Source of the DNA: a virus
Taxonomy: Duplodnaviria > Caudoviricetes
Direction: 5' to 3' (one strand)
DNA length: 55,877 nucleotides
Virus record (IMG/VR): IMGVR_UViG_3300031669_000035
Location: 1-55,877 of that record
A program made the translations under genes and the position numbers. The first letter of the stretch is position 1; each line of letters begins with the position of its first letter. The notes beneath the pieces were generated by a model. It saw only the letters and a program-made list of their open reading frames with translations, searched no databases and was not told the origin of the DNA. Positions 1 to 55,877 of the stretch are shown one piece after another.

Positions 1-2
1 TT

Positions 3-3000
3 CTCTTCTGGCCCTTTTTTAGCTTTCTCTTTTTTTGGTTCAGCCTTTGGTTTTGCTTCACCCTCCGTCTTAACCTCTTTTACCGCACCTTTATCTTCTG
101 TCTTTTTAAAAGACTTTGCATGATCAGTTATTTCTCCTGCTATTTCATCAATATCTTCCTCCTGGAATTTATCTCCAAGAGAAGCTTTAAGCCTCTTTTT
201 AACCTCAGCAATAAGCTTCTGCCCCTGAAGACCTGTTTCTTCTACAATTCCTTCTGTAATCTTTTTTAAAGCATTGAAAGCTGATGGTTGGTTAAACATG
301 TTTGGAGCAATATTAGCTTTACCTCCAATAGCCTGTAGTAGTTCTTCAAATCCTTCAGCTATCTTTGCTTTGCCGATTATTGGTTTTGGTTCGGTTAATG
401 TTTTATCCTTTATAACATACTGTTCCTGCTTATTGCTTTTACCTTTCAACGGACCGTCAATGGTTATAAGTTTTACAACTTGAGCATCAGATTCGTTTAT
501 AGCTTTAATTTCAGCTTCACGATACTGTTTAGGAGTTAATCCTTTAGGGTTTATCTCTACAGTTTCTACTGTAGTTCCTTTAGGAATATTAAACTCTGCA
601 ACCCCATCTCCTTTATCAAACTTATCTGCAATAGTTTTATCTGTAGACCCGAATATACCTTCGGCTCCCTTATGAACATTTATCTCTTCACCAGATGGGC
701 CTTTCTTTCCTCCTTGTCCTTTGAATATTTTTATGTCCTCAGTTGTTGTTTCTGCTTTAGGTTTTTTAGTCTCTTTTGTTTCTAATACGGTTTCTTCACC
801 TTTGGTTTCTTTGGCTTTTGTTTCTTCGACATTTTCTTCAGTTTTTATAGCCTCTATCTCAGGCTTTGTTAATAAACCACTTGTTTCTAACGCTACAGAA
901 ACTTCAGGGGTCGGATTGTTTACATTAAGATTAACCTCGCCATCTTTTACAGATTTTACAAAGGCATCATCATTTAATCTATCGATAATTTCTGTTTCAG
1001 AAAAAAATTGGTCATTAACTTTATATTCAACACTACCTTCTTTTTCCTGTATAGAAACATTGTCAAGTTTAGTATCTAAATTTGTATCTTTCTGCTCTTC
1101 GAATACCATAGATATCTGACCATTAATAGCATCTATTTGAGTTTGTATTTCATCTCCTGCTTTTTGTGTAACAACATCATCAACAATAACATCCTTCTTG
1201 CTATCCATTAATTTCTTCTTATTGTAGACAAGATCAGCAAGTTCAATTCTTTTATCTTCGCTTATGTTTTTAGGTAATCCATCTACAACTTTCTTATATT
1301 CCGCTACCTTTTCAGTTACAGCTTCAAGCTCTCCTGGTTTCATTTTTTCAACAACCTCCGGCTTCGTTATGAATTCCTTGAATTTGTCTACATTGTTAGC
1401 AGCATTATATAAAGATTCAGACTCTAATCTATTTCCGCTTCTTATGCCTTTTGTAGAACCTATTCCAGACACTATAGATGTAAGTAATACCTGCTCTAAT
1501 ATCTCGTCCTGAGTAACCTCTAAATCGAAAGTGTCATCTTGATTCTTTTTATTAAACAAGTATTTCACACCCAAATCACCAGCAGTTTGCATTCCTTCCT
1601 GTATGTTTTCAGCAAGAACCTCTTTTGCCATAAACTTAGTCCCTTCTTTTATAGCTTTCTTCATGCTAACGCCATCTTTAACAGCTTCTACTACAAACTT
1701 AGTAAGTCCTTTTTTAGCTCCCTCACCGAAAATATAAGATTGTGGATTTATTAACTCTAAAGCTGAGGTTACTAATGAAGCTGAATTTGCAAAATTATTT
1801 GCTTCATCGTTAGACAACCCCAAAGATTTTGCTTCTTGATAATAATCATTTTGAGATAACGCAAATGAACTTGCTATCAATCCAGCTCCCTGAGATATTT
1901 TCTGAGATAATCCTGCTGATTCTAAAACAGAGCCTGCCGCACCTCCACCCCCAAGTAATGCATACATTTGAAATAATGTTTCTGATACTTTAGGGACAAG
2001 CTTCTCGGCTTTCAACTCTCCATTCTCTATTAACCCACCTTTTAAGTCTGTAGGAACCTTATATATGCTTCCTGCTTTCTCTGTATCAAAGAATCCTGTG
2101 GCCCAATCGGAAACAATTTCAGCCCCTCTTTCTGTTGCGTCATCATTAGATAACTGTTTAGCTTCGTTTGCTGCGAAATTTATAAGGTTTCCAACCATAT
2201 TAACAGAAGCTTTCCCTATAGGAGATACTACTTGATGGTATAATACATTTGCTCTTGCAGCGTCACCCTCAAATCCAAGAAGTAATGCTTTTGCTTTTGC
2301 TTGTTTATAATCTTCATCAACAGCTTCTTGAGCAAGTTTTTCATCGATAAGTTTTTTTCTGATTTCAGGATAATCATTAATAACATTTTTAAGCCTATTA
2401 TCAAGTCTTGATTTTTGACTCTCTAAAGCTTCTATATTGGATATGTCTTGGTCAGTTATATTATCAACACCTTTCGATATTATAGCATTCATTTTTGTAT
2501 CTATAATCTCACCCTGATGCAATAAAGCATCTTTCATGAAACTCATAGAGTTCTCACCTTTAAATGTAGTTGATTTTACCTGTAATTGTAAGTCTTTAAA
2601 TTTTTCAGGATCATTGTTGTATAAAAATGTAAGATAATCTTTTTTTACCTTGTCTGTATTTATGCCGAGTTCTACTGATTTTTGAAAGTCTTGCTCAGGA
2701 AATAATATTTTAGAATCAACATCAGCCTCCTCTTCGGTTTTACCACCTTGAATTAGCTCGTTTTTATACATATCTGCATTTGCAGTTTGTAAATTTTGAA
2801 GTATTCTTGGCGTATTAAAATCAGGAGTTACATCGAGTGGTTGTTGAGTCTCTGATTGCAATAGTAATTCACCCCTTGTTGGAGGAGGAACGATAGGAAC
2901 TTCGCCACCTGTTTTAACAGCTAAATCTTCTCCTGAAATAGCAAATGGAGTTTCAGTCTTTTGTAGTGCATCCGAAGTAGAACCTGCCAATTCTGATGTA

Positions 3001-3221
3001 GAACCAGCCGAATCCAACTGTGAAGGAGTATTCATAGTTGTAGATTCTACGCTTTGATTCAGTTGTGTCTGGTCTTTTTTTTTTAATAAAAAAGGATTGC
3101 CACCTTCTGAAATTTCAGTGGTAGATTCTATATTTGTTGTTTCGGTTGCTGGAGTAGAAACTATAGTTGCATCTTTTTTTGCTCCTAATACAAATGGATT
3201 GTTTTCGTTGTTTTCTGCCAT
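3..3221 (-). CDS. large virion/ejection protein, partial (runs off the left end; >1070 aa)
   Basis: Not in the ORF track because no stop falls in the window. ATG at 3221 (MAENNENNPFVLGAKK...), read by eye as open to the window edge. Helical, Gly/Ala-rich middle; follows two ejection-type genes. Confidence 0.7.
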   Translation of the reverse strand, partial: MAENNENNPFVLGAKKDATIVSTPATETTNIESTTEISEGGNPFLLKKKDQTQLNQSVESTTMNTPSQLDSAGSTSELAGSTSDALQKTETPFAISGEDLAVKTGGEVPIVPPPTRGELLLQSETQQPLDVTPDFNTPRILQNLQTANADMYKNELIQGGKTEEEADVDSKILFPEQDFQKSVELGINTDKVKKDYLTFLYNNDPEKFKDLQLQVKSTTFKGENSMSFMKDALLHQGEIIDTKMNAIISKGVDNITDQDISNIEALESQKSRLDNRLKNVINDYPEIRKKLIDEKLAQEAVDEDYKQAKAKALLLGFEGDAARANVLYHQVVSPIGKASVNMVGNLINFAANEAKQLSNDDATERGAEIVSDWATGFFDTEKAGSIYKVPTDLKGGLIENGELKAEKLVPKVSETLFQMYALLGGGGAAGSVLESAGLSQKISQGAGLIASSFALSQNDYYQEAKSLGLSNDEANNFANSASLVTSALELINPQSYIFGEGAKKGLTKFVVEAVKDGVSMKKAIKEGTKFMAKEVLAENIQEGMQTAGDLGVKYLFNKKNQDDTFDLEVTQDEILEQVLLTSIVSGIGSTKGIRSGNRLESESLYNAANNVDKFKEFITKPEVVEKMKPGELEAVTEKVAEYKKVVDGLPKNISEDKRIELADLVYNKKKLMDSKKDVIVDDVVTQKAGDEIQTQIDAINGQISMVFEEQKDTNLDTKLDNVSIQEKEGSVEYKVNDQFFSETEIIDRLNDDAFVKSVKDGEVNLNVNNPTPEVSVALETSGLLTKPEIEAIKTEENVEETKAKETKGEETVLETKETKKPKAETTTEDIKIFKGQGGKKGPSGEEINVHKGAEGIFGSTDKTIADKFDKGDGVAEFNIPKGTTVETVEINPKGLTPKQYREAEIKAINESDAQVVKLITIDGPLKGKSNKQEQYVIKDKTLTEPKPIIGKAKIAEGFEELLQAIGGKANIAPNMFNQPSAFNALKKITEGIVEETGLQGQKLIAEVKKRLKASLGDKFQEEDIDEIAGEITDHAKSFKKTEDKGAVKEVKTEGEAKPKAEPKKEKAKKGPEE

Positions 3222-3227
3222 GATTTA

Positions 3228-4979
3228 TTACCTCTTTCTTTGTGCTGATTCTTTTTTTCTTTTTGCTGACCCTAAAAATTGTTCTGAATTTATTATATCT
3301 CTGGCTTCATCATTAAGCACTATATCATTTCCTTCTTTAGATAACTCGTTAACAAACTCGTCAACATCTTCAAGTCCTGACTGATTAAATGCATCAAGGA
3401 ATTGACCTCTTACGTTTGAATTATCAACCAATAGCTTGTTTCTTTTAACTCCAGAAGACACATTATCAAAAGCATCAACTGAAAGCTTAGCATCTTTTGA
3501 TAAACCTCCTATAGACCCTTTAACATTATCGTAGTCAACAGTAACATCCTCGACAGACTCAACATCTTTACCTGTTGGTCCTTTTGTTTTTGTTGTTATT
3601 TGACCTCTTCCTACATTTCTTGTTATACCGTCAGCTCCTGTTATCGTACTGAATTCGACAACAGTAAAATCTGATATCCCTTTTCTGGTAGTAAGCTTAC
3701 CATCGTCCCCTAAGACAATTAAACCATCAATTTTAACAGGTTTGTCTTGTGTTGCTTTTGACACAGGTACTGATATTGATGTCTGGTATTGGTTTCCTCC
3801 AACATTCAAAATCTTTGGTTCTTTTGACACAGGAACATCTTCTATCTTGTTGTAGCCATCTCCTTGTTTAGGTTTGTTTTTAACGGTAGCCGTTCTTTTA
3901 TCAACTTTACCTTTAAGAGCCATTATTCTATCGAATATTTGGTCTTCAGTTATTTCTCTATTTCTAAATGAAGCATTTTGCTTAATAGCCTTAGCTTGTG
4001 CTCTTGCCCCTTTAGAAAAGTCTTCTTGATACCTTGTAGTCTGTAAATAGTTGTCACCCCTATCTATTGCACCTGCTGTTTGAAGTATTTCTCCTTCTAT
4101 ATTTTTTAAAGTCTCGTTGTCTTTAAAATACTGGTCAACAGATTGAGATGTTTGAAGTTCGTTTAATTTATCTCTAAAACTTGCAGCCCCGAAAGCATCA
4201 CCTCCTGTAAATTTACCGCTAAGGTTTTTAAATTCACTATGAAGCTTTAAGGTATCATCAGACACATATTGGTCTCCCTCTTCAATAGCTTTTTCTACTT
4301 CAGCATTTAAATCTACAACTTGGTCAACCTCTCCTGCTAATATTTCAAGATTGTCCATTTGCTGAGCAAATTCCCTACCTATTTTTGTAGATGGGCTCGT
4401 TAATGCAGCCATTGCAGCTTCCCTACTACCATATTGCTCTTCAGCTCTTTTTATAAAAATATCTGTAAAATCATTAGCTGTGCTAACTAAGTTTTGATTA
4501 AATCTTGGATCCTTCGATAATGCAGGTTTTTTTAATTTGAATCTACCTAAGTCTTCAGCTCTTTTTAATGCTGCTTTTTGCTGTGCCTCTCTACGTCTTT
4601 CAAGTGCTGCAAATGGAATGTAACCACCACCACCAACGTAAATACCTCTTGAACCTGTTAATTGACCTGAAGTACTACCTACCTGAAGAGGCTGGTTATA
4701 TCCTGGCATAAACATTTCATTAGTAGCACCTGCAATAGCCGGATCTTGACCTCCAAGAGGATTTATTTGATTTTGAATAAATTGAACGTCAGAATCTGGA
4801 GTCATACTGCCTGCTGGGGAATACTGACCTATAGTTGCATTGTCTATATTGTTTTCTACAGCATTTCCATTACTGTTTGGAGGCAAGATAAATTCATTAG
4901 GATTCAGCACTTCATCATTATTAGATGGTGCTGCAACATATTGATTCTCATTAATTAATGTCTCGTCTTGTAATGCCAT
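3228..4979 (-). CDS. putative internal virion (ejection) protein, 583 aa
   Basis: Position after tail genes; low-complexity N-terminus and helical core. Confidence 0.5.
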   Translation of the reverse strand: MALQDETLINENQYVAAPSNNDEVLNPNEFILPPNSNGNAVENNIDNATIGQYSPAGSMTPDSDVQFIQNQINPLGGQDPAIAGATNEMFMPGYNQPLQVGSTSGQLTGSRGIYVGGGGYIPFAALERRREAQQKAALKRAEDLGRFKLKKPALSKDPRFNQNLVSTANDFTDIFIKRAEEQYGSREAAMAALTSPSTKIGREFAQQMDNLEILAGEVDQVVDLNAEVEKAIEEGDQYVSDDTLKLHSEFKNLSGKFTGGDAFGAASFRDKLNELQTSQSVDQYFKDNETLKNIEGEILQTAGAIDRGDNYLQTTRYQEDFSKGARAQAKAIKQNASFRNREITEDQIFDRIMALKGKVDKRTATVKNKPKQGDGYNKIEDVPVSKEPKILNVGGNQYQTSISVPVSKATQDKPVKIDGLIVLGDDGKLTTRKGISDFTVVEFSTITGADGITRNVGRGQITTKTKGPTGKDVESVEDVTVDYDNVKGSIGGLSKDAKLSVDAFDNVSSGVKRNKLLVDNSNVRGQFLDAFNQSGLEDVDEFVNELSKEGNDIVLNDEARDIINSEQFLGSAKRKKESAQRKR

Positions 4980-4989
4980 TTCCTAATTG

Positions 4990-5766
4990 TTATAATTGAA
5001 ACCCATTTCCTAATTGCTGAAAACCTGGGTTGCCTCCGTTTGATATTCCTTGTTGAAATTGTCCTCCCATATCTCCTACTTGCAAAGGGGGAGCTACAGG
5101 TAATTGTGTTTGTCCAAGGCTATTCATTCCATCTATAGGAGATTGACCTACTCCAGGAACAGAACTTGCCCCATCGCCAACTTGACTATTACCACCACCA
5201 CCAATTAAAGCAGGCAGTGTAGCTATTGTTCCTGATATAGCTGTGTTTAACAACTTGTCTGACTGAGCATTTTTTGCTCTTGCAGTATCTTGAGTATTAA
5301 TTCCAAGCTCTAATTTTCTTTGTGCTATTCTATTTCCTAACTGAGATTGTAAGTTCTCAAAGAAAGGTAATCTTTGTTGAGATTGAGCAAAAGCACTGTT
5401 TATATTTTTGCCTGTATTCCTTTGTGCTCTTAAGAATCCAGAAAGTGTTGCACCAACATCACCACCAGTGAATTTACCAAGCTGTCCTTTTGTTGTTTCT
5501 CCTGTTTTCTTTATTTCAGATATGTTCATCTGAGTTAAAGGGTCTCTACCTTGTGATATTTGATCTCTTGTTTGCTGAATCTCTTTCATTCTTGCCACTT
5601 GAGCAGGGTCTGCCATTGGAACTTCAGGCTCACTCTGTCTTGCTTTCCCTATTAATCCACCAGCTATACCTCCAAGTCCAGCTCCAAGCTGAGCTCCTAA
5701 TGGACCGCCTACAGCCATTCCTATGCCTGTTCCTGCTAATGATCCTATTTGTGATTCTAAAGCCAT
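4990..5766 (-). CDS. putative ejection/pilot protein, 258 aa
   Basis: Gly/Ala-rich hydrophobic N-terminus (GSLAGTGIGMAVGGPLGAQLGAGLGG) and Q-rich helices typical of podovirus ejection proteins. Confidence 0.6.
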   Translation of the reverse strand: MALESQIGSLAGTGIGMAVGGPLGAQLGAGLGGIAGGLIGKARQSEPEVPMADPAQVARMKEIQQTRDQISQGRDPLTQMNISEIKKTGETTKGQLGKFTGGDVGATLSGFLRAQRNTGKNINSAFAQSQQRLPFFENLQSQLGNRIAQRKLELGINTQDTARAKNAQSDKLLNTAISGTIATLPALIGGGGNSQVGDGASSVPGVGQSPIDGMNSLGQTQLPVAPPLQVGDMGGQFQQGISNGGNPGFQQLGNGFQL

Positions 5767-5786
5767 AATTTATTCTGTTAGATTAG

Positions 5787-5794
5787 CAAATATA
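5787..5794 (-). promoter_or_regulatory. Bacteroidota sigma70 -7 box (TATATTTG)
   Basis: TAnnTTTG about 20 nt upstream of the 5766 start. Confidence 0.6.
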
Positions 5795-5807
5795 ACTATT
5801 TTTTTTA

Positions 5808-8800
5808 TTACTTAATAATCTTATATTGTATAGTTGTTGTTACAACCTTAAAATCTTCTGGTTTGTTATGTACAACTCTTACTATTAAGCATCTTTCTTG
5901 AACTCTATCTCTATTAGGTGATACAATAGCATCTTTTCTTCCTATGAATTGCTCCCATCCATCGTATTGCTTTAAGAATAGTGTTCCTTGTGTAAACTGA
6001 CTAAGAGAGCATAATAAAGTCATGTCTTGATCATAAAACTCTATTGATGTTGGTTTCATCTCCCCTCTAACTCCTGATTGAACTCCAATTCTTATAAACT
6101 CCTTTTCAAGAGATATATTACCTGGAGAAAAAGCTGTCGTTAATTCATAAATTATATTTGCATTATTTATTACATAACCCTTGTCAAGCTCAAAAGTCTG
6201 AAGATCTCTTGCTCCGAAAATTTTATTTTCAGACATGTAATACTTGTCAAATCTATAATCAAAAGACCCTTCCCATAAGGCATTCTCAGAGCCATAAACA
6301 AAAAGCTCTCTTGATTTATTGTTTGAATCCTCTATATCAATCCAGTATTCATTATTGTTTGGATTTATAAATCCAGAAAGCTTACCTCCGTAGCCAGGAG
6401 CTAATCCTTTTAAAAATGGACTCAATCTGCTTAGATATTTATTTCTACCAATATCTTTTATTTGATTGTCAGATAGTGAATATACAGATTGCCTATTTGG
6501 GAAGTATAAAACTTCAACTTCGACAGACCCTGTTTCTGTAGGCATACTTATAGTTCCTTCACCCATACCTCTCCACATCTCATCTGTAGAACCAATATTC
6601 TTACTCAACCAATACTCTCCTGAAATAAACTCATCTACATTTGTTGTGGTTAAGTCATTTGCATCTATATTTGAAAGTATAGCTTTTTTAGTAAGCAATA
6701 AGCATACTCCTTTATTTGTTATAGCATATAGATTTTCACCTTTACCTCCAGTTGTAGCGTCCCAAGCCTTTTTTATAGCTCCTTGGTCATCAGCAATGTC
6801 TATCCTATTTGTACTTGTGAATGTTTTTAATCCAGGAGAATCTTGCACATTTACAGCTCTTGGTAAGCTCCACACAACTGCAGTACAAAAATCATTATTT
6901 TCAGTAAACCCAAATTCAGGCTTACTAAAATATTGAATAGGACCATCGTAAGAATAATCAATATTCATATTTTGCTTGAACCTAAAACCACCATAATTGA
7001 ATATTGAAGACTCTCCAATGCCATAATCTTCAAAATATTCTGGATATACTGTTGTAGGTGGGTACCTATGAGGCCTCATTACGTAGTTTATCGTTGGGTA
7101 TGATTGATTATCTGGGTTTTGATTTGAGTTTTTAGCATAATTAACAGCGAGCCTTGTCTCTCCTGCAAACATAATAAGCAACTGTCTTATGTAGCTTAGC
7201 CTCATTGATGAATCTTGACCAACACCATTAAATCCTGAAGAAAAGTCTAATTTATTTACAGGCTCATAATATCTTGGGTTTGTATTGTATCTATCGAATG
7301 GGAAACCTGTATTTAATATGAATTGATTTGCAGGATTGAAATCATCAGGATCATCTGTAGTTCTATCTATTGGACAGAAAACATTCTCAGCAACAACACT
7401 ATCGCCTCCAAAAACCTGAATAGGTCTTCTATCATCATATCTTACAGTTATAAAATCATCTGCTGTCGGATAATAAGAAGGCACATTAAATTCTAATGTG
7501 AAATTCCTATTATTTGTATTTGTATGAGTGTATAATCCGACAACTTGAACTCCTGGTTCTGGAACATAAAATCCATTTGAAATAATATCATTAGTTATAT
7601 TTGTTATTTCCAAAGGTGTTTTATAGGTTACATTCATCCATGTTTTAGAAACACCTAAAGAGTCAACCATATAAACATAAGAAAAGAATCCAGCAAAAGA
7701 TCCTGATGGCGACAAATCAGGAATACAATCTTCCCATCTCTCATCAACAAGTTCAAATGATTGGTCTGGAGTTGAATCTCCAATACCTATTATGCTCTCT
7801 ATTTTTTGAAAATGACCTGTAGATTTATAATTTTCTACATTTTTATCTCTTATTTCAGCACCTGTGTTTATTATATTTATAATATAAAATGGTTCATGCC
7901 ACTGTCTTGTATTTGGATCATCAAAATCTTTTGTAATTGCCGTATCTCTAATATAAACATCCTCATCAAGCTCTAAATCTATAACGCTACTTCTTCCCTC
8001 TCCTCTTATTAGTGCTGATTTTAACTTTATCTCTTTGTTTCCGTTACCACCAAAAACACCACCTGAAGCAGGGTCTGCATTTCTATATTTATTATGTGCA
8101 ACATAATTTTTACCTCCAGAAGGAACTCCCATGCCGGCCCACTCACCACAATTAATCTGCCCCTCATCATGAAGCACCCTTGCATAGGTTATCATATCCA
8201 AGCTCCTGTCGTCTGTTAATCCTTTTTCAAAGCTATACACATTAGAAAAGAACCCTAATGGAGATACAAGCTGAACACTATAATCTTCTGGATTTGCAAC
8301 TATGTCATTTATTAATGAAGAATCTTGAAAAGCTAAATCTCCAGTATAAAACCAAAACTTATTCTTAGCTTTTGTCGGTAGTGCTGTTGTTATACCTAAA
8401 CCTCCAACAACCGGTGTTATTGCTCCAGGAGTTAATGAATAAACACCTATACCTTGAGCAAGAACTCTTTTTGCAGGATCTGTTCTTACTACTGAAAAAC
8501 CTTTAGACCATGTTGGTAGATTTTTAACACCACCGACAGCAAGCCCCATAGTATAGTAATTTGGTGCGTAAGCAAGTGGGTCATAATTGTCAAAAGCACC
8601 ACTACGATAAGCACCTATATTTATTCTGTACTCCTGCCCTCTTAAGTCTGTATCAGATTTTGATACTGGACGCATAGGCAAATACCCAAGCTCATTACAT
8701 TGAACCTGAGACCCAAATATAGGAGGTAGAGGGCAGAATGGTAGTGTAACTGCAGAAAGGGTCTTATTACCCTGTATAATTATATTTTTAAATGCACATA

Positions 8801-10217
8801 GGTCTGTTTTTCTTGTTGCATTCTCATTATCAAAAACCTCGAATGTTTGGTCTACAGAACCTGTAACTGTTGCTGTAGTTGGGGCACCTAAGTAAGAATA
8901 TGTTTTTGAATCAGTAGAAAGTGGGTCTCTTCTGTTTGGAAATTCATAATTCTTAAATCCAGGTATAGCTTTTGAAAAACTTGTATCAGCACCAGACCCA
9001 AATACAGTAACTGCAAACCCATATCTTTCTCCACCAATATATCTTTTATTATATGCGTGATTATAAGGGTCTTTAAATCCTGATTTAAATAGTTTTTTAA
9101 CAACAGGGATAGCGTTTTCTGTACCTATTTTTTCGAAAGTTATGTTATCAATATTTCTTGATTCGAAACCAACATTCATTAAAACAAGTCTTTTATCATG
9201 ATATCTTATTGCTTTAGCTCTATTTATTATAGCTAAATCATTTATTTCATCCTCCTCAGTTATTGCATCGTCAACATTTGAATCTACAGGGTCTATAAAT
9301 TCTCTTACAGATATCTCTCCATCCGATATATCTATTTTAGCAATAATAAAAGAATCTGGAGTTATTACGTTTGAAAGCTCTTGATTATAAGATTGCCTTC
9401 TTATTTCTAAGAAGTCAAAATTAGAAGAATTGTTTACTCTAAATTTTAACTTTATACCATAGTTAGATCCTGATAGAACATTAGAGTCACCACCAATAGT
9501 CATCGAGCCAGGATATACATTTCCTGATAAATCAAGGTTTTCCACAACAGGAATAGGAGGCGTGGAAGGAGTCCAGTTTGTTCTATCTCCGTCAACAGTT
9601 ACATATCTTAAAGAATAAACGTATGAGCCTATTGGTAGTCCATTACTACCACCAACATTAACAAGACTATCAAATACCGGTATATTTAAAGGGTTATCTA
9701 AATTTACAGTGTATAATGAAGGATTATAGTTTGAAAAATATTTATCAGGATTCGTAACCAACGAATCAATCATGTCTTGAATATTATAAATCAATGGAGG
9801 TGTGTTGTTGTCTGTTATAAAAACTTCACCACCAACACAACTTTCATTTTTATCTATTTGTAAAGGGAAATCAACTAAAAATGGTAATTTGTCAGACTTT
9901 GAAACTATTACTCCGTCAATAGTAATAATAGGATCCTCAACACCTGTTTTTTCAACCCAAACCTCAAATTTCTTATTATTTACAGATGCTGTCCCTATGC
10001 ATTCATATATTCCTGTAGCTACATTGGAATGTACTAATTGCTCTCCTTTTATCTTTTCTGCAGCAGCTCTCTCGCTTTTTATTGAAGAAACTCTTAAATT
10101 ACGCCCATCAAGATACTCGCCACTCTTAGAGCTTGCTCCAAGAATTTCTTTATCTACATCTTGATTCGCACCTCTATCATTAGAGCGTACTTCTTTTGGG
10201 TGGTTTTCTTGTTTCAT
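5808..10217 (-). CDS. tail stabilization/muzzle-like protein, 1469 aa
   Basis: Beta-rich, N-terminal GEYLDGRNLRV; follows three ring-size genes as in crAss-like tails. Confidence 0.6.
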   Translation of the reverse strand: MKQENHPKEVRSNDRGANQDVDKEILGASSKSGEYLDGRNLRVSSIKSERAAAEKIKGEQLVHSNVATGIYECIGTASVNNKKFEVWVEKTGVEDPIITIDGVIVSKSDKLPFLVDFPLQIDKNESCVGGEVFITDNNTPPLIYNIQDMIDSLVTNPDKYFSNYNPSLYTVNLDNPLNIPVFDSLVNVGGSNGLPIGSYVYSLRYVTVDGDRTNWTPSTPPIPVVENLDLSGNVYPGSMTIGGDSNVLSGSNYGIKLKFRVNNSSNFDFLEIRRQSYNQELSNVITPDSFIIAKIDISDGEISVREFIDPVDSNVDDAITEEDEINDLAIINRAKAIRYHDKRLVLMNVGFESRNIDNITFEKIGTENAIPVVKKLFKSGFKDPYNHAYNKRYIGGERYGFAVTVFGSGADTSFSKAIPGFKNYEFPNRRDPLSTDSKTYSYLGAPTTATVTGSVDQTFEVFDNENATRKTDLCAFKNIIIQGNKTLSAVTLPFCPLPPIFGSQVQCNELGYLPMRPVSKSDTDLRGQEYRINIGAYRSGAFDNYDPLAYAPNYYTMGLAVGGVKNLPTWSKGFSVVRTDPAKRVLAQGIGVYSLTPGAITPVVGGLGITTALPTKAKNKFWFYTGDLAFQDSSLINDIVANPEDYSVQLVSPLGFFSNVYSFEKGLTDDRSLDMITYARVLHDEGQINCGEWAGMGVPSGGKNYVAHNKYRNADPASGGVFGGNGNKEIKLKSALIRGEGRSSVIDLELDEDVYIRDTAITKDFDDPNTRQWHEPFYIINIINTGAEIRDKNVENYKSTGHFQKIESIIGIGDSTPDQSFELVDERWEDCIPDLSPSGSFAGFFSYVYMVDSLGVSKTWMNVTYKTPLEITNITNDIISNGFYVPEPGVQVVGLYTHTNTNNRNFTLEFNVPSYYPTADDFITVRYDDRRPIQVFGGDSVVAENVFCPIDRTTDDPDDFNPANQFILNTGFPFDRYNTNPRYYEPVNKLDFSSGFNGVGQDSSMRLSYIRQLLIMFAGETRLAVNYAKNSNQNPDNQSYPTINYVMRPHRYPPTTVYPEYFEDYGIGESSIFNYGGFRFKQNMNIDYSYDGPIQYFSKPEFGFTENNDFCTAVVWSLPRAVNVQDSPGLKTFTSTNRIDIADDQGAIKKAWDATTGGKGENLYAITNKGVCLLLTKKAILSNIDANDLTTTNVDEFISGEYWLSKNIGSTDEMWRGMGEGTISMPTETGSVEVEVLYFPNRQSVYSLSDNQIKDIGRNKYLSRLSPFLKGLAPGYGGKLSGFINPNNNEYWIDIEDSNNKSRELFVYGSENALWEGSFDYRFDKYYMSENKIFGARDLQTFELDKGYVINNANIIYELTTAFSPGNISLEKEFIRIGVQSGVRGEMKPTSIEFYDQDMTLLCSLSQFTQGTLFLKQYDGWEQFIGRKDAIVSPNRDRVQERCLIVRVVHNKPEDFKVVTTTIQYKIIK

Positions 10218-10220
10218 TTT

Positions 10221-11021
10221 TTAATAATCTAATCTACCTAAATATTCTTTCATATCTTCTCTCGCTTTCGAGTCCATCGATTTAGCTCTTAACTCAGCTT
10301 CAGCCCAAAGCCCTGTGTAAGGTCTTCTTAACTCTGAATTATTCATAGAATACAGTGTTTGCCACTTGTTAAATTCTGCCCCTTCAGACATAGCCATTTT
10401 AACTTTAAGAGCAGAGTCTAACACCCATGACTTTATGGCTTCCCTATAAAGCATTGGTATAAACGGAGTATCTCCTATGTTTCCTCCTGTTCCATTATAA
10501 ACTATAGCTACATTTTCAAAAGAAGGACAATTTGAACTAAGCATTATTAATCCATTCTGAATATTATAATAGTACAAATTATTTAAAGATGAATTTACAT
10601 TAGCTCTTCTTAATGAGTTATCTGGCATTCCATTTGAACCTAACAAAGTTCTGCTATCATAAAATGGATCCGTATTTTTCCATCTATCTCTTGCTAAATA
10701 CCCATTACCTCTTGTAAAGTAGTTTCTTTTCCAGTAGACATTTACAGCATTCGATATATCACATACAGGACCACTAAACAAATACATTTGTCTTATATTA
10801 AACATACCTAAAGGCATTTCTAAGCATAAGTTTTTTGGTACAGGAAATGTTTCTGTTTTTTCGTCAAAGAAAGTGTCAAAAGCAAGCTCTTGAAGTGCTT
10901 GCTGAATAAGAGACATATAGTAACCTTCTGAGTTATCTTTGAATGATTCATCACCAACAAATTTTAATACATCTGCTAAAATTTCTTTTGGTGAAACGCT
11001 GCTATGTTGAGATATATTCAT
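10221..11021 (-). CDS. putative tail ring/tube protein, 266 aa
   Basis: Size and position between capsid and muzzle genes. Confidence 0.5.
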   Translation of the reverse strand: MNISQHSSVSPKEILADVLKFVGDESFKDNSEGYYMSLIQQALQELAFDTFFDEKTETFPVPKNLCLEMPLGMFNIRQMYLFSGPVCDISNAVNVYWKRNYFTRGNGYLARDRWKNTDPFYDSRTLLGSNGMPDNSLRRANVNSSLNNLYYYNIQNGLIMLSSNCPSFENVAIVYNGTGGNIGDTPFIPMLYREAIKSWVLDSALKVKMAMSEGAEFNKWQTLYSMNNSELRRPYTGLWAEAELRAKSMDSKAREDMKEYLGRLDY

Positions 11022-11764
11022 TATTTATTTGTTGTTTGGTCTTCACTTAATTCATTAACACTTACTAATTTATTTGTTGGTATTGACTTTTGTTGATTAT
11101 TAACATCGTCATTACCATCATTTAATCTTTCGTTAGGCATTAGTAAAGCCCATCTACCAAGATCAAGAACCTGTCTCTTTAGTATTATCATTAACTCTTC
11201 AGGGAAATCAAATGGAGCATCTAAATCTATTTCAGTTACAGGGTCTAATGTAGAGTATATTCCAACCTCCACATTATTAATTTCAACACACTCTATACCT
11301 AATAAGTAAATATAATCTCCAACTCTATAAAAATATGGATTTGAAGGACTTGGTGTTTCATATTTAGAAAAATAAAGTCTTCTTGATTTTCCAGGTGTAG
11401 TTCTACTGAATGTTACATTTGTAAAAGCAGGAGGACATCCTGGAGGTGCACAATCAATACTGTATGAAATATATTCTATACCGCCATCCTTATCGTAATC
11501 GTAGATTGTTTTTGGCAAGAAAAAGAACTTTCTATTCTTTATTTCGTTTGGATTTTTACTGATATTCCTTATCTGAACAGGAATTTCATCAAAAGTGGAA
11601 AGAAAAGCACCTGAATCTCTCTTCCCTATATGTTGTGATTTAAGCCTATTCCCTACAAGGATAACCCAAAAGGCTACCTGAGACTTTTGAACCTTTTTAT
11701 CATCAACTATTTGACCTAAATCAACTAATATATCATCAACTATATGCCTTAAAAGAGTTCCCAT
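11021..11764 (-). CDS. putative tail ring/adaptor protein, 247 aa
   Basis: PYFYRVGDYIYL and FDFPEEL motifs of adaptor/ring type; synteny. Confidence 0.55.
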   Translation of the reverse strand: MGTLLRHIVDDILVDLGQIVDDKKVQKSQVAFWVILVGNRLKSQHIGKRDSGAFLSTFDEIPVQIRNISKNPNEIKNRKFFFLPKTIYDYDKDGGIEYISYSIDCAPPGCPPAFTNVTFSRTTPGKSRRLYFSKYETPSPSNPYFYRVGDYIYLLGIECVEINNVEVGIYSTLDPVTEIDLDAPFDFPEELMIILKRQVLDLGRWALLMPNERLNDGNDDVNNQQKSIPTNKLVSVNELSEDQTTNK

Positions 11765-11765
11765 A

Positions 11766-12521
11766 TTAAACCATTAATTTTACTAATGTTGATACGTCTT
11801 GAGCTGTAACTGAAAATAAATTAGTATTATCACCTTGTTTATAAGAGATAAAATTTAAGGCTTTTTGAAATAATAAATCAAAAATTGTTTCAGGGAACTC
11901 GATATTATCACTAATATTAATAATCTTGTTAGGATTTTTAAGTAGTGTTACCGCAACAAATTCACCAGGAACATTAGGCCTTATCTGTATTTCTTCTCCT
12001 CCAGCATTATAGTTTGACGAACCGTAATTTCCATGACCAAGATACGCATAACTTTCTAATTGATTGCTTAAAATTTCATTTCCTGCAGCAAAAACATTTT
12101 TTCTGTTTTCATTCCACTCTTCAATAGTTAGTCTTTTTGCTGAATAGTAGCTATCAACATAAGATAAATCACCCCTAAAAACAGATGTTTCTGGCGAAGG
12201 TAAAACAGGAGGTGTTGTTGTTGGTGTTACTGTTGGTTTTGGGAAAATACCTAATATTGTCCAAATATCATAACCAAGAGCGGTAGTGTTAAAATGTATT
12301 CTTGAGAAAGAGTTAGCTTGCCAAATTGTAGTTTTGACAAGCTCTCTTAAATCTTCCTCGGATAACTTATTATCTGAAAATGCTGCATTAAAAACCGCTA
12401 CAAGCCAATCTATTGATGAATTTATAGCAGGTTTAAAATCCTGGTCAAACAAATACCTTTCAGACCCTTCAGCGTCAAGAACGCTTTTCATTCTGTCTAC
12501 TACTGTTTGAGCATTTATCAT
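11766..12521 (-). CDS. putative head-tail adaptor/ring protein, 251 aa
   Basis: IQIRP...LKNP...IEFPE pattern; synteny. Confidence 0.55.
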   Translation of the reverse strand: MINAQTVVDRMKSVLDAEGSERYLFDQDFKPAINSSIDWLVAVFNAAFSDNKLSEEDLRELVKTTIWQANSFSRIHFNTTALGYDIWTILGIFPKPTVTPTTTPPVLPSPETSVFRGDLSYVDSYYSAKRLTIEEWNENRKNVFAAGNEILSNQLESYAYLGHGNYGSSNYNAGGEEIQIRPNVPGEFVAVTLLKNPNKIINISDNIEFPETIFDLLFQKALNFISYKQGDNTNLFSVTAQDVSTLVKLMV

Positions 12522-12527
12522 TTCATT

Positions 12528-13280
12528 TTATTTTTTTTGGGTTAATAAATCTTGTTCTATTATAGATTCTTTAAGTCTTATTTGATTTGCTTGATCTTCC
12601 TTAGCCATTTCTTCATCAACCTGCTTGTTTGCTATTGATAATCTAAGCATATTAATATCCTGAGAAGGCTCTATATTATTTTGCTTAGCAATTTGAATTA
12701 TCCTATGAACATCAGAGCTATTCAAAACAGACATTACTCTTGCTAATTTTGCAGCTTTTCTTGAGTCTGCATTTAATGCATCCATGTGACTAACAAAGAA
12801 TATAGAACCAAAAGCTCTATGCTTTTTCAACCATTCAACTTCTTTCTTACTATAACTTGTGTATGATGACAAGTTGTGAAGTTTTGTTTCATTTCCAGTT
12901 CCTGTTTTTCTTGTTGCTTGGTACACAAATCTAATGACGTTTTTAAATGGCGTTTGTACTGCCATCCCTTGTCTTGTATCGTCAACAATAACATAACCAA
13001 CTTGATGACAAAAGAATGAATAACCTTCTTCAAGGTAATCTTCAGGGTCTATATCTTCAATTTTAGTGTAAGTGCCTTCTCCACCATACTTCTCTGAATC
13101 TGGCTTCTCTTTTAGTCCAGCTACAAGCTCTTTCATTAACGAAAGTGCATCTGTACTACCACTTGCAGGCGATTGTTTCTCTTTTTTTAATTCCTCAAGT
13201 TCTTTTTTCATTTGCAAAACTAATTCTGCAGTCTGATCCTTACCTGAGTTTTCGTTCACTTCTTCTATTTCAATACTCAT
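12528..13280 (-). CDS. hypothetical virion-module protein, 250 aa
   Basis: Directly downstream of the capsid gene. Confidence 0.5.
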   Translation of the reverse strand: MSIEIEEVNENSGKDQTAELVLQMKKELEELKKEKQSPASGSTDALSLMKELVAGLKEKPDSEKYGGEGTYTKIEDIDPEDYLEEGYSFFCHQVGYVIVDDTRQGMAVQTPFKNVIRFVYQATRKTGTGNETKLHNLSSYTSYSKKEVEWLKKHRAFGSIFFVSHMDALNADSRKAAKLARVMSVLNSSDVHRIIQIAKQNNIEPSQDINMLRLSIANKQVDEEMAKEDQANQIRLKESIIEQDLLTQKK

Positions 13281-13301
13281 CTTATTTTATTTTTATGTGT
13301 T

Positions 13302-13336
13302 AAAAAAAGGGGCTGAACCTTTACTTGCTCAGCCCC
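13302..13336 (-). terminator. intrinsic terminator after the capsid gene
   Basis: GGGGCTGA...TCAGCCCC followed by T7 on the minus strand. Confidence 0.8.
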
Positions 13337-13354
13337 ATTATTATTTATTTAATT

Positions 13355-14632
13355 CTATTGGATGTCCATCCAGAATGATCCAGGAGGATTGTTGAACTCT
13401 AAGCTCAAGTTTCCACTTACCCACCAGTCTGTGTAGTTTTCTCTTGATCCTTTACTGCCTCTGTTTAGAGTAGAACCCATTTCAACTGCAGGTATTCCTT
13501 TCATTTTAACAGGAGAGATAGATTCTTGGTCTAACACCAACACTTTTCTTCTCCATTCGTCAGGAAAACAAGAAGGCTCTCTAAATAATTCACAAGGAAC
13601 CAATACAAAGTTCATTCCTCCAAACTCAATTCTTGATAAATTCAAGTTTGCAACTTCATCAGAAGGACTATATCTTAAGCCTGGTTGCTTGTAAATTTTA
13701 GAAAACTCATTAAGGATCTCTGCTGTTCCGTAAATGAAACGAGTAGCACCCTCAACTTTAAAGTTTGTTTGGAAAGCTAAAGCTTCAAAAGCAGCTTGTA
13801 ATCCAGCTACCGTAGGGTTTGCACTTGCAGAACCTGCAGCAACCATTGTAGGATATATACCACCCATTGCTTTTGCAACTCTATTTCCAGATAACGGGAA
13901 CTCACCTCTTTGACCATTGAAGTATGAGTTAAAGAAATCAACTCTTAATTGATTTAACTTTAACTTTTTATCTTTCGCAAGATAATCAGTAGTTCCAGCA
14001 TTGATGTATTTCTGCATCTCAACTCTATCCCATCTCTGAGCTCTTAAGAAGAACTGGATATAGTTGTATCTTGTGATTGTTTCCATTCTTCCGTAGTTAG
14101 CGAAATAATCCATACCATCAGACTCGATAGTAGATTGGAAAGCAAAAACATCACCAACCGCAACAGCAGGTAAGCCATCACTTGTTTGAGATGTTACAAT
14201 AATTTGATTACCAGCACCAACTTGTGTAATAACACCTTTACTATTATCTGGATAGATAACAATTAAGTCCTCAGTAACGTGAGCCATTGAAGCTGCTGTT
14301 AATGGGATAGTTTGTGTCTGAGAAGCCCCAGCTACAGCAGCTTGAGCTGCAACAATAGCAGTAGCCTCAATAGGGCTTCTACCAAAAGTAGTTTCAAGGT
14401 ATTCAAACTCGTCAAGAGTTTTCTCTAAATAAGGCTTCATGTTAAGAAGCTTTAGAGCATTATATTGAGCAGGAGCCGCATCAAAGATTTCTCTTCGTAC
14501 TGCTTTCTGAATTAAAATTGATTCCGCAGGCGAAAATGCTGATTCAACAGCATACTGCGACCCTTCAGGGTTTGTTTGTAAGTTCCCGAAAGGAGCATTA
14601 CCAACGCCAGGTGTATAAGTAGTTTCACTCAT
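13355..14632 (-). CDS. major capsid protein, 425 aa
   Basis: Follows portal and scaffold; YFNGQRG...AMGGI and NLSLEFNNP motifs; strongly biased codons; followed by a terminator. Confidence 0.8.
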   Translation of the reverse strand: MSETTYTPGVGNAPFGNLQTNPEGSQYAVESAFSPAESILIQKAVRREIFDAAPAQYNALKLLNMKPYLEKTLDEFEYLETTFGRSPIEATAIVAAQAAVAGASQTQTIPLTAASMAHVTEDLIVIYPDNSKGVITQVGAGNQIIVTSQTSDGLPAVAVGDVFAFQSTIESDGMDYFANYGRMETITRYNYIQFFLRAQRWDRVEMQKYINAGTTDYLAKDKKLKLNQLRVDFFNSYFNGQRGEFPLSGNRVAKAMGGIYPTMVAAGSASANPTVAGLQAAFEALAFQTNFKVEGATRFIYGTAEILNEFSKIYKQPGLRYSPSDEVANLNLSRIEFGGMNFVLVPCELFREPSCFPDEWRRKVLVLDQESISPVKMKGIPAVEMGSTLNRGSKGSRENYTDWWVSGNLSLEFNNPPGSFWMDIQ

Positions 14633-14668
14633 GATATTTTTTTTATTTTAAATTTAACTTTTTTTTAA

Positions 14669-15919
14669 TTAATAAACTTTACTTTGTCCTAAATCTTTAG
14701 TTAAATCATCTATTACTCTTAATACTTCTGGTCTTGCTTCTTCTCTTGTTGAACTCGATTTTTTGTTTTGCTTAGGCTTATTAGGAGTTCTTTCTAATAT
14801 AGCTTGCCTTTCATTCGTTTCGGCTTTATGCTGAATTATATTCTTGTATTGCTTCATGATGTCGTGACCATGTTCTGCGTAACTAAGTTTTAACGCTGCA
14901 TCTTCCTTGAATGTGCCATCTTCATTAAATAGCATTTCATTGATTTTTTGTATGTTTAGATTAGCCTTAGCTTGTGCTATATAGCCATCATCAATACCTT
15001 CAATGTTTTTCTTTAAATACTCTATAGACTTTTCTACAGAACTATTAATCTTTTGAGATCTTTCATTTGCCAACTCAACTTGGTTAGTTCTAAATGAATC
15101 CAAGTCTTTTTTATCAGCTTCAAATTTAGATTTAGCAGTACTTATCGCTAAATTAATCGCTTTCTTAATCCCTGGGTCTGCATCTTCAGAACCATAGTCC
15201 TCCCATTCTTCTTGAGAAAACTGACCTGGCAAATAATTATCTACAAGGCTCTTTTCATCAATAGTGTCAATATTTTTTGAAAAATCTAAATTAGGTTTAC
15301 TAATTATTGGTGTTTTCCAATCTTGACCTTTTAAGAATAAGTCTATACTTTGGTATAACTCAGAAGGAATTGATTCGAAAACTTTCTTGTAGTTTTCATT
15401 TTCCTTAGACACTTCCTGTATCTGAGTTTCTACCTCTTTAAATTTCAAAGAACTTTCAATCAGTTCGTTTAAGTTGTTATATCCTGTTTTTTCACTTATA
15501 ACCTTACTTAAAGCTTCTGTATCTTTTAAATCCGCAGTAAAGTCTTCACTTTCCGCATCTTTCTTTTTGTTTACCCCTTGCTTTCCTCCGTAAATAGGGC
15601 TTTCAATAAATAAGTCATCTTCATTCGGTTCTTCTTTATTCGATTCGTCTAAAGGCTGTTCCTCTATATTATCTTCTTTATTTTCCTTACTGTTGAGCGT
15701 TTCTGCTGCTATTTGCTCAATATTTTCTGGGTCTTTTATTGTTTCTTCTTTGATTGGTTCAACAACTTCATTTTTATTTGTTTCATCTCCCAATTCAGAT
15801 AGACCTCTCTCTAATTCTTGTGCACCTGATAATCCTGATAATGCTTCTAATGCTGACTGAGCAGCTTCAGACATACCTGATTCTAAATGCTCTTCTGGTG
15901 CGTTGTTTTCTTCTGTCAT
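14669..15919 (-). CDS. putative capsid scaffolding protein, 416 aa
   Basis: Very acidic, coiled-coil; between portal and capsid. Confidence 0.6.
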   Translation of the reverse strand: MTEENNAPEEHLESGMSEAAQSALEALSGLSGAQELERGLSELGDETNKNEVVEPIKEETIKDPENIEQIAAETLNSKENKEDNIEEQPLDESNKEEPNEDDLFIESPIYGGKQGVNKKKDAESEDFTADLKDTEALSKVISEKTGYNNLNELIESSLKFKEVETQIQEVSKENENYKKVFESIPSELYQSIDLFLKGQDWKTPIISKPNLDFSKNIDTIDEKSLVDNYLPGQFSQEEWEDYGSEDADPGIKKAINLAISTAKSKFEADKKDLDSFRTNQVELANERSQKINSSVEKSIEYLKKNIEGIDDGYIAQAKANLNIQKINEMLFNEDGTFKEDAALKLSYAEHGHDIMKQYKNIIQHKAETNERQAILERTPNKPKQNKKSSSTREEARPEVLRVIDDLTKDLGQSKVY

Positions 15920-15935
15920 AATAAAACTCTTTTGG

Positions 15936-15943
15936 CAAATATA
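15936..15943 (-). promoter_or_regulatory. Bacteroidota sigma70 -7 box (TATATTTG)
   Basis: Just upstream of the scaffold/capsid genes. Confidence 0.6.
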
Positions 15944-15971
15944 AATAAAAATTTAATAATATTCATAATTA

Positions 15972-18218
15972 TTAATTAAAATTCTTATTTGCAGTGGATA
16001 ATGATTCTTTTAATGCTATTTGTTCCATCTTGTTTGAGTGGTCCTCCATTTTATCTATGGTTCTCTCATTTTTTTGATCCTGTAATATTTTCTCGTTCTT
16101 TGCCTCTTGCTGAGCTAAAAGTTGTTGTTCCTGTTCAGCTCTTACTTTATTTTCTTTAGCCTCCTGTCTTTTTAGCTCAAGTTTCTTGCCTGCGTACTCT
16201 CTTAATGCCATAGCTACATCAGAAGGAGTTGACCTTGTATATAGGTCTGAATAAATTGTATCATCTATCATTCCTGTCTGAAGGAACACGTTAAGCATTT
16301 GATCTCCTTGTGCAAATAACATGTCTTGAGCATTCTCTCTTGTAACGAAAACTCTAAAGTCTTCACCTTTCATATCTTTTGATAGCTCAAGAACTTCAAC
16401 ACCGTCATCACCCACAGCTATAGCTAACTCTCTCTCATTATCTATATACATTCTTTTTCCTACGGTAGCTGTATGCTGGTGTACTTGCAAGAAAGTTTGA
16501 GATAATGCGTTATAGAATGGCTCTTGCATTAAAGAACCTCTTTGTATAAGCATTTGCGTAACACCTACAAGTTGGTCTGAACCTGTACTCTCACCTTTTA
16601 ACCCTTCATTTACTCCAGTATCTTTTTGGATGATACCTTCCATAATTGGGATGATATTGAACAAAGCGTAAGTGCCTTGTTTAGGTGTGGCATCATATAC
16701 TCCAAGTGAGTTAGGCACACCCCTACCTTTTGTTCTTATTGTTATAGGTTTTCCTTGGTCAACATCTCTATACAGAGCATCTTCCCCTCCTTGTGCATCG
16801 ATAGAGTCTTTATCTACAACAACATTTGTCCCTCCTGAATTGTTTATTTGTGATTCCGCAACAGATAGTATTCTGTTTATAAATCTCTGAGGATTTATAG
16901 CGTCATCTACAGGGCTCATTATTTCTCCATCAACATAACCCCAAGTATAACACTTGAAAGGATATTTTACATTTGACAAGTCATCCCAATCTGTTTCCTG
17001 GTAAGGATGTAATCCAAAATCAAGAACAATATCAGATACAACTTCTCCTGATTTAGCTTTTTCTTTTGATACTCCTATAGCTTCATAGGGTATGAATTTA
17101 CAAAATCTAAGAACATCGATATACATTGATCTTTTCTTTGAACCATTAAACAACTTATCATTTTTAGGTGTTTTAGGTGGTTCGATTAGGTCTTCTTCGG
17201 TATATGGTTCTCCTGTCAATGGGTTTTCTGTTTCGCCTAAATAAATAAGGTATGGATATCCATATTCATCCATAACATATCCTGCTGTTTTTTTCTCTTC
17301 ATCCCTCCAGTAGGCATGACAAACAGGAATTTTAGTAGTTCCAATATTTTGATTAGAATTTTCATCGCTAAAAACTGCATTGTTTTGTGATTGTTGATTA
17401 TCAGAGACATATTTTTCTATTGCTTTTCTTTCTTCATCCTCTATATTTTGATATGTTTCATATATATCTGTAGGAAGCATTCCTACGAATTTACCCATAT
17501 AGTCAGCATCTGTAAGATCATATCTTTTTGCAGATCTGTCAAAAAAGAAGTCCTCAGATTGAAGAACCTCATATCTTTGATGTCCAGAATGTTCAAATGC
17601 CTCTACCACACAAAGACCAGAAAGACCTAAATTCTGAGATGCCATCACTTGCATTTCCTCAAGATTATTTAGGTTCTTTACATACTGTATAAGTCTATTT
17701 ATAGTCTTTACGTATGAATCTACGTATAAGTTTTCATGGATTTGTCTTGTTTCACCTTCTGTTTCACCTATAGATTTGTCAGAATCTCTAAGTATTCTTC
17801 CTAATGCAGGAAATTCATTAGCAATCCTTGTTTTTAGTAATTTCTTACCAAGAGACTCCTCTCTTCTGTTTATGGCTTTCTTAGAAACACTTTTAGCACT
17901 TGCGTTTATAGTCAGCCTTATAGCATTACCTCTGTACTGCTCAATCATTGGGCGTATTAGGTTGTGTACTACTTTAATTCTATTCCTTGCTTGGCTTGTG
18001 CTATCTTTTAAGAACGCTTCTAAATCTTCATCTTTAATCCACTGATTTCCCTTATAGAAATTCTTGTTTATTTTTGTTTTTGCAATGAAATCAGCATGTG
18101 AGGATGTTGATGAGTCTGCAGCTACAAATTTTGCGTATTGAAGGTGGTAAGACTTGTCTTTATCTTTAGTTTCAAGTCTATTTGGTTTTGTTGTCGCTTC
18201 TGTAAGAAAGTAAAACAT
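15972..18218 (-). CDS. portal protein, 748 aa
   Basis: FYKGNQW, NLIRPMIEQYRG, PQRFINR, TGVNEGLKG motifs; C-terminal coiled coil. Confidence 0.85.
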   Translation of the reverse strand: MFYFLTEATTKPNRLETKDKDKSYHLQYAKFVAADSSTSSHADFIAKTKINKNFYKGNQWIKDEDLEAFLKDSTSQARNRIKVVHNLIRPMIEQYRGNAIRLTINASAKSVSKKAINRREESLGKKLLKTRIANEFPALGRILRDSDKSIGETEGETRQIHENLYVDSYVKTINRLIQYVKNLNNLEEMQVMASQNLGLSGLCVVEAFEHSGHQRYEVLQSEDFFFDRSAKRYDLTDADYMGKFVGMLPTDIYETYQNIEDEERKAIEKYVSDNQQSQNNAVFSDENSNQNIGTTKIPVCHAYWRDEEKKTAGYVMDEYGYPYLIYLGETENPLTGEPYTEEDLIEPPKTPKNDKLFNGSKKRSMYIDVLRFCKFIPYEAIGVSKEKAKSGEVVSDIVLDFGLHPYQETDWDDLSNVKYPFKCYTWGYVDGEIMSPVDDAINPQRFINRILSVAESQINNSGGTNVVVDKDSIDAQGGEDALYRDVDQGKPITIRTKGRGVPNSLGVYDATPKQGTYALFNIIPIMEGIIQKDTGVNEGLKGESTGSDQLVGVTQMLIQRGSLMQEPFYNALSQTFLQVHQHTATVGKRMYIDNERELAIAVGDDGVEVLELSKDMKGEDFRVFVTRENAQDMLFAQGDQMLNVFLQTGMIDDTIYSDLYTRSTPSDVAMALREYAGKKLELKRQEAKENKVRAEQEQQLLAQQEAKNEKILQDQKNERTIDKMEDHSNKMEQIALKESLSTANKNFN

Positions 18219-18223
18219 AATTA

Positions 18224-18820
18224 TTACTGTTGTTTGTGAAATGATTCAATTAACTCTGATGAGCTAATTTCTAATATGTCTGCATCTTCTTTTTCAGATA
18301 TTCCAAATCCTCCTTCAGATTGTGATATTAGAGCTGGTAATGTTTTTGATATTGTTGAACATGAATCTATATATGCTTTCTTCTTTGTCCAGTCTGTTTC
18401 TCCGTCTTTATTCAAAAAATCCATACTTAAATTAACATCTACAAGCTTCTCGTAATTTGACATGATTTTTTCAATCATCATTTTAGATCTTATTCTTGGT
18501 CCAATTTCAAAAGTTCTCATTTCAGCTATAGCTGTTTTTACTTTTTCAGAAAAATTTCCTGCTATGTATGTATTTCTTACAGTGTCAGCTTTTTTTCCGA
18601 AAGATTGCTCAAGAGACAGTTCTATTTTCTGCTTATCATCTTCTTCGTATTTAAACGGACTTGCTTTACAAGCATAATACCATACAAACAAGGCTTCTGA
18701 CCTTGATAGGTTTCTAAAAGCATCTCTCTTTGCCAATTCTGGATAATCTAATAAAATACCTTTCTTTGTTTCCGGATAAAACATTGAAAGTCTTTTTACA
18801 TATTCTACATTATCACTCAT
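18224..18820 (-). CDS. hypothetical protein between terminase and portal (possible small terminase), 198 aa
   Basis: Position only. Confidence 0.4.
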   Translation of the reverse strand: MSDNVEYVKRLSMFYPETKKGILLDYPELAKRDAFRNLSRSEALFVWYYACKASPFKYEEDDKQKIELSLEQSFGKKADTVRNTYIAGNFSEKVKTAIAEMRTFEIGPRIRSKMMIEKIMSNYEKLVDVNLSMDFLNKDGETDWTKKKAYIDSCSTISKTLPALISQSEGGFGISEKEDADILEISSSELIESFHKQQ

Positions 18821-21147
18821 TAATATCTTTTTTGTTTTATTGGTCTTCTGTTAAGATTTCCGCCTGAATCCCTATATAATTCGTACTTTATAACATACTT
18901 ATCATCCTCTGATTTTATCTCATAAGGAGTTAAGTGTTCATAGGATAAGCTACAAATGTAAGAAAAAACAACTGAAAATAAAACGTCATCATGAAATTTC
19001 CTTTTATCTGCTGTCCCCCAAGTTTCGTTACCTTTTTCTGATACTGTACATATAAAAGTTCTAAGCTGAAGAAAGAATGTGTCTATCCATATATTATCTC
19101 CGTATGCTTGGATAAATTCAAACATCTTATTTATTATAAATCTTGTTCTCGCACCTCTATTGTCTATTCCTTCTGTATTAGACCCTCCTTGCATGTATGG
19201 TGGTAATTCAGTTCTATAAACAAGACTGTCGTAAAACCCCTTTGTATCTACATAATCAATATAAGCCATACCTATATTTGATTCTACTAATTCTTTAACT
19301 CTTTCTTTTTTACCTTCTGAAGCTCCATAGTAAAGTCCAAGAAGCATTGTTTGAAGGAATGTGTACTTATGATTACTATCTCTATAATTCACTATTGCAG
19401 ACACTGTTTTAAAGTGTGCGTCAAAAATTGATGCTGACATATTAGAATAACCATTATCTGATGCAATAGGATCGACTCCGCTATAATATCTATTTACCCA
19501 ATTTCTTTTTGGATGCATAAATATAGTACATGAAGCTCTTGGGTCATCATCAGCAGTGGGTACAAATGTAGCTCCAACTATTTTAAATGGTACATCATCA
19601 TTTTCACCTGCCTGAACCGAAGTGTCAAACACTGGTTCAAAATAACCTTTCTGTGGTTTTGTTACAGCAGGTACATCTCTTATTCTTTCGAGAGACCTGT
19701 TTATATAGTCTATAGAAACAAGAGTTTTTGCTGATGTCAAGAACATGTCCTCTATTATTGAAGGGTATGTCTGTCTAAATTGAACCATTTTCTCCTCTCT
19801 GTCTGGGCCTTCAACATTATATACAGCCTTTTCTTTGTCGTAGAACTCTTTAGTTATACCTGGTCTTGTTGTCCAGTCGAAAAATATAGGTATTATTGCA
19901 CTTTCAAATTCTCTATCGGCCCATTTTTTCATGGCAGCCATAAATTCAAGCTCGTAAGCCTTACCTGCCTTATCCATCTCTCCACCTGTTCCCCATGCTA
20001 TAATTTGACGTTTAATTTCTATCTTTTTTGTGTCAGGATTCTGCCAGAACATAGTAGGTCTTGCTTCACGCATCATTTTACCTAATATTCCAATATAACC
20101 AGCCTCATCTATCATTACAAGTTGTGGTGAACCACCATTAATAGCTGACACAGATGGTGCTACTACCTGAAGCTTTGAGTTTAACCCTCTTTTATCACCT
20201 TTTTTACCTTTCTCGCTTAGTCTAAACAGATTATCTCTGTCGTTACTTACTGATGGTTTTAACCATTCCGGAAGCTCACTAAAAGGGTATTTAATTTTAT
20301 CTTCAAAAATCTCTATACCGGTATCTTTATCTTGTGTTATAAATTTCAGGAAGAAATTAGGGTATAATAGAATCTTTTTTAAAGCACATCCACCGAGAGT
20401 AGACGTTGCTGCTATCTGTCTTGGTTTACCAATCATCATTGAGTAACCACAGTCAAAAAGATAACATATAACTTCATGTACAGGTTTTGCATCATAAGTT
20501 CTTGCTCCTGATGACATATCACCCTCTTTAAGTACGAGGTATTTATTTAAGAAATACAATGTATTTTCTTTACTCCTCTTCATTTCTCTCAAGCAGAAAG
20601 TCTTTTTTTCGTCTATTGTTGCAAAATCATTTACAGATTTGTTTTCAGAATACCACTGTTCAGCTTGCTGAACGTAAAGCATAAACTTTTTATAGTTTGT
20701 TTTTTTCTGGAACCCAGTATTTATACTGTCAATCCAATCAATAAAATCTCTTTCGTGGTAAACTGTAGATGTTGGCATCCAGTCTTCTTTCTCGATATCT
20801 ATACTTCCGTCAAACCTATAAGATGTTCCTTCTGTTATCTTTTTAAAACCTTCTGCAGATTTTATTACTACATGCTTATCTTTATCTGATTTTAATTCTG
20901 ATTCATCGACAATTTTTATATGCTTGTCTGCATTTATAGCGTTGTCACTCTTTATTCTTGGGTCAGATATGATAGATACCTTTTCTTTTTGTATCTGTTT
21001 TATTTTTGGCTGACTTATGTAGCCATTTTTTTTCAGTAAGTCAATATCTTCTTTAGATATTTCGACTCCTGTTTGATATAGTTCGAATAAAAATTCTAAT
21101 CTATTCTCTCTTACTATTTCATTTTTTATCTTCTGATTATTACTCAT
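18820..21147 (-). CDS. terL: terminase large subunit, 775 aa
   Basis: KPRQIAATS Walker A, VMIDEAG Walker B, RNase H-fold nuclease motifs GVDP and HDD. Confidence 0.9.
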   Translation of the reverse strand: MSNNQKIKNEIVRENRLEFLFELYQTGVEISKEDIDLLKKNGYISQPKIKQIQKEKVSIISDPRIKSDNAINADKHIKIVDESELKSDKDKHVVIKSAEGFKKITEGTSYRFDGSIDIEKEDWMPTSTVYHERDFIDWIDSINTGFQKKTNYKKFMLYVQQAEQWYSENKSVNDFATIDEKKTFCLREMKRSKENTLYFLNKYLVLKEGDMSSGARTYDAKPVHEVICYLFDCGYSMMIGKPRQIAATSTLGGCALKKILLYPNFFLKFITQDKDTGIEIFEDKIKYPFSELPEWLKPSVSNDRDNLFRLSEKGKKGDKRGLNSKLQVVAPSVSAINGGSPQLVMIDEAGYIGILGKMMREARPTMFWQNPDTKKIEIKRQIIAWGTGGEMDKAGKAYELEFMAAMKKWADREFESAIIPIFFDWTTRPGITKEFYDKEKAVYNVEGPDREEKMVQFRQTYPSIIEDMFLTSAKTLVSIDYINRSLERIRDVPAVTKPQKGYFEPVFDTSVQAGENDDVPFKIVGATFVPTADDDPRASCTIFMHPKRNWVNRYYSGVDPIASDNGYSNMSASIFDAHFKTVSAIVNYRDSNHKYTFLQTMLLGLYYGASEGKKERVKELVESNIGMAYIDYVDTKGFYDSLVYRTELPPYMQGGSNTEGIDNRGARTRFIINKMFEFIQAYGDNIWIDTFFLQLRTFICTVSEKGNETWGTADKRKFHDDVLFSVVFSYICSLSYEHLTPYEIKSEDDKYVIKYELYRDSGGNLNRRPIKQKRY

Positions 21148-21159
21148 TTGTTTATTTTT

Positions 21160-21192
21160 AAAAGGCCCTATGCTTTCACCTATAGGGCCTTT
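21160..21192 (-). terminator. hairpin/terminator upstream of terL
   Basis: AAAGGCCCTAT...ATAGGGCCTTT. Confidence 0.55.
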
Positions 21193-21216
21193 ATAGTTTT
21201 TAATGGCAACAAAAAA

Positions 21217-21798
21217 CTATTTTTCTTCTTCTTTAGTAGCTTCTACTTTAGCTTCTACTTCAGCTTCTACTTTAGCAGCTTCTTCTACTTCAGCTTCTGC
21301 TTTAGTTTCTACTTTAGTAGTCGTTTCAGTAAGCATGCTTATAGCTTTGTTTAAAGATTCTATAGCTACTGTGTGAGCTGTAAAGTAAGATTTTTTAAGC
21401 TCTATAAAAGATAATGATTTTGTAACTATTCTTTGGTACTCACGTTTATTTTCTTCATTATTGAATTTAGACAATAATGCATAGACGCTATTTAATGAGC
21501 CAACCATTCTTGATATTGATGTATCATAGTTTTCGTTTTCTTTTATAGAAAGATCTCCTCTATAGAATGTGTTTCCGTCCTTTTCGTTATATTTAACATA
21601 CTGAACCTTGTATTCTATCTCTTTATAAAGAGAGATAAGCATTTTAGACAGTCCATTAATAGATTTTTCTAATTCATCATTAAATCCTTCTGGTAAATCT
21701 TCTTTATTTAATGTTGAGGCTTTTTTTGAAAGCAAGTTTACTCTTGCAACTTCTTTTCTTGCATCTTCTATAGATGCTGCTAACTGTTCTAATTTCAT
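21217..21798 (-). CDS. hypothetical protein with C-terminal AEVE/AKVE repeats, 193 aa
   Basis: ORF with 12-bp degenerate tandem repeats at the 3' end. Confidence 0.65.
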   Translation of the reverse strand: MKLEQLAASIEDARKEVARVNLLSKKASTLNKEDLPEGFNDELEKSINGLSKMLISLYKEIEYKVQYVKYNEKDGNTFYRGDLSIKENENYDTSISRMVGSLNSVYALLSKFNNEENKREYQRIVTKSLSFIELKKSYFTAHTVAIESLNKAISMLTETTTKVETKAEAEVEEAAKVEAEVEAKVEATKEEEK

Positions 21799-21833
21799 TT
21801 TTTTTTATTTTAAGTTATTTTTTTACTTTTTAA

Positions 21834-22127
21834 ATAAGGAGAATGTTACTATACTTCGCATTCTCCTTATCGAGACTAAGCTGCTAAACCAACCGGAGCT
21901 GGAGCAAGAATTTCTCTGAATAAATTAATTACTTTTCCTTTTACGGAACATAAGTCACTTTCATGCTTTCGCTTTGTTTACCGTCATCCTGCTATCAAAT
22001 CCAAGTCATCCCCGTTTGTTTAAAAAATGCAAAAGAAGTGTGCTTCATTGAGAGGCATCCTTTGCTGGCGTGGAGATGGAGGGGTTCGAACCCTCGTGTA
22101 TACATTCTGCCAATAAACAGACTTACT
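21834..22127 (-). ncRNA. ssrA: circularly permuted (two-piece) tmRNA
   Basis: Acceptor piece ~22127-22071 (T-arm GAGGG-TTCGAAC-CCCTC, then CATCTCCA) precedes a 57-nt intervening segment and the coding piece starting GGGGATGACTTGGATTTGA at 22013. Acceptor stem has G3-U70. Tag GKVINLFREILAPAPVGLAA* at 21938-21876. 12-bp 3' hairpin at 21870-21834. Confidence 0.9.
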
Positions 22128-22130
22128 CAG

Positions 22131-22138
22131 CAAATCTA
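22131..22138 (-). promoter_or_regulatory. sigma70 -7 box (TAGATTTG) for the tmRNA
   Basis: TAnnTTTG immediately upstream of the acceptor piece. Confidence 0.7.
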
Positions 22139-22154
22139 CAAAAAGTTTTTCAAT

Positions 22155-22184
22155 AAAAAAAGCCTTGATAAATTCAAGGCTTTT
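22155..22184 (-). terminator. intrinsic terminator (possibly bidirectional)
   Basis: AAAAGCCTTGA...TCAAGGCTTTT with T tracts on both strands. Confidence 0.75.
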
Positions 22185-22209
22185 ATAATTTTTAAGATTT
22201 TTTTATCTA

Positions 22210-22470
22210 CTAAGGGATAACAGTAGAAATCAATGCAACTAAAGCATCAAAATCAGTGTTTCTATCTGATTCATTAGCGTATACCCACTTTAAATCTTTA
22301 GGAGCAGTTCCTGCGGCGTATGTGATAGTTATTTCATATCTCGTAGCTGTAGCGTTAGCTCTTGGTGGAATATCAAGCTTGTTGAAGTTAATAATAGATT
22401 CAGCATTAATTGGCTGTACAGTACCTATAGCTCTTGTGCTATGTACCATTGGTTTTGCAAGTGCACTCAT
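22210..22470 (-). CDS. small hypothetical protein, 86 aa
   Basis: Own promoter and terminator; codon bias like the capsid gene. Confidence 0.7.
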   Translation of the reverse strand: MSALAKPMVHSTRAIGTVQPINAESIINFNKLDIPPRANATATRYEITITYAAGTAPKDLKWVYANESDRNTDFDALVALISTVIP

Positions 22471-22507
22471 TTTTTTTATTTTTTAAGTTAATGTAAATTA
22501 CAGGATT

Positions 22508-22555
22508 CAAATATATGAAAAAAAATTTGTTATATAAAAAAGTTTATTATATTTG
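22508..22555. promoter_or_regulatory. divergent sigma70 promoters
   Basis: TATATTTG on minus (22508-22515); TTTG-N18-TATATTTG on plus (22526-22555). Confidence 0.7.
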
Positions 22556-22664
22556 TCATCGTAAAAGAGAGATTGTCATGGGTTTCTCGTTGTTTAAAAG
22601 GTATTCGTGTTTGCTTGATTTCATTAATGCCTTTTAAACAACACACTTTTTTTAAATCAAGTAT

Positions 22665-23516
22665 ATGACCTACTCAGTACATTCAAACTACCACATCATT
22701 AACTACTTATCAGATCGAAATCTTATTCGCACTTATGCTTATTTTCTAAAGTTTAAGTACGTGTTTAGTTCTTCACGACTACATAATGGTAATAAAGCAA
22801 AGCTTTCTCGTATTACTGGAGTATCTGAAAAGAATGTCCGAATCCAAATCGGAAAAATGAGGGAATTGGGATGGGTAAAAGAAATTGATGGGGATTATAT
22901 CTTTATTTCAAAGAATGAAATGTATGGTTTATATGATTTAGACCTTAAAAAAAGAACTTTCAAGTGTAAAATATTAACAAGCAGTGATGATAGTATTAAG
23001 AATATTATAACAAAGCTATCATCTAAGCTTATAGAGTGGAATATCAAAAAGCAGCAAAACTGCATAAATCTGAAGGAAAAGTACGTCCGTTACTTAATTA
23101 ATAGCAGGGTCAGCGAATCTGATGATGCTGAAAAGGGTCCTCATGTAAAGAGGAAACCTATTAGCAAAAAGGAAAAAGCTCGTCTCAGAAGCCTACGCAA
23201 GTCACATCGCATGGGTTTTGTAAGTGAACAGAAAACAACTTCTTTATCTTCTTATGGATTCTCAAGAGTCCTAAATGTTAGTTTAAGTACTGCTAATAGA
23301 CTTAAAAGTCAAATGATATCCCTTAACCTTATTTCAGCACAAAGTCGATACAGAAGCAAGGATATCTCTTATGGAGCAATACAGCGAATGTCGGTTTTGA
23401 GATCTCAAGGTTTGGCTCCTGTAAATAAATTCTGTAAAAACATGAAAATGTTCACTCGAATTTCGGATGCCATCTCTATTAACTATAATAATAACTATAG
23501 CTTAAAGAATATTTAA
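22665..23516 (+). CDS. basic protein with two winged-HTH-like segments; putative replication initiator, 283 aa
   Basis: KAKLSRITGVSEKNVRIQIGKMRELGWV and SYGFSRVLNVSLSTANRLKSQMISLNLI. Confidence 0.45.
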   Translation: MTYSVHSNYHIINYLSDRNLIRTYAYFLKFKYVFSSSRLHNGNKAKLSRITGVSEKNVRIQIGKMRELGWVKEIDGDYIFISKNEMYGLYDLDLKKRTFKCKILTSSDDSIKNIITKLSSKLIEWNIKKQQNCINLKEKYVRYLINSRVSESDDAEKGPHVKRKPISKKEKARLRSLRKSHRMGFVSEQKTTSLSSYGFSRVLNVSLSTANRLKSQMISLNLISAQSRYRSKDISYGAIQRMSVLRSQGLAPVNKFCKNMKMFTRISDAISINYNNNYSLKNI

Positions 23517-23589
23517 AGATAGTAGTTCCCATTTTTTACCGTATTAATAAAAAAATCACTAAAAAGATTGTTTTTAAGATAAAATAATC

Positions 23590-23597
23590 TATATTTG
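23590..23597 (+). promoter_or_regulatory. sigma70 -7 box (TATATTTG)
   Basis: Upstream of the 23625 ORF, with TTG about 19 nt before. Confidence 0.65.
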
Positions 23598-23624
23598 CTT
23601 AAATAATTTTAAAAAACAGAAGAT

Positions 23625-24188
23625 ATGACATTAATAAAATTTGAATTTAAAAATTCTAAATCATTAAAGATTTACCCTAAAAGCAGAAGAGTATCTGTTA
23701 AAAATGCTATTACAGCATCTGAAGCTGACGCATTAAAAGCACTTAGAGAGTCAGAAAAAGAGTTAAAACATGTTATGGGTGTTGCTAACATGGGAATCGA
23801 AAAGATAGACCAGATGATCAGAAGAGATGTAGACGATGGTCTACATTTAAGAGTTGAATTATTTATTCCTGAATATCTTGGGTTTAAATTTATAGCTGAC
23901 CAGGATAAAGATGGGGCTTCTATTCACATATATAGCAAGGATGGTTATAACATATCGAGAATAGATGATACAGAATATCTTGTGCTTTGCCCTAACAGAC
24001 AAAAGCCTGTTGTCAGAATAAGAAACATGTACGAGGCTATCATGATCCTATCAGCTCTTGGTATGGATTTAAATTTTATTGATTTTATGGCCGGAGAATA
24101 TACGAAGGAAAAAACTCTTGATGAGATCGCTAAAGATGTTATCGGTGAGGTTATTGAAAACAGAAAAAAAGCACTTCCAAATGAGTAG
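23625..24188 (+). CDS. hypothetical protein, 187 aa
   Basis: ORF with promoter. Confidence 0.7.
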   Translation: MTLIKFEFKNSKSLKIYPKSRRVSVKNAITASEADALKALRESEKELKHVMGVANMGIEKIDQMIRRDVDDGLHLRVELFIPEYLGFKFIADQDKDGASIHIYSKDGYNISRIDDTEYLVLCPNRQKPVVRIRNMYEAIMILSALGMDLNFIDFMAGEYTKEKTLDEIAKDVIGEVIENRKKALPNE

Positions 24189-24441
24189 GGTTATTTTATG
24201 GGTATTGTTATCAATACTTGAAGCGGCAGGGCTTGTTTTAGCTGCAAATTACTATATAGAGATAAGAGATGTAAAAGAGGACTACCTTGTAAAGGAGGTG
24301 GTCCTATCTCGAAAGATTTCTTACAAGCGTTTTGAATACGCAAGAGACTTAGAAGCTATATGTGACAGCTCAAAAACAAGCAAAGACAGAAAAGAAGCTT
24401 ATCATATAAGGAATGCTAACTACGATAATTTACAGCAATAG
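24181..24441 (+). CDS. small membrane protein, 86 aa
   Basis: Start moved to ATG 24181 (MSRVILWVLLSILEAAGLVLA, hydrophobic). Confidence 0.55.
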   Translation: MSRVILWVLLSILEAAGLVLAANYYIEIRDVKEDYLVKEVVLSRKISYKRFEYARDLEAICDSSKTSKDRKEAYHIRNANYDNLQQ

Positions 24442-24493
24442 GATTTAGAATTGCATTAATAATAATATTGTAATGAACTAAAATAAATAACGT

Positions 24494-24688
24494 ATGAAAA
24501 AAGAAATAGAAAAAGCAATTAGAGAAACATTAGTTGTGGATAACAAACAAAGCATTCATATAGCAGTAGAAAAAATATGGAATTTATTTAATGTTAGCAA
24601 CTGTTCTTGTATAAGTAGAGACACTTTAACTCCTGAAGCAAGAAAAATGTTTGATGATATTGATAAAGCATTAGAAAGAAAAAAATAG
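24494..24688 (+). CDS. hypothetical protein reading through a cassette junction, 64 aa
   Basis: GTTA junction at 24593 falls in the ...NVSNC... codons. Confidence 0.6.
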   Translation: MKKEIEKAIRETLVVDNKQSIHIAVEKIWNLFNVSNCSCISRDTLTPEARKMFDDIDKALERKK

Positions 24689-24752
24689 TTGCTAACGGTA
24701 AATCTATAATGCGTTTTAATGCATTTATAGATAATGTTATAATTCGTTTATT

Positions 24753-24914
24753 ATGAAGATAAATAAAGAAATAAGAAAAAAGGCTATTAAAAGAATGATA
24801 GCGAGGTATGAGAAACTTCAATCAGAAGCAAACCCTTACGGTTTTAATGCTGATGATGGAATGAAATACTACTACTTAATTGATTATTGGGAGGATAGGT
24901 TAAATGAATTATAA
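24753..24914 (+). CDS. cassette-borne small protein, 53 aa (MKINKEIRKK...DRLNEL)
   Basis: Below the track cutoff; flanked by GTTATAATTCGTTTA / TAAATGAATTATAAC; its stop is the TAA of TAAC. Confidence 0.65.
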   Translation: MKINKEIRKKAIKRMIARYEKLQSEANPYGFNADDGMKYYYLIDYWEDRLNEL

Positions 24915-24966
24915 CGTACAGGTATAGGGTTAGTTTTTAGGTGATTTAATAACGAAAATAAACAAT

Positions 24967-25182
24967 ATGAAAGTAGTAGAAGAATTTGAATACGAAGGAT
25001 GGATGAGCCAAGAAGCACAGAAGTTTTTTGAAGGTAAATTGATTAGAGAAGAACGCGATGGATGTGCGATAGTTGGAAGTTTTGTTAAGCTGGCAAACGG
25101 AAATACTCATTTACCTTCAAAAAGTGATAAGTTTAAAAAATACGAAAATGGTAGTATAACGGTAACTTCAATTTACCGATAA
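24967..25182 (+). CDS. small protein inside an attC-like hairpin, 71 aa
   Basis: Lies between the arms at 24912-24941 and 25189-25214. Confidence 0.7.
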   Translation: MKVVEEFEYEGWMSQEAQKFFEGKLIREERDGCAIVGSFVKLANGNTHLPSKSDKFKKYENGSITVTSIYR

Positions 25183-25270
25183 TGTTAGCCTAAAATTAAC
25201 TATATACCGTGTTAGCAAATCGTTTTAATGTTTGCTAACAACCGAATAAACACAACTAAACTAAACTAAA

Positions 25271-25588
25271 ATGAGTAAAGATATAAAAGAAATAATACAA
25301 GAGGATATAGATGAAATTTGCACATTTGGGCATTATTCAGTCGCAACAGCATACAACACTTTAATATCAGCAAGAGATAAGATTAAAGAACTACAAAAAG
25401 AGGTTGAGAGGTTAGAAGATAATGAAGTTATATTAGCTGATGAAGTTATAAGGTTAGAACAAGAAAACACTAAGTTAAAAGAACAAGTAAAGGAGTTGAA
25501 AGGTGATAGTGATTTAGCCTATAATCTTTTAAATGAAGAAATGCGAAAAAAGATGTTCCCTAATGGAAGGAAAAAATTTAGCTTGTAA
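25271..25588 (+). CDS. coiled-coil hypothetical protein, 105 aa
   Basis: ORF with heptad pattern. Confidence 0.65.
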   Translation: MSKDIKEIIQEDIDEICTFGHYSVATAYNTLISARDKIKELQKEVERLEDNEVILADEVIRLEQENTKLKEQVKELKGDSDLAYNLLNEEMRKKMFPNGRKKFSL

Positions 25589-25607
25589 TTAACCAAATAA
25601 ACAAACA

Positions 25608-25988
25608 ATGAAAGCAGAAGAAACAGAAGAATACTACTTAGTATCAGAAAACACACTGAAGCATATATCTCCTTCAGAGAAATCAAAATGTATAAATCGA
25701 TATGGTGATCAGGTATGCATTGTAAAGATAGACTTTAAGCAGTTTAAAGACATCGAGGATTCGATGAATGAAGATGATATGCTATATGGTAATATATGGG
25801 CCAGAGAGATCACAGACTGCAATGTAAGCACCGATATGATATCTATAGCAGACTGCCAAGAGAATGGCCTCTTCGAGATGATAATGCTGCATATCGGAGC
25901 GTCTACAGAAAATAATGTTTCTGCTGTTATCGGTGGAATATCTAAAGACTTAGGTGTTACACCTATTGAATTATTTAACAAATTATAG
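25608..25988 (+). CDS. hypothetical protein, 126 aa
   Basis: ORF in operon. Confidence 0.65.
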   Translation: MKAEETEEYYLVSENTLKHISPSEKSKCINRYGDQVCIVKIDFKQFKDIEDSMNEDDMLYGNIWAREITDCNVSTDMISIADCQENGLFEMIMLHIGASTENNVSAVIGGISKDLGVTPIELFNKL

Positions 25989-25991
25989 ATT

Positions 25992-26420
25992 ATGGAAATA
26001 TTAAAATTAGTCTCACTCGTATTAGGAGTGTTAATAATAACAGGATCAGCATTAACGCTTTTTGTTTTAACTTTAATAAAGCTTCACAACATGCTGCATA
26101 GAGATTTTGGGTTCTACAGGAGAGCTTTTGGTCTTTTTGTAAGTTTTCCAATATCAATATTAAGAGTATTGTTTTATAAAAAAAGAAAAGCAATAATAAC
26201 TTATGGTGGATGGATTCAGCTTGGATATGACAAGAATGACTTGATAGAGTATAGGTTAATAGGAAAGCTTATTAAACGTAAGGCGAGGATAAAAGATTTC
26301 TTAGAATATGCTGAAGCTGTAAATTACATGGAACAAAACAAGAGCAATACTATATTCTGTGAGGATTACGCATACAGAAAAGGACTTAGCATAACAATAG
26401 AAGAATATAAAAATAAATAA
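25992..26420 (+). CDS. membrane protein, 142 aa
   Basis: Two N-terminal hydrophobic segments. Confidence 0.6.
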   Translation: MEILKLVSLVLGVLIITGSALTLFVLTLIKLHNMLHRDFGFYRRAFGLFVSFPISILRVLFYKKRKAIITYGGWIQLGYDKNDLIEYRLIGKLIKRKARIKDFLEYAEAVNYMEQNKSNTIFCEDYAYRKGLSITIEEYKNK

Positions 26421-26449
26421 CAATTATAAACCCTTAAAATCAAAAAAAG

Positions 26450-26710
26450 ATGAGTAAGATCAAAACAAAATTCAAATGTAATCAAGTAAGCTTATTTGAG
26501 CATGGAGAAGTAGTAGAGTTAGAAGTAGTAACTCATGGTGCTAAAGAGAATAAATCTCTATCAGACCTTCATGCAAGTGGTAAATTACAGATTAGAATAG
26601 ATAAAAGCGGAAGTGCTGCAAACTATTTTTCACCTGGAGAAGAATACTTCTTAGAGTTCTCAAACGCTCCTAAAACAGTAGTTCCTCCGAAAGATGTGAA
26701 TGTGAATTAA
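26450..26710 (+). CDS. small phage protein, 86 aa
   Basis: KFKC...ENK...SGKLQI.ID...F.PG.EY.L.F pattern. Confidence 0.65.
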   Translation: MSKIKTKFKCNQVSLFEHGEVVELEVVTHGAKENKSLSDLHASGKLQIRIDKSGSAANYFSPGEEYFLEFSNAPKTVVPPKDVNVN

Positions 26711-26712
26711 AC

Positions 26713-26744
26713 AAAAAAGCCTCACCTAACAAATGGGGCTTTTT
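26713..26744 (+). terminator. intrinsic terminator
   Basis: AAAAAGCCTCA...TGGGGCTTTTT. Confidence 0.7.
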
Positions 26745-26770
26745 ATATAAAACACAAAAATACATTTATC

Positions 26771-26803
26771 CGACTACAAACGACTACAAACGACTACATT
26801 CGG
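26771..26803 (+). repeat. 3x 10-bp tandem repeat CGACTACA(AA/TT)
   Basis: Read directly; AAACGACTACATTCGG recurs at 28118-28133. Confidence 0.85.
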
Positions 26804-26854
26804 ATAATTTAGTGTTTATACGGTGAAGAAAGTAGACTAAATACCTAACAATCA

Positions 26855-27208
26855 ATGGATAAAGCAAAATATAAAATCCCAATATACGGAGGGATAGCAC
26901 ATTTCATATTTTTCTCAAAAGAAGAAATAGAAGAGGTAAAGAAAAAATACCAAGTAAGCAAAATCGAAGAATATGACGCTGTTACGCTATACTACGACAG
27001 AAGCTCAAAATGGATAATACTATTCCATAAAGACAGAATAACACCAGGAATAATAGCCCATGAAGCTAAACACCTCTTAAACCTAATATTCCAATACAAC
27101 GGACTAAGACTCGACTTAGATAACGATGAAGCCGAATGCTACTTCCTCGGATGGTTAGTAAATAGAATACATGAAGCAGTAAGGAGATTCAACATAACCA
27201 TTAAATAA
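26855..27208 (+). CDS. HExxH (zincin-like) phage protein, 117 aa
   Basis: IIAHEAKH...DEAECY. Confidence 0.6.
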   Translation: MDKAKYKIPIYGGIAHFIFFSKEEIEEVKKKYQVSKIEEYDAVTLYYDRSSKWIILFHKDRITPGIIAHEAKHLLNLIFQYNGLRLDLDNDEAECYFLGWLVNRIHEAVRRFNITIK

Positions 27209-27212
27209 CAAC

Positions 27213-27404
27213 TCACCTTCTCACAACAAGCAAATCATACCCCATATAAACCAAACTCTTATACGCCACACTATAAGGAATCCTAATCTCACCATTCAAA
27301 TATAAATTCATAGACCTCCTCGATACACCAACACTATTTGCAAGCTCATTCTGAGAAATCTTCTTCTCCTTCCTAATCTCATTTATAACCTTCAATACAT
27401 CCAT
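27213..27404 (-). CDS. XRE/Cro-family HTH regulator, 63 aa
   Basis: IRKEKKISQNELANSVGVSRRSMNLYLNG; TACATTTG promoter at 27423-27430 (minus). Confidence 0.85.
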   Translation of the reverse strand: MDVLKVINEIRKEKKISQNELANSVGVSRRSMNLYLNGEIRIPYSVAYKSLVYMGYDLLVVRR

Positions 27405-27978
27405 AATAAATATTTTTTACCCCAAATGTAATCATTCTTTTGCCAACTACGTCGCAACATGGGAATATATGTTACCATAATAAAACCCATACACCCCAAA
27501 AATCAGGTCATATTTTCACAAATCAGCAACCATACCCCTACCCTCTTTAAAAAAGAACCCCAGAACACAGATCATAAGTGTAGGGTAGGTCCAATAATAT
27601 AGAAACCATACCATAAACACCTACAGCACTGAACTGTACTTCTTAGGCTTAAAACACTACTGCTTACACTTAAAACACTACGTATCACAGCTAAAAGACC
27701 ACGCCTTAGGCTTGCAAAGACTATTTGTACTTGTGGGACTTTAAACCTCCCAAAGCCACCCCTCCCCCTTAATGAATCGGAAACCCAAACAAGAAGAGAC
27801 AGAACCGAAGCCCCTTTTTAATAGTTTGTTTGTGTTGTGTTGTATATGTTGTGTTGTCTTCCTTTGTTTTGTGTTGGTCCGCTCCTTGTCTCTTATTGCT
27901 TTTTTTCTACATGGTAGTATTATTTTATAGCGTTGGAGTGGGGGAGGGGCTCAATGTTTATAAGGGCTTAAGATTTCT

Positions 27979-28006
27979 ATTTAACATAATGTAAATTATA
28001 AGACAG
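27979..28006 (-). other. dif-like XerC/XerD recombination site
   Basis: Minus strand CTGTCTTATAA-TTTACA-TTATGTTAAAT: 11-6-11 layout; right arm identical to the E. coli XerD arm. Confidence 0.8.
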
Positions 28007-28258
28007 TTCAAAGGGTTTTTTGAGGGTCCTTTTTGTTTTGAGCTGTATTAATAAAGAAAGTTTATTTATTTATACTTCATAAACTAATTACATTTAGCAC
28101 TTTCGTTAACCGTTTGTAAACGACTACATTCGGCTTTGACCCTGCTACCACTGGCTTTGAGCTTTAAAGCGAGAAAAAATCTTATTTAGAATAATTCTAA
28201 ATTACGCATATTTGTTAATTTATTTCTGTTTTATAGTTCAAAATCAAAATATCATGTA

Positions 28259-28266
28259 TATATTTG
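28259..28266 (+). promoter_or_regulatory. putative early promoter -7 box (TATATTTG)
   Basis: Upstream of the long early leader. Confidence 0.55.
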
Positions 28267-28514
28267 CTAAGTCTTGAGGATGTAACGACAACCAAATAAG
28301 ACTCTTTATTGTTCTTTGAATTCCTGTACTATTACTTTAGAGTCTTTTGAGGCTTGCACGTTTAACACTGTTAATATATACGTGTTGTGTATTGCTTCCT
28401 TTAGTTAGTAGATAGATTATAATAGTCATTATGTTACGCTTTGCAGTATGTTTAACTATTCTATTAAAGCCTATTGTTATTCTCTTTATATGTAATAGTA
28501 TTTGAATTTAGAAC

Positions 28515-28870
28515 AACCGCCCGAAAGGAGCAAAAAAACAGTTCTTTGCTTCTTGTCCCTTTAGCTAATGCATAACGCTATAAAGATGAATTAACCACCA
28601 AAGGGGGTGAGGCTAACAAGCGAAGAAATTCGAGAGCAGAAACTTTTAAACAGGGTTATAATGTAGCTTGTTAGGTTGTTTAACACTCAACAAAACCACG
28701 TTTAAAACGTCGGTAAAAGTGTTTAATGGTAATGAATTTACCAAAACGGGGAACAAATAAACCGTTTTAAAATAATGACTAAATGAAGTTAACTATTTAG
28801 TTTAAAAAAGCGGTTAACGCCCCTTTGTTACTATTGTGTAATTAATCCGAGCGAAACGGACAAAGGGAGC
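28515..28870 (+). ncRNA. putative structured leader/ncRNA
   Basis: ORF-free, many hairpins, closed by AACCGC 28515 / GCGGTT 28810. Confidence 0.4.
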
Positions 28871-28898
28871 TAAAATTATTAATTAAAACTTTACAGCA

Positions 28899-29168
28899 AT
28901 GATAACAAAAGAAAATTTGAAGTCCGTAATGGACGCAATAACAAAAGAAGATATTGAAAAAGTCTTTAATTCTAATGATGATTATTTAGCATTGCAATTA
29001 TACATTTTTAATGCTGGTTATGTTGTAGAATTAAATTCTATCGAGCCATGCACATACGATTCAGAAGAAATTGAGGCAAATGGAGGGCTAATAATAGATA
29101 AGGATGATTTTTTAAGGTTGTTTAAAGAGTCTGAAAGTATCAACCCTTTTTTAATTGAATTAATCTAA
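28899..29168 (+). CDS. early hypothetical protein, 89 aa
   Basis: First ORF of the early cluster. Confidence 0.7.
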   Translation: MITKENLKSVMDAITKEDIEKVFNSNDDYLALQLYIFNAGYVVELNSIEPCTYDSEEIEANGGLIIDKDDFLRLFKESESINPFLIELI

Positions 29169-29179
29169 AAATTAAAGCC

Positions 29180-29584
29180 ATGACAAAAGAAGAAAAATTA
29201 AAATACATTATTGACGAATTAAACACAACACCCAAAGAGGGAGTTTATAAGGCAAAGCAATGTATAAAAATTAAAAAGGACGCTTACACCGAAAAAATAG
29301 AAATGTTAGAGAAACTAACTTTTGAACAAATTAAAAAACACTCTTTTGTTAGTGAAGTTTTAAGCCTATCTGAGCGACTCGAAAAGGAAAGCTATATAAA
29401 CAGGCTAAAAAATAAAGTTAATCGTTTAGAGCGTCACGCATACGCTCCAGAAATGAACAAACTACACTTTAAAGATGGTAAAAGCGTGAATACACCGCAA
29501 AGAACAACCATTGAAGAGGCTATAAATTACTTTATTTTTAGTAACTCACTTTATCAAATAAAAAGAATATTATTAAACAACTAA
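29180..29584 (+). CDS. early hypothetical protein, 134 aa
   Basis: AGCCATG start. Confidence 0.7.
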   Translation: MTKEEKLKYIIDELNTTPKEGVYKAKQCIKIKKDAYTEKIEMLEKLTFEQIKKHSFVSEVLSLSERLEKESYINRLKNKVNRLERHAYAPEMNKLHFKDGKSVNTPQRTTIEEAINYFIFSNSLYQIKRILLNN

Positions 29585-29595
29585 ATTTTACAGCC

Positions 29596-29754
29596 ATGAC
29601 AAACAAATATCTATCTACAGCCGTATTAAAAGAAGTTAATACTATTGCACAACGTAAACAGCTACAAAAGAAAGTTAAACACGCTAATACTAAAGAGAGT
29701 TTCTTTTTCGGGTTGTTCTTATGTACTACATTACTATTAATATTTACACTCTAA
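29596..29754 (+). CDS. small membrane protein, 52 aa
   Basis: Not in track; CAGCCATG start; C-terminal FFFGLFLCTTLLLIFTL. Confidence 0.6.
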   Translation: MTNKYLSTAVLKEVNTIAQRKQLQKKVKHANTKESFFFGLFLCTTLLLIFTL

Positions 29755-29770
29755 CAAACCGCCCGAAACG

Positions 29771-29938
29771 ATGCAAAAAACAACTAAACTATACAATTTA
29801 ATTTGGATGCTTGACGGCAAACAAAAGGAAGTTATATTAATAAATAAACCTTATGCACTTTGTAAGTGGGAGCAACGCAAAAAAGAAAATACAACACATA
29901 AAACAGGTAAATTAATAATCTTACAATCTAATATTTAA
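29771..29938 (+). CDS. small early protein, 55 aa (MQKTTKLYNLIW...)
   Basis: Not in track; fills the gap in the operon. Confidence 0.55.
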   Translation: MQKTTKLYNLIWMLDGKQKEVILINKPYALCKWEQRKKENTTHKTGKLIILQSNI

Positions 29939-29942
29939 AGCC

Positions 29943-30602
29943 ATGAAAAACTTAAAAGCACAATTAAAAAGAGATGAAAAGCAAACATTTAAAAATAACA
30001 TTGAATCTTTAAATGATTTTAACACTATAGAAGAATTATTGAACCAATGGAGGTTTAAAGATATAATTCCAGTAAGTAGTAAAAACAAAAAATGGTCTTC
30101 AGCTAATGAGCTGAAAGAATACTTAAAAGCACGTTATAAAAAAAGATATGAAGCAAGAACTATTAAAGGGCTTGAGCGAATCGAGACAATAAAAAACTCA
30201 CTTGAAATTGAAAAAATTGTTATTACTGTAGACTGGAATAAAAGCCGCACATGGGGAAATAATGCACAGGCAGAAATAAAAGTTTTCTTAAAAAACGGAC
30301 TTTGCGAATACTTTAAAGGTTCAAGAACTTCGGGGTGTGGCTATGATAAAGAAAGCACTGCAATTTCAGATGCTTTAAACCAATGCAACGGACTATTAAA
30401 ATTATTATACAAAGTAAAAAACAAAGATGTAAATAAATCCAATAGAGATTTAATCGGTTATGGTTCTGGTTACGGACTTTTACCAAGTTTTGAGGGTGGC
30501 GTAGGTGTTTCATGTATGTATAGAATATGCGAATCAATAAACATGAAATTTAAAAACATTGCAAACGGTAAAAACTTTGATGTTTACGAAATAACGAAAT
30601 AG
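29943..30602 (+). CDS. early phage protein with GCGYDK motif, 219 aa
   Basis: W.KSRTWG.N, SGCGYDKESTA, FEGGVG motifs. Confidence 0.7.
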   Translation: MKNLKAQLKRDEKQTFKNNIESLNDFNTIEELLNQWRFKDIIPVSSKNKKWSSANELKEYLKARYKKRYEARTIKGLERIETIKNSLEIEKIVITVDWNKSRTWGNNAQAEIKVFLKNGLCEYFKGSRTSGCGYDKESTAISDALNQCNGLLKLLYKVKNKDVNKSNRDLIGYGSGYGLLPSFEGGVGVSCMYRICESINMKFKNIANGKNFDVYEITK

Positions 30603-30662
30603 TTAACTGATGAGCCTATAAAGGCGAAACAAAGAGACTTAAAACCTCTCTTTGTCTTAACT
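30601..30662 (+). ncRNA. type I hammerhead ribozyme
   Basis: AGTTAA-CTGATGA-GCCT(ATAA)AGGC-GAAA-CAAAGAG...CTCTTTG-TC-TTAACT; complete core, predicted cleavage after 30656. Confidence 0.9.
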
Positions 30663-30677
30663 TAAAAAATTAAAGCC

Positions 30678-31508
30678 ATGAAAAAAGTATTTAACAGTTC
30701 AAGCGATGTAATACATTTATTCGCACAAAGAGACCAAAACGAAGCAAGATGCAGCAACGTATTTTTTGATAATATAAATAAGATATACAGTTACGGACAT
30801 CATTATTTATTAGGGGAGTTTATAGACGATAATACTATAATGATTGACGATAGAGGGTATAGTGTTACAACCTCAAAGCATATAAATCAAATAAATTATG
30901 CTACACGCCAATACAAGCAATTTTATAAAAGTCAAACAGACATTGACACCGTATACGAATCAGTGTTGAGTAATAAAAAAGCTTTAATCAATGCAAGAAA
31001 GCCTGAAAAATATATTACACCTATTTTAAGCCTATTTGAGCGACTTAATGAGTATTTAACGTACACAAAGAATAAAACAGTTAAAAAGTCCGACAAATAC
31101 AAGGAAATTAAATCTATTGTAAAGGTTGTAAGTAATTTCGATGCTGACTTTCAAAAGAAAATGCAAGATACTGAAAAGAAAAGAATTTTAGCATTAAAAA
31201 GAAAGGAAGCAAAGCAGGTAAAAGAAAAGCTACAAAAGTTTAACAGCTATGAAGTAGATAGTATTTACATTGGTGGCGAAGACTTTTTAAGACTATCCAA
31301 AGACGGAACAAAGGTAGAAACGTCTCAAAGGGTATCAGTTAGCAGAGAGAATGCCAAAGCCTTGTATGAAATGATTAAAAGAGGTATCGATATTAAAGGG
31401 AAGCATATTGAAAACTATGTCGTAACAAGTATAAACGGCACTTTAAAAATAGGTTGTCATAACATTAATATTGATAGTGTACATGCTATTGGTAAACAGT
31501 TAACATAG
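30678..31508 (+). CDS. early phage protein, 276 aa
   Basis: IYSYGHHY, YSVTTSKH, VETSQ, IGCHNI motifs. Confidence 0.7.
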   Translation: MKKVFNSSSDVIHLFAQRDQNEARCSNVFFDNINKIYSYGHHYLLGEFIDDNTIMIDDRGYSVTTSKHINQINYATRQYKQFYKSQTDIDTVYESVLSNKKALINARKPEKYITPILSLFERLNEYLTYTKNKTVKKSDKYKEIKSIVKVVSNFDADFQKKMQDTEKKRILALKRKEAKQVKEKLQKFNSYEVDSIYIGGEDFLRLSKDGTKVETSQRVSVSRENAKALYEMIKRGIDIKGKHIENYVVTSINGTLKIGCHNINIDSVHAIGKQLT

Positions 31509-31566
31509 TAGGAATCATTTCTTTTATACTATCAAGTGAAGTATTTACTATCTAAATAAAACAGCC

Positions 31567-31857
31567 ATGAACATAAGAGAAACAAATTTTAATAAAGTTG
31601 CTCAGATGCAAATTGAAAGGTCGAAAATTGAAAGACTTCAAAAGGTTATTGATGAACTTTTTGACCTTAGTTTAACTATGCACTTAGACCCAAAGCAACA
31701 AATAAAAATTGAGGCTTCTATTAAGCGAACTGAGGAACTTTATGAGGAACAATACAACTTTGTTAAGGCTATAGAAAAAAAGGTTCTTAAAGAAGACTTT
31801 GAAAAAAGAAACGGTAATAAATACACCGATAGAGACAACATAATTAAACTTAAATAA
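31567..31857 (+). CDS. early hypothetical protein, 96 aa
   Basis: CAGCCATG start. Confidence 0.65.
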   Translation: MNIRETNFNKVAQMQIERSKIERLQKVIDELFDLSLTMHLDPKQQIKIEASIKRTEELYEEQYNFVKAIEKKVLKEDFEKRNGNKYTDRDNIIKLK

Positions 31858-31864
31858 AACAGCC

Positions 31865-32347
31865 ATGACAACTACAGAAATATTAAGCAAAAGATTTACT
31901 AATCTTAGAGACGATGTAGTAAAAGAAATAAAACAAATATCTTCAGGTAATACATTTGAAATAGAAATGAACCTTTACAACATGGAAGGTCAAGGGCTTA
32001 TTTATATCGTAAAAGATGGAGAGATTGCAGAGAAGCAAAGCGATGAAGATGGAGACAATGTTTATATTGAGTTTTACGAAGTAAGCTTAGATGATTTAGT
32101 ATTCATTCTTGAAGCAATAACCGAAGAGAAAACATGTAACTATTTCTCAATAAACGGCTACTGGAAAGACGACAAGTCAGAATTTGAAAACCTAATTGTA
32201 AAAGAGTTTGATGAAATAGACGAAGAAACAGACGAGCTTGTTTTTTACTATGGATTATCTGAAAAAGACATTCAAGAAGCTATAGAGCTGAAAGAAGAAA
32301 CAGCTCATGATTTTGTAATAACATCATACGAACCAACTAATATTTAA
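31865..32347 (+). CDS. very acidic early protein, 160 aa
   Basis: CAGCCATG start; D/E-rich. Confidence 0.65.
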   Translation: MTTTEILSKRFTNLRDDVVKEIKQISSGNTFEIEMNLYNMEGQGLIYIVKDGEIAEKQSDEDGDNVYIEFYEVSLDDLVFILEAITEEKTCNYFSINGYWKDDKSEFENLIVKEFDEIDEETDELVFYYGLSEKDIQEAIELKEETAHDFVITSYEPTNI

Positions 32348-32352
32348 AAGCT

Positions 32353-32682
32353 ATGAAAAACTTAACGGAAGAATTTAAAAACTATAGACTTATCCATAAT
32401 TTCAGACATGAAGAACCATTAAAAGCATGGGTAAACGAAGGTAATTTTAATGACATCTACAAAGAGGATTGGAACGCCTTAATGGAAGTGGTAGATATTA
32501 TAGAAAATTTAGGATTCCCTGTTACAATATTTATTGAGGGTATACAAATAACAGATGCAAGAAATGGAGAAAATATTATTTGTATAAACGGAGAAAACAA
32601 CTCAGGAACCAACAATAAAAGATTAGATTGCTACAACGGTATTGTAGAATTTATTAAATGGTATAATAAATATAAAAAATAA
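32353..32682 (+). CDS. early hypothetical protein, 109 aa
   Basis: DWNALMEVVDIIE...VEFIKWYN. Confidence 0.7.
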   Translation: MKNLTEEFKNYRLIHNFRHEEPLKAWVNEGNFNDIYKEDWNALMEVVDIIENLGFPVTIFIEGIQITDARNGENIICINGENNSGTNNKRLDCYNGIVEFIKWYNKYKK

Positions 32683-32690
32683 TCAAATAA

Positions 32691-32764
32691 AATTCTCATG
32701 GCTGAGATAAGAAACAGGCTTTTAAGCTTGTTTCTTCCCTTCGGGGTAACTTAGCTATAGAATT
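32691..32764 (+). ncRNA. intergenic three-way-junction RNA element
   Basis: ATGGCTGAG/CTTAGCTAT, AAGAAACAGGC/GCTTGTTTCTT, CCC-TTCG-GGG. Confidence 0.5.
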
Positions 32765-32799
32765 AATATTAACCGCCCATAAGGGCTAAAAAAACAGCC

Positions 32800-33063
32800 A
32801 TGACAAACAAACATACAAAAGGGGAATGGATTACTTACGAAGGACAAATCTACCCACAAGAAACAGGAAAAACACTTGCCTTAATTCCTTACTTTGATAA
32901 AGATGATGAAGAGCAAGAAGCAAACGCCAAACTTATAGCAGCAGCTCCAGAGTTATTAGAGGCTTTAAATAACCTAATACTTGCAAACACACATAACAAA
33001 GGAGAGTCTATTATGAAAAGAATAGATGAAGGAATTGAAGCAATTAAAAAAGCAACGGAATAA
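32800..33063 (+). CDS. small phage protein, 87 aa
   Basis: KHTKGEW...ANAKLIAAAPELLEAL motif common in phage accessory genes. Confidence 0.75.
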   Translation: MTNKHTKGEWITYEGQIYPQETGKTLALIPYFDKDDEEQEANAKLIAAAPELLEALNNLILANTHNKGESIMKRIDEGIEAIKKATE

Positions 33064-33095
33064 CAAGTGTATTATCTAAAATAAAACTATAAGCC

Positions 33096-33905
33096 ATGAA
33101 AAAATATATTATAATAGAAACTTGGAACGGTGAAGGGTACACCGACTCAGACGCAAAAGTAATGGAGTTTAAAGACAATGTACACGCTATGATGTATTGT
33201 AACTCAAAGTCTAAAGAATTAAATGGAGTATCTGAGTTAATAGATAATGCTTTTTTCTATGAAGACGAAAAGAAAGAAAACTCAGGAGCATACTATTTTG
33301 AACCATACACAGACGACATTATAGGAGTTATTCTTAATCCTTGTATAAATGATTACGAAATAATAAGAAGCGTTAAGGAATGGGATAAGGCTATTGTTTA
33401 CGCCTTAATGAAAGGAGATAGAGACGATTTAGATTCTGATGAATGGGGATTCTTTAACGATAGAACAAGCGACAGAGTTTACATTCATTCAGGAAGCGAA
33501 AGTGGAGATGCTTTGTTTATTGATTTGCAACCAACACAAGAAGAAGACGAGCAAGATAAAGATGCTATCATTAAACTCTTAGTTGATAGGTTAAACGCTT
33601 GTCATACTGCTATGGATTCAGCTACTGACGATATGAGTGAGTTTAATCTTACTGATATGAATGCTTACAATGACCTTTTAGGAGAATTAGTACCTAATGA
33701 GGAGCTTCTTAAATCTATCGAGGAGAAAACAAAGATAAATCTATCCTCCCAAGATTTCATAGTTCAGGAACTTACTCTTATTAGAGATAGAAATGAATCA
33801 CTTAAACAAGCTTTGATAGATTGCAGACAAGCTATGCTTGATACTGGTAGGTTTAATAAAAATAGTATTCAGATTATTAGTATAGATTTAGAACTAAATA
33901 AATAG
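33096..33905 (+). CDS. acidic early hypothetical protein, 269 aa
   Basis: AGCCATG start. Confidence 0.65.
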   Translation: MKKYIIIETWNGEGYTDSDAKVMEFKDNVHAMMYCNSKSKELNGVSELIDNAFFYEDEKKENSGAYYFEPYTDDIIGVILNPCINDYEIIRSVKEWDKAIVYALMKGDRDDLDSDEWGFFNDRTSDRVYIHSGSESGDALFIDLQPTQEEDEQDKDAIIKLLVDRLNACHTAMDSATDDMSEFNLTDMNAYNDLLGELVPNEELLKSIEEKTKINLSSQDFIVQELTLIRDRNESLKQALIDCRQAMLDTGRFNKNSIQIISIDLELNK

Positions 33906-33907
33906 AT

Positions 33908-34099
33908 ATGCAAAACAAATACAACGACCCAAGGATAACAGACTCCAAAAAGAAAGGAGTTTGTTTAGAAACAGGAAAAGAAATAAATAAATTCGATAGA
34001 ATTCTTCTTGACCCTAACGGTATGAAAACTTACTGTAAAGACAGTAAAAAGTTTAAAGAGTTCGCTCAAGCTAACGCACCAAAATTAGATGGAAACTAA
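33908..34099 (+). CDS. small protein, 63 aa
   Basis: GVCLETGKEI...YC. Confidence 0.6.
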   Translation: MQNKYNDPRITDSKKKGVCLETGKEINKFDRILLDPNGMKTYCKDSKKFKEFAQANAPKLDGN

Positions 34100-34376
34100 A
34101 AAAATAGACGTAGTTACCCTTATCATAAGAGAAAAAATCCTTCTTGAAGAGCAAGACCACGTTCTTCTATTTAAATCACTCAGGAAAAATCCTTTTATGA
34201 TACCAAAGAAATGTATCTATAATTTTGAAAAAGTCATAACATGGTTCCCTCATTGGAAAGGTAGGTATCAAGATAAGGCTTTTAAGTTTCAAATACCACT
34301 ATGGTTATACGACAAGAAAAAGGAGGAGATTCCAGCCTTGTTAGATAATATCATAGTGGAAAATACTCACGTTTAA
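34089..34376 (+). CDS. hypothetical protein, 95 aa
   Basis: ORF in operon. Confidence 0.6.
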   Translation: METKKIDVVTLIIREKILLEEQDHVLLFKSLRKNPFMIPKKCIYNFEKVITWFPHWKGRYQDKAFKFQIPLWLYDKKKEEIPALLDNIIVENTHV

Positions 34377-34385
34377 ATCACTATT

Positions 34386-34796
34386 ATGAAACACGAAAGA
34401 GAATGGAAGAGGGTTAACTTCTTAGGTTTGTATGATTACGAAATATCAACCGATGGAGGTATAAGAACTAATAATGGACTTAGATACATCCCTACCTCTA
34501 TGGATGAAGAAGGATATAAAACTGTGATGTTAAACTATAGAGGTAGAAGAAAGAAGTTTTATATCCATAAGCTTCTTTATGATACTTTTAAAATAGTATC
34601 TAATGAAATGCCACTTGTAAGAATGGAACCACCACCATCACACTCTATGCTTAGTGATAATGAAGAAGACTATGGCAAAGGAGCTAATAGTAGACATTGG
34701 ATAGAGCTTAAGGAAGAAATAAAGAGGGTTGAAATATTACGCTTCAAAGCAGATCAAAACGAAAAAAGGAAGGACTCTAATTTAGAATCGTTCTAA
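34386..34796 (+). CDS. NUMOD4-domain protein, 136 aa
   Basis: EWKRV..LGLYDYEISTDGGIR...GYKTVML...YIHKL; no clear HNH catalytic motif. Confidence 0.6.
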   Translation: MKHEREWKRVNFLGLYDYEISTDGGIRTNNGLRYIPTSMDEEGYKTVMLNYRGRRKKFYIHKLLYDTFKIVSNEMPLVRMEPPPSHSMLSDNEEDYGKGANSRHWIELKEEIKRVEILRFKADQNEKRKDSNLESF

Positions 34797-34824
34797 ACAA
34801 AAAAATCTATAAATTTACAGAATC

Positions 34825-35190
34825 ATGGAATTATATGAAGATTTAGTAGCTCAATTTAAGAGAGAAAGAAAAAGACAAGGATTGTCTCAGCCTGATATCG
34901 CCTCAAGGTGTGATGTTAGTATTCATACTATATCAAGAATGGAGTCAGGAGCAAATATACCATCAATGAAAGCTTTTGTAGAAGCTTGTAGGGGAATGAA
35001 ATGTATCGTTGCTGTTATTCATGTTCCTGATGGAACGGATGTATCTAAAGCAAGGAAAGTTACTTTAGATATAGCTGGAGATGATGATGATGACTTTCAG
35101 TTATTCCCCGAAAGAAAACCTAAAGAAGATAATTTCGATGGAGATTATGATAATTGGGATGATAGTAAAGATAATATTAAGGAGGATTAG
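34825..35190 (+). CDS. XRE-family HTH protein with acidic tail, 121 aa
   Basis: RKRQGLSQPDIASRCDVSIHTISRMESG. Confidence 0.8.
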   Translation: MELYEDLVAQFKRERKRQGLSQPDIASRCDVSIHTISRMESGANIPSMKAFVEACRGMKCIVAVIHVPDGTDVSKARKVTLDIAGDDDDDFQLFPERKPKEDNFDGDYDNWDDSKDNIKED

Positions 35191-35192
35191 TT

Positions 35193-35564
35193 ATGATTCC
35201 AGGATTTGAAGAATTTACAGAAGATGTAAAAGAAGAAGATATAAAAAACATCAATCTTATCGCTAAAGGCTTAACCCCAAGGGTAGGGATAAAGAATGCC
35301 ATCACAAATACAGACATGAGAGCTTTACTTTATCTTAATTGTGGTATAAATATCAGTGACGCAAAGTTAAGGCGATATATCCAGCATATTAGAGCCCATA
35401 GACTTGTTTCTATGTTGTGTGCAAGCAAGAAAGGTTACTATGTAGCTACAACTGTAGAGGATTGGATTAAGTATCGTGAAGGGTTTAGGTCAAGAGTAAG
35501 AAGCATGTCATTCACGCTTGCTTGTATGGACTTAGATGAAGTAGAAAATAATGTTTTAAAATAA
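35193..35564 (+). CDS. putative winged-HTH protein, 123 aa
   Basis: ISDAKLRRYIQHIR...CASKKGYYVA. Confidence 0.55.
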   Translation: MIPGFEEFTEDVKEEDIKNINLIAKGLTPRVGIKNAITNTDMRALLYLNCGINISDAKLRRYIQHIRAHRLVSMLCASKKGYYVATTVEDWIKYREGFRSRVRSMSFTLACMDLDEVENNVLK

Positions 35565-35596
35565 ATCAATCAATTAATAACTAAAACCTAATTAAA

Positions 35597-35914
35597 ATGA
35601 AACGATGGACCACTACCCAAATGCTTGCTAACGAGATAGCTTCATTAGATAAGTCTAATAATAGTTCAAAAGAACTTAATATTAGTCAATGTAATAACAT
35701 TGCTAAGACAGTAAGAAACCTTTATGCTAACGGAGGAAAACAATTAGTACTTAATCATACTACAGAAACACTTCCTTCATGGCCGTATGATAGCAATGGA
35801 CTTACAATGGAGCAAAAAGATAGAGTAGATGTAATTCTAAGAAAATTATTTAGATTCCATGCCTTCCCTTTTAGTAGAATTGCTTGTAACATGATCAGAA
35901 TTGCTAAAAAATAA
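35597..35914 (+). CDS. hypothetical protein, 105 aa
   Basis: ORF in operon. Confidence 0.6.
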   Translation: MKRWTTTQMLANEIASLDKSNNSSKELNISQCNNIAKTVRNLYANGGKQLVLNHTTETLPSWPYDSNGLTMEQKDRVDVILRKLFRFHAFPFSRIACNMIRIAKK

Positions 35915-35916
35915 CT

Positions 35917-36438
35917 ATGGCTAAAGTATGTAATAGTGAAGGATGTAATAATCCAGTATTCTCTAAGGGATATTGTAAGTATCATCAGAACCAAAGGACC
36001 GATGATAAATGGATAACATCATTAGCAAAAAGAAACAATCCTAAAGTAAATTCAATAAAGAAAAAAGTTTTGCCTACACCTAAAATATATTCTGGAATTA
36101 ATGACCTGAATGCTAAAGGTGAGGCTGAACTTTTTAAGAAAATATGGGATAGTAGAGGTCATGTAAGTTTCTTGTCTAGCAAGCTTATAACAGAAAGAGA
36201 AGGCTCTCCTTTTTGGTTTAGCATCTTTGCTCATGTTCTTGCTAAAGGGAAAGCTAAATACCCTAAGTTTAAGATGTATAGCAAGAACATTATTATTCTT
36301 ACGCCTACAGAGCACTTTCTATTGGACCACTGCTCTGAAGATGAAAGACAAAAATACGCAAGCAGGAACAACTGTAGCTGGGATAAGGTTTACGAGTTAA
36401 GAGAAGAGTTAAAAAGAGAATATGAATTAACAACCTAA
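35917..36438 (+). CDS. Zn-finger / HNH-like (NinG-like) nuclease, 173 aa
   Basis: C..EGC...GYCKYH; FAHVLAKG...NIIILT..EH. Confidence 0.5.
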   Translation: MAKVCNSEGCNNPVFSKGYCKYHQNQRTDDKWITSLAKRNNPKVNSIKKKVLPTPKIYSGINDLNAKGEAELFKKIWDSRGHVSFLSSKLITEREGSPFWFSIFAHVLAKGKAKYPKFKMYSKNIIILTPTEHFLLDHCSEDERQKYASRNNCSWDKVYELREELKREYELTT

Positions 36439-36508
36439 AAAATAGTTCTTTAAAATAATTGAAATAGTATCAAATAAATGCTTAAATTTGAAATGTAGAT
36501 TACTAATA

Positions 36509-36733
36509 TTTAGCGGTATTAGGACAGGTTTGTTAGGCGGCTTTCTACATTTCATCTTTAGCTTAGCAGACATACAACGCCTAACAGCAGTTGATTATTC
36601 GGAACTGCAATAACAAAAAAGATACTAAACGTTAGGTTAGAGTATAATTAGATACTGGTTTAAAAGTGTATGCAATGTTTTACCGACAACATACGACCTG
36701 CAAATTAGATAGAACCTAACCAGTACCGCTAAA
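36509..36733 (+). ncRNA. putative multi-branch ncRNA (~225 nt)
   Basis: Closing stem TTTAGCGGTAT/GTACCGCTAAA with three internal stems; TAAATTTG box at 36483-36490. Confidence 0.5.
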
Positions 36734-36865
36734 GAGTTTTTATAGAAATATAGAAGCCACTCAAAGAGTCAGGGATGCGAATGCTAATTATGCTTAGTTA
36801 AATTAAAATTTTAACAAATTCTACTTGCAGGGATATAAGGTTTACTATGATATAAATTGAAAAAA

Positions 36866-37351
36866 ATGAAAAAAAGAAGTCAAAAACCTGTAGAAGTTTA
36901 TTGTGATGGCTCCGCTGCTATGAGTGATTCTCGTAATCCAGGTGGATATGGAATTGTCCTATTATTTGGCTCTAAGAAGAAGGAAATAAAAAGCAAAGCC
37001 TATCATGGAACATCTATATCAAGGATGGAGATGAAGGCTATAATCCATGCATTAGAACACCTTAAACCTGGGTATGACTTATATGTGTATTCAGACAGTA
37101 AGATGGCTATAGACAGCATAAATAGAAGGCTATCAAGATGGATAGAGTTTGGTGTTCTTGAAGAGAAAACAAACGCTGATTTATGGAAGAGATTTCTTAA
37201 AGCTAAAAGAACACATATTGAAGGGGGGAGCACACTATTATTCTCATGGATTAGAGGTCATTCAGGTAGTAAGTACAATGAGATGGCTGACGCATTAGCA
37301 GGGAAAGCTGCAAGAGGTAATCATAAAGTTAAATGTTCAACTAATAATTAG
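36866..37351 (+). CDS. rnhA: ribonuclease HI
   Basis: YCDGS, GGYG, MEMKA, YSDS, NADLW, WIRGHSG..YNEMADALA. Confidence 0.92.
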   Translation: MKKRSQKPVEVYCDGSAAMSDSRNPGGYGIVLLFGSKKKEIKSKAYHGTSISRMEMKAIIHALEHLKPGYDLYVYSDSKMAIDSINRRLSRWIEFGVLEEKTNADLWKRFLKAKRTHIEGGSTLLFSWIRGHSGSKYNEMADALAGKAARGNHKVKCSTNN

Positions 37352-37356
37352 AAGAC

Positions 37357-37833
37357 ATGAAAGATAAATATTACACACCAGAAATAGAAGAGTTACATAT
37401 TGGGCTTGAATATAAGGTTGGACATTTTGAGTTGATATGTACAAGTGTTAATACAGACACTATTAGTGGTTCAACATACAAAGTTTCTATAAAAGATAGG
37501 GTTAACCATACCTTCAGTAATAGATTGGCTACTGTTAAACACCTCGACAGAGAAGATATAGAGAGTGTTGAAATTAATGGAGAAAAATTTATACATGATT
37601 TTAATCTTGATGGTGAAGAGCATCCCAGTTTATTCAACGAACATGGATATTCAAAAGGTTATGCCCTTGATACACAACTAAAAGATGATAAGCTAATATT
37701 GCTGTATCATTTTCCTGATGGATATGTTGTTATAGATTTAGTATATAATTGTGGTTCATCACCTCATTCATTTTCTGGTATTATAAATAACAAAAGCGAG
37801 CTTAAACGAATTTTAAAACAAATAGGGGTATGA
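37357..37833 (+). CDS. hypothetical protein, 158 aa
   Basis: KYYTPEIEE.H.G.EY...NKSELKRILKQ. Confidence 0.65.
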   Translation: MKDKYYTPEIEELHIGLEYKVGHFELICTSVNTDTISGSTYKVSIKDRVNHTFSNRLATVKHLDREDIESVEINGEKFIHDFNLDGEEHPSLFNEHGYSKGYALDTQLKDDKLILLYHFPDGYVVIDLVYNCGSSPHSFSGIINNKSELKRILKQIGV

Positions 37834-38249
37834 TAAACACATACATATACAACAAAGAGAAAAAGACTTTAGGATTTATATTCTATCTTTTCGAAAATAA
37901 TCAATTTGTAAACGACTATGACACCTACGAGTCTGTTGTTGATATGGATGTTTATTACAGAACCTCTAAGTCAGATATCTTAGGTATTAATTTAGAGCGA
38001 TTTATAAGCTATTGTAACGATAGTATTGATTCAGATACTATTCTTATTAAGGAAGCCACAGAAATGCTTAATAAGGCTGCCCTGTGGAGATCAAAACATA
38101 GAGAGAAGTATAAGGATTTTTTGGAGATGATGCTTCGAGCTAAAACAAGGATGAGAGATCTTGTTAATGCAACAGATGGTCCAGAGAGAATTAAAGCTTA
38201 CATGATGTATAAAGTTATGCTTGATTTTATTAAGATGGAATTGAATTAA
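37830..38249 (+). CDS. hypothetical protein, 139 aa
   Basis: Stop is the TAA of the first TAAC of array 2. Confidence 0.6.
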   Translation: MINTYIYNKEKKTLGFIFYLFENNQFVNDYDTYESVVDMDVYYRTSKSDILGINLERFISYCNDSIDSDTILIKEATEMLNKAALWRSKHREKYKDFLEMMLRAKTRMRDLVNATDGPERIKAYMMYKVMLDFIKMELN

Positions 38250-38308
38250 CGGTTTGTGTATGACCAGTAGCGGAATACAAATAACAAAACAATTTAATAC
38301 AGATAAAC

Positions 38309-38572
38309 ATGAGCAAAGAGAATGAAGTTAAAGAACCCACTAACTTTGAATTTAATGAGCGAGTGGTTTGGGACTCAGGATTTGGATATGAAATAGGACA
38401 CTTTTTGGGTGAAGGAAATTCATATAATACTTGGTTAATTGACGTAAGAACTGGATTGATTGTAGAGCCGTTTTCATACTCAAAAATCGAAGTGTTCAAG
38501 TATACAAATGAACTTATCAATAAGTTAACCGCCAAATATGGTTATGAGAAACGTTTCTCGGAGCTGTTTTAA
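38309..38572 (+). CDS. array-borne hypothetical protein, 87 aa
   Basis: ORF between TAAC 38247 and TAAC 38581. Confidence 0.65.
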   Translation: MSKENEVKEPTNFEFNERVVWDSGFGYEIGHFLGEGNSYNTWLIDVRTGLIVEPFSYSKIEVFKYTNELINKLTAKYGYEKRFSELF

Positions 38573-38654
38573 ATGGTGGCTAACGTTTTGGCTAAACAGC
38601 GTTTTAATGCTGTTTAGGTGGTGTTATAATTTGTTTGATTTAAAATAATAAAAT

Positions 38655-38861
38655 ATGAACGACAAAGATAAAATACATAATATGGCTTCTTGTATGTTGT
38701 CAATATTAGATAGTTTAAAACTATACGATAATGACAGTTTATTACTTGATAATGAAACCTTATCAGAGGTTATGTTTAGAAAAATGAAGGCTTACAATAT
38801 AGATTTGAATAAAGAATTGGGGTTTACTCACTTGAAACCGATAACTAAAAATAAATTATAA
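38655..38861 (+). CDS. cassette-borne protein, 68 aa
   Basis: Flanked by GTTATAATTTGTTT / AAATAAATTATAAC. Confidence 0.7.
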   Translation: MNDKDKIHNMASCMLSILDSLKLYDNDSLLLDNETLSEVMFRKMKAYNIDLNKELGFTHLKPITKNKL

Positions 38862-38935
38862 CGTTTAGTGTATGAAATGTGGAGCAAAGCGGAATTTTTT
38901 ATATACCGTGTTATGCTCTTTTAAATTTAGAAAAA

Positions 38936-39283
38936 ATGGAAGCTATAGAAAAATTTGAAGATGAATACAACTCTTTAATGTTAGAGTTAGATATGTTGGA
39001 AAATAAGAAAATAAATAAACTAAAAGATAAGTTTGTTAAAAAACTCCCTTTTAAAAAGGGTGATATTATTTATAATGTAACCGGAATTATAAAAATAGAT
39101 AATATTGATTTTAAAATAGGTTATAATGGTAGAGGTGAATTATTACCAATATATGCCACATTTAGTGGGGTTAAGTATAAATGGGTAAAAGATGGTTTTG
39201 TAACACCTACCAAAAATAAACAAAGAGGGGATTTACATTCTTATGGGAATTTAAAAAGGATAGATAAAAGTAAGATTGTATAA
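38936..39283 (+). CDS. cassette-borne protein, 115 aa
   Basis: Start moved to ATG 38936 (MEAIEKF); flanked by GTTATGCTC / GAGCATAAC. Confidence 0.7.
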   Translation: MEAIEKFEDEYNSLMLELDMLENKKINKLKDKFVKKLPFKKGDIIYNVTGIIKIDNIDFKIGYNGRGELLPIYATFSGVKYKWVKDGFVTPTKNKQRGDLHSYGNLKRIDKSKIV

Positions 39284-39402
39284 TTGAGCATAACGCATGG
39301 TGGTAAAAAATCGTTTTAATGTTTTTTACCACGTGTTATACGCTGGCACGGTTGATTAAACGATAAACTTAAATTGAAACACAAAACAAAATTTTTATTA
39401 AA

Positions 39403-39597
39403 ATGAGCGAGGGCAAAAAAGAAATTAAACACTTAAAGGAAAAAGAAATGCAAGAAGTAATTGACTTCTATTATTTCATTGATGATTACGGACATATTTT
39501 TTATGATGACCCTAAGATATTAGAAGAACCATTTAAGAAGATTATTGAAGGCATTGAGCAAGTAAAAAATATAATTAACGATAACTATGATAGATAA
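39403..39597 (+). CDS. cassette-borne protein, 64 aa
   Basis: First gene of a two-gene cassette. Confidence 0.65.
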   Translation: MSEGKKEIKHLKEKEMQEVIDFYYFIDDYGHIFYDDPKILEEPFKKIIEGIEQVKNIINDNYDR

Positions 39598-40231
39598 AAA
39601 GAAAATACTGAATTTATATGCAGGGATAGGCGGAAACCGAAAACTGTGGGGTAATGAATATGAAGTAACGGCAGTTGAATTTGAACAATACATTGCAGAT
39701 GCTTATAAGGAACTTAATCCAAATGACGAAATAATAGTTTCTGATGCACACCAATACTTAATTGAGAACTTTCAAAAGTTTGACTTTATTTGGAGTAGCC
39801 CACCTTGCCCATCACATAGCAGAACAAGCACTTCATTAAGCGGATGGGGAGTATTTAGATACCCTGATATGAAACTATACGAGGAAATAATTTTCTTGAA
39901 ACACTTTTTTAAAGGAAAATTTGTGATTGAAAATGTGATACCATATTATGAAACTTTGGTAAAACCGACCATTGAAATTGATAGGCATTTATTTTGGTCA
40001 AACTTTCCAATAAAACCATTAAAAGTTGAAAGAAATTATGATGTAAGTAGAGCAACAAAAGAAGTACTTGCAGAACATCACGGTATTATTTTGCCCGAAA
40101 AAACAAAAGATAAACGAAAACTTTTGAGAAACTGTGTAAACCCTGCTGTTGGATTACATATTATTAATTGTGCGTTGGTAGATTTTAATAAAAATTTTGA
40201 ACCGCAAACTCTATTTGGAAACGAAATGTAG
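39587..40231 (+). CDS. short C5-cytosine DNA methyltransferase, 214 aa (cassette-borne)
   Basis: LNLYAGIGG (motif I), SSPPC (IV), IENV (VI), R.LFWSNF, LRNCV. Confidence 0.8.
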   Translation: MIDKKKILNLYAGIGGNRKLWGNEYEVTAVEFEQYIADAYKELNPNDEIIVSDAHQYLIENFQKFDFIWSSPPCPSHSRTSTSLSGWGVFRYPDMKLYEEIIFLKHFFKGKFVIENVIPYYETLVKPTIEIDRHLFWSNFPIKPLKVERNYDVSRATKEVLAEHHGIILPEKTKDKRKLLRNCVNPAVGLHIINCALVDFNKNFEPQTLFGNEM

Positions 40232-40276
40232 TGCTTGCGTATAACACCCGAATAAACAACATTCAAAATTTTGAAC

Positions 40277-40510
40277 ATGGAAAAAGTTAATAATCAACTA
40301 CTTATAGAAACAGACCAAATTGTTGACCGTAACAAGATGGTTCAAATAATTGAACTATTAAGTTATAAGTTAGATTTAAAAACGGTTAGTAATTATGCAA
40401 AAGACAATAATATAAGTTACAACGGTGTTAAGAAATTCAGAAATAAAATAACAATAGGTGGAGTTAAATTTGTTGTTGATGATGTCAATAAAAACAACTT
40501 ACCTTTTTAA
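40277..40510 (+). CDS. small putative HTH protein next to the array, 77 aa
   Basis: KTVSNYAKDNNISYNGVKK...IGGVKFV resembles an excisionase-type wHTH. Confidence 0.5.
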   Translation: MEKVNNQLLIETDQIVDRNKMVQIIELLSYKLDLKTVSNYAKDNNISYNGVKKFRNKITIGGVKFVVDDVNKNNLPF

Positions 40511-40521
40511 ACTAAACTAAA

Positions 40522-40734
40522 ATGAGTAAACTAAATTTTGAAGATTGGAAAAAGGAATGTAAAAAAATAATATACGAACAAACAGAAGGTGTTGATGTAG
40601 ATGAAGGTATGGTTAAACATAATATGGAATTTGTTGATGATTGGGATTTGGAATATGAGGCTGGTTATACCCCTAAAGAAGCAGTTGATGAAGCAAATGA
40701 ACATGCGAGAGATCATTTTTTAGATAACCAGTAA
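40522..40734 (+). CDS. small acidic protein, 70 aa
   Basis: FEDWK...YEAGYTPKEAV. Confidence 0.65.
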   Translation: MSKLNFEDWKKECKKIIYEQTEGVDVDEGMVKHNMEFVDDWDLEYEAGYTPKEAVDEANEHARDHFLDNQ

Positions 40735-40823
40735 TATTTTATAACAACCGGCTAAACACAACTTAACCAATTAATAAAAATATAAAATGAGTATTATCCT
40801 TTTTAAATAAAATAAAAAAACCT

Positions 40824-41087
40824 ATGAAAACAAGAGGAAGTAAATTAATAATAACAAAGAAAGACCTTAACAGAAGGGTGGTCCTTGTTAGAGGAATAGA
40901 ATTTGAAGAACAGATGGCTGGAGCAAGAGATGCCTGCAAAAGTATAGCTCCAGATGCTGTAGTTATTAAAGAAGAATCACTTGAGGACTACAATAAATTC
41001 AGAGATAAGAACGGTAAAAAACCACTACCTGAATCTGAAATATTAATAGTTGATTTAACAATAAAAGAGGAGGATTTAGATGTATAA
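40824..41087 (+). CDS. hypothetical protein, 87 aa
   Basis: ORF in operon. Confidence 0.6.
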   Translation: MKTRGSKLIITKKDLNRRVVLVRGIEFEEQMAGARDACKSIAPDAVVIKEESLEDYNKFRDKNGKKPLPESEILIVDLTIKEEDLDV

Positions 41088-42003
41088 AGGGATTAACGTT
41101 CTATCACTTTTCGATGGAATGAGTTGCGGACAAATAGCACTTAATAAAGTAGGAATTGAGTATGAAAATTACTTTGCTTCTGAAATTGATAAATATGGAA
41201 TTAAAGTATCAATACATAATTACCCAAACACCAAACATTTAGGTAATGTTAAAGAAATAGATTATAGTAAATTACCAAAAATTGATTTGTTGATTGGTGG
41301 CAGTCCTTGTCAATCTTTTTCATTCGCTGGGAAACAAAAAGGAATGATAACAAAGGATAATGTTGAAATATTAACATTGGAGCATTATTTAGAATTGAAA
41401 AATAATGGTTTTGAATTTCAAGGGCAATCATATTTGTTTTGGGAATATATGAACGCATTAATTACTTTGAAACCTAAATATTTTTTATTGGAAAATGTTA
41501 AAATGAGTGATAAATGGAAAAAAGTTTTAAGTAATGCGATTGGTTGCGAACCAATACTTATTTGTAGTGGAAATATTTCAGCACAAAACAGACCACGTTA
41601 TTATTGGACTAATATACCAAATGTAGTTGAACCAACTAAAATAGATATAAAACTGAAAGATATTCTTCAAACAGATGTATCTGAAAGGTATAATATTAAA
41701 GACGAAAGAGTTGATACACTAATGAAGTTTTTAAGTAAAAATTATAAACCGACTGGTAAAGTACCAACGCTAACAACTGAATTAGCACATAGTACTGGTA
41801 AAAACTTTTACCCAAAAACATTAGTTGAGATATTTGATGTATTAGGATATTATAGAAGATTGACACCTATCGAAGTAGAAAGATTACAAACAGTACCCGA
41901 TGACTATACAAGCGTAGTTACCGATACTGAAAGATACAGAATGTTGGGTAATGGTTGGACTGTAGATGTGATTGCTCATATACTTAAAAACATGGGATTA
42001 TGA
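41080..42003 (+). CDS. C5-cytosine DNA methyltransferase, 307 aa
   Basis: LSLFDGMSCG, GGSPCQSFS, LLENV, QNRPRYYW, LGNGW. Confidence 0.92.
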   Translation: MYKGINVLSLFDGMSCGQIALNKVGIEYENYFASEIDKYGIKVSIHNYPNTKHLGNVKEIDYSKLPKIDLLIGGSPCQSFSFAGKQKGMITKDNVEILTLEHYLELKNNGFEFQGQSYLFWEYMNALITLKPKYFLLENVKMSDKWKKVLSNAIGCEPILICSGNISAQNRPRYYWTNIPNVVEPTKIDIKLKDILQTDVSERYNIKDERVDTLMKFLSKNYKPTGKVPTLTTELAHSTGKNFYPKTLVEIFDVLGYYRRLTPIEVERLQTVPDDYTSVVTDTERYRMLGNGWTVDVIAHILKNMGL

Positions 42004-42494
42004 AAATACACTTCAACTTCACCCCAAGAAAGGGGTACAACCTAAGAGATAAACTTTTTGACCTTCTAAATAATGAAGACTTCTTTAAGTATCTTTCTCA
42101 CATGGTAGATAAGGAGGTTAGGATGGAGCTTAGGCCTGCTGTTAAGAAGGGAAGCAAGGAGGCGATGTATTCATTCTATTATGGAGCAATAATACCTTTA
42201 GCAATGAGAGCATATTCTGATCTTGGATATGAATTAATTGATGAAACTCAAACAGACTATCTTTTAAAAGCCGAATTCGCAAAAGGGGTTATGATGACTC
42301 CTGAAGGTGAGCAGAACTATCTATTAGATAAATCTAAGATGACAAAAGAAAGGCTGACAAAGTATATTGCAGACTGCCTACTTCATCTTGAAATGAATCT
42401 TGGAGTCAAAGACCCTCCTAATTCGGAAGAGTATAAAAACAAAATTAGCACAGGCTATGCGTTTAGAAGCGTGAAGAATATTAAAAATAATTAG
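42000..42494 (+). CDS. NinB/YbcN-like protein, 164 aa
   Basis: Pattern resemblance only (FYYGAII...LKAEF...KSKMTKE...YI). Confidence 0.4.
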   Translation: MKIHFNFTPRKGYNLRDKLFDLLNNEDFFKYLSHMVDKEVRMELRPAVKKGSKEAMYSFYYGAIIPLAMRAYSDLGYELIDETQTDYLLKAEFAKGVMMTPEGEQNYLLDKSKMTKERLTKYIADCLLHLEMNLGVKDPPNSEEYKNKISTGYAFRSVKNIKNN

Positions 42495-42502
42495 TATATT
42501 TG
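42495..42502 (+). promoter_or_regulatory. sigma70 -7 box (TATATTTG)
   Basis: Upstream of the leader hairpin and endonuclease gene. Confidence 0.55.
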
Positions 42503-42614
42503 AAGTGCTAAATCGTTATTAATTGAATATAAAAAATCCCATATCATTGCATTGTCCTTTAGACCCTTTAGGGTTGACGGTTTAGCCCTTGTATTTGATA
42601 TGGGTATTTTTATT

Positions 42615-43205
42615 ATGAAGGAATGCAGTAGATGTTTGTTGCTCAAGTCTAAACTTGAGTTTGGAAATCAAAAGAATAGTCCAGATGGTTTAAGTTACAT
42701 TTGTAAAGGATGTGATAGAAAAAAAGGATTTGAATATAATCGAACCAGAGACGGGATAATAACAAAAATATTAAGTTCTCAAAAGAAAAACTCAAAAAGA
42801 AGAGGGCATGAGGCTCCAGCTTATAATAAACAAGAATTTAAAGATTGGATGCTTTCCCGACCAAACTTTGAACCCCTCTACCTTGCCTGGGTATCATCTA
42901 ATTATAATCGAGACCTAAAGCTGTCTGTAGATAGGTTAGATGACAATCTACCGTATAGCATTGATAATATCCAGCTAATGACTTGGGGCGAAAATTACAG
43001 AAAATCAAGAGCTGATATTCAAAGTGGAAAACTTAGGACCAACCATAAGGTTGTAATAGGGACGAACATAAATACTGGTGAAAAAATAGAATTTGACTCA
43101 TTAAAAGAAGCCGCTAATTATATTGGTGTCGATTCTTCAAATATTACTAAATGCTGCACAGGTATTCAAGGGTCTTCAGGAGGTTATTCCTGGAGGCATA
43201 AATAA
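42615..43205 (+). CDS. His-Me/HNH-like homing endonuclease with NUMOD1, ~196 aa
   Basis: CSRC...DGL...CKGC Zn finger; SVDRLDD..PY..DNIQL.TW.EN; C-terminal FDSLKEAA...ITKCC...GGYSW. Confidence 0.75.
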   Translation: MKECSRCLLLKSKLEFGNQKNSPDGLSYICKGCDRKKGFEYNRTRDGIITKILSSQKKNSKRRGHEAPAYNKQEFKDWMLSRPNFEPLYLAWVSSNYNRDLKLSVDRLDDNLPYSIDNIQLMTWGENYRKSRADIQSGKLRTNHKVVIGTNINTGEKIEFDSLKEAANYIGVDSSNITKCCTGIQGSSGGYSWRHK

Positions 43206-43218
43206 ATCAAAAATAAAC

Positions 43219-43248
43219 TTGTAATTACGATTTATTTATCTATATTTG
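43219..43248 (+). promoter_or_regulatory. sigma70 promoter TTG-N19-TATATTTG
   Basis: Consensus match. Confidence 0.7.
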
Positions 43249-43282
43249 CTATCCGATTTAATTAATAAAAGAACAGAAGATT

Positions 43283-44278
43283 ATGGGATTAACGATTACG
43301 AATAAATACGGAGTGAGCGAAGCTATTGTTAACGCCACAAAAATAGATAATCATCGAGTTATTGGTGACATCTCAGTAACAGGACTACTTGATGCTCCAC
43401 AGGTTCGTATTCTGAAGAGAACCTGTGAAATGGAGGAAGATGTTACGGATAGAATATGGGCCTTAATGGGAACCGCTGTCCATTACATGTTGCAGCTCGG
43501 AGAGGTAGGGGCAAGGGAAGCTAAAATACTTCTTGAAGCTGCTGAGATTCTAATGAAGGAGGATGAAGAGAAAGCTTCTAAATGGATAACTAAATTTGTC
43601 AAAGAGAAATACCCTCAAGCAATAAATAAAGATGTCCTTACTGAAGTTACATTGTCTCACACAATGCATGATATGACCTTTTCTGGTACATTTGATAGGT
43701 ACACTATATCTAAATGTCATCTTGAGGATTATAAGAATACTTCTGTTTACCCTTACATGAATCCTGAAGCACAAAAGAAATGGGTTGGACAACTTAATGT
43801 GTATGCTTTCCTTCTTAGAGAGAATGGTTACGAGGTAAAAAAAGCTGATATAACCGCCATTTTTAGAGATTTTTCAGCAGCTAAATCATTTCAAAAAGGT
43901 TATCCTAAAAAACCTATAGAGACATTTAATATCCCATTATACTCTCAGGATTTTATGCGTGATTATATTGGTAAAAGAATACTCCTTCATAAGGAAGCTG
44001 AATCTGGTAATATACCTCCATGTACTGCAAAAGATATGTGGTCCGTAAAAGATAGTTATGCTGTTACAAGTCCAGGAAGGAAAAGAGCTATTAAGCTATT
44101 TCCTACAAGGCCATTAGCTGAAGCTTTCTTATTGGGAGAAGGTGCTCAATACCCTAAAGCAGAAGTTGAAGTAAGGATAGGTGAAGCAAGAAGATGTGCT
44201 TCTTATTGTCCTGTGAGTCATGTGTGTACTCAGAATAAAGAAAGATTACAACGAATAGCTGAAGAGGCTGAAAAATAA
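43283..44278 (+). CDS. PD-(D/E)XK (Cas4-like) exonuclease, 331 aa
   Basis: GTAVH, SGTFD...LEDYK, QLNVY, C-terminal C..YC....C. Confidence 0.8.
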   Translation: MGLTITNKYGVSEAIVNATKIDNHRVIGDISVTGLLDAPQVRILKRTCEMEEDVTDRIWALMGTAVHYMLQLGEVGAREAKILLEAAEILMKEDEEKASKWITKFVKEKYPQAINKDVLTEVTLSHTMHDMTFSGTFDRYTISKCHLEDYKNTSVYPYMNPEAQKKWVGQLNVYAFLLRENGYEVKKADITAIFRDFSAAKSFQKGYPKKPIETFNIPLYSQDFMRDYIGKRILLHKEAESGNIPPCTAKDMWSVKDSYAVTSPGRKRAIKLFPTRPLAEAFLLGEGAQYPKAEVEVRIGEARRCASYCPVSHVCTQNKERLQRIAEEAEK

Positions 44279-44287
44279 AAAAAGCTT

Positions 44288-44458
44288 ATGATTAAATACT
44301 ATTTCTATGGAGTCTTAATGTTCCTTGAAATACTTTATCTAAAAATACTTGACGGACTATCAAGACTGTTTGATGAATCCTTGACGGAGGATGACATCAT
44401 AACGATAGCCGATCAAATTCTTGCAAGATACAGTGATAAGGAGGTGGATTATGGTTGA
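44288..44458 (+). CDS. small protein, 56 aa
   Basis: Not in track; hydrophobic N-terminus. Confidence 0.45.
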   Translation: MIKYYFYGVLMFLEILYLKILDGLSRLFDESLTEDDIITIADQILARYSDKEVDYG

Positions 44459-44505
44459 ATGTCAAAGGTGAAGGCGTTACTTCTATACATATAATATAAA
44501 AAAAA

Positions 44506-44614
44506 GACTACAGTAGTTCAGTTGGTTAGAACAGTGTGCCCTCTAATGGTAAAAGATGCCTAAAAAATAGGGATAAACACACAAGCCGTAGGTTCGAGTC
44601 CTACCTGTAGTCCA
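44506..44614 (+). tRNA. tRNA-like gene with a 39-nt anticodon region (isotype unassigned)
   Basis: GACTACAG/CTGTAGTC acceptor, D arm GTTC-AGTTGGTTA-GAAC, T arm GTAGG-TTCGAGT-CCTAC, stem GTGTG/CACAC enclosing 39 nt. Confidence 0.75.
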
Positions 44615-44859
44615 AAACAACAGCACGCTGGGGAGATTTGTATCTTATCTCCTTGATGCAGTACTCACTAATACGCCATGCTATATGCTGGATGAGGAAA
44701 TGAGACGGAAAACAGGTGGTCTGGTTTTTACTCAAACATCTCTCTGTTGAGGGTTTAGCTTGAACGAGTTAGAAATAACTGAAGGTACAGTTTAGGCGGT
44801 CACATCATGCAGAGAGTTCCTGGTAGTTGGATTAGACGAAATTTTAAAAAGGAATGACA

Positions 44860-44885
44860 GCGTGGAAAGACACGCATTTTTTTTA
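44860..44885 (+). terminator. hairpin GCGTG-GAAAGA-CACGC plus T tract
   Basis: Ends the non-coding block after the tRNA. Confidence 0.6.
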
Positions 44886-44909
44886 CACTAACAAACTAAA
44901 AATAAGAAG

Positions 44910-46241
44910 ATGGAAGGATTAAAATTAATTAGAGCTGAAGTAAAAAACTTCAAAAGTATAACTCATAAAATAGTAGAATTTAATGGTCGTTCAGCTATTA
45001 TTCTCGGTAAGAATGGAGCAGGAAAGTCAAGCTTAATTCAAGCCTTGACATCTCCTGTAAACTCTAAAATGGTTCCTTTAAAACCCATTAAGAATGGAGA
45101 GGAGAATGCTTCAATAGAACTTACTTTGTCAGGTAATATGGGTGGAGAAGATCAAACCTATAATGTTGATATGCATTTTACTCCAAGAGATAAAAAAGGG
45201 CGTATCACTGTTACTGATGAAAACGGTTCCAAAATATCAGATACTAAATCAATGGTAAATTCTATCGTTGGAAATATTGGTTTTGACATATTAGAATTTA
45301 TTGACCTTGGACTTACTAAAGATGGTAAGGTTTCTAAGCCAGGAGTAAAAGAGCAGATTGATACTCTTAAAAGTTTCCTTCCTACAGAATCAAGAAAACG
45401 TCTTTTCGAGCTTGACCATGAGAAATCAACTATTTATGAAGAAAGAGCTGAAATAAATAGAGATATTAAATCCAATACAGCAAAATTAAAAGATGCTGAA
45501 ATGGACCCTCAAGAGATTGAAAAATACTCTGAAAAGAAAGATGATTCTGACATTAAGGCTAAAATGTCTTCTATTGGTGAGGAGGTTTCTAAATATGATA
45601 GAATAGCCAATGGATTAAAAGATAAAGAGTTTCAAGCAGGTACTCTTGCTTCTACCGTAGAAGCTTTAGCTAAAGAGCTTGCCGACAAAACAAAAGAGCT
45701 TGAACTTCTTAATGAAGACATTCAAAAAGGAAGAGATTGGATTAAAGGCAAAGAAAGACCTTCAATGGAGAATCTTTCTGCTGAGCTTGAAGAGATAAGT
45801 GCTCACAATAAGAAAGTTGATGAAGTTAACTCTCTTAAGGAGTTCAGTAAGAACGCAAGAGAACTTCAGGCTTCTGCTGACGCACTTACAGAGAGATACA
45901 ATGCTATTGATGGAGAAAAAGCTAACATCTTTAAAGAAACTCCATTACCTGTTAAAGGATTAGAGTTTTCTGAAGATGAGATTCTTTATAACGGACTTCC
46001 TTTTAATGCAAATCAACATCCATCATCTACCATTATTGGTATAGGTATTAAGATTGCAATGGCGATGAATCCTAATCTTAAAGTTCTTATTATTAAAGAT
46101 GGTTCCCTACTTGACAAAAAGGTGCTTAAATTCATCCTGAAGATAGTAGAAAAAGAAGGTTATCAAGTGTTTATTGAGACTGTTGACCATGAAGGAGAAA
46201 AAGATTTAGAAGTTCAATTTATAGAAGAAGATTTACAATAG
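44910..46241 (+). CDS. SMC/Rad50-like AAA ATPase, 443 aa
   Basis: VKNFKSI, GKNGAGKSS, long coiled coil, IIKDGSLLD. Confidence 0.8.
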   Translation: MEGLKLIRAEVKNFKSITHKIVEFNGRSAIILGKNGAGKSSLIQALTSPVNSKMVPLKPIKNGEENASIELTLSGNMGGEDQTYNVDMHFTPRDKKGRITVTDENGSKISDTKSMVNSIVGNIGFDILEFIDLGLTKDGKVSKPGVKEQIDTLKSFLPTESRKRLFELDHEKSTIYEERAEINRDIKSNTAKLKDAEMDPQEIEKYSEKKDDSDIKAKMSSIGEEVSKYDRIANGLKDKEFQAGTLASTVEALAKELADKTKELELLNEDIQKGRDWIKGKERPSMENLSAELEEISAHNKKVDEVNSLKEFSKNARELQASADALTERYNAIDGEKANIFKETPLPVKGLEFSEDEILYNGLPFNANQHPSSTIIGIGIKIAMAMNPNLKVLIIKDGSLLDKKVLKFILKIVEKEGYQVFIETVDHEGEKDLEVQFIEEDLQ

Positions 46242-47957
46242 ATGCAAAACATTTTATTCAAAGACAAGTACACGCTGCAACTTAATAAGTTCTGGTCAGA
46301 TAAAGAAGTGGATATAGCTAACTGCATTGGCATGATAAGGGATGGAAACATAATCCTTGCTGATACCAGAGTTACTTCTCCAGCTTCTTTAAAGGACTTC
46401 CTTATTTTGTGCTTCCCTACCCTGATGTTCTCAGAAAGTAATAAGTTTTTTAAAGAGCGATTATTTGCTCAATTAAACTCTGTTTACAAAGAGATATTTC
46501 AAGACTTTATAGGAAACTACTATTCTAAGGCAAAATACGATAGAGAGCTTTTTAAACATCAAAAACAAGCTTTGTCATTAATGATTCATAGACAGTATAA
46601 CCTACTAAGCTTTGAGCAGGGTCTTGGGAAGACAGTAACGAGTGCTACCCTTTCAAAAATACTATCGGTACCAAGAACAATTATTATTTGCCCTGCAGGT
46701 ATTAAATGGAATTGGTATCACGATATGACTGATGACTGGGGTTATGATAAAATGCTATGGACTATTCTTGATTCAAAAAAGAGTAAGTCTGTATATGCTT
46801 TCAATGAAAGATTTATAGTTGTGAACTATGAGATGATAAACAAACATTTTGACCACTTAACAAAGTACAACACAGGGCACATAATAATAGATGAATGCCA
46901 GAAGATAAAAAATCAGAAGACGAGTATTTTTAAAGCTGTGAATAAGCTTGTTAAGTTTTTCCCAAAAGCAAGAGTAACACTCTTGTCTGGAACCCCAATC
47001 ACTAATAGAGTGAACGATGTTTTTTCATATTTTAAGTTATGTAACCATCCTTTAGGTCACAACTATTCTTCTTTCATAAAGCAATATACTATCACTTCAT
47101 CAGGTAGGGGTGGTGAGAAAGTAGTTGGAGCGAAAAACACTGATGAATTAAGATTGAAGATATCTAACTTCATGATTCGTAAAAAAGCTGAAGAGTGTCT
47201 TGATTTGCCAGACCTTATAATTAAGAAATATCACTTCGATATGGGTGATATTAAAGGAGAGTACGAGGAGCACATGAGGGAGCTTTATGAAAGTAAAAAG
47301 GAGCTTGATGCTGCTTCCAATCAGCAAGAACGCTCTGCTACTCAGATGAAGATTAAAGGTAACATTCATACTTTAAATAGGCTATTGGCCACAAGTAAGA
47401 TTCATAACGTAATTCCTTTGATAGATAACCTTATTGAAAACGGAAGAGATGTTATAGTATTCTCAGGATATAGAGCCCCTATACTTCAGCTTGAAGAACA
47501 CTATGGAAATTCATGTGTTAAGGTTATAGGGGGGATGGATGCTCATGAGAAGGATAAAGCTATTCAACGTTTTACAAAAAATCCTAACTGTAATATATTT
47601 TTAGGGAACTTTAAGGCTGCAGGAGTTGGAATTAACCTTGTGAATGCAAGAGATGTTATATTTCTTAATTTTCCTTTTACTCCAGATGATTTAGAGCAGC
47701 CTTACAAAAGAGCTCACAGGATTGGCCAGAAAGAAAATGTTAATGTTTATTACACTATTGTAAAAGATAGTATTGATGAACATATCTTCAATATGATTGT
47801 TGATAAGACTAAAGACATAAATAGCATTCTTGATGAAGGTAAAGATGGCGTGGTCCACTATAATCAAATTCCTAACGAGCTTTTTAATAAGTTAGTCGAG
47901 GATTATGAAAGAATTAATAATATAAGCAAACCAGGAGGCTTTGTCTCTATAAAATAA
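46242..47957 (+). CDS. SNF2-family helicase, 571 aa
   Basis: EQGLGKT, IIDECQKIKN, LSGTPITN, GVGINL, RAHRIGQ. Confidence 0.92.
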   Translation: MQNILFKDKYTLQLNKFWSDKEVDIANCIGMIRDGNIILADTRVTSPASLKDFLILCFPTLMFSESNKFFKERLFAQLNSVYKEIFQDFIGNYYSKAKYDRELFKHQKQALSLMIHRQYNLLSFEQGLGKTVTSATLSKILSVPRTIIICPAGIKWNWYHDMTDDWGYDKMLWTILDSKKSKSVYAFNERFIVVNYEMINKHFDHLTKYNTGHIIIDECQKIKNQKTSIFKAVNKLVKFFPKARVTLLSGTPITNRVNDVFSYFKLCNHPLGHNYSSFIKQYTITSSGRGGEKVVGAKNTDELRLKISNFMIRKKAEECLDLPDLIIKKYHFDMGDIKGEYEEHMRELYESKKELDAASNQQERSATQMKIKGNIHTLNRLLATSKIHNVIPLIDNLIENGRDVIVFSGYRAPILQLEEHYGNSCVKVIGGMDAHEKDKAIQRFTKNPNCNIFLGNFKAAGVGINLVNARDVIFLNFPFTPDDLEQPYKRAHRIGQKENVNVYYTIVKDSIDEHIFNMIVDKTKDINSILDEGKDGVVHYNQIPNELFNKLVEDYERINNISKPGGFVSIK

Positions 47958-47963
47958 ACAACC

Positions 47964-48248
47964 ATGAAAAAACCTATAGAAACAGTTAATACTAAACAAA
48001 TTAGATTATTAGGCTTTAAATGCACCAAATCAGATGCAATTTTTGAATATTTTTACTTAAAAATGACGCATCCATATTACGGTGAAACAGATGTTCGGAT
48101 TGTATTTGATCACTCTTGCTTATTAATTAGTATTTATACCGGTATTGATTTTATAACAGGAAGTAATGTAGTTTTTTGTGGTAAATTAAAAAACAAAGAT
48201 GAATTAATTTCTCAATTAGAAAGATGTGAATTAAATTTTATTAAATAA
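47964..48248 (+). CDS. hypothetical protein, 94 aa
   Basis: ORF in operon. Confidence 0.6.
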   Translation: MKKPIETVNTKQIRLLGFKCTKSDAIFEYFYLKMTHPYYGETDVRIVFDHSCLLISIYTGIDFITGSNVVFCGKLKNKDELISQLERCELNFIK

Positions 48249-48254
48249 ATAACT

Positions 48255-49070
48255 ATGAATTATTATTTAGACACAGAGTTTTTAGAAGGAACTCAAAAGA
48301 AAACTTTCTTAGGAATTAATGTAGGAGAAACTAAACCTACTATTGATTTAATATCCATTGGTATAGTTGCTGAAGATGGTAGAGAGTATTACGCTATATC
48401 TAAAGACTTTAATTTAAAAGAAGCTTGGAATAGATGGCAGCAAAGAACAGGAGAGGGCGATAGAAATATTATTGAGCCTCGTTATTATTGGATTAGAGAG
48501 AATGTATTGAAGCCTATATTCTATGAACTTCAGGATAAATCTAATTTATCAGTAAGGAAGGAAGTAGCCAGAATGGGTTATTCAAGTAGAAAGATAGTTA
48601 ATAAAAAATTTACATTAAGTAATCTAAGGTGGCTTATTAAAAATTATGGTAAATCTAATGATCAAATATCTGAAGATATAAAAGACTTTTGTAAGTCAGG
48701 AGTTATAGGTATAGATAAGAATGCTCCAAATTACATTTGGGATGGATGGCAGATTATTACCAGAACAAACCCTAAATTCTATGCTTATTATGCTGATTAT
48801 GATTGGGTAGCTTTCTGTTGGTTGTTTGGGAAGATGATGAATTTACCAAATGGATTCCCTATGTATTGCCGAGATTTGAAGCAGGAGTTTGATAATATTC
48901 CAGAGCTTGTTAATAAATGGAATTTAGCTGTTGGAGCTAACAAAGAAAAGTATTGTGATTTAAAAATGTTGAAATCAGATCCTACATACCCAAAACAAGA
49001 AAACGAACACAATGCTTTAGATGATGCTCGTTGGAATAAAAAATTACATGAATTTATAAAAAACATATAA
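48255..49070 (+). CDS. DEDDh 3'-5' exo(ribo)nuclease, 271 aa
   Basis: YLDTEF, LISIGIV, YADYDWV, HNALDDA. Confidence 0.85.
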   Translation: MNYYLDTEFLEGTQKKTFLGINVGETKPTIDLISIGIVAEDGREYYAISKDFNLKEAWNRWQQRTGEGDRNIIEPRYYWIRENVLKPIFYELQDKSNLSVRKEVARMGYSSRKIVNKKFTLSNLRWLIKNYGKSNDQISEDIKDFCKSGVIGIDKNAPNYIWDGWQIITRTNPKFYAYYADYDWVAFCWLFGKMMNLPNGFPMYCRDLKQEFDNIPELVNKWNLAVGANKEKYCDLKMLKSDPTYPKQENEHNALDDARWNKKLHEFIKNI

Positions 49071-49071
49071 C

Positions 49072-49221
49072 ATGGATAAAAGAAAAAAAGTAAACATAAA
49101 TGTAAATCATCCTGATTTTCAGTGTGACGTTACGATGCCAGAAGGAAAGGCTCTAAAATTCCTAGAGAGTATCAAGAAGTCTTTAAAAGAAAACATTAAA
49201 GTAGTAACTAAAACAATTTAA
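49072..49221 (+). CDS. small protein, 49 aa
   Basis: Not in track; fills the operon gap. Confidence 0.45.
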   Translation: MDKRKKVNINVNHPDFQCDVTMPEGKALKFLESIKKSLKENIKVVTKTI

Positions 49222-49225
49222 AAAG

Positions 49226-49477
49226 ATGAGACAAACAGGTAAGACAACACGAGCGGTAAATTTCTTTGTTGAACAATTAATTCAATATAAAATTTGCATT
49301 ATTACAGATGAGCCAGACACTCCAAGGCCTATGATTGAGGAGTTGTATGGTAGAGTTGTTCGTAGGTTAATTTCTGAACATGGATTTAATAATGAAACAC
49401 ACTTTGTTCATTATGAATTTTTAGCAGACCTAAGAGGAATTAAAGCTGCTGCAATATTAACAATGCATAAAAAATAA
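49226..49477 (+). CDS. hypothetical protein, 83 aa
   Basis: N-terminal RQTGKTT P-loop-like motif. Confidence 0.55.
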   Translation: MRQTGKTTRAVNFFVEQLIQYKICIITDEPDTPRPMIEELYGRVVRRLISEHGFNNETHFVHYEFLADLRGIKAAAILTMHKK

Positions 49478-49486
49478 CACCAAAAG

Positions 49487-50605
49487 ATGAAAATAAAGGT
49501 AAATAAAGACAGTCTTCTAAAATGTTTAGAGGTAGTAGTTAAAGCTATTCCATCAAAGGCTTTTATGCCTATGGAGCATAATTTCTTTTTATATATTAAA
49601 GATAGTAAATGCTATGCTTACGCAAGAAGTGGTAAAATTCAAATAAAAGGGTTATTTCCTGTCGAATCAAAAGAAGACATTCAAATATGTGTTCCTGGTA
49701 ATATTCTAATGAACACCGTAAGGCTTCTTAGGGATGAGGAACTTGTATTTAATTATAATCCTGAAAAGTTTATTTTAAACCTCGTTGCTGGAAAGAAAAA
49801 GTACAAAATAACAGGTGTTAACCCATCTGAATTTAACCCTTCAAAAGTTATTGATGATAACCCTATAAGTATTAAGGCATTAGCTTCATCTATATTAGGG
49901 CCAATAAGCACTGTTTCAAAAATAGTTAAATGGGATGATATGCGTAATGAACTTTCAGGGGTGACTTTACTATCTAACGAAGGAAGTATTGATATCTCTG
50001 GTACTCACGAAGCTTTCTATTTTCACATTTCTAAAACAGGAATTGAGACTGACAAGGAATTTGGTATTGTTTTACCTAAAGACTTATCAATAGCTTTAAG
50101 CCAGACAAAAGGTGCTGGAGATGCAAATATAATTATAGGAGAAAAAAGCATATCTGTTTCTGTTGATGGATTTGAATTTTATTCTGTTCTAATAGACATT
50201 AGAAAGGTGATGAATTTAGAGAAGTTCTTTGAGCTTGACGAGGAGAAATTCTTGTTAATCGATAAGGATGAAATTTTAATGGCCGTAAGGAGGTTGACAA
50301 ATTATTGTGAAGCTGGTTCAGGAATGATTGTTTCCTTAGAGGGAAATGAATTAAAACTGTTTTCAGAAAATCAAGGTTTTGGTGTTGATGCTGAAGAGGT
50401 TATTGATGTTACAAACAAGAATACTGAAAATATTAAGCTTGGTATAGATGTTAGGTATCTATTATCTATACTTAACAATGTTTCAGGTAGCACAATAAAA
50501 TTATATATGTCACACCCAAAAAGGCCAATCTACATAAGAGATGCTGATAATTTAAATGAGAAATGGGGATGTGCTTTGATGGCGTTGGTTGATAAAAAAG
50601 ATTAA
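49487..50605 (+). CDS. dnaN: DNA polymerase III beta-type sliding clamp, 372 aa
   Basis: Length and motifs (MKIKVNK..L...L..V.KAI, R.ELSGV, IGIDVRYLLSIL, RPIYI, LM). Confidence 0.8.
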   Translation: MKIKVNKDSLLKCLEVVVKAIPSKAFMPMEHNFFLYIKDSKCYAYARSGKIQIKGLFPVESKEDIQICVPGNILMNTVRLLRDEELVFNYNPEKFILNLVAGKKKYKITGVNPSEFNPSKVIDDNPISIKALASSILGPISTVSKIVKWDDMRNELSGVTLLSNEGSIDISGTHEAFYFHISKTGIETDKEFGIVLPKDLSIALSQTKGAGDANIIIGEKSISVSVDGFEFYSVLIDIRKVMNLEKFFELDEEKFLLIDKDEILMAVRRLTNYCEAGSGMIVSLEGNELKLFSENQGFGVDAEEVIDVTNKNTENIKLGIDVRYLLSILNNVSGSTIKLYMSHPKRPIYIRDADNLNEKWGCALMALVDKKD

Positions 50606-50608
50606 TAT

Positions 50609-51535
50609 ATGGAGAACACATTTGTAAGTATTTTTGATAGTGTATGGAAAAAGTCTTCAGCTTCAGAGATTAGTGTTCTTGATATTATATGGAAGATATC
50701 AAATGGAGAATGGAAGGATAAGATTGAAGCCTACAGGTTAGAGACTGACAAGAAGAAGAAAGAGTTTCTTAAAAAGTCTTTGCCAGGTGTTGTTTTTGCA
50801 GGGCAGATAACATCTTCAAGCAGGTTAGATTCTCATGTCAAGAATTATACCGGAATTGTAGTCGCTGATATAGATAAGATTCCAAAAGGAAAGCTAAAAA
50901 CATACAAAAAGAGTCTTATGAAGGATTCTCGTGTGTTAGCTTTCTTCGAATCTCCATCTATGGGTCTTAAGGTTTTATTTAAGGTTGATTCAGGTATTAA
51001 AGAGCATAAGAGGTTTGCTTTTAAGCAGGTTGAAAGATATTGTCTTTACCATCATGATATAGTTATAGATCCTTCAGGAAAAAACCCGGCTCGATTATGT
51101 TTTGTCAGCTATGACCCAGACATGTATTTTAATGAGTTTTGTGATGATTTTGAGGTTGACTTAACACTTGATATAGAAGAAGAAGAAAGAAGAGCTAAGC
51201 TTGCTCAAATGAACTACAGTAAGCCAAGCCCTGAGAATATTTGTTATGATTCTGATTTTGTTTTTGAGATATGCATGAAGTTTGTTAAAAATAGTTCTGT
51301 AGGGTCTTATCATAAAGGAAATAGGAATAATTATGTTTTTGGCCTTGCCTGCTGTTTAAATAGAGCCTCTATGCAAGCTGATCAGGCTATCCAGATGATA
51401 GCTACAAGATATCAAAGCTTAACTATTGAAGAGATAATAACAACAGTAATGAGTGCGTACAAGCATAATAGCAATGAATTTGGTACATACCCAATATATA
51501 GAGACTTTGGTAGTAAACAAGATAAATTATTTTAA
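50609..51535 (+). CDS. primase-like protein (VirE N-terminal/BT4734-like plus PriCT), 308 aa
   Basis: KKSLPGVVF, DID, FESPSMGLK, DPSGKNPARLCFVSYDP, GNRNNYVF; C-terminal QDKLF. Confidence 0.8.
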   Translation: MENTFVSIFDSVWKKSSASEISVLDIIWKISNGEWKDKIEAYRLETDKKKKEFLKKSLPGVVFAGQITSSSRLDSHVKNYTGIVVADIDKIPKGKLKTYKKSLMKDSRVLAFFESPSMGLKVLFKVDSGIKEHKRFAFKQVERYCLYHHDIVIDPSGKNPARLCFVSYDPDMYFNEFCDDFEVDLTLDIEEEERRAKLAQMNYSKPSPENICYDSDFVFEICMKFVKNSSVGSYHKGNRNNYVFGLACCLNRASMQADQAIQMIATRYQSLTIEEIITTVMSAYKHNSNEFGTYPIYRDFGSKQDKLF

Positions 51536-51537
51536 TT

Positions 51538-51645
51538 ATGAATGACGATTTTGAAAACTTAGATAGAAACAGCAGAATTGGAGCAGTTATAGTATTTATA
51601 CTTGGCGTGCTTGTAGTACTAACATTAATAACAATTTTTAAATGA
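51538..51645 (+). CDS. small membrane protein, 35 aa
   Basis: Not in track; single TM IGAVIVFILGVLVVLTLITIF. Confidence 0.5.
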   Translation: MNDDFENLDRNSRIGAVIVFILGVLVVLTLITIFK

Positions 51646-51646
51646 T

Positions 51647-52174
51647 ATGATATACATAGGAATAGACCCAGGAGCAAAGGGAGCAATAGCTTACATTAAT
51701 ACCGAAACAGGTAATTCAGGAAGAATAAAAACGCCATTAATAGGTGATGAAGTAGATATTAGTACTTTTTGTGAATACATAAAAAAGTTAACAAGAAATG
51801 GTAATCATCATGTTATAGTTGAAGATGTTCACTCTATATTTGGGGCTTCAGCAAAATCAAACTTTTCATTCGGAAAAAATGTTGGTGGTATTGAATGGCT
51901 TCTTGTTTCTCTTGATTGCAGATACACAAAAGTAGCACCTAAAACATGGCAATCTGAAATGTGGCAAGGAGTTAAGATTGTTCAGATAAATACAGGTAAA
52001 AAAACCCCCAAAGGAAACATCAAATACAAGAATGATACTAAAGCTACATCTTTACTTGCTGCGAAGAGATTATTTCCTAAAGAAGACTTTTTAGCTACAC
52101 CAAGAAGTAGTGTCCCTCATGATGGAATTGTAGACGCTTTACTTCTTGCTGAATACGGAAAGAGAAAGTTTTAG
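51647..52174 (+). CDS. RuvC-like Holliday junction resolvase, 175 aa
   Basis: IGIDPG..GA, VEDV, F.FG, P..WQ, DGIVDALLLA. Confidence 0.85.
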   Translation: MIYIGIDPGAKGAIAYINTETGNSGRIKTPLIGDEVDISTFCEYIKKLTRNGNHHVIVEDVHSIFGASAKSNFSFGKNVGGIEWLLVSLDCRYTKVAPKTWQSEMWQGVKIVQINTGKKTPKGNIKYKNDTKATSLLAAKRLFPKEDFLATPRSSVPHDGIVDALLLAEYGKRKF

Positions 52175-52194
52175 ATTTTTTTATCCTAAAAAGT

Positions 52195-52224
52195 TTTGTA
52201 TTCAAGATAAATTATATACATTTG
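52195..52224 (+). promoter_or_regulatory. sigma70 promoter TTTG-N18-TACATTTG
   Basis: Consensus match. Confidence 0.7.
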
Positions 52225-52247
52225 CTTAAAACTAAAAAGAAATAACA

Positions 52248-52565
52248 ATGTTTATAGTTGTAGATAAAATAATAACTCAATATGAGAAGGACGCAAGCGG
52301 TAATACCATAAAGAATCCTATTGATCAAAAACCAATCGCTACTGGATTGAAGGTTGTGAAGGAAACTATTCGAGTTGACGAGATTAAAGCTGTTCGATCA
52401 TGGAATAAAACATCTTTTCAAGATAAATACATAAAAACGGATATTGTCTCTGTTTATATGCTTGATATAGATAGAAACAAAGACACATCTTCTAAAAAGA
52501 GGGCTGCTGAAATTCATGTTGCAGAAAGTCTTGAGTCTTTCAATAAAAGAATTGGAGCTCTATAA
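52248..52565 (+). CDS. hypothetical protein, 105 aa
   Basis: ORF after promoter. Confidence 0.65.
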   Translation: MFIVVDKIITQYEKDASGNTIKNPIDQKPIATGLKVVKETIRVDEIKAVRSWNKTSFQDKYIKTDIVSVYMLDIDRNKDTSSKKRAAEIHVAESLESFNKRIGAL

Positions 52566-52945
52566 TGCTTTCTCCTAAAAGAAATCCATATAGAGGCTTT
52601 AGGAGGAATAAAACTGTTCAGGAGCTTGAACGTATATCAGAGGCTTATTATTATGACATTATAATATCCTCTGCAGAATTAAAAAAATTAATACTTAGAA
52701 GAATAAAGGAGCTTGATGTTGATTTAAAGCTTGTTCTTGAAGAGGCTGGTGTTACACACCATGCTTTTAACACAAAGTATTTAAGAGAGAAGGATCCGGT
52801 TAGCACACCAAAACTTAGGCAGTCTCACATAATGAGCATTCTTGATGTTTTGGGAATCGACACTCAGATTCTTTTTGTTGTTAAAAATAAAGATGATGTG
52901 CCAACGAGCCATTTAAAATATAAAGATAAATACAATGAGTCATAA
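52565..52945 (+). CDS. hypothetical, possibly DNA-binding protein, 126 aa
   Basis: XRE-like helical pattern. Confidence 0.5.
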   Translation: MLSPKRNPYRGFRRNKTVQELERISEAYYYDIIISSAELKKLILRRIKELDVDLKLVLEEAGVTHHAFNTKYLREKDPVSTPKLRQSHIMSILDVLGIDTQILFVVKNKDDVPTSHLKYKDKYNES

Positions 52946-53252
52946 CTATTCAAAAATAAGAGAGCTTGTAAGTAAGCATCCTGAAGATGAGAAGGTGGTC
53001 TTAAATGACTTAATAGCTAACCTTATTAAGGTGCAAGTTCCATTAGGTAAGCTTGAGGTTCACAACTATAAAGACTCTATAAAAGAGGCTAACACCCTTC
53101 TTATAGAACAAGAAAAGCTTGTAGCAGCATTAAAGCATAGACTTAGGAATGAAGTTAGGCCTGAGGTTATTGCTTATCATAAAACAAAACCAAAAGTTAA
53201 AAGGAAAATGCATCCTAATAGCTTAAAAAATATTAAAAATAAAAACAATTAA
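52935..53252 (+). CDS. hypothetical protein, 105 aa
   Basis: C-terminal MHPNSLKN. Confidence 0.6.
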   Translation: MSHNYSKIRELVSKHPEDEKVVLNDLIANLIKVQVPLGKLEVHNYKDSIKEANTLLIEQEKLVAALKHRLRNEVRPEVIAYHKTKPKVKRKMHPNSLKNIKNKNN

Positions 53253-53276
53253 TTATTAACTAAAATCAGAAGAATC

Positions 53277-53786
53277 ATGGCATTTGAAAGTGTAAAACAA
53301 AATGACCCAACTTGGGAGCCAAAACAAACAGGAAGCAAGAAAGAAAACAACTTAGTTGCTTTACAACCAACAGATAAATCGTATATCGATGGTTATTATT
53401 TAGGGTCTCAAACAGGTCAAGGACCAGAAAACAACTCTACAGTTCATAAAATTAAAATGGTAGGTGTTGGAGACAAGAGCCATATCATTGGTGACATGGA
53501 AGAAAACCAAGAGGTTTCTATATGGGGAACAAACGTTCTTAATGACAACATATCTAAAGCTGCTCCAGGGCAATTAGTCAGAATAGTTTGGGAAGGTAAA
53601 AAGAATACCAAAACAGGAGGTCGTTCGTATCATACATGGGATGTTCTTATTGATAGAACAGCAGAACCTTTATCTATGGGTATGCCTGTAGGGAATACTA
53701 CAGCTCCAGCTCCAGCTCAACCTCAAAGTATGGTAGCAGCACCTGCTCAAGACAATAAAGACGAGGACGATGAGATGCCTTTCTAA
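53277..53786 (+). CDS. single-stranded DNA-binding protein, 169 aa
   Basis: OB-like core, Pro/Ala linker, acidic tail DEDDEMPF. Confidence 0.75.
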   Translation: MAFESVKQNDPTWEPKQTGSKKENNLVALQPTDKSYIDGYYLGSQTGQGPENNSTVHKIKMVGVGDKSHIIGDMEENQEVSIWGTNVLNDNISKAAPGQLVRIVWEGKKNTKTGGRSYHTWDVLIDRTAEPLSMGMPVGNTTAPAPAQPQSMVAAPAQDNKDEDDEMPF

Positions 53787-53802
53787 TCAATAAATTATAA
53801 TT

Positions 53803-53838
53803 AAAGGAGATGCAGTGTTATTGTATCTCCTTTTTTTT
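53803..53838 (+). terminator. intrinsic terminator
   Basis: AAAGGAGATGCA...TGTATCTCCTTT plus T tract. Confidence 0.8.
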
Positions 53839-53857
53839 AACCAAAAATTTTTTTAAA

Positions 53858-54214
53858 ATGAAAACATTAAATTTAAAAACACAAATCTCAAACAAGAAAG
53901 ACCTTCATGAGCTTGTTAGGGTTGTTTTAAAAGCATCAAGAGTTGTTGATGTTAAAACTATGAAGGATAAGCATAAAATGGTAACACATGTAACCACAGG
54001 TGCTTTAAATAATCTTTGTAAGGAACTTAAGCTTCCAATTACTTTTGACTATTCTAAAACGAATCCAGAGGTTGTTATTCAGGTAGTAGTTCCTAATGAT
54101 TTTACTTCTGAGGAGGAAAGTGAAGAGGTGGTTAAAGAAGAAAAAGCTCCTGAAGTAAAAACAACAGGAGCTAAAGGGGATAACAATAGTGAGGATAGCG
54201 ATGATCCTTTCTAA
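53858..54214 (+). CDS. hypothetical protein with acidic DDPF tail, 118 aa
   Basis: Start moved to ATG 53858. Confidence 0.6.
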   Translation: MKTLNLKTQISNKKDLHELVRVVLKASRVVDVKTMKDKHKMVTHVTTGALNNLCKELKLPITFDYSKTNPEVVIQVVVPNDFTSEEESEEVVKEEKAPEVKTTGAKGDNNSEDSDDPF

Positions 54215-54480
54215 TCCATGTCTGAATCAGATTTAACACCAAGCGGAGACATTGATACTCCGCTTTTTTTTGTTTTATTAAACATATACATTTCCTTCAT
54301 TTTAGCTAAAGCTCCATCGATACCTTCTTCACCATCAGGAAAAACAACTTGCCTGTCATGATAGTTTGGACCATCATAAGCACCTTTATTTTCAGATTCT
54401 TTTACTTCTGTGTATTCCAATACAAAACCATTGTCTGCAGGCTCTAATCTAATATGATTGTATGATTTAATTTCTGACAT
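54211..54480 (-). CDS. hypothetical protein, 89 aa
   Basis: IRLEPADNGFVLEY. Confidence 0.65.
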   Translation of the reverse strand: MSEIKSYNHIRLEPADNGFVLEYTEVKESENKGAYDGPNYHDRQVVFPDGEEGIDGALAKMKEMYMFNKTKKSGVSMSPLGVKSDSDMD

Positions 54481-54493
54481 AATTTTTATTTTT

Positions 54494-54958
54494 TTAGTGA
54501 GATATTATATTTTGAGATCTTCTTACTCTATGAGTTACAACTGAGTCTATTAAATCAGGAAGTCTTTTCATTTGAATATAGGTCCATGCTATTTCATCAG
54601 GGACCCTTTGAGATTGTCTTAGGTCCATTTTAACCCTTAACTCACCTCTTAACTGAATAGAATCTTTTGCTGTTATTTGTATCACTTTCTCAGTAGTCTC
54701 CTTAGCAAAGGCTTTAACCTCTTTACTTTCCATAACTACAGGAAGTATTTTAGATAGGTATTCTTCACTATTAAGTCTTTTTGTTAGCAGACTATCGAAT
54801 TTAGCTTCTGACTTCTTGTTTGCTTCCAATTCTAATCCAGCCTTAAATGTATCATAACCCCAAGCAGAAAATGAAACTATTAATCCTGTAATTAAAGTTG
54901 CGATTATCTTTCCAAGATTATCTTTTACTGTAGATGATATTGTTGATGAGAAACTCAA
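54494..54958 (-). CDS. membrane-anchored protein, 154 aa
   Basis: N-terminal TM segment. Confidence 0.6.
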   Translation of the reverse strand: MSFSSTISSTVKDNLGKIIATLITGLIVSFSAWGYDTFKAGLELEANKKSEAKFDSLLTKRLNSEEYLSKILPVVMESKEVKAFAKETTEKVIQITAKDSIQLRGELRVKMDLRQSQRVPDEIAWTYIQMKRLPDLIDSVVTHRVRRSQNIISH

Positions 54959-55272
54959 GATTCTTTTTTTATAGAACTTTGTATTCCTTTTTTTGCTAAT
55001 GCAGTAACAAGAGTATTTACATTGTTTGATAAATCTGTAACGCTCTTAGACATAACCCTAAGCTCTAATTGTGTTAACTCTTCAATTCTTTTAGTATCAT
55101 TAATTTGTTGTTGCTCCACAAGCTCTATACGACCTTTATTTTTACCTATTTCGCTTGTATTTGATTTTACATCAGAAACTAATCTTGATAGAAAAAAACC
55201 TATAATTATCAATAGCAGACTGATTGTACCGCCTGCTATTGATAAAATTAATGCTACTGTTTGATCTTCCAT
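54955..55272 (-). CDS. holin-like TM plus coiled-coil protein, 105 aa
   Basis: Start moved to ATG 55272 (MEDQTVALILSIAGG...). Confidence 0.5.
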   Translation of the reverse strand: MEDQTVALILSIAGGTISLLLIIIGFFLSRLVSDVKSNTSEIGKNKGRIELVEQQQINDTKRIEELTQLELRVMSKSVTDLSNNVNTLVTALAKKGIQSSIKKES

Positions 55273-55276
55273 AATT

Positions 55277-55588
55277 TTATTCGAGTGTTGATATGTAAGT
55301 ATTAAATTCGATAATATCCTCATGCATCATTTGCCATCTTGTTTTTTCATTACAAGATTTTAATGTTTCAAACTCTTTATCTTCAAGCTCAACTATACTA
55401 CAAACCTCTGCATCTTTAAACTTATTAATTACATTAACCCTCTCAGCCATTTGAGTAGGTAATAAACCCTCTTGTGGCATATAGTTTAAGTTAATCATAC
55501 ATAAGTCAGCATAATTCATGTTTCTAACTGAGTTTTTCTCTTTACCAGGTCCGGTAATTTCAATCTGTTTAATTTCAATCTTTTTCAT
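55277..55588 (-). CDS. hypothetical protein, 103 aa
   Basis: ORF in operon. Confidence 0.6.
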   Translation of the reverse strand: MKKIEIKQIEITGPGKEKNSVRNMNYADLCMINLNYMPQEGLLPTQMAERVNVINKFKDAEVCSIVELEDKEFETLKSCNEKTRWQMMHEDIIEFNTYISTLE

Positions 55589-55877
55589 TTTTTTCGTCTT
55601 TTTCTATTGAGTTAATACTATGGTTATTATCTAACCTATTTAATATAGAATCTAAAGCGATTCCTAAAGGTGCTAAGGTACGATTTATTTTGTTTTTTCC
55701 AAGGACTGAACTAATAGTTTCATCAGGATTTCCGAATAAATTTTCTGAATGACTCGTAATCAATAAGATATTAAATAGTCTTGCCATAGAAACATTTCCA
55801 AATTGATCTAATGATATTGCCATTTTAATAAAGTAGTTCTTAATATAATCTATATCTAACAAAATAGCAGATTTAAT
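55575..55877 (-). CDS. phage protein with DQFGN...DETISS motif, partial at the 5' end
   Basis: Frame stays open to the window end. Confidence 0.6.
   Translation of the reverse strand: MKSAILLDIDYIKNYFIKMAISLDQFGNVSMARLFNILLITSHSENLFGNPDETISSVLGKNKINRTLAPLGIALDSILNRLDNNHSINSIEKDEKNEKD

Follow-up and report, generated by a model that had tools for sequence, protein, structure and literature searches.

The hairpins that recur between small genes in two regions of the viral DNA considered here are likely, in our judgment, to be attC-like recombination sites bounding mobile gene cassettes, which would place the phage among the carriers of CALINs, i.e., integron-type sites without an integrase. 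Several of its tiny early genes probably come and go as such cassettes. The window, by which we mean the whole stretch of 55,877 nucleotides that was analysed, is an IMG/VR virus record that is ~77% complete and includes a portal gene and replication genes; the sequencing runs that contain it are labelled as soil and sediment. Its repeated element is ~65 nt long: from a TAAC box a short spacer leads to a ~11-bp stem of variable sequence, the apex has the invariant sequence CGTTTTAATG, and the return stem is followed by a TGTTA(TA) box. This anatomy, the covariation of the stem, the pairing of each cassette's own two ends, the gain or loss of cassettes at TAAC and the presence of a recombinase beside bacterial arrays of the same element are all observed directly.

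Two arrays of elements and putative cassettes

With a covariance model of the element (R1), five copies are found in the window at E <=0.005, all on the + strand, and two arrays, at 24.5-25.3 kb and 38.6-40.2 kb, hold all of them. The parts of the arrays are listed below.

Array 1
24541..24597, +: degenerate element (TAAC, imperfect 8-bp hairpin, TGTTA), inside ORF 24494-24688
24593..24696, +: cassette A; ends GTTAGCAACT (24593) and AGTTGCTAAC (ending 24696) pair 10/10
24683..24746, +: canonical element 1; R1 53.6 bits, E 2.8e-9
24736..24915, +: cassette B; ends GTTATAATTCGTTTA (24736) and TAAATGAATTATAAC (ending 24915) pair 14/15
24912..24932, +: minimal junction (TAAC, 13 nt, GTTA), hairpin absent
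24929..25200, +: cassette C, with 71-aa ORF 24967-25182; bounds by sequence reading
25193..25253, +: partial element; R1 33.9 bits, E 6.2e-5
25236..25252, +: array-closing string, TAAC + AACCGAATAAACA
Array 2
38571..38633, +: canonical element 2, head of the array; R1 58.4 bits, E 2.3e-10
38623..38862, +: cassette D; ends pair over 10 consecutive bp, 13/14 overall
38849..38920, +: degenerate element with 18 other bases in the apex position; R1 25.3 bits, E 0.005
38910..39294, +: cassette E; ends GTTATGCTC and GAGCATAAC pair 9/9; 115-aa ORF 38936-39283
39281..39345, +: canonical element 3; R1 70.8 bits, E 4.3e-13
39335..40245, +: cassette F; ends GTTATACGC and GCGTATAAC pair 9/9

The degenerate element of array 1 gave no match to R1 and is a putative part, read from the sequence by eye. 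Cassette A lacks its own gene; what it encodes is the C-terminal part of a 64-aa ORF. Canonical element 1 has its TAAC at 24693-24696, an imperfect stem, the apex at 24712-24721 and TGTTATA at 24735-24741. The gene of cassette B is a 53-aa ORF (24753-24914) whose stop codon lies within the TAAC box and whose DNA is ~80% identical to that of gp053 of Cellulophaga phage phi19:1; with the 53-aa protein as the query, the phi19:1 contig was the sole related viral locus, and with the 187-aa and 115-aa proteins as queries there was none. No elements flank the homologue in phi19:1, a phage in which the apex motif occurs twice, and the right arm of the repeat overlaps coding sequence. The minimal junction scores only 11.4 bits with R1 (E 5.8), which is not significant, and a junction of similar kind (TAAC, 5 nt, GTTAG) is left at a cassette indel in viral locus L071. 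Cassette C ends in an imperfect repeat (GTTAGTTTTTAGG vs GCCTAAAATTAAC, one mismatch and one gap), and a perfect 15-nt inverted repeat (25025-25039 / 25109-25123) lies within its 71-aa ORF. The partial element has a hairpin at 25210-25240 with a 10-bp stem and the apex CGTTTTAATG and is without the canonical TAACG and TGTTATA boxes. The string that closes array 1, TAAC followed by A(A/C)CCGAATAAACA, ends array 2 as well (40242-40258, exact to pattern) and has one further copy at 40742-40758 (2 mismatches), giving 3 copies against 0.01 expected; judging by its letters it resembles an element reduced to spacer and left arm, lacking apex and return arm, and it could be a half-site or a primary insertion site.

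In array 2, cassette D holds a 68-aa ORF (38655-38861), again with its stop codon within the TAAC box. Canonical element 2 is 93.6% identical over 47 nt (38582-38628) to elements of a Tenacibaculum genome, a hint at the host group and no more. Cassette F holds a 64-aa ORF (39403-39597) and a 214-aa ORF (39587-40231) similar to C5 DNA methylases in their N-terminal part, with a match limited to profile positions 2-78 of 324; it is one of two C5 DNA methylase-like ORFs in the window, the other being at 41080-42003. Both ends of cassette F are conserved in viral loci L019 and L031, the middle being without a match, and the likeness to L019 starts only at the apex, not at TAAC. Against PHROGs and Pfam no cassette ORF except the methylase-like one had a match, and BLAST of both arrays against isolated phages returned only short pieces.

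An earlier note on this DNA had proposed two arrays built by one grammar, and every string that it quoted is found at the position given. Its inverted repeat at 24593-24696 (GTTAGCAACT / AGTTGCTAAC) pairs throughout; its hairpin at 24693-24739 has CGTTTTAATG at the centre and one bulged T in the stem; and its repeat at 24736-24915 (GTTATAATTCGTTTA / TAAATGAATTATAAC) encloses the 53-aa gene. The "two more units" that it saw further on come down to cassette C, which stands with its imperfect repeat, and to the partial element at 25193-25253 (33.9 bits), which is only part of a unit. The proposal that CGTTTTAATG occupies the centres of four hairpins is borne out: exact copies number four, all on the + strand (24712, 25221, 38600 and 39312), where 0.17 are expected and none of 100 shuffles reaches four, and three of these are in perfect hairpins of 9-11 bp, the fourth (24712) being imperfect by its bulged T. 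With one mismatch allowed the count of 10 against 5.33 expected is unremarkable. The note had also fitted all six GTTA junctions to TA-N5-TGTTA; the six exist (24585, 24728, 25203, 38615, 38902 and 39327), and the motif alone is not enriched, with 27 occurrences in the whole window vs 18.56 expected and 6 of 100 shuffles as high. Inverted repeats of the form GTTA...TAAC (>=9 bp, within 1.5 kb) make up nine distinct pairs in the window, of which six run head-to-tail across the arrays (24593/24696, 24736/24915, 25211/25239, 38623/38862, 38910/39294 and 39335/40245) and three, lying outside, are at about the chance level. On both strands together there are 18 such repeats against a simulated mean of 7.24, with 2 of 100 simulations as high.

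Other structures and other modes of change are also present in this genome. At E up to 1, Rfam has no family for the hairpins over 22-41 kb. Two strong hairpins, 21834-21870 (12-bp perfect stem) and 22158-22184 (11-bp perfect stem), are at the switch point from leftward structural to rightward early genes, with weak tmRNA-like Rfam matches at 22000-22191, and 30580-30661 is a weak match to the RAGATH-1 hammerhead ribozyme (31.2 bits, gathering score 56.3, E 0.097). In related strains from runs X4 and X6, 697 bp of the window (28889-29585) are missing and 665 bp (29932-30596) are replaced by 1177 other letters. The borders of both stretches are just 5' of gene starts and have in common a TTTACAGC(A/C)ATGA-like string; gene swapping here is a second mode, away from the hairpin elements.

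A covarying family of viral elements

A scan of IMG/VR contigs for the apex and TGTTATA at 12-13 nt spacing located the element in at least 120 IMG/VR stretches. We used 132 matches, none of them closer than 40 nt or 90 nt to a locus end; among the 123 distinct contexts in the matches listed, 92 have a perfect stem of at least 6 bp next to the apex, which in 47 is exactly 11 bp. The 5' half of the consensus runs from an ATTG-like box through (A/C)TAAC, then G and ~4 nt, to a stem of ~11 bp with TA nearly always at a fixed place; the 3' half consists of (T)CGTTTTAATG, the return stem, 1-2 nt and TGTTATA. The apex can close through C-G, G.T and T-A, all three of them invariant. Conserved leaders follow the element. 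A few hairpin "families" recur across many contigs, elements are found at contig ends in some assemblies, and some viral copies have insertions in the apex and reach ~105 nt.

Covariation was assessed in an alignment, A1, of 67 sequences (the window's four, and 63 chosen out of 110 distinct copies whose stems have at least 6 bp). TAAC and GTTA are each at least 90% conserved in it, with a 5' spacer of ~5 nt and a 3' spacer of 1-2 nt. Paired cells amount to 89.3% as compared to 71.6% in shuffles (0/500 as high) and 31-50% in slid controls, a share that is inflated by the preselection for stems of at least 6 bp. The compensatory changes are real: double-sided changes fill 240 cells vs 80 in shuffles (0/500 as high), and 11 of the 19 pairs exhibit compensatory change. 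The shuffles for CGTTTTAATG, the R1 E-values and the covariation rule out chance as the origin of the elements.

Cassette ends and whole-cassette differences

The two ends of a unit were examined for pairing with each other. For each pair of neighbouring elements, the stretch that starts at GTTA of element i was compared with the one that ends at TAAC of element i+1, using the top 170 of 175 R1 hits in 100 viral loci, less 30 whose boxes could not be placed by regular expression. At least 8 consecutive bp are formed between neighbouring elements' flanks in 22 of 50 pairs, as compared to 4 of 140 for the two flanks of one element and 0 of 22 when one element is skipped. Two single-ORF cassettes with 9-bp end pairing could also be read from the sequence of a bacterial (Aquimarina) array.

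Comparisons of 35 pairs of similar viral loci yielded five collinear gaps, three of which are whole cassettes whose junctions have only TAAC(G) in common, the exact phosphate not being resolvable. Between flanks with 99-100% identity, loci L071 and L114 are distinguished by two cassettes, one of 387 bp and one of 745 bp, and L108 has an 876-bp stretch with a DNA-methyltransferase-like cassette where L105 has 94 bp. The two remaining gaps are a 362-bp gap between L071 and L114 that is away from any element, and a replacement of similar length between L044 and L105. The extra 387-bp unit is made up of hairpin, GTTA, leader, gene and TAAC, and from this makeup it follows that the hairpin moves with the downstream gene and that the crossover is in the 5' box. 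The earlier note, with its GTTA junctions, is thereby corrected, the indels placing the exchange point in the TAAC box and not at GTTA. No target-site duplication was seen at the indels, and adjacent units have a single TAAC box in common. In loci L028 and L080 unrelated sequence gives way, at TAAC, to a hairpin and cassette that are 100% identical; the identity extends through the next hairpin (of the commonest type, with one base different) as far as GTTATG(T).

Contigs of four sequencing runs were also compared. In run X1 they break at or near elements (38588, 39337), and summed word depth is 90-117 over pieces of the arrays vs ~25 elsewhere; in run X4 a joint falls directly after GTTA at 39338. 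We do not count such joints, including one at 24696, the C of TAAC, as evidence, because their sides are only ~30 nt long, the likeness is 85%, and other genomes may be the source.

Arrays of the same element in bacteria

Among the matches listed from the same scan of bacterial genomes, stemmed copies occur in Bacteroidota, beside stemless chance matches (e.g., Helicobacter). In an Aquimarina genome (G001), all 10 genome-wide R1 hits are on a single strand at 130-241 kb, and with filters off over 100 kb there are 15. The array that contains them is over 100 kb long, with co-directional ORFs of ~90-900 aa, and 2 kb upstream of the first element a 380-aa Xer/IntI-like tyrosine recombinase reads toward the array. 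Many elements of this array (150001-250000 of G001 C1) are 79 nt long, with an extra small hairpin between CGTT and ATG. The array's family, the Flavobacteriaceae, has an R1 hit at E <=0.001 in 35 of 101 sampled genomes. Six genomes were searched with PF00589: a recombinase stands at the array head in G001, G040 (where the gene is split in two frames), G053 and G082, and in these four Flavobacteriaceae genomes the elements are confined to the recombinase-headed arrays; in G075 this search found none close to the elements, and those of G068 are scattered over 6 contigs. The array genes are mostly without a family, exceptions including DUF6000 and LRR.

The array recombinases are mutually 50-61% identical. 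Their best named family is NF040815 (XerA/integron integrase; 213-229 bits), and on TIGR02249 (integron integrase) they score 199-210 bits, below the cut-off of 265, aligning in two stretches with the middle of the profile skipped. The G001 enzyme, the only one searched against structures, likewise matches the IntI4 structure 2a3v in two stretches. Unlike intI, these recombinase genes are co-directional with their arrays.

All copies within a locus have one orientation, and phage genes and bacterial genes run in opposite directions with respect to the element. By crude ORF calls, + ORFs lie on both sides of 43/71 viral copies, with divergent genes at 2/71, while - ORFs lie on both sides of 17/39 bacterial copies, with 5/39 convergent, 0/39 divergent and 6/39 (some on short contigs) having + ORFs on both sides. 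Mismatches in the outer stem are of the G.T type 15 times and of the A.C type never, and this bias together with the invariant G.T of the apex marks one strand as favoured. In phages the favoured strand is sense to the genes; bacterial arrays, like integrons, have it antisense. Since the folding strand is antisense to the bacterial genes, a function at the DNA level is favoured.

A model for cassette exchange and its rivals

The proposed mechanism would work as follows. Each site, as single-stranded DNA, would fold on one strand (TAAC ... CGTTTTAATG ... TGTTA) into an outer stem of TAAC with GTTA, an asymmetric internal loop, the variable ~11-bp stem and an apex with C-G, G.T and T-A as its closing pairs. 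The 5' TAAC box would be cut by a Xer/IntI-like tyrosine recombinase; the unit exchanged would consist of hairpin, GTTA, leader, gene and TAAC; and in the circular form of this unit its own two ends would pair and the outer stem be rebuilt. The acting recombinase would most likely be that of the host, because such recombinases head the Flavobacteriaceae arrays of the same element and a PF00589 profile search found none in the window (~77% of the genome), and the reaction may go on during phage infection.

Several observations weigh against attC-like cassette sites. No recombinase was found in the window, the bacterial enzymes are atypical as integron integrases, and the orientation of the sites is opposite in phages and bacteria. 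Some borders of likeness fall at GTTA or at the apex, not at TAAC (L028/L080, L019 and the X4 joint at 39338). G075 has no recombinase nearby and G068 has dispersed elements; and in the phages there are a cassette (A) without its own gene, a degenerate element within an ORF and a phi19:1 homologue without elements.

The hairpins may have a regulatory role in phage transcripts alongside one in recombination. A regulatory role by itself is the substance of one rival, by which the elements would be composite terminator and promoter hairpins between early genes, PeSL-like, and gene shuffling would be a by-product of homologous recombination. The phage elements are in fact intergenic and co-oriented with genes (the 43 of 71 with + ORFs on both sides, against two divergent cases), a T-rich TTGTTATA follows the return stem, conserved leaders come after the element, and TGTTATAAT, present at 24735 and 38622, would resemble an extended -10 box. 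It is nonetheless an improbable account: in bacteria the element lies antisense to its flanking genes (17/39), and in four genomes it occurs solely in recombinase-headed arrays; the pairing of a cassette's own ends and the invariant apex are useless to a terminator; and the three indel junctions share 4-6 nt, which is too little for homologous recombination. The Bacteroidetes-type host promoter (TAnnTTTG) was considered separately, and the element boxes do not fit it.

Two further rivals are less probable again. Selfish miniature elements of the MITE or REP kind, with GTTA...TAAC as terminal inverted repeats, moved by a transposase and enclosing small genes by accident, would account for the repeats of 9-15 bp around single genes, for hairpin "families" that recur in many contigs and for elements at some contig ends. 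Target-site duplications were not seen, neighbours here sharing one TAAC box; the hairpin lies outside the repeats, each locus has a single orientation, and what accompanies the elements in bacteria is a tyrosine recombinase, at the head of the array, all of which makes such elements quite unlikely. We give least credence to RNA structures of phage early transcripts, e.g., processing sites formed by pairing of the flanks of a cistron. In phages the folding strand is also that of the mRNA, in which G.T mismatches would become G.U wobbles, but bacterial arrays have their genes antisense to it, Rfam gave no match, and the indels at TAAC would be left unexplained. The attC-like cassette reading upholds the claim of the earlier note that a single cassette grammar at two loci is neither chance nor plain terminators, by virtue of the covarying family, the complementary ends, the whole-cassette differences and the recombinase-headed arrays.

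A wider reading may be entertained, if tentatively. Bacteroidota could have an integron-analogous system of their own, in which one folded site is common to Xer-headed chromosomal arrays and many virulent phages, the phages carrying the cassettes inverted (hairpin and leader before the gene), using the host's recombinase, and trading early genes, among them orphan methyltransferases and further genes with a likely anti-defence role, with one another and perhaps with host arrays. Anti-defence functions tend toward small, fast-changing phage early genes whose gain and loss are poorly understood, and integron-like cassettes have so far been reported in only a handful of phages. If the sites are active, an integron-type, site-specific cassette mechanism would be common, not rare, in marine and soil Bacteroidota phages, and the flux of phage genes would be tied to large recombinase-headed arrays of the hosts. 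The invariant apex and the two boxes provide a simple search handle for cassette borders, and Polaribacter phage P12002L and Cellulophaga phage phi19:1 are cultured test systems.

Comparison with known systems

The kind of cassette site is not in itself new, since attC clusters in virulent phages have been published, P12002L among them (PMC9892861). As given there, a phage CALIN is a set of at least two predicted attC sites within ~3 kb and no integron integrase, and Qi et al. 2023 counted 17 CALINs in 10,705 phage genomes (PMC9892861). The paper also describes the virulent Polaribacter phage P12002L as having a CALIN with two methyltransferase genes, whose attC2 was recombined by IntI1 into attI1 (PMC9892861). 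R1 places elements in P12002L at 30001-30066, 30902-30965, 32216-32291 and 38874-38946, co-oriented with genes, and the first two of these hits flank the methyltransferase genes; from its place beside two methyltransferase genes in that account, P12002L_attC2 would be one of the R1 hits. Our literature search, supplementary material aside, did not find any earlier account of an apex that is invariant, of phages carrying the sites inverted, of indels bounded by TAAC or of a connection with Flavobacteriia arrays; a search on the apex string returned primer lists and the like, and one on stem-loop cassettes of Flavobacteria phages nothing relevant.

The element is like the attC sites of integrons in being a folded imperfect palindrome with core boxes AAC and GTT, in having stems that vary and a spacer that stays unpaired, and in favouring one strand. 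The palindrome with AAC/GTT boxes, inner stem (~11 bp), spacer and loop is evident in A1; the structure is kept while the stem varies (double-sided changes, 11 of 19 pairs); and the three indel junctions within TAAC(G) put the crossover in the AAC/GTT triplet. The boxes fit the consensus RYYYAAC / GTTRRRY (PMC9892861) only in their TAAC/GTTA core. The loops of attC vary, whereas the apex CGTTTTAATG is invariant; the phage genes are on the folding strand, the reverse of integrons; and the exchange junction is in the box that adjoins the upstream gene. The system is not a complete integron, which has an IntI with the extra domain, divergent from the array, and an attI: the window gave no PF00589 match, and the bacterial array recombinases score below the TIGR02249 cut-off and are co-directional with their arrays. 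With phage CALINs there is agreement in that single small genes lie between sites, some cassettes carry orphan DNA methyltransferases, and no integrase was found in the phage; by our own model R1 the window has 5 hits in two clusters and no recombinase, the CALIN class itself being defined by IntegronFinder/HattCI. The frequency differs, the element being present in at least 120 IMG/VR stretches as compared to the 17 CALINs in 10,705 phage genomes counted in PMC9892861.

The arrays of the Flavobacteriaceae resemble rAID-1 (Ross et al. 2019), which is described as a feature of Bacteroidales chromosomes that carries immunity genes, with repeats "reminiscent of integrons" (bioRxiv 10.1101/471110). 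A 5' XerD-like recombinase (>44% identical to that of B. fragilis), co-directional low-GC genes and repeated intergenic motifs are described there (bioRxiv 10.1101/471110). In both, an XerD-like recombinase heads co-directional small genes that are mostly of unknown function, and G001, G040, G053 and G082 have this arrangement, as compared by layout. The phage window, having no recombinase, does not have it, and rAID-1, as described, is a matter of bacterial chromosomes, not phages.

A further parallel is the PeSL of T4-type phages, promoter-terminator composites that reportedly recombine by homology (PMC2839356, PMC4122927). Those and the elements described here are alike as repeated intergenic stem-loops between small, variable early genes, tied to gene gain and loss. 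An early promoter with a stem-loop that is shuffled by homology does not describe the element, whose junctions share 4-6 nt and which is antisense in bacteria. Unlike PeSL, the cassettes have only TAAC in common at their junctions, their ends pair with one another, and the corresponding bacterial arrays are headed by a recombinase and have the opposite orientation.
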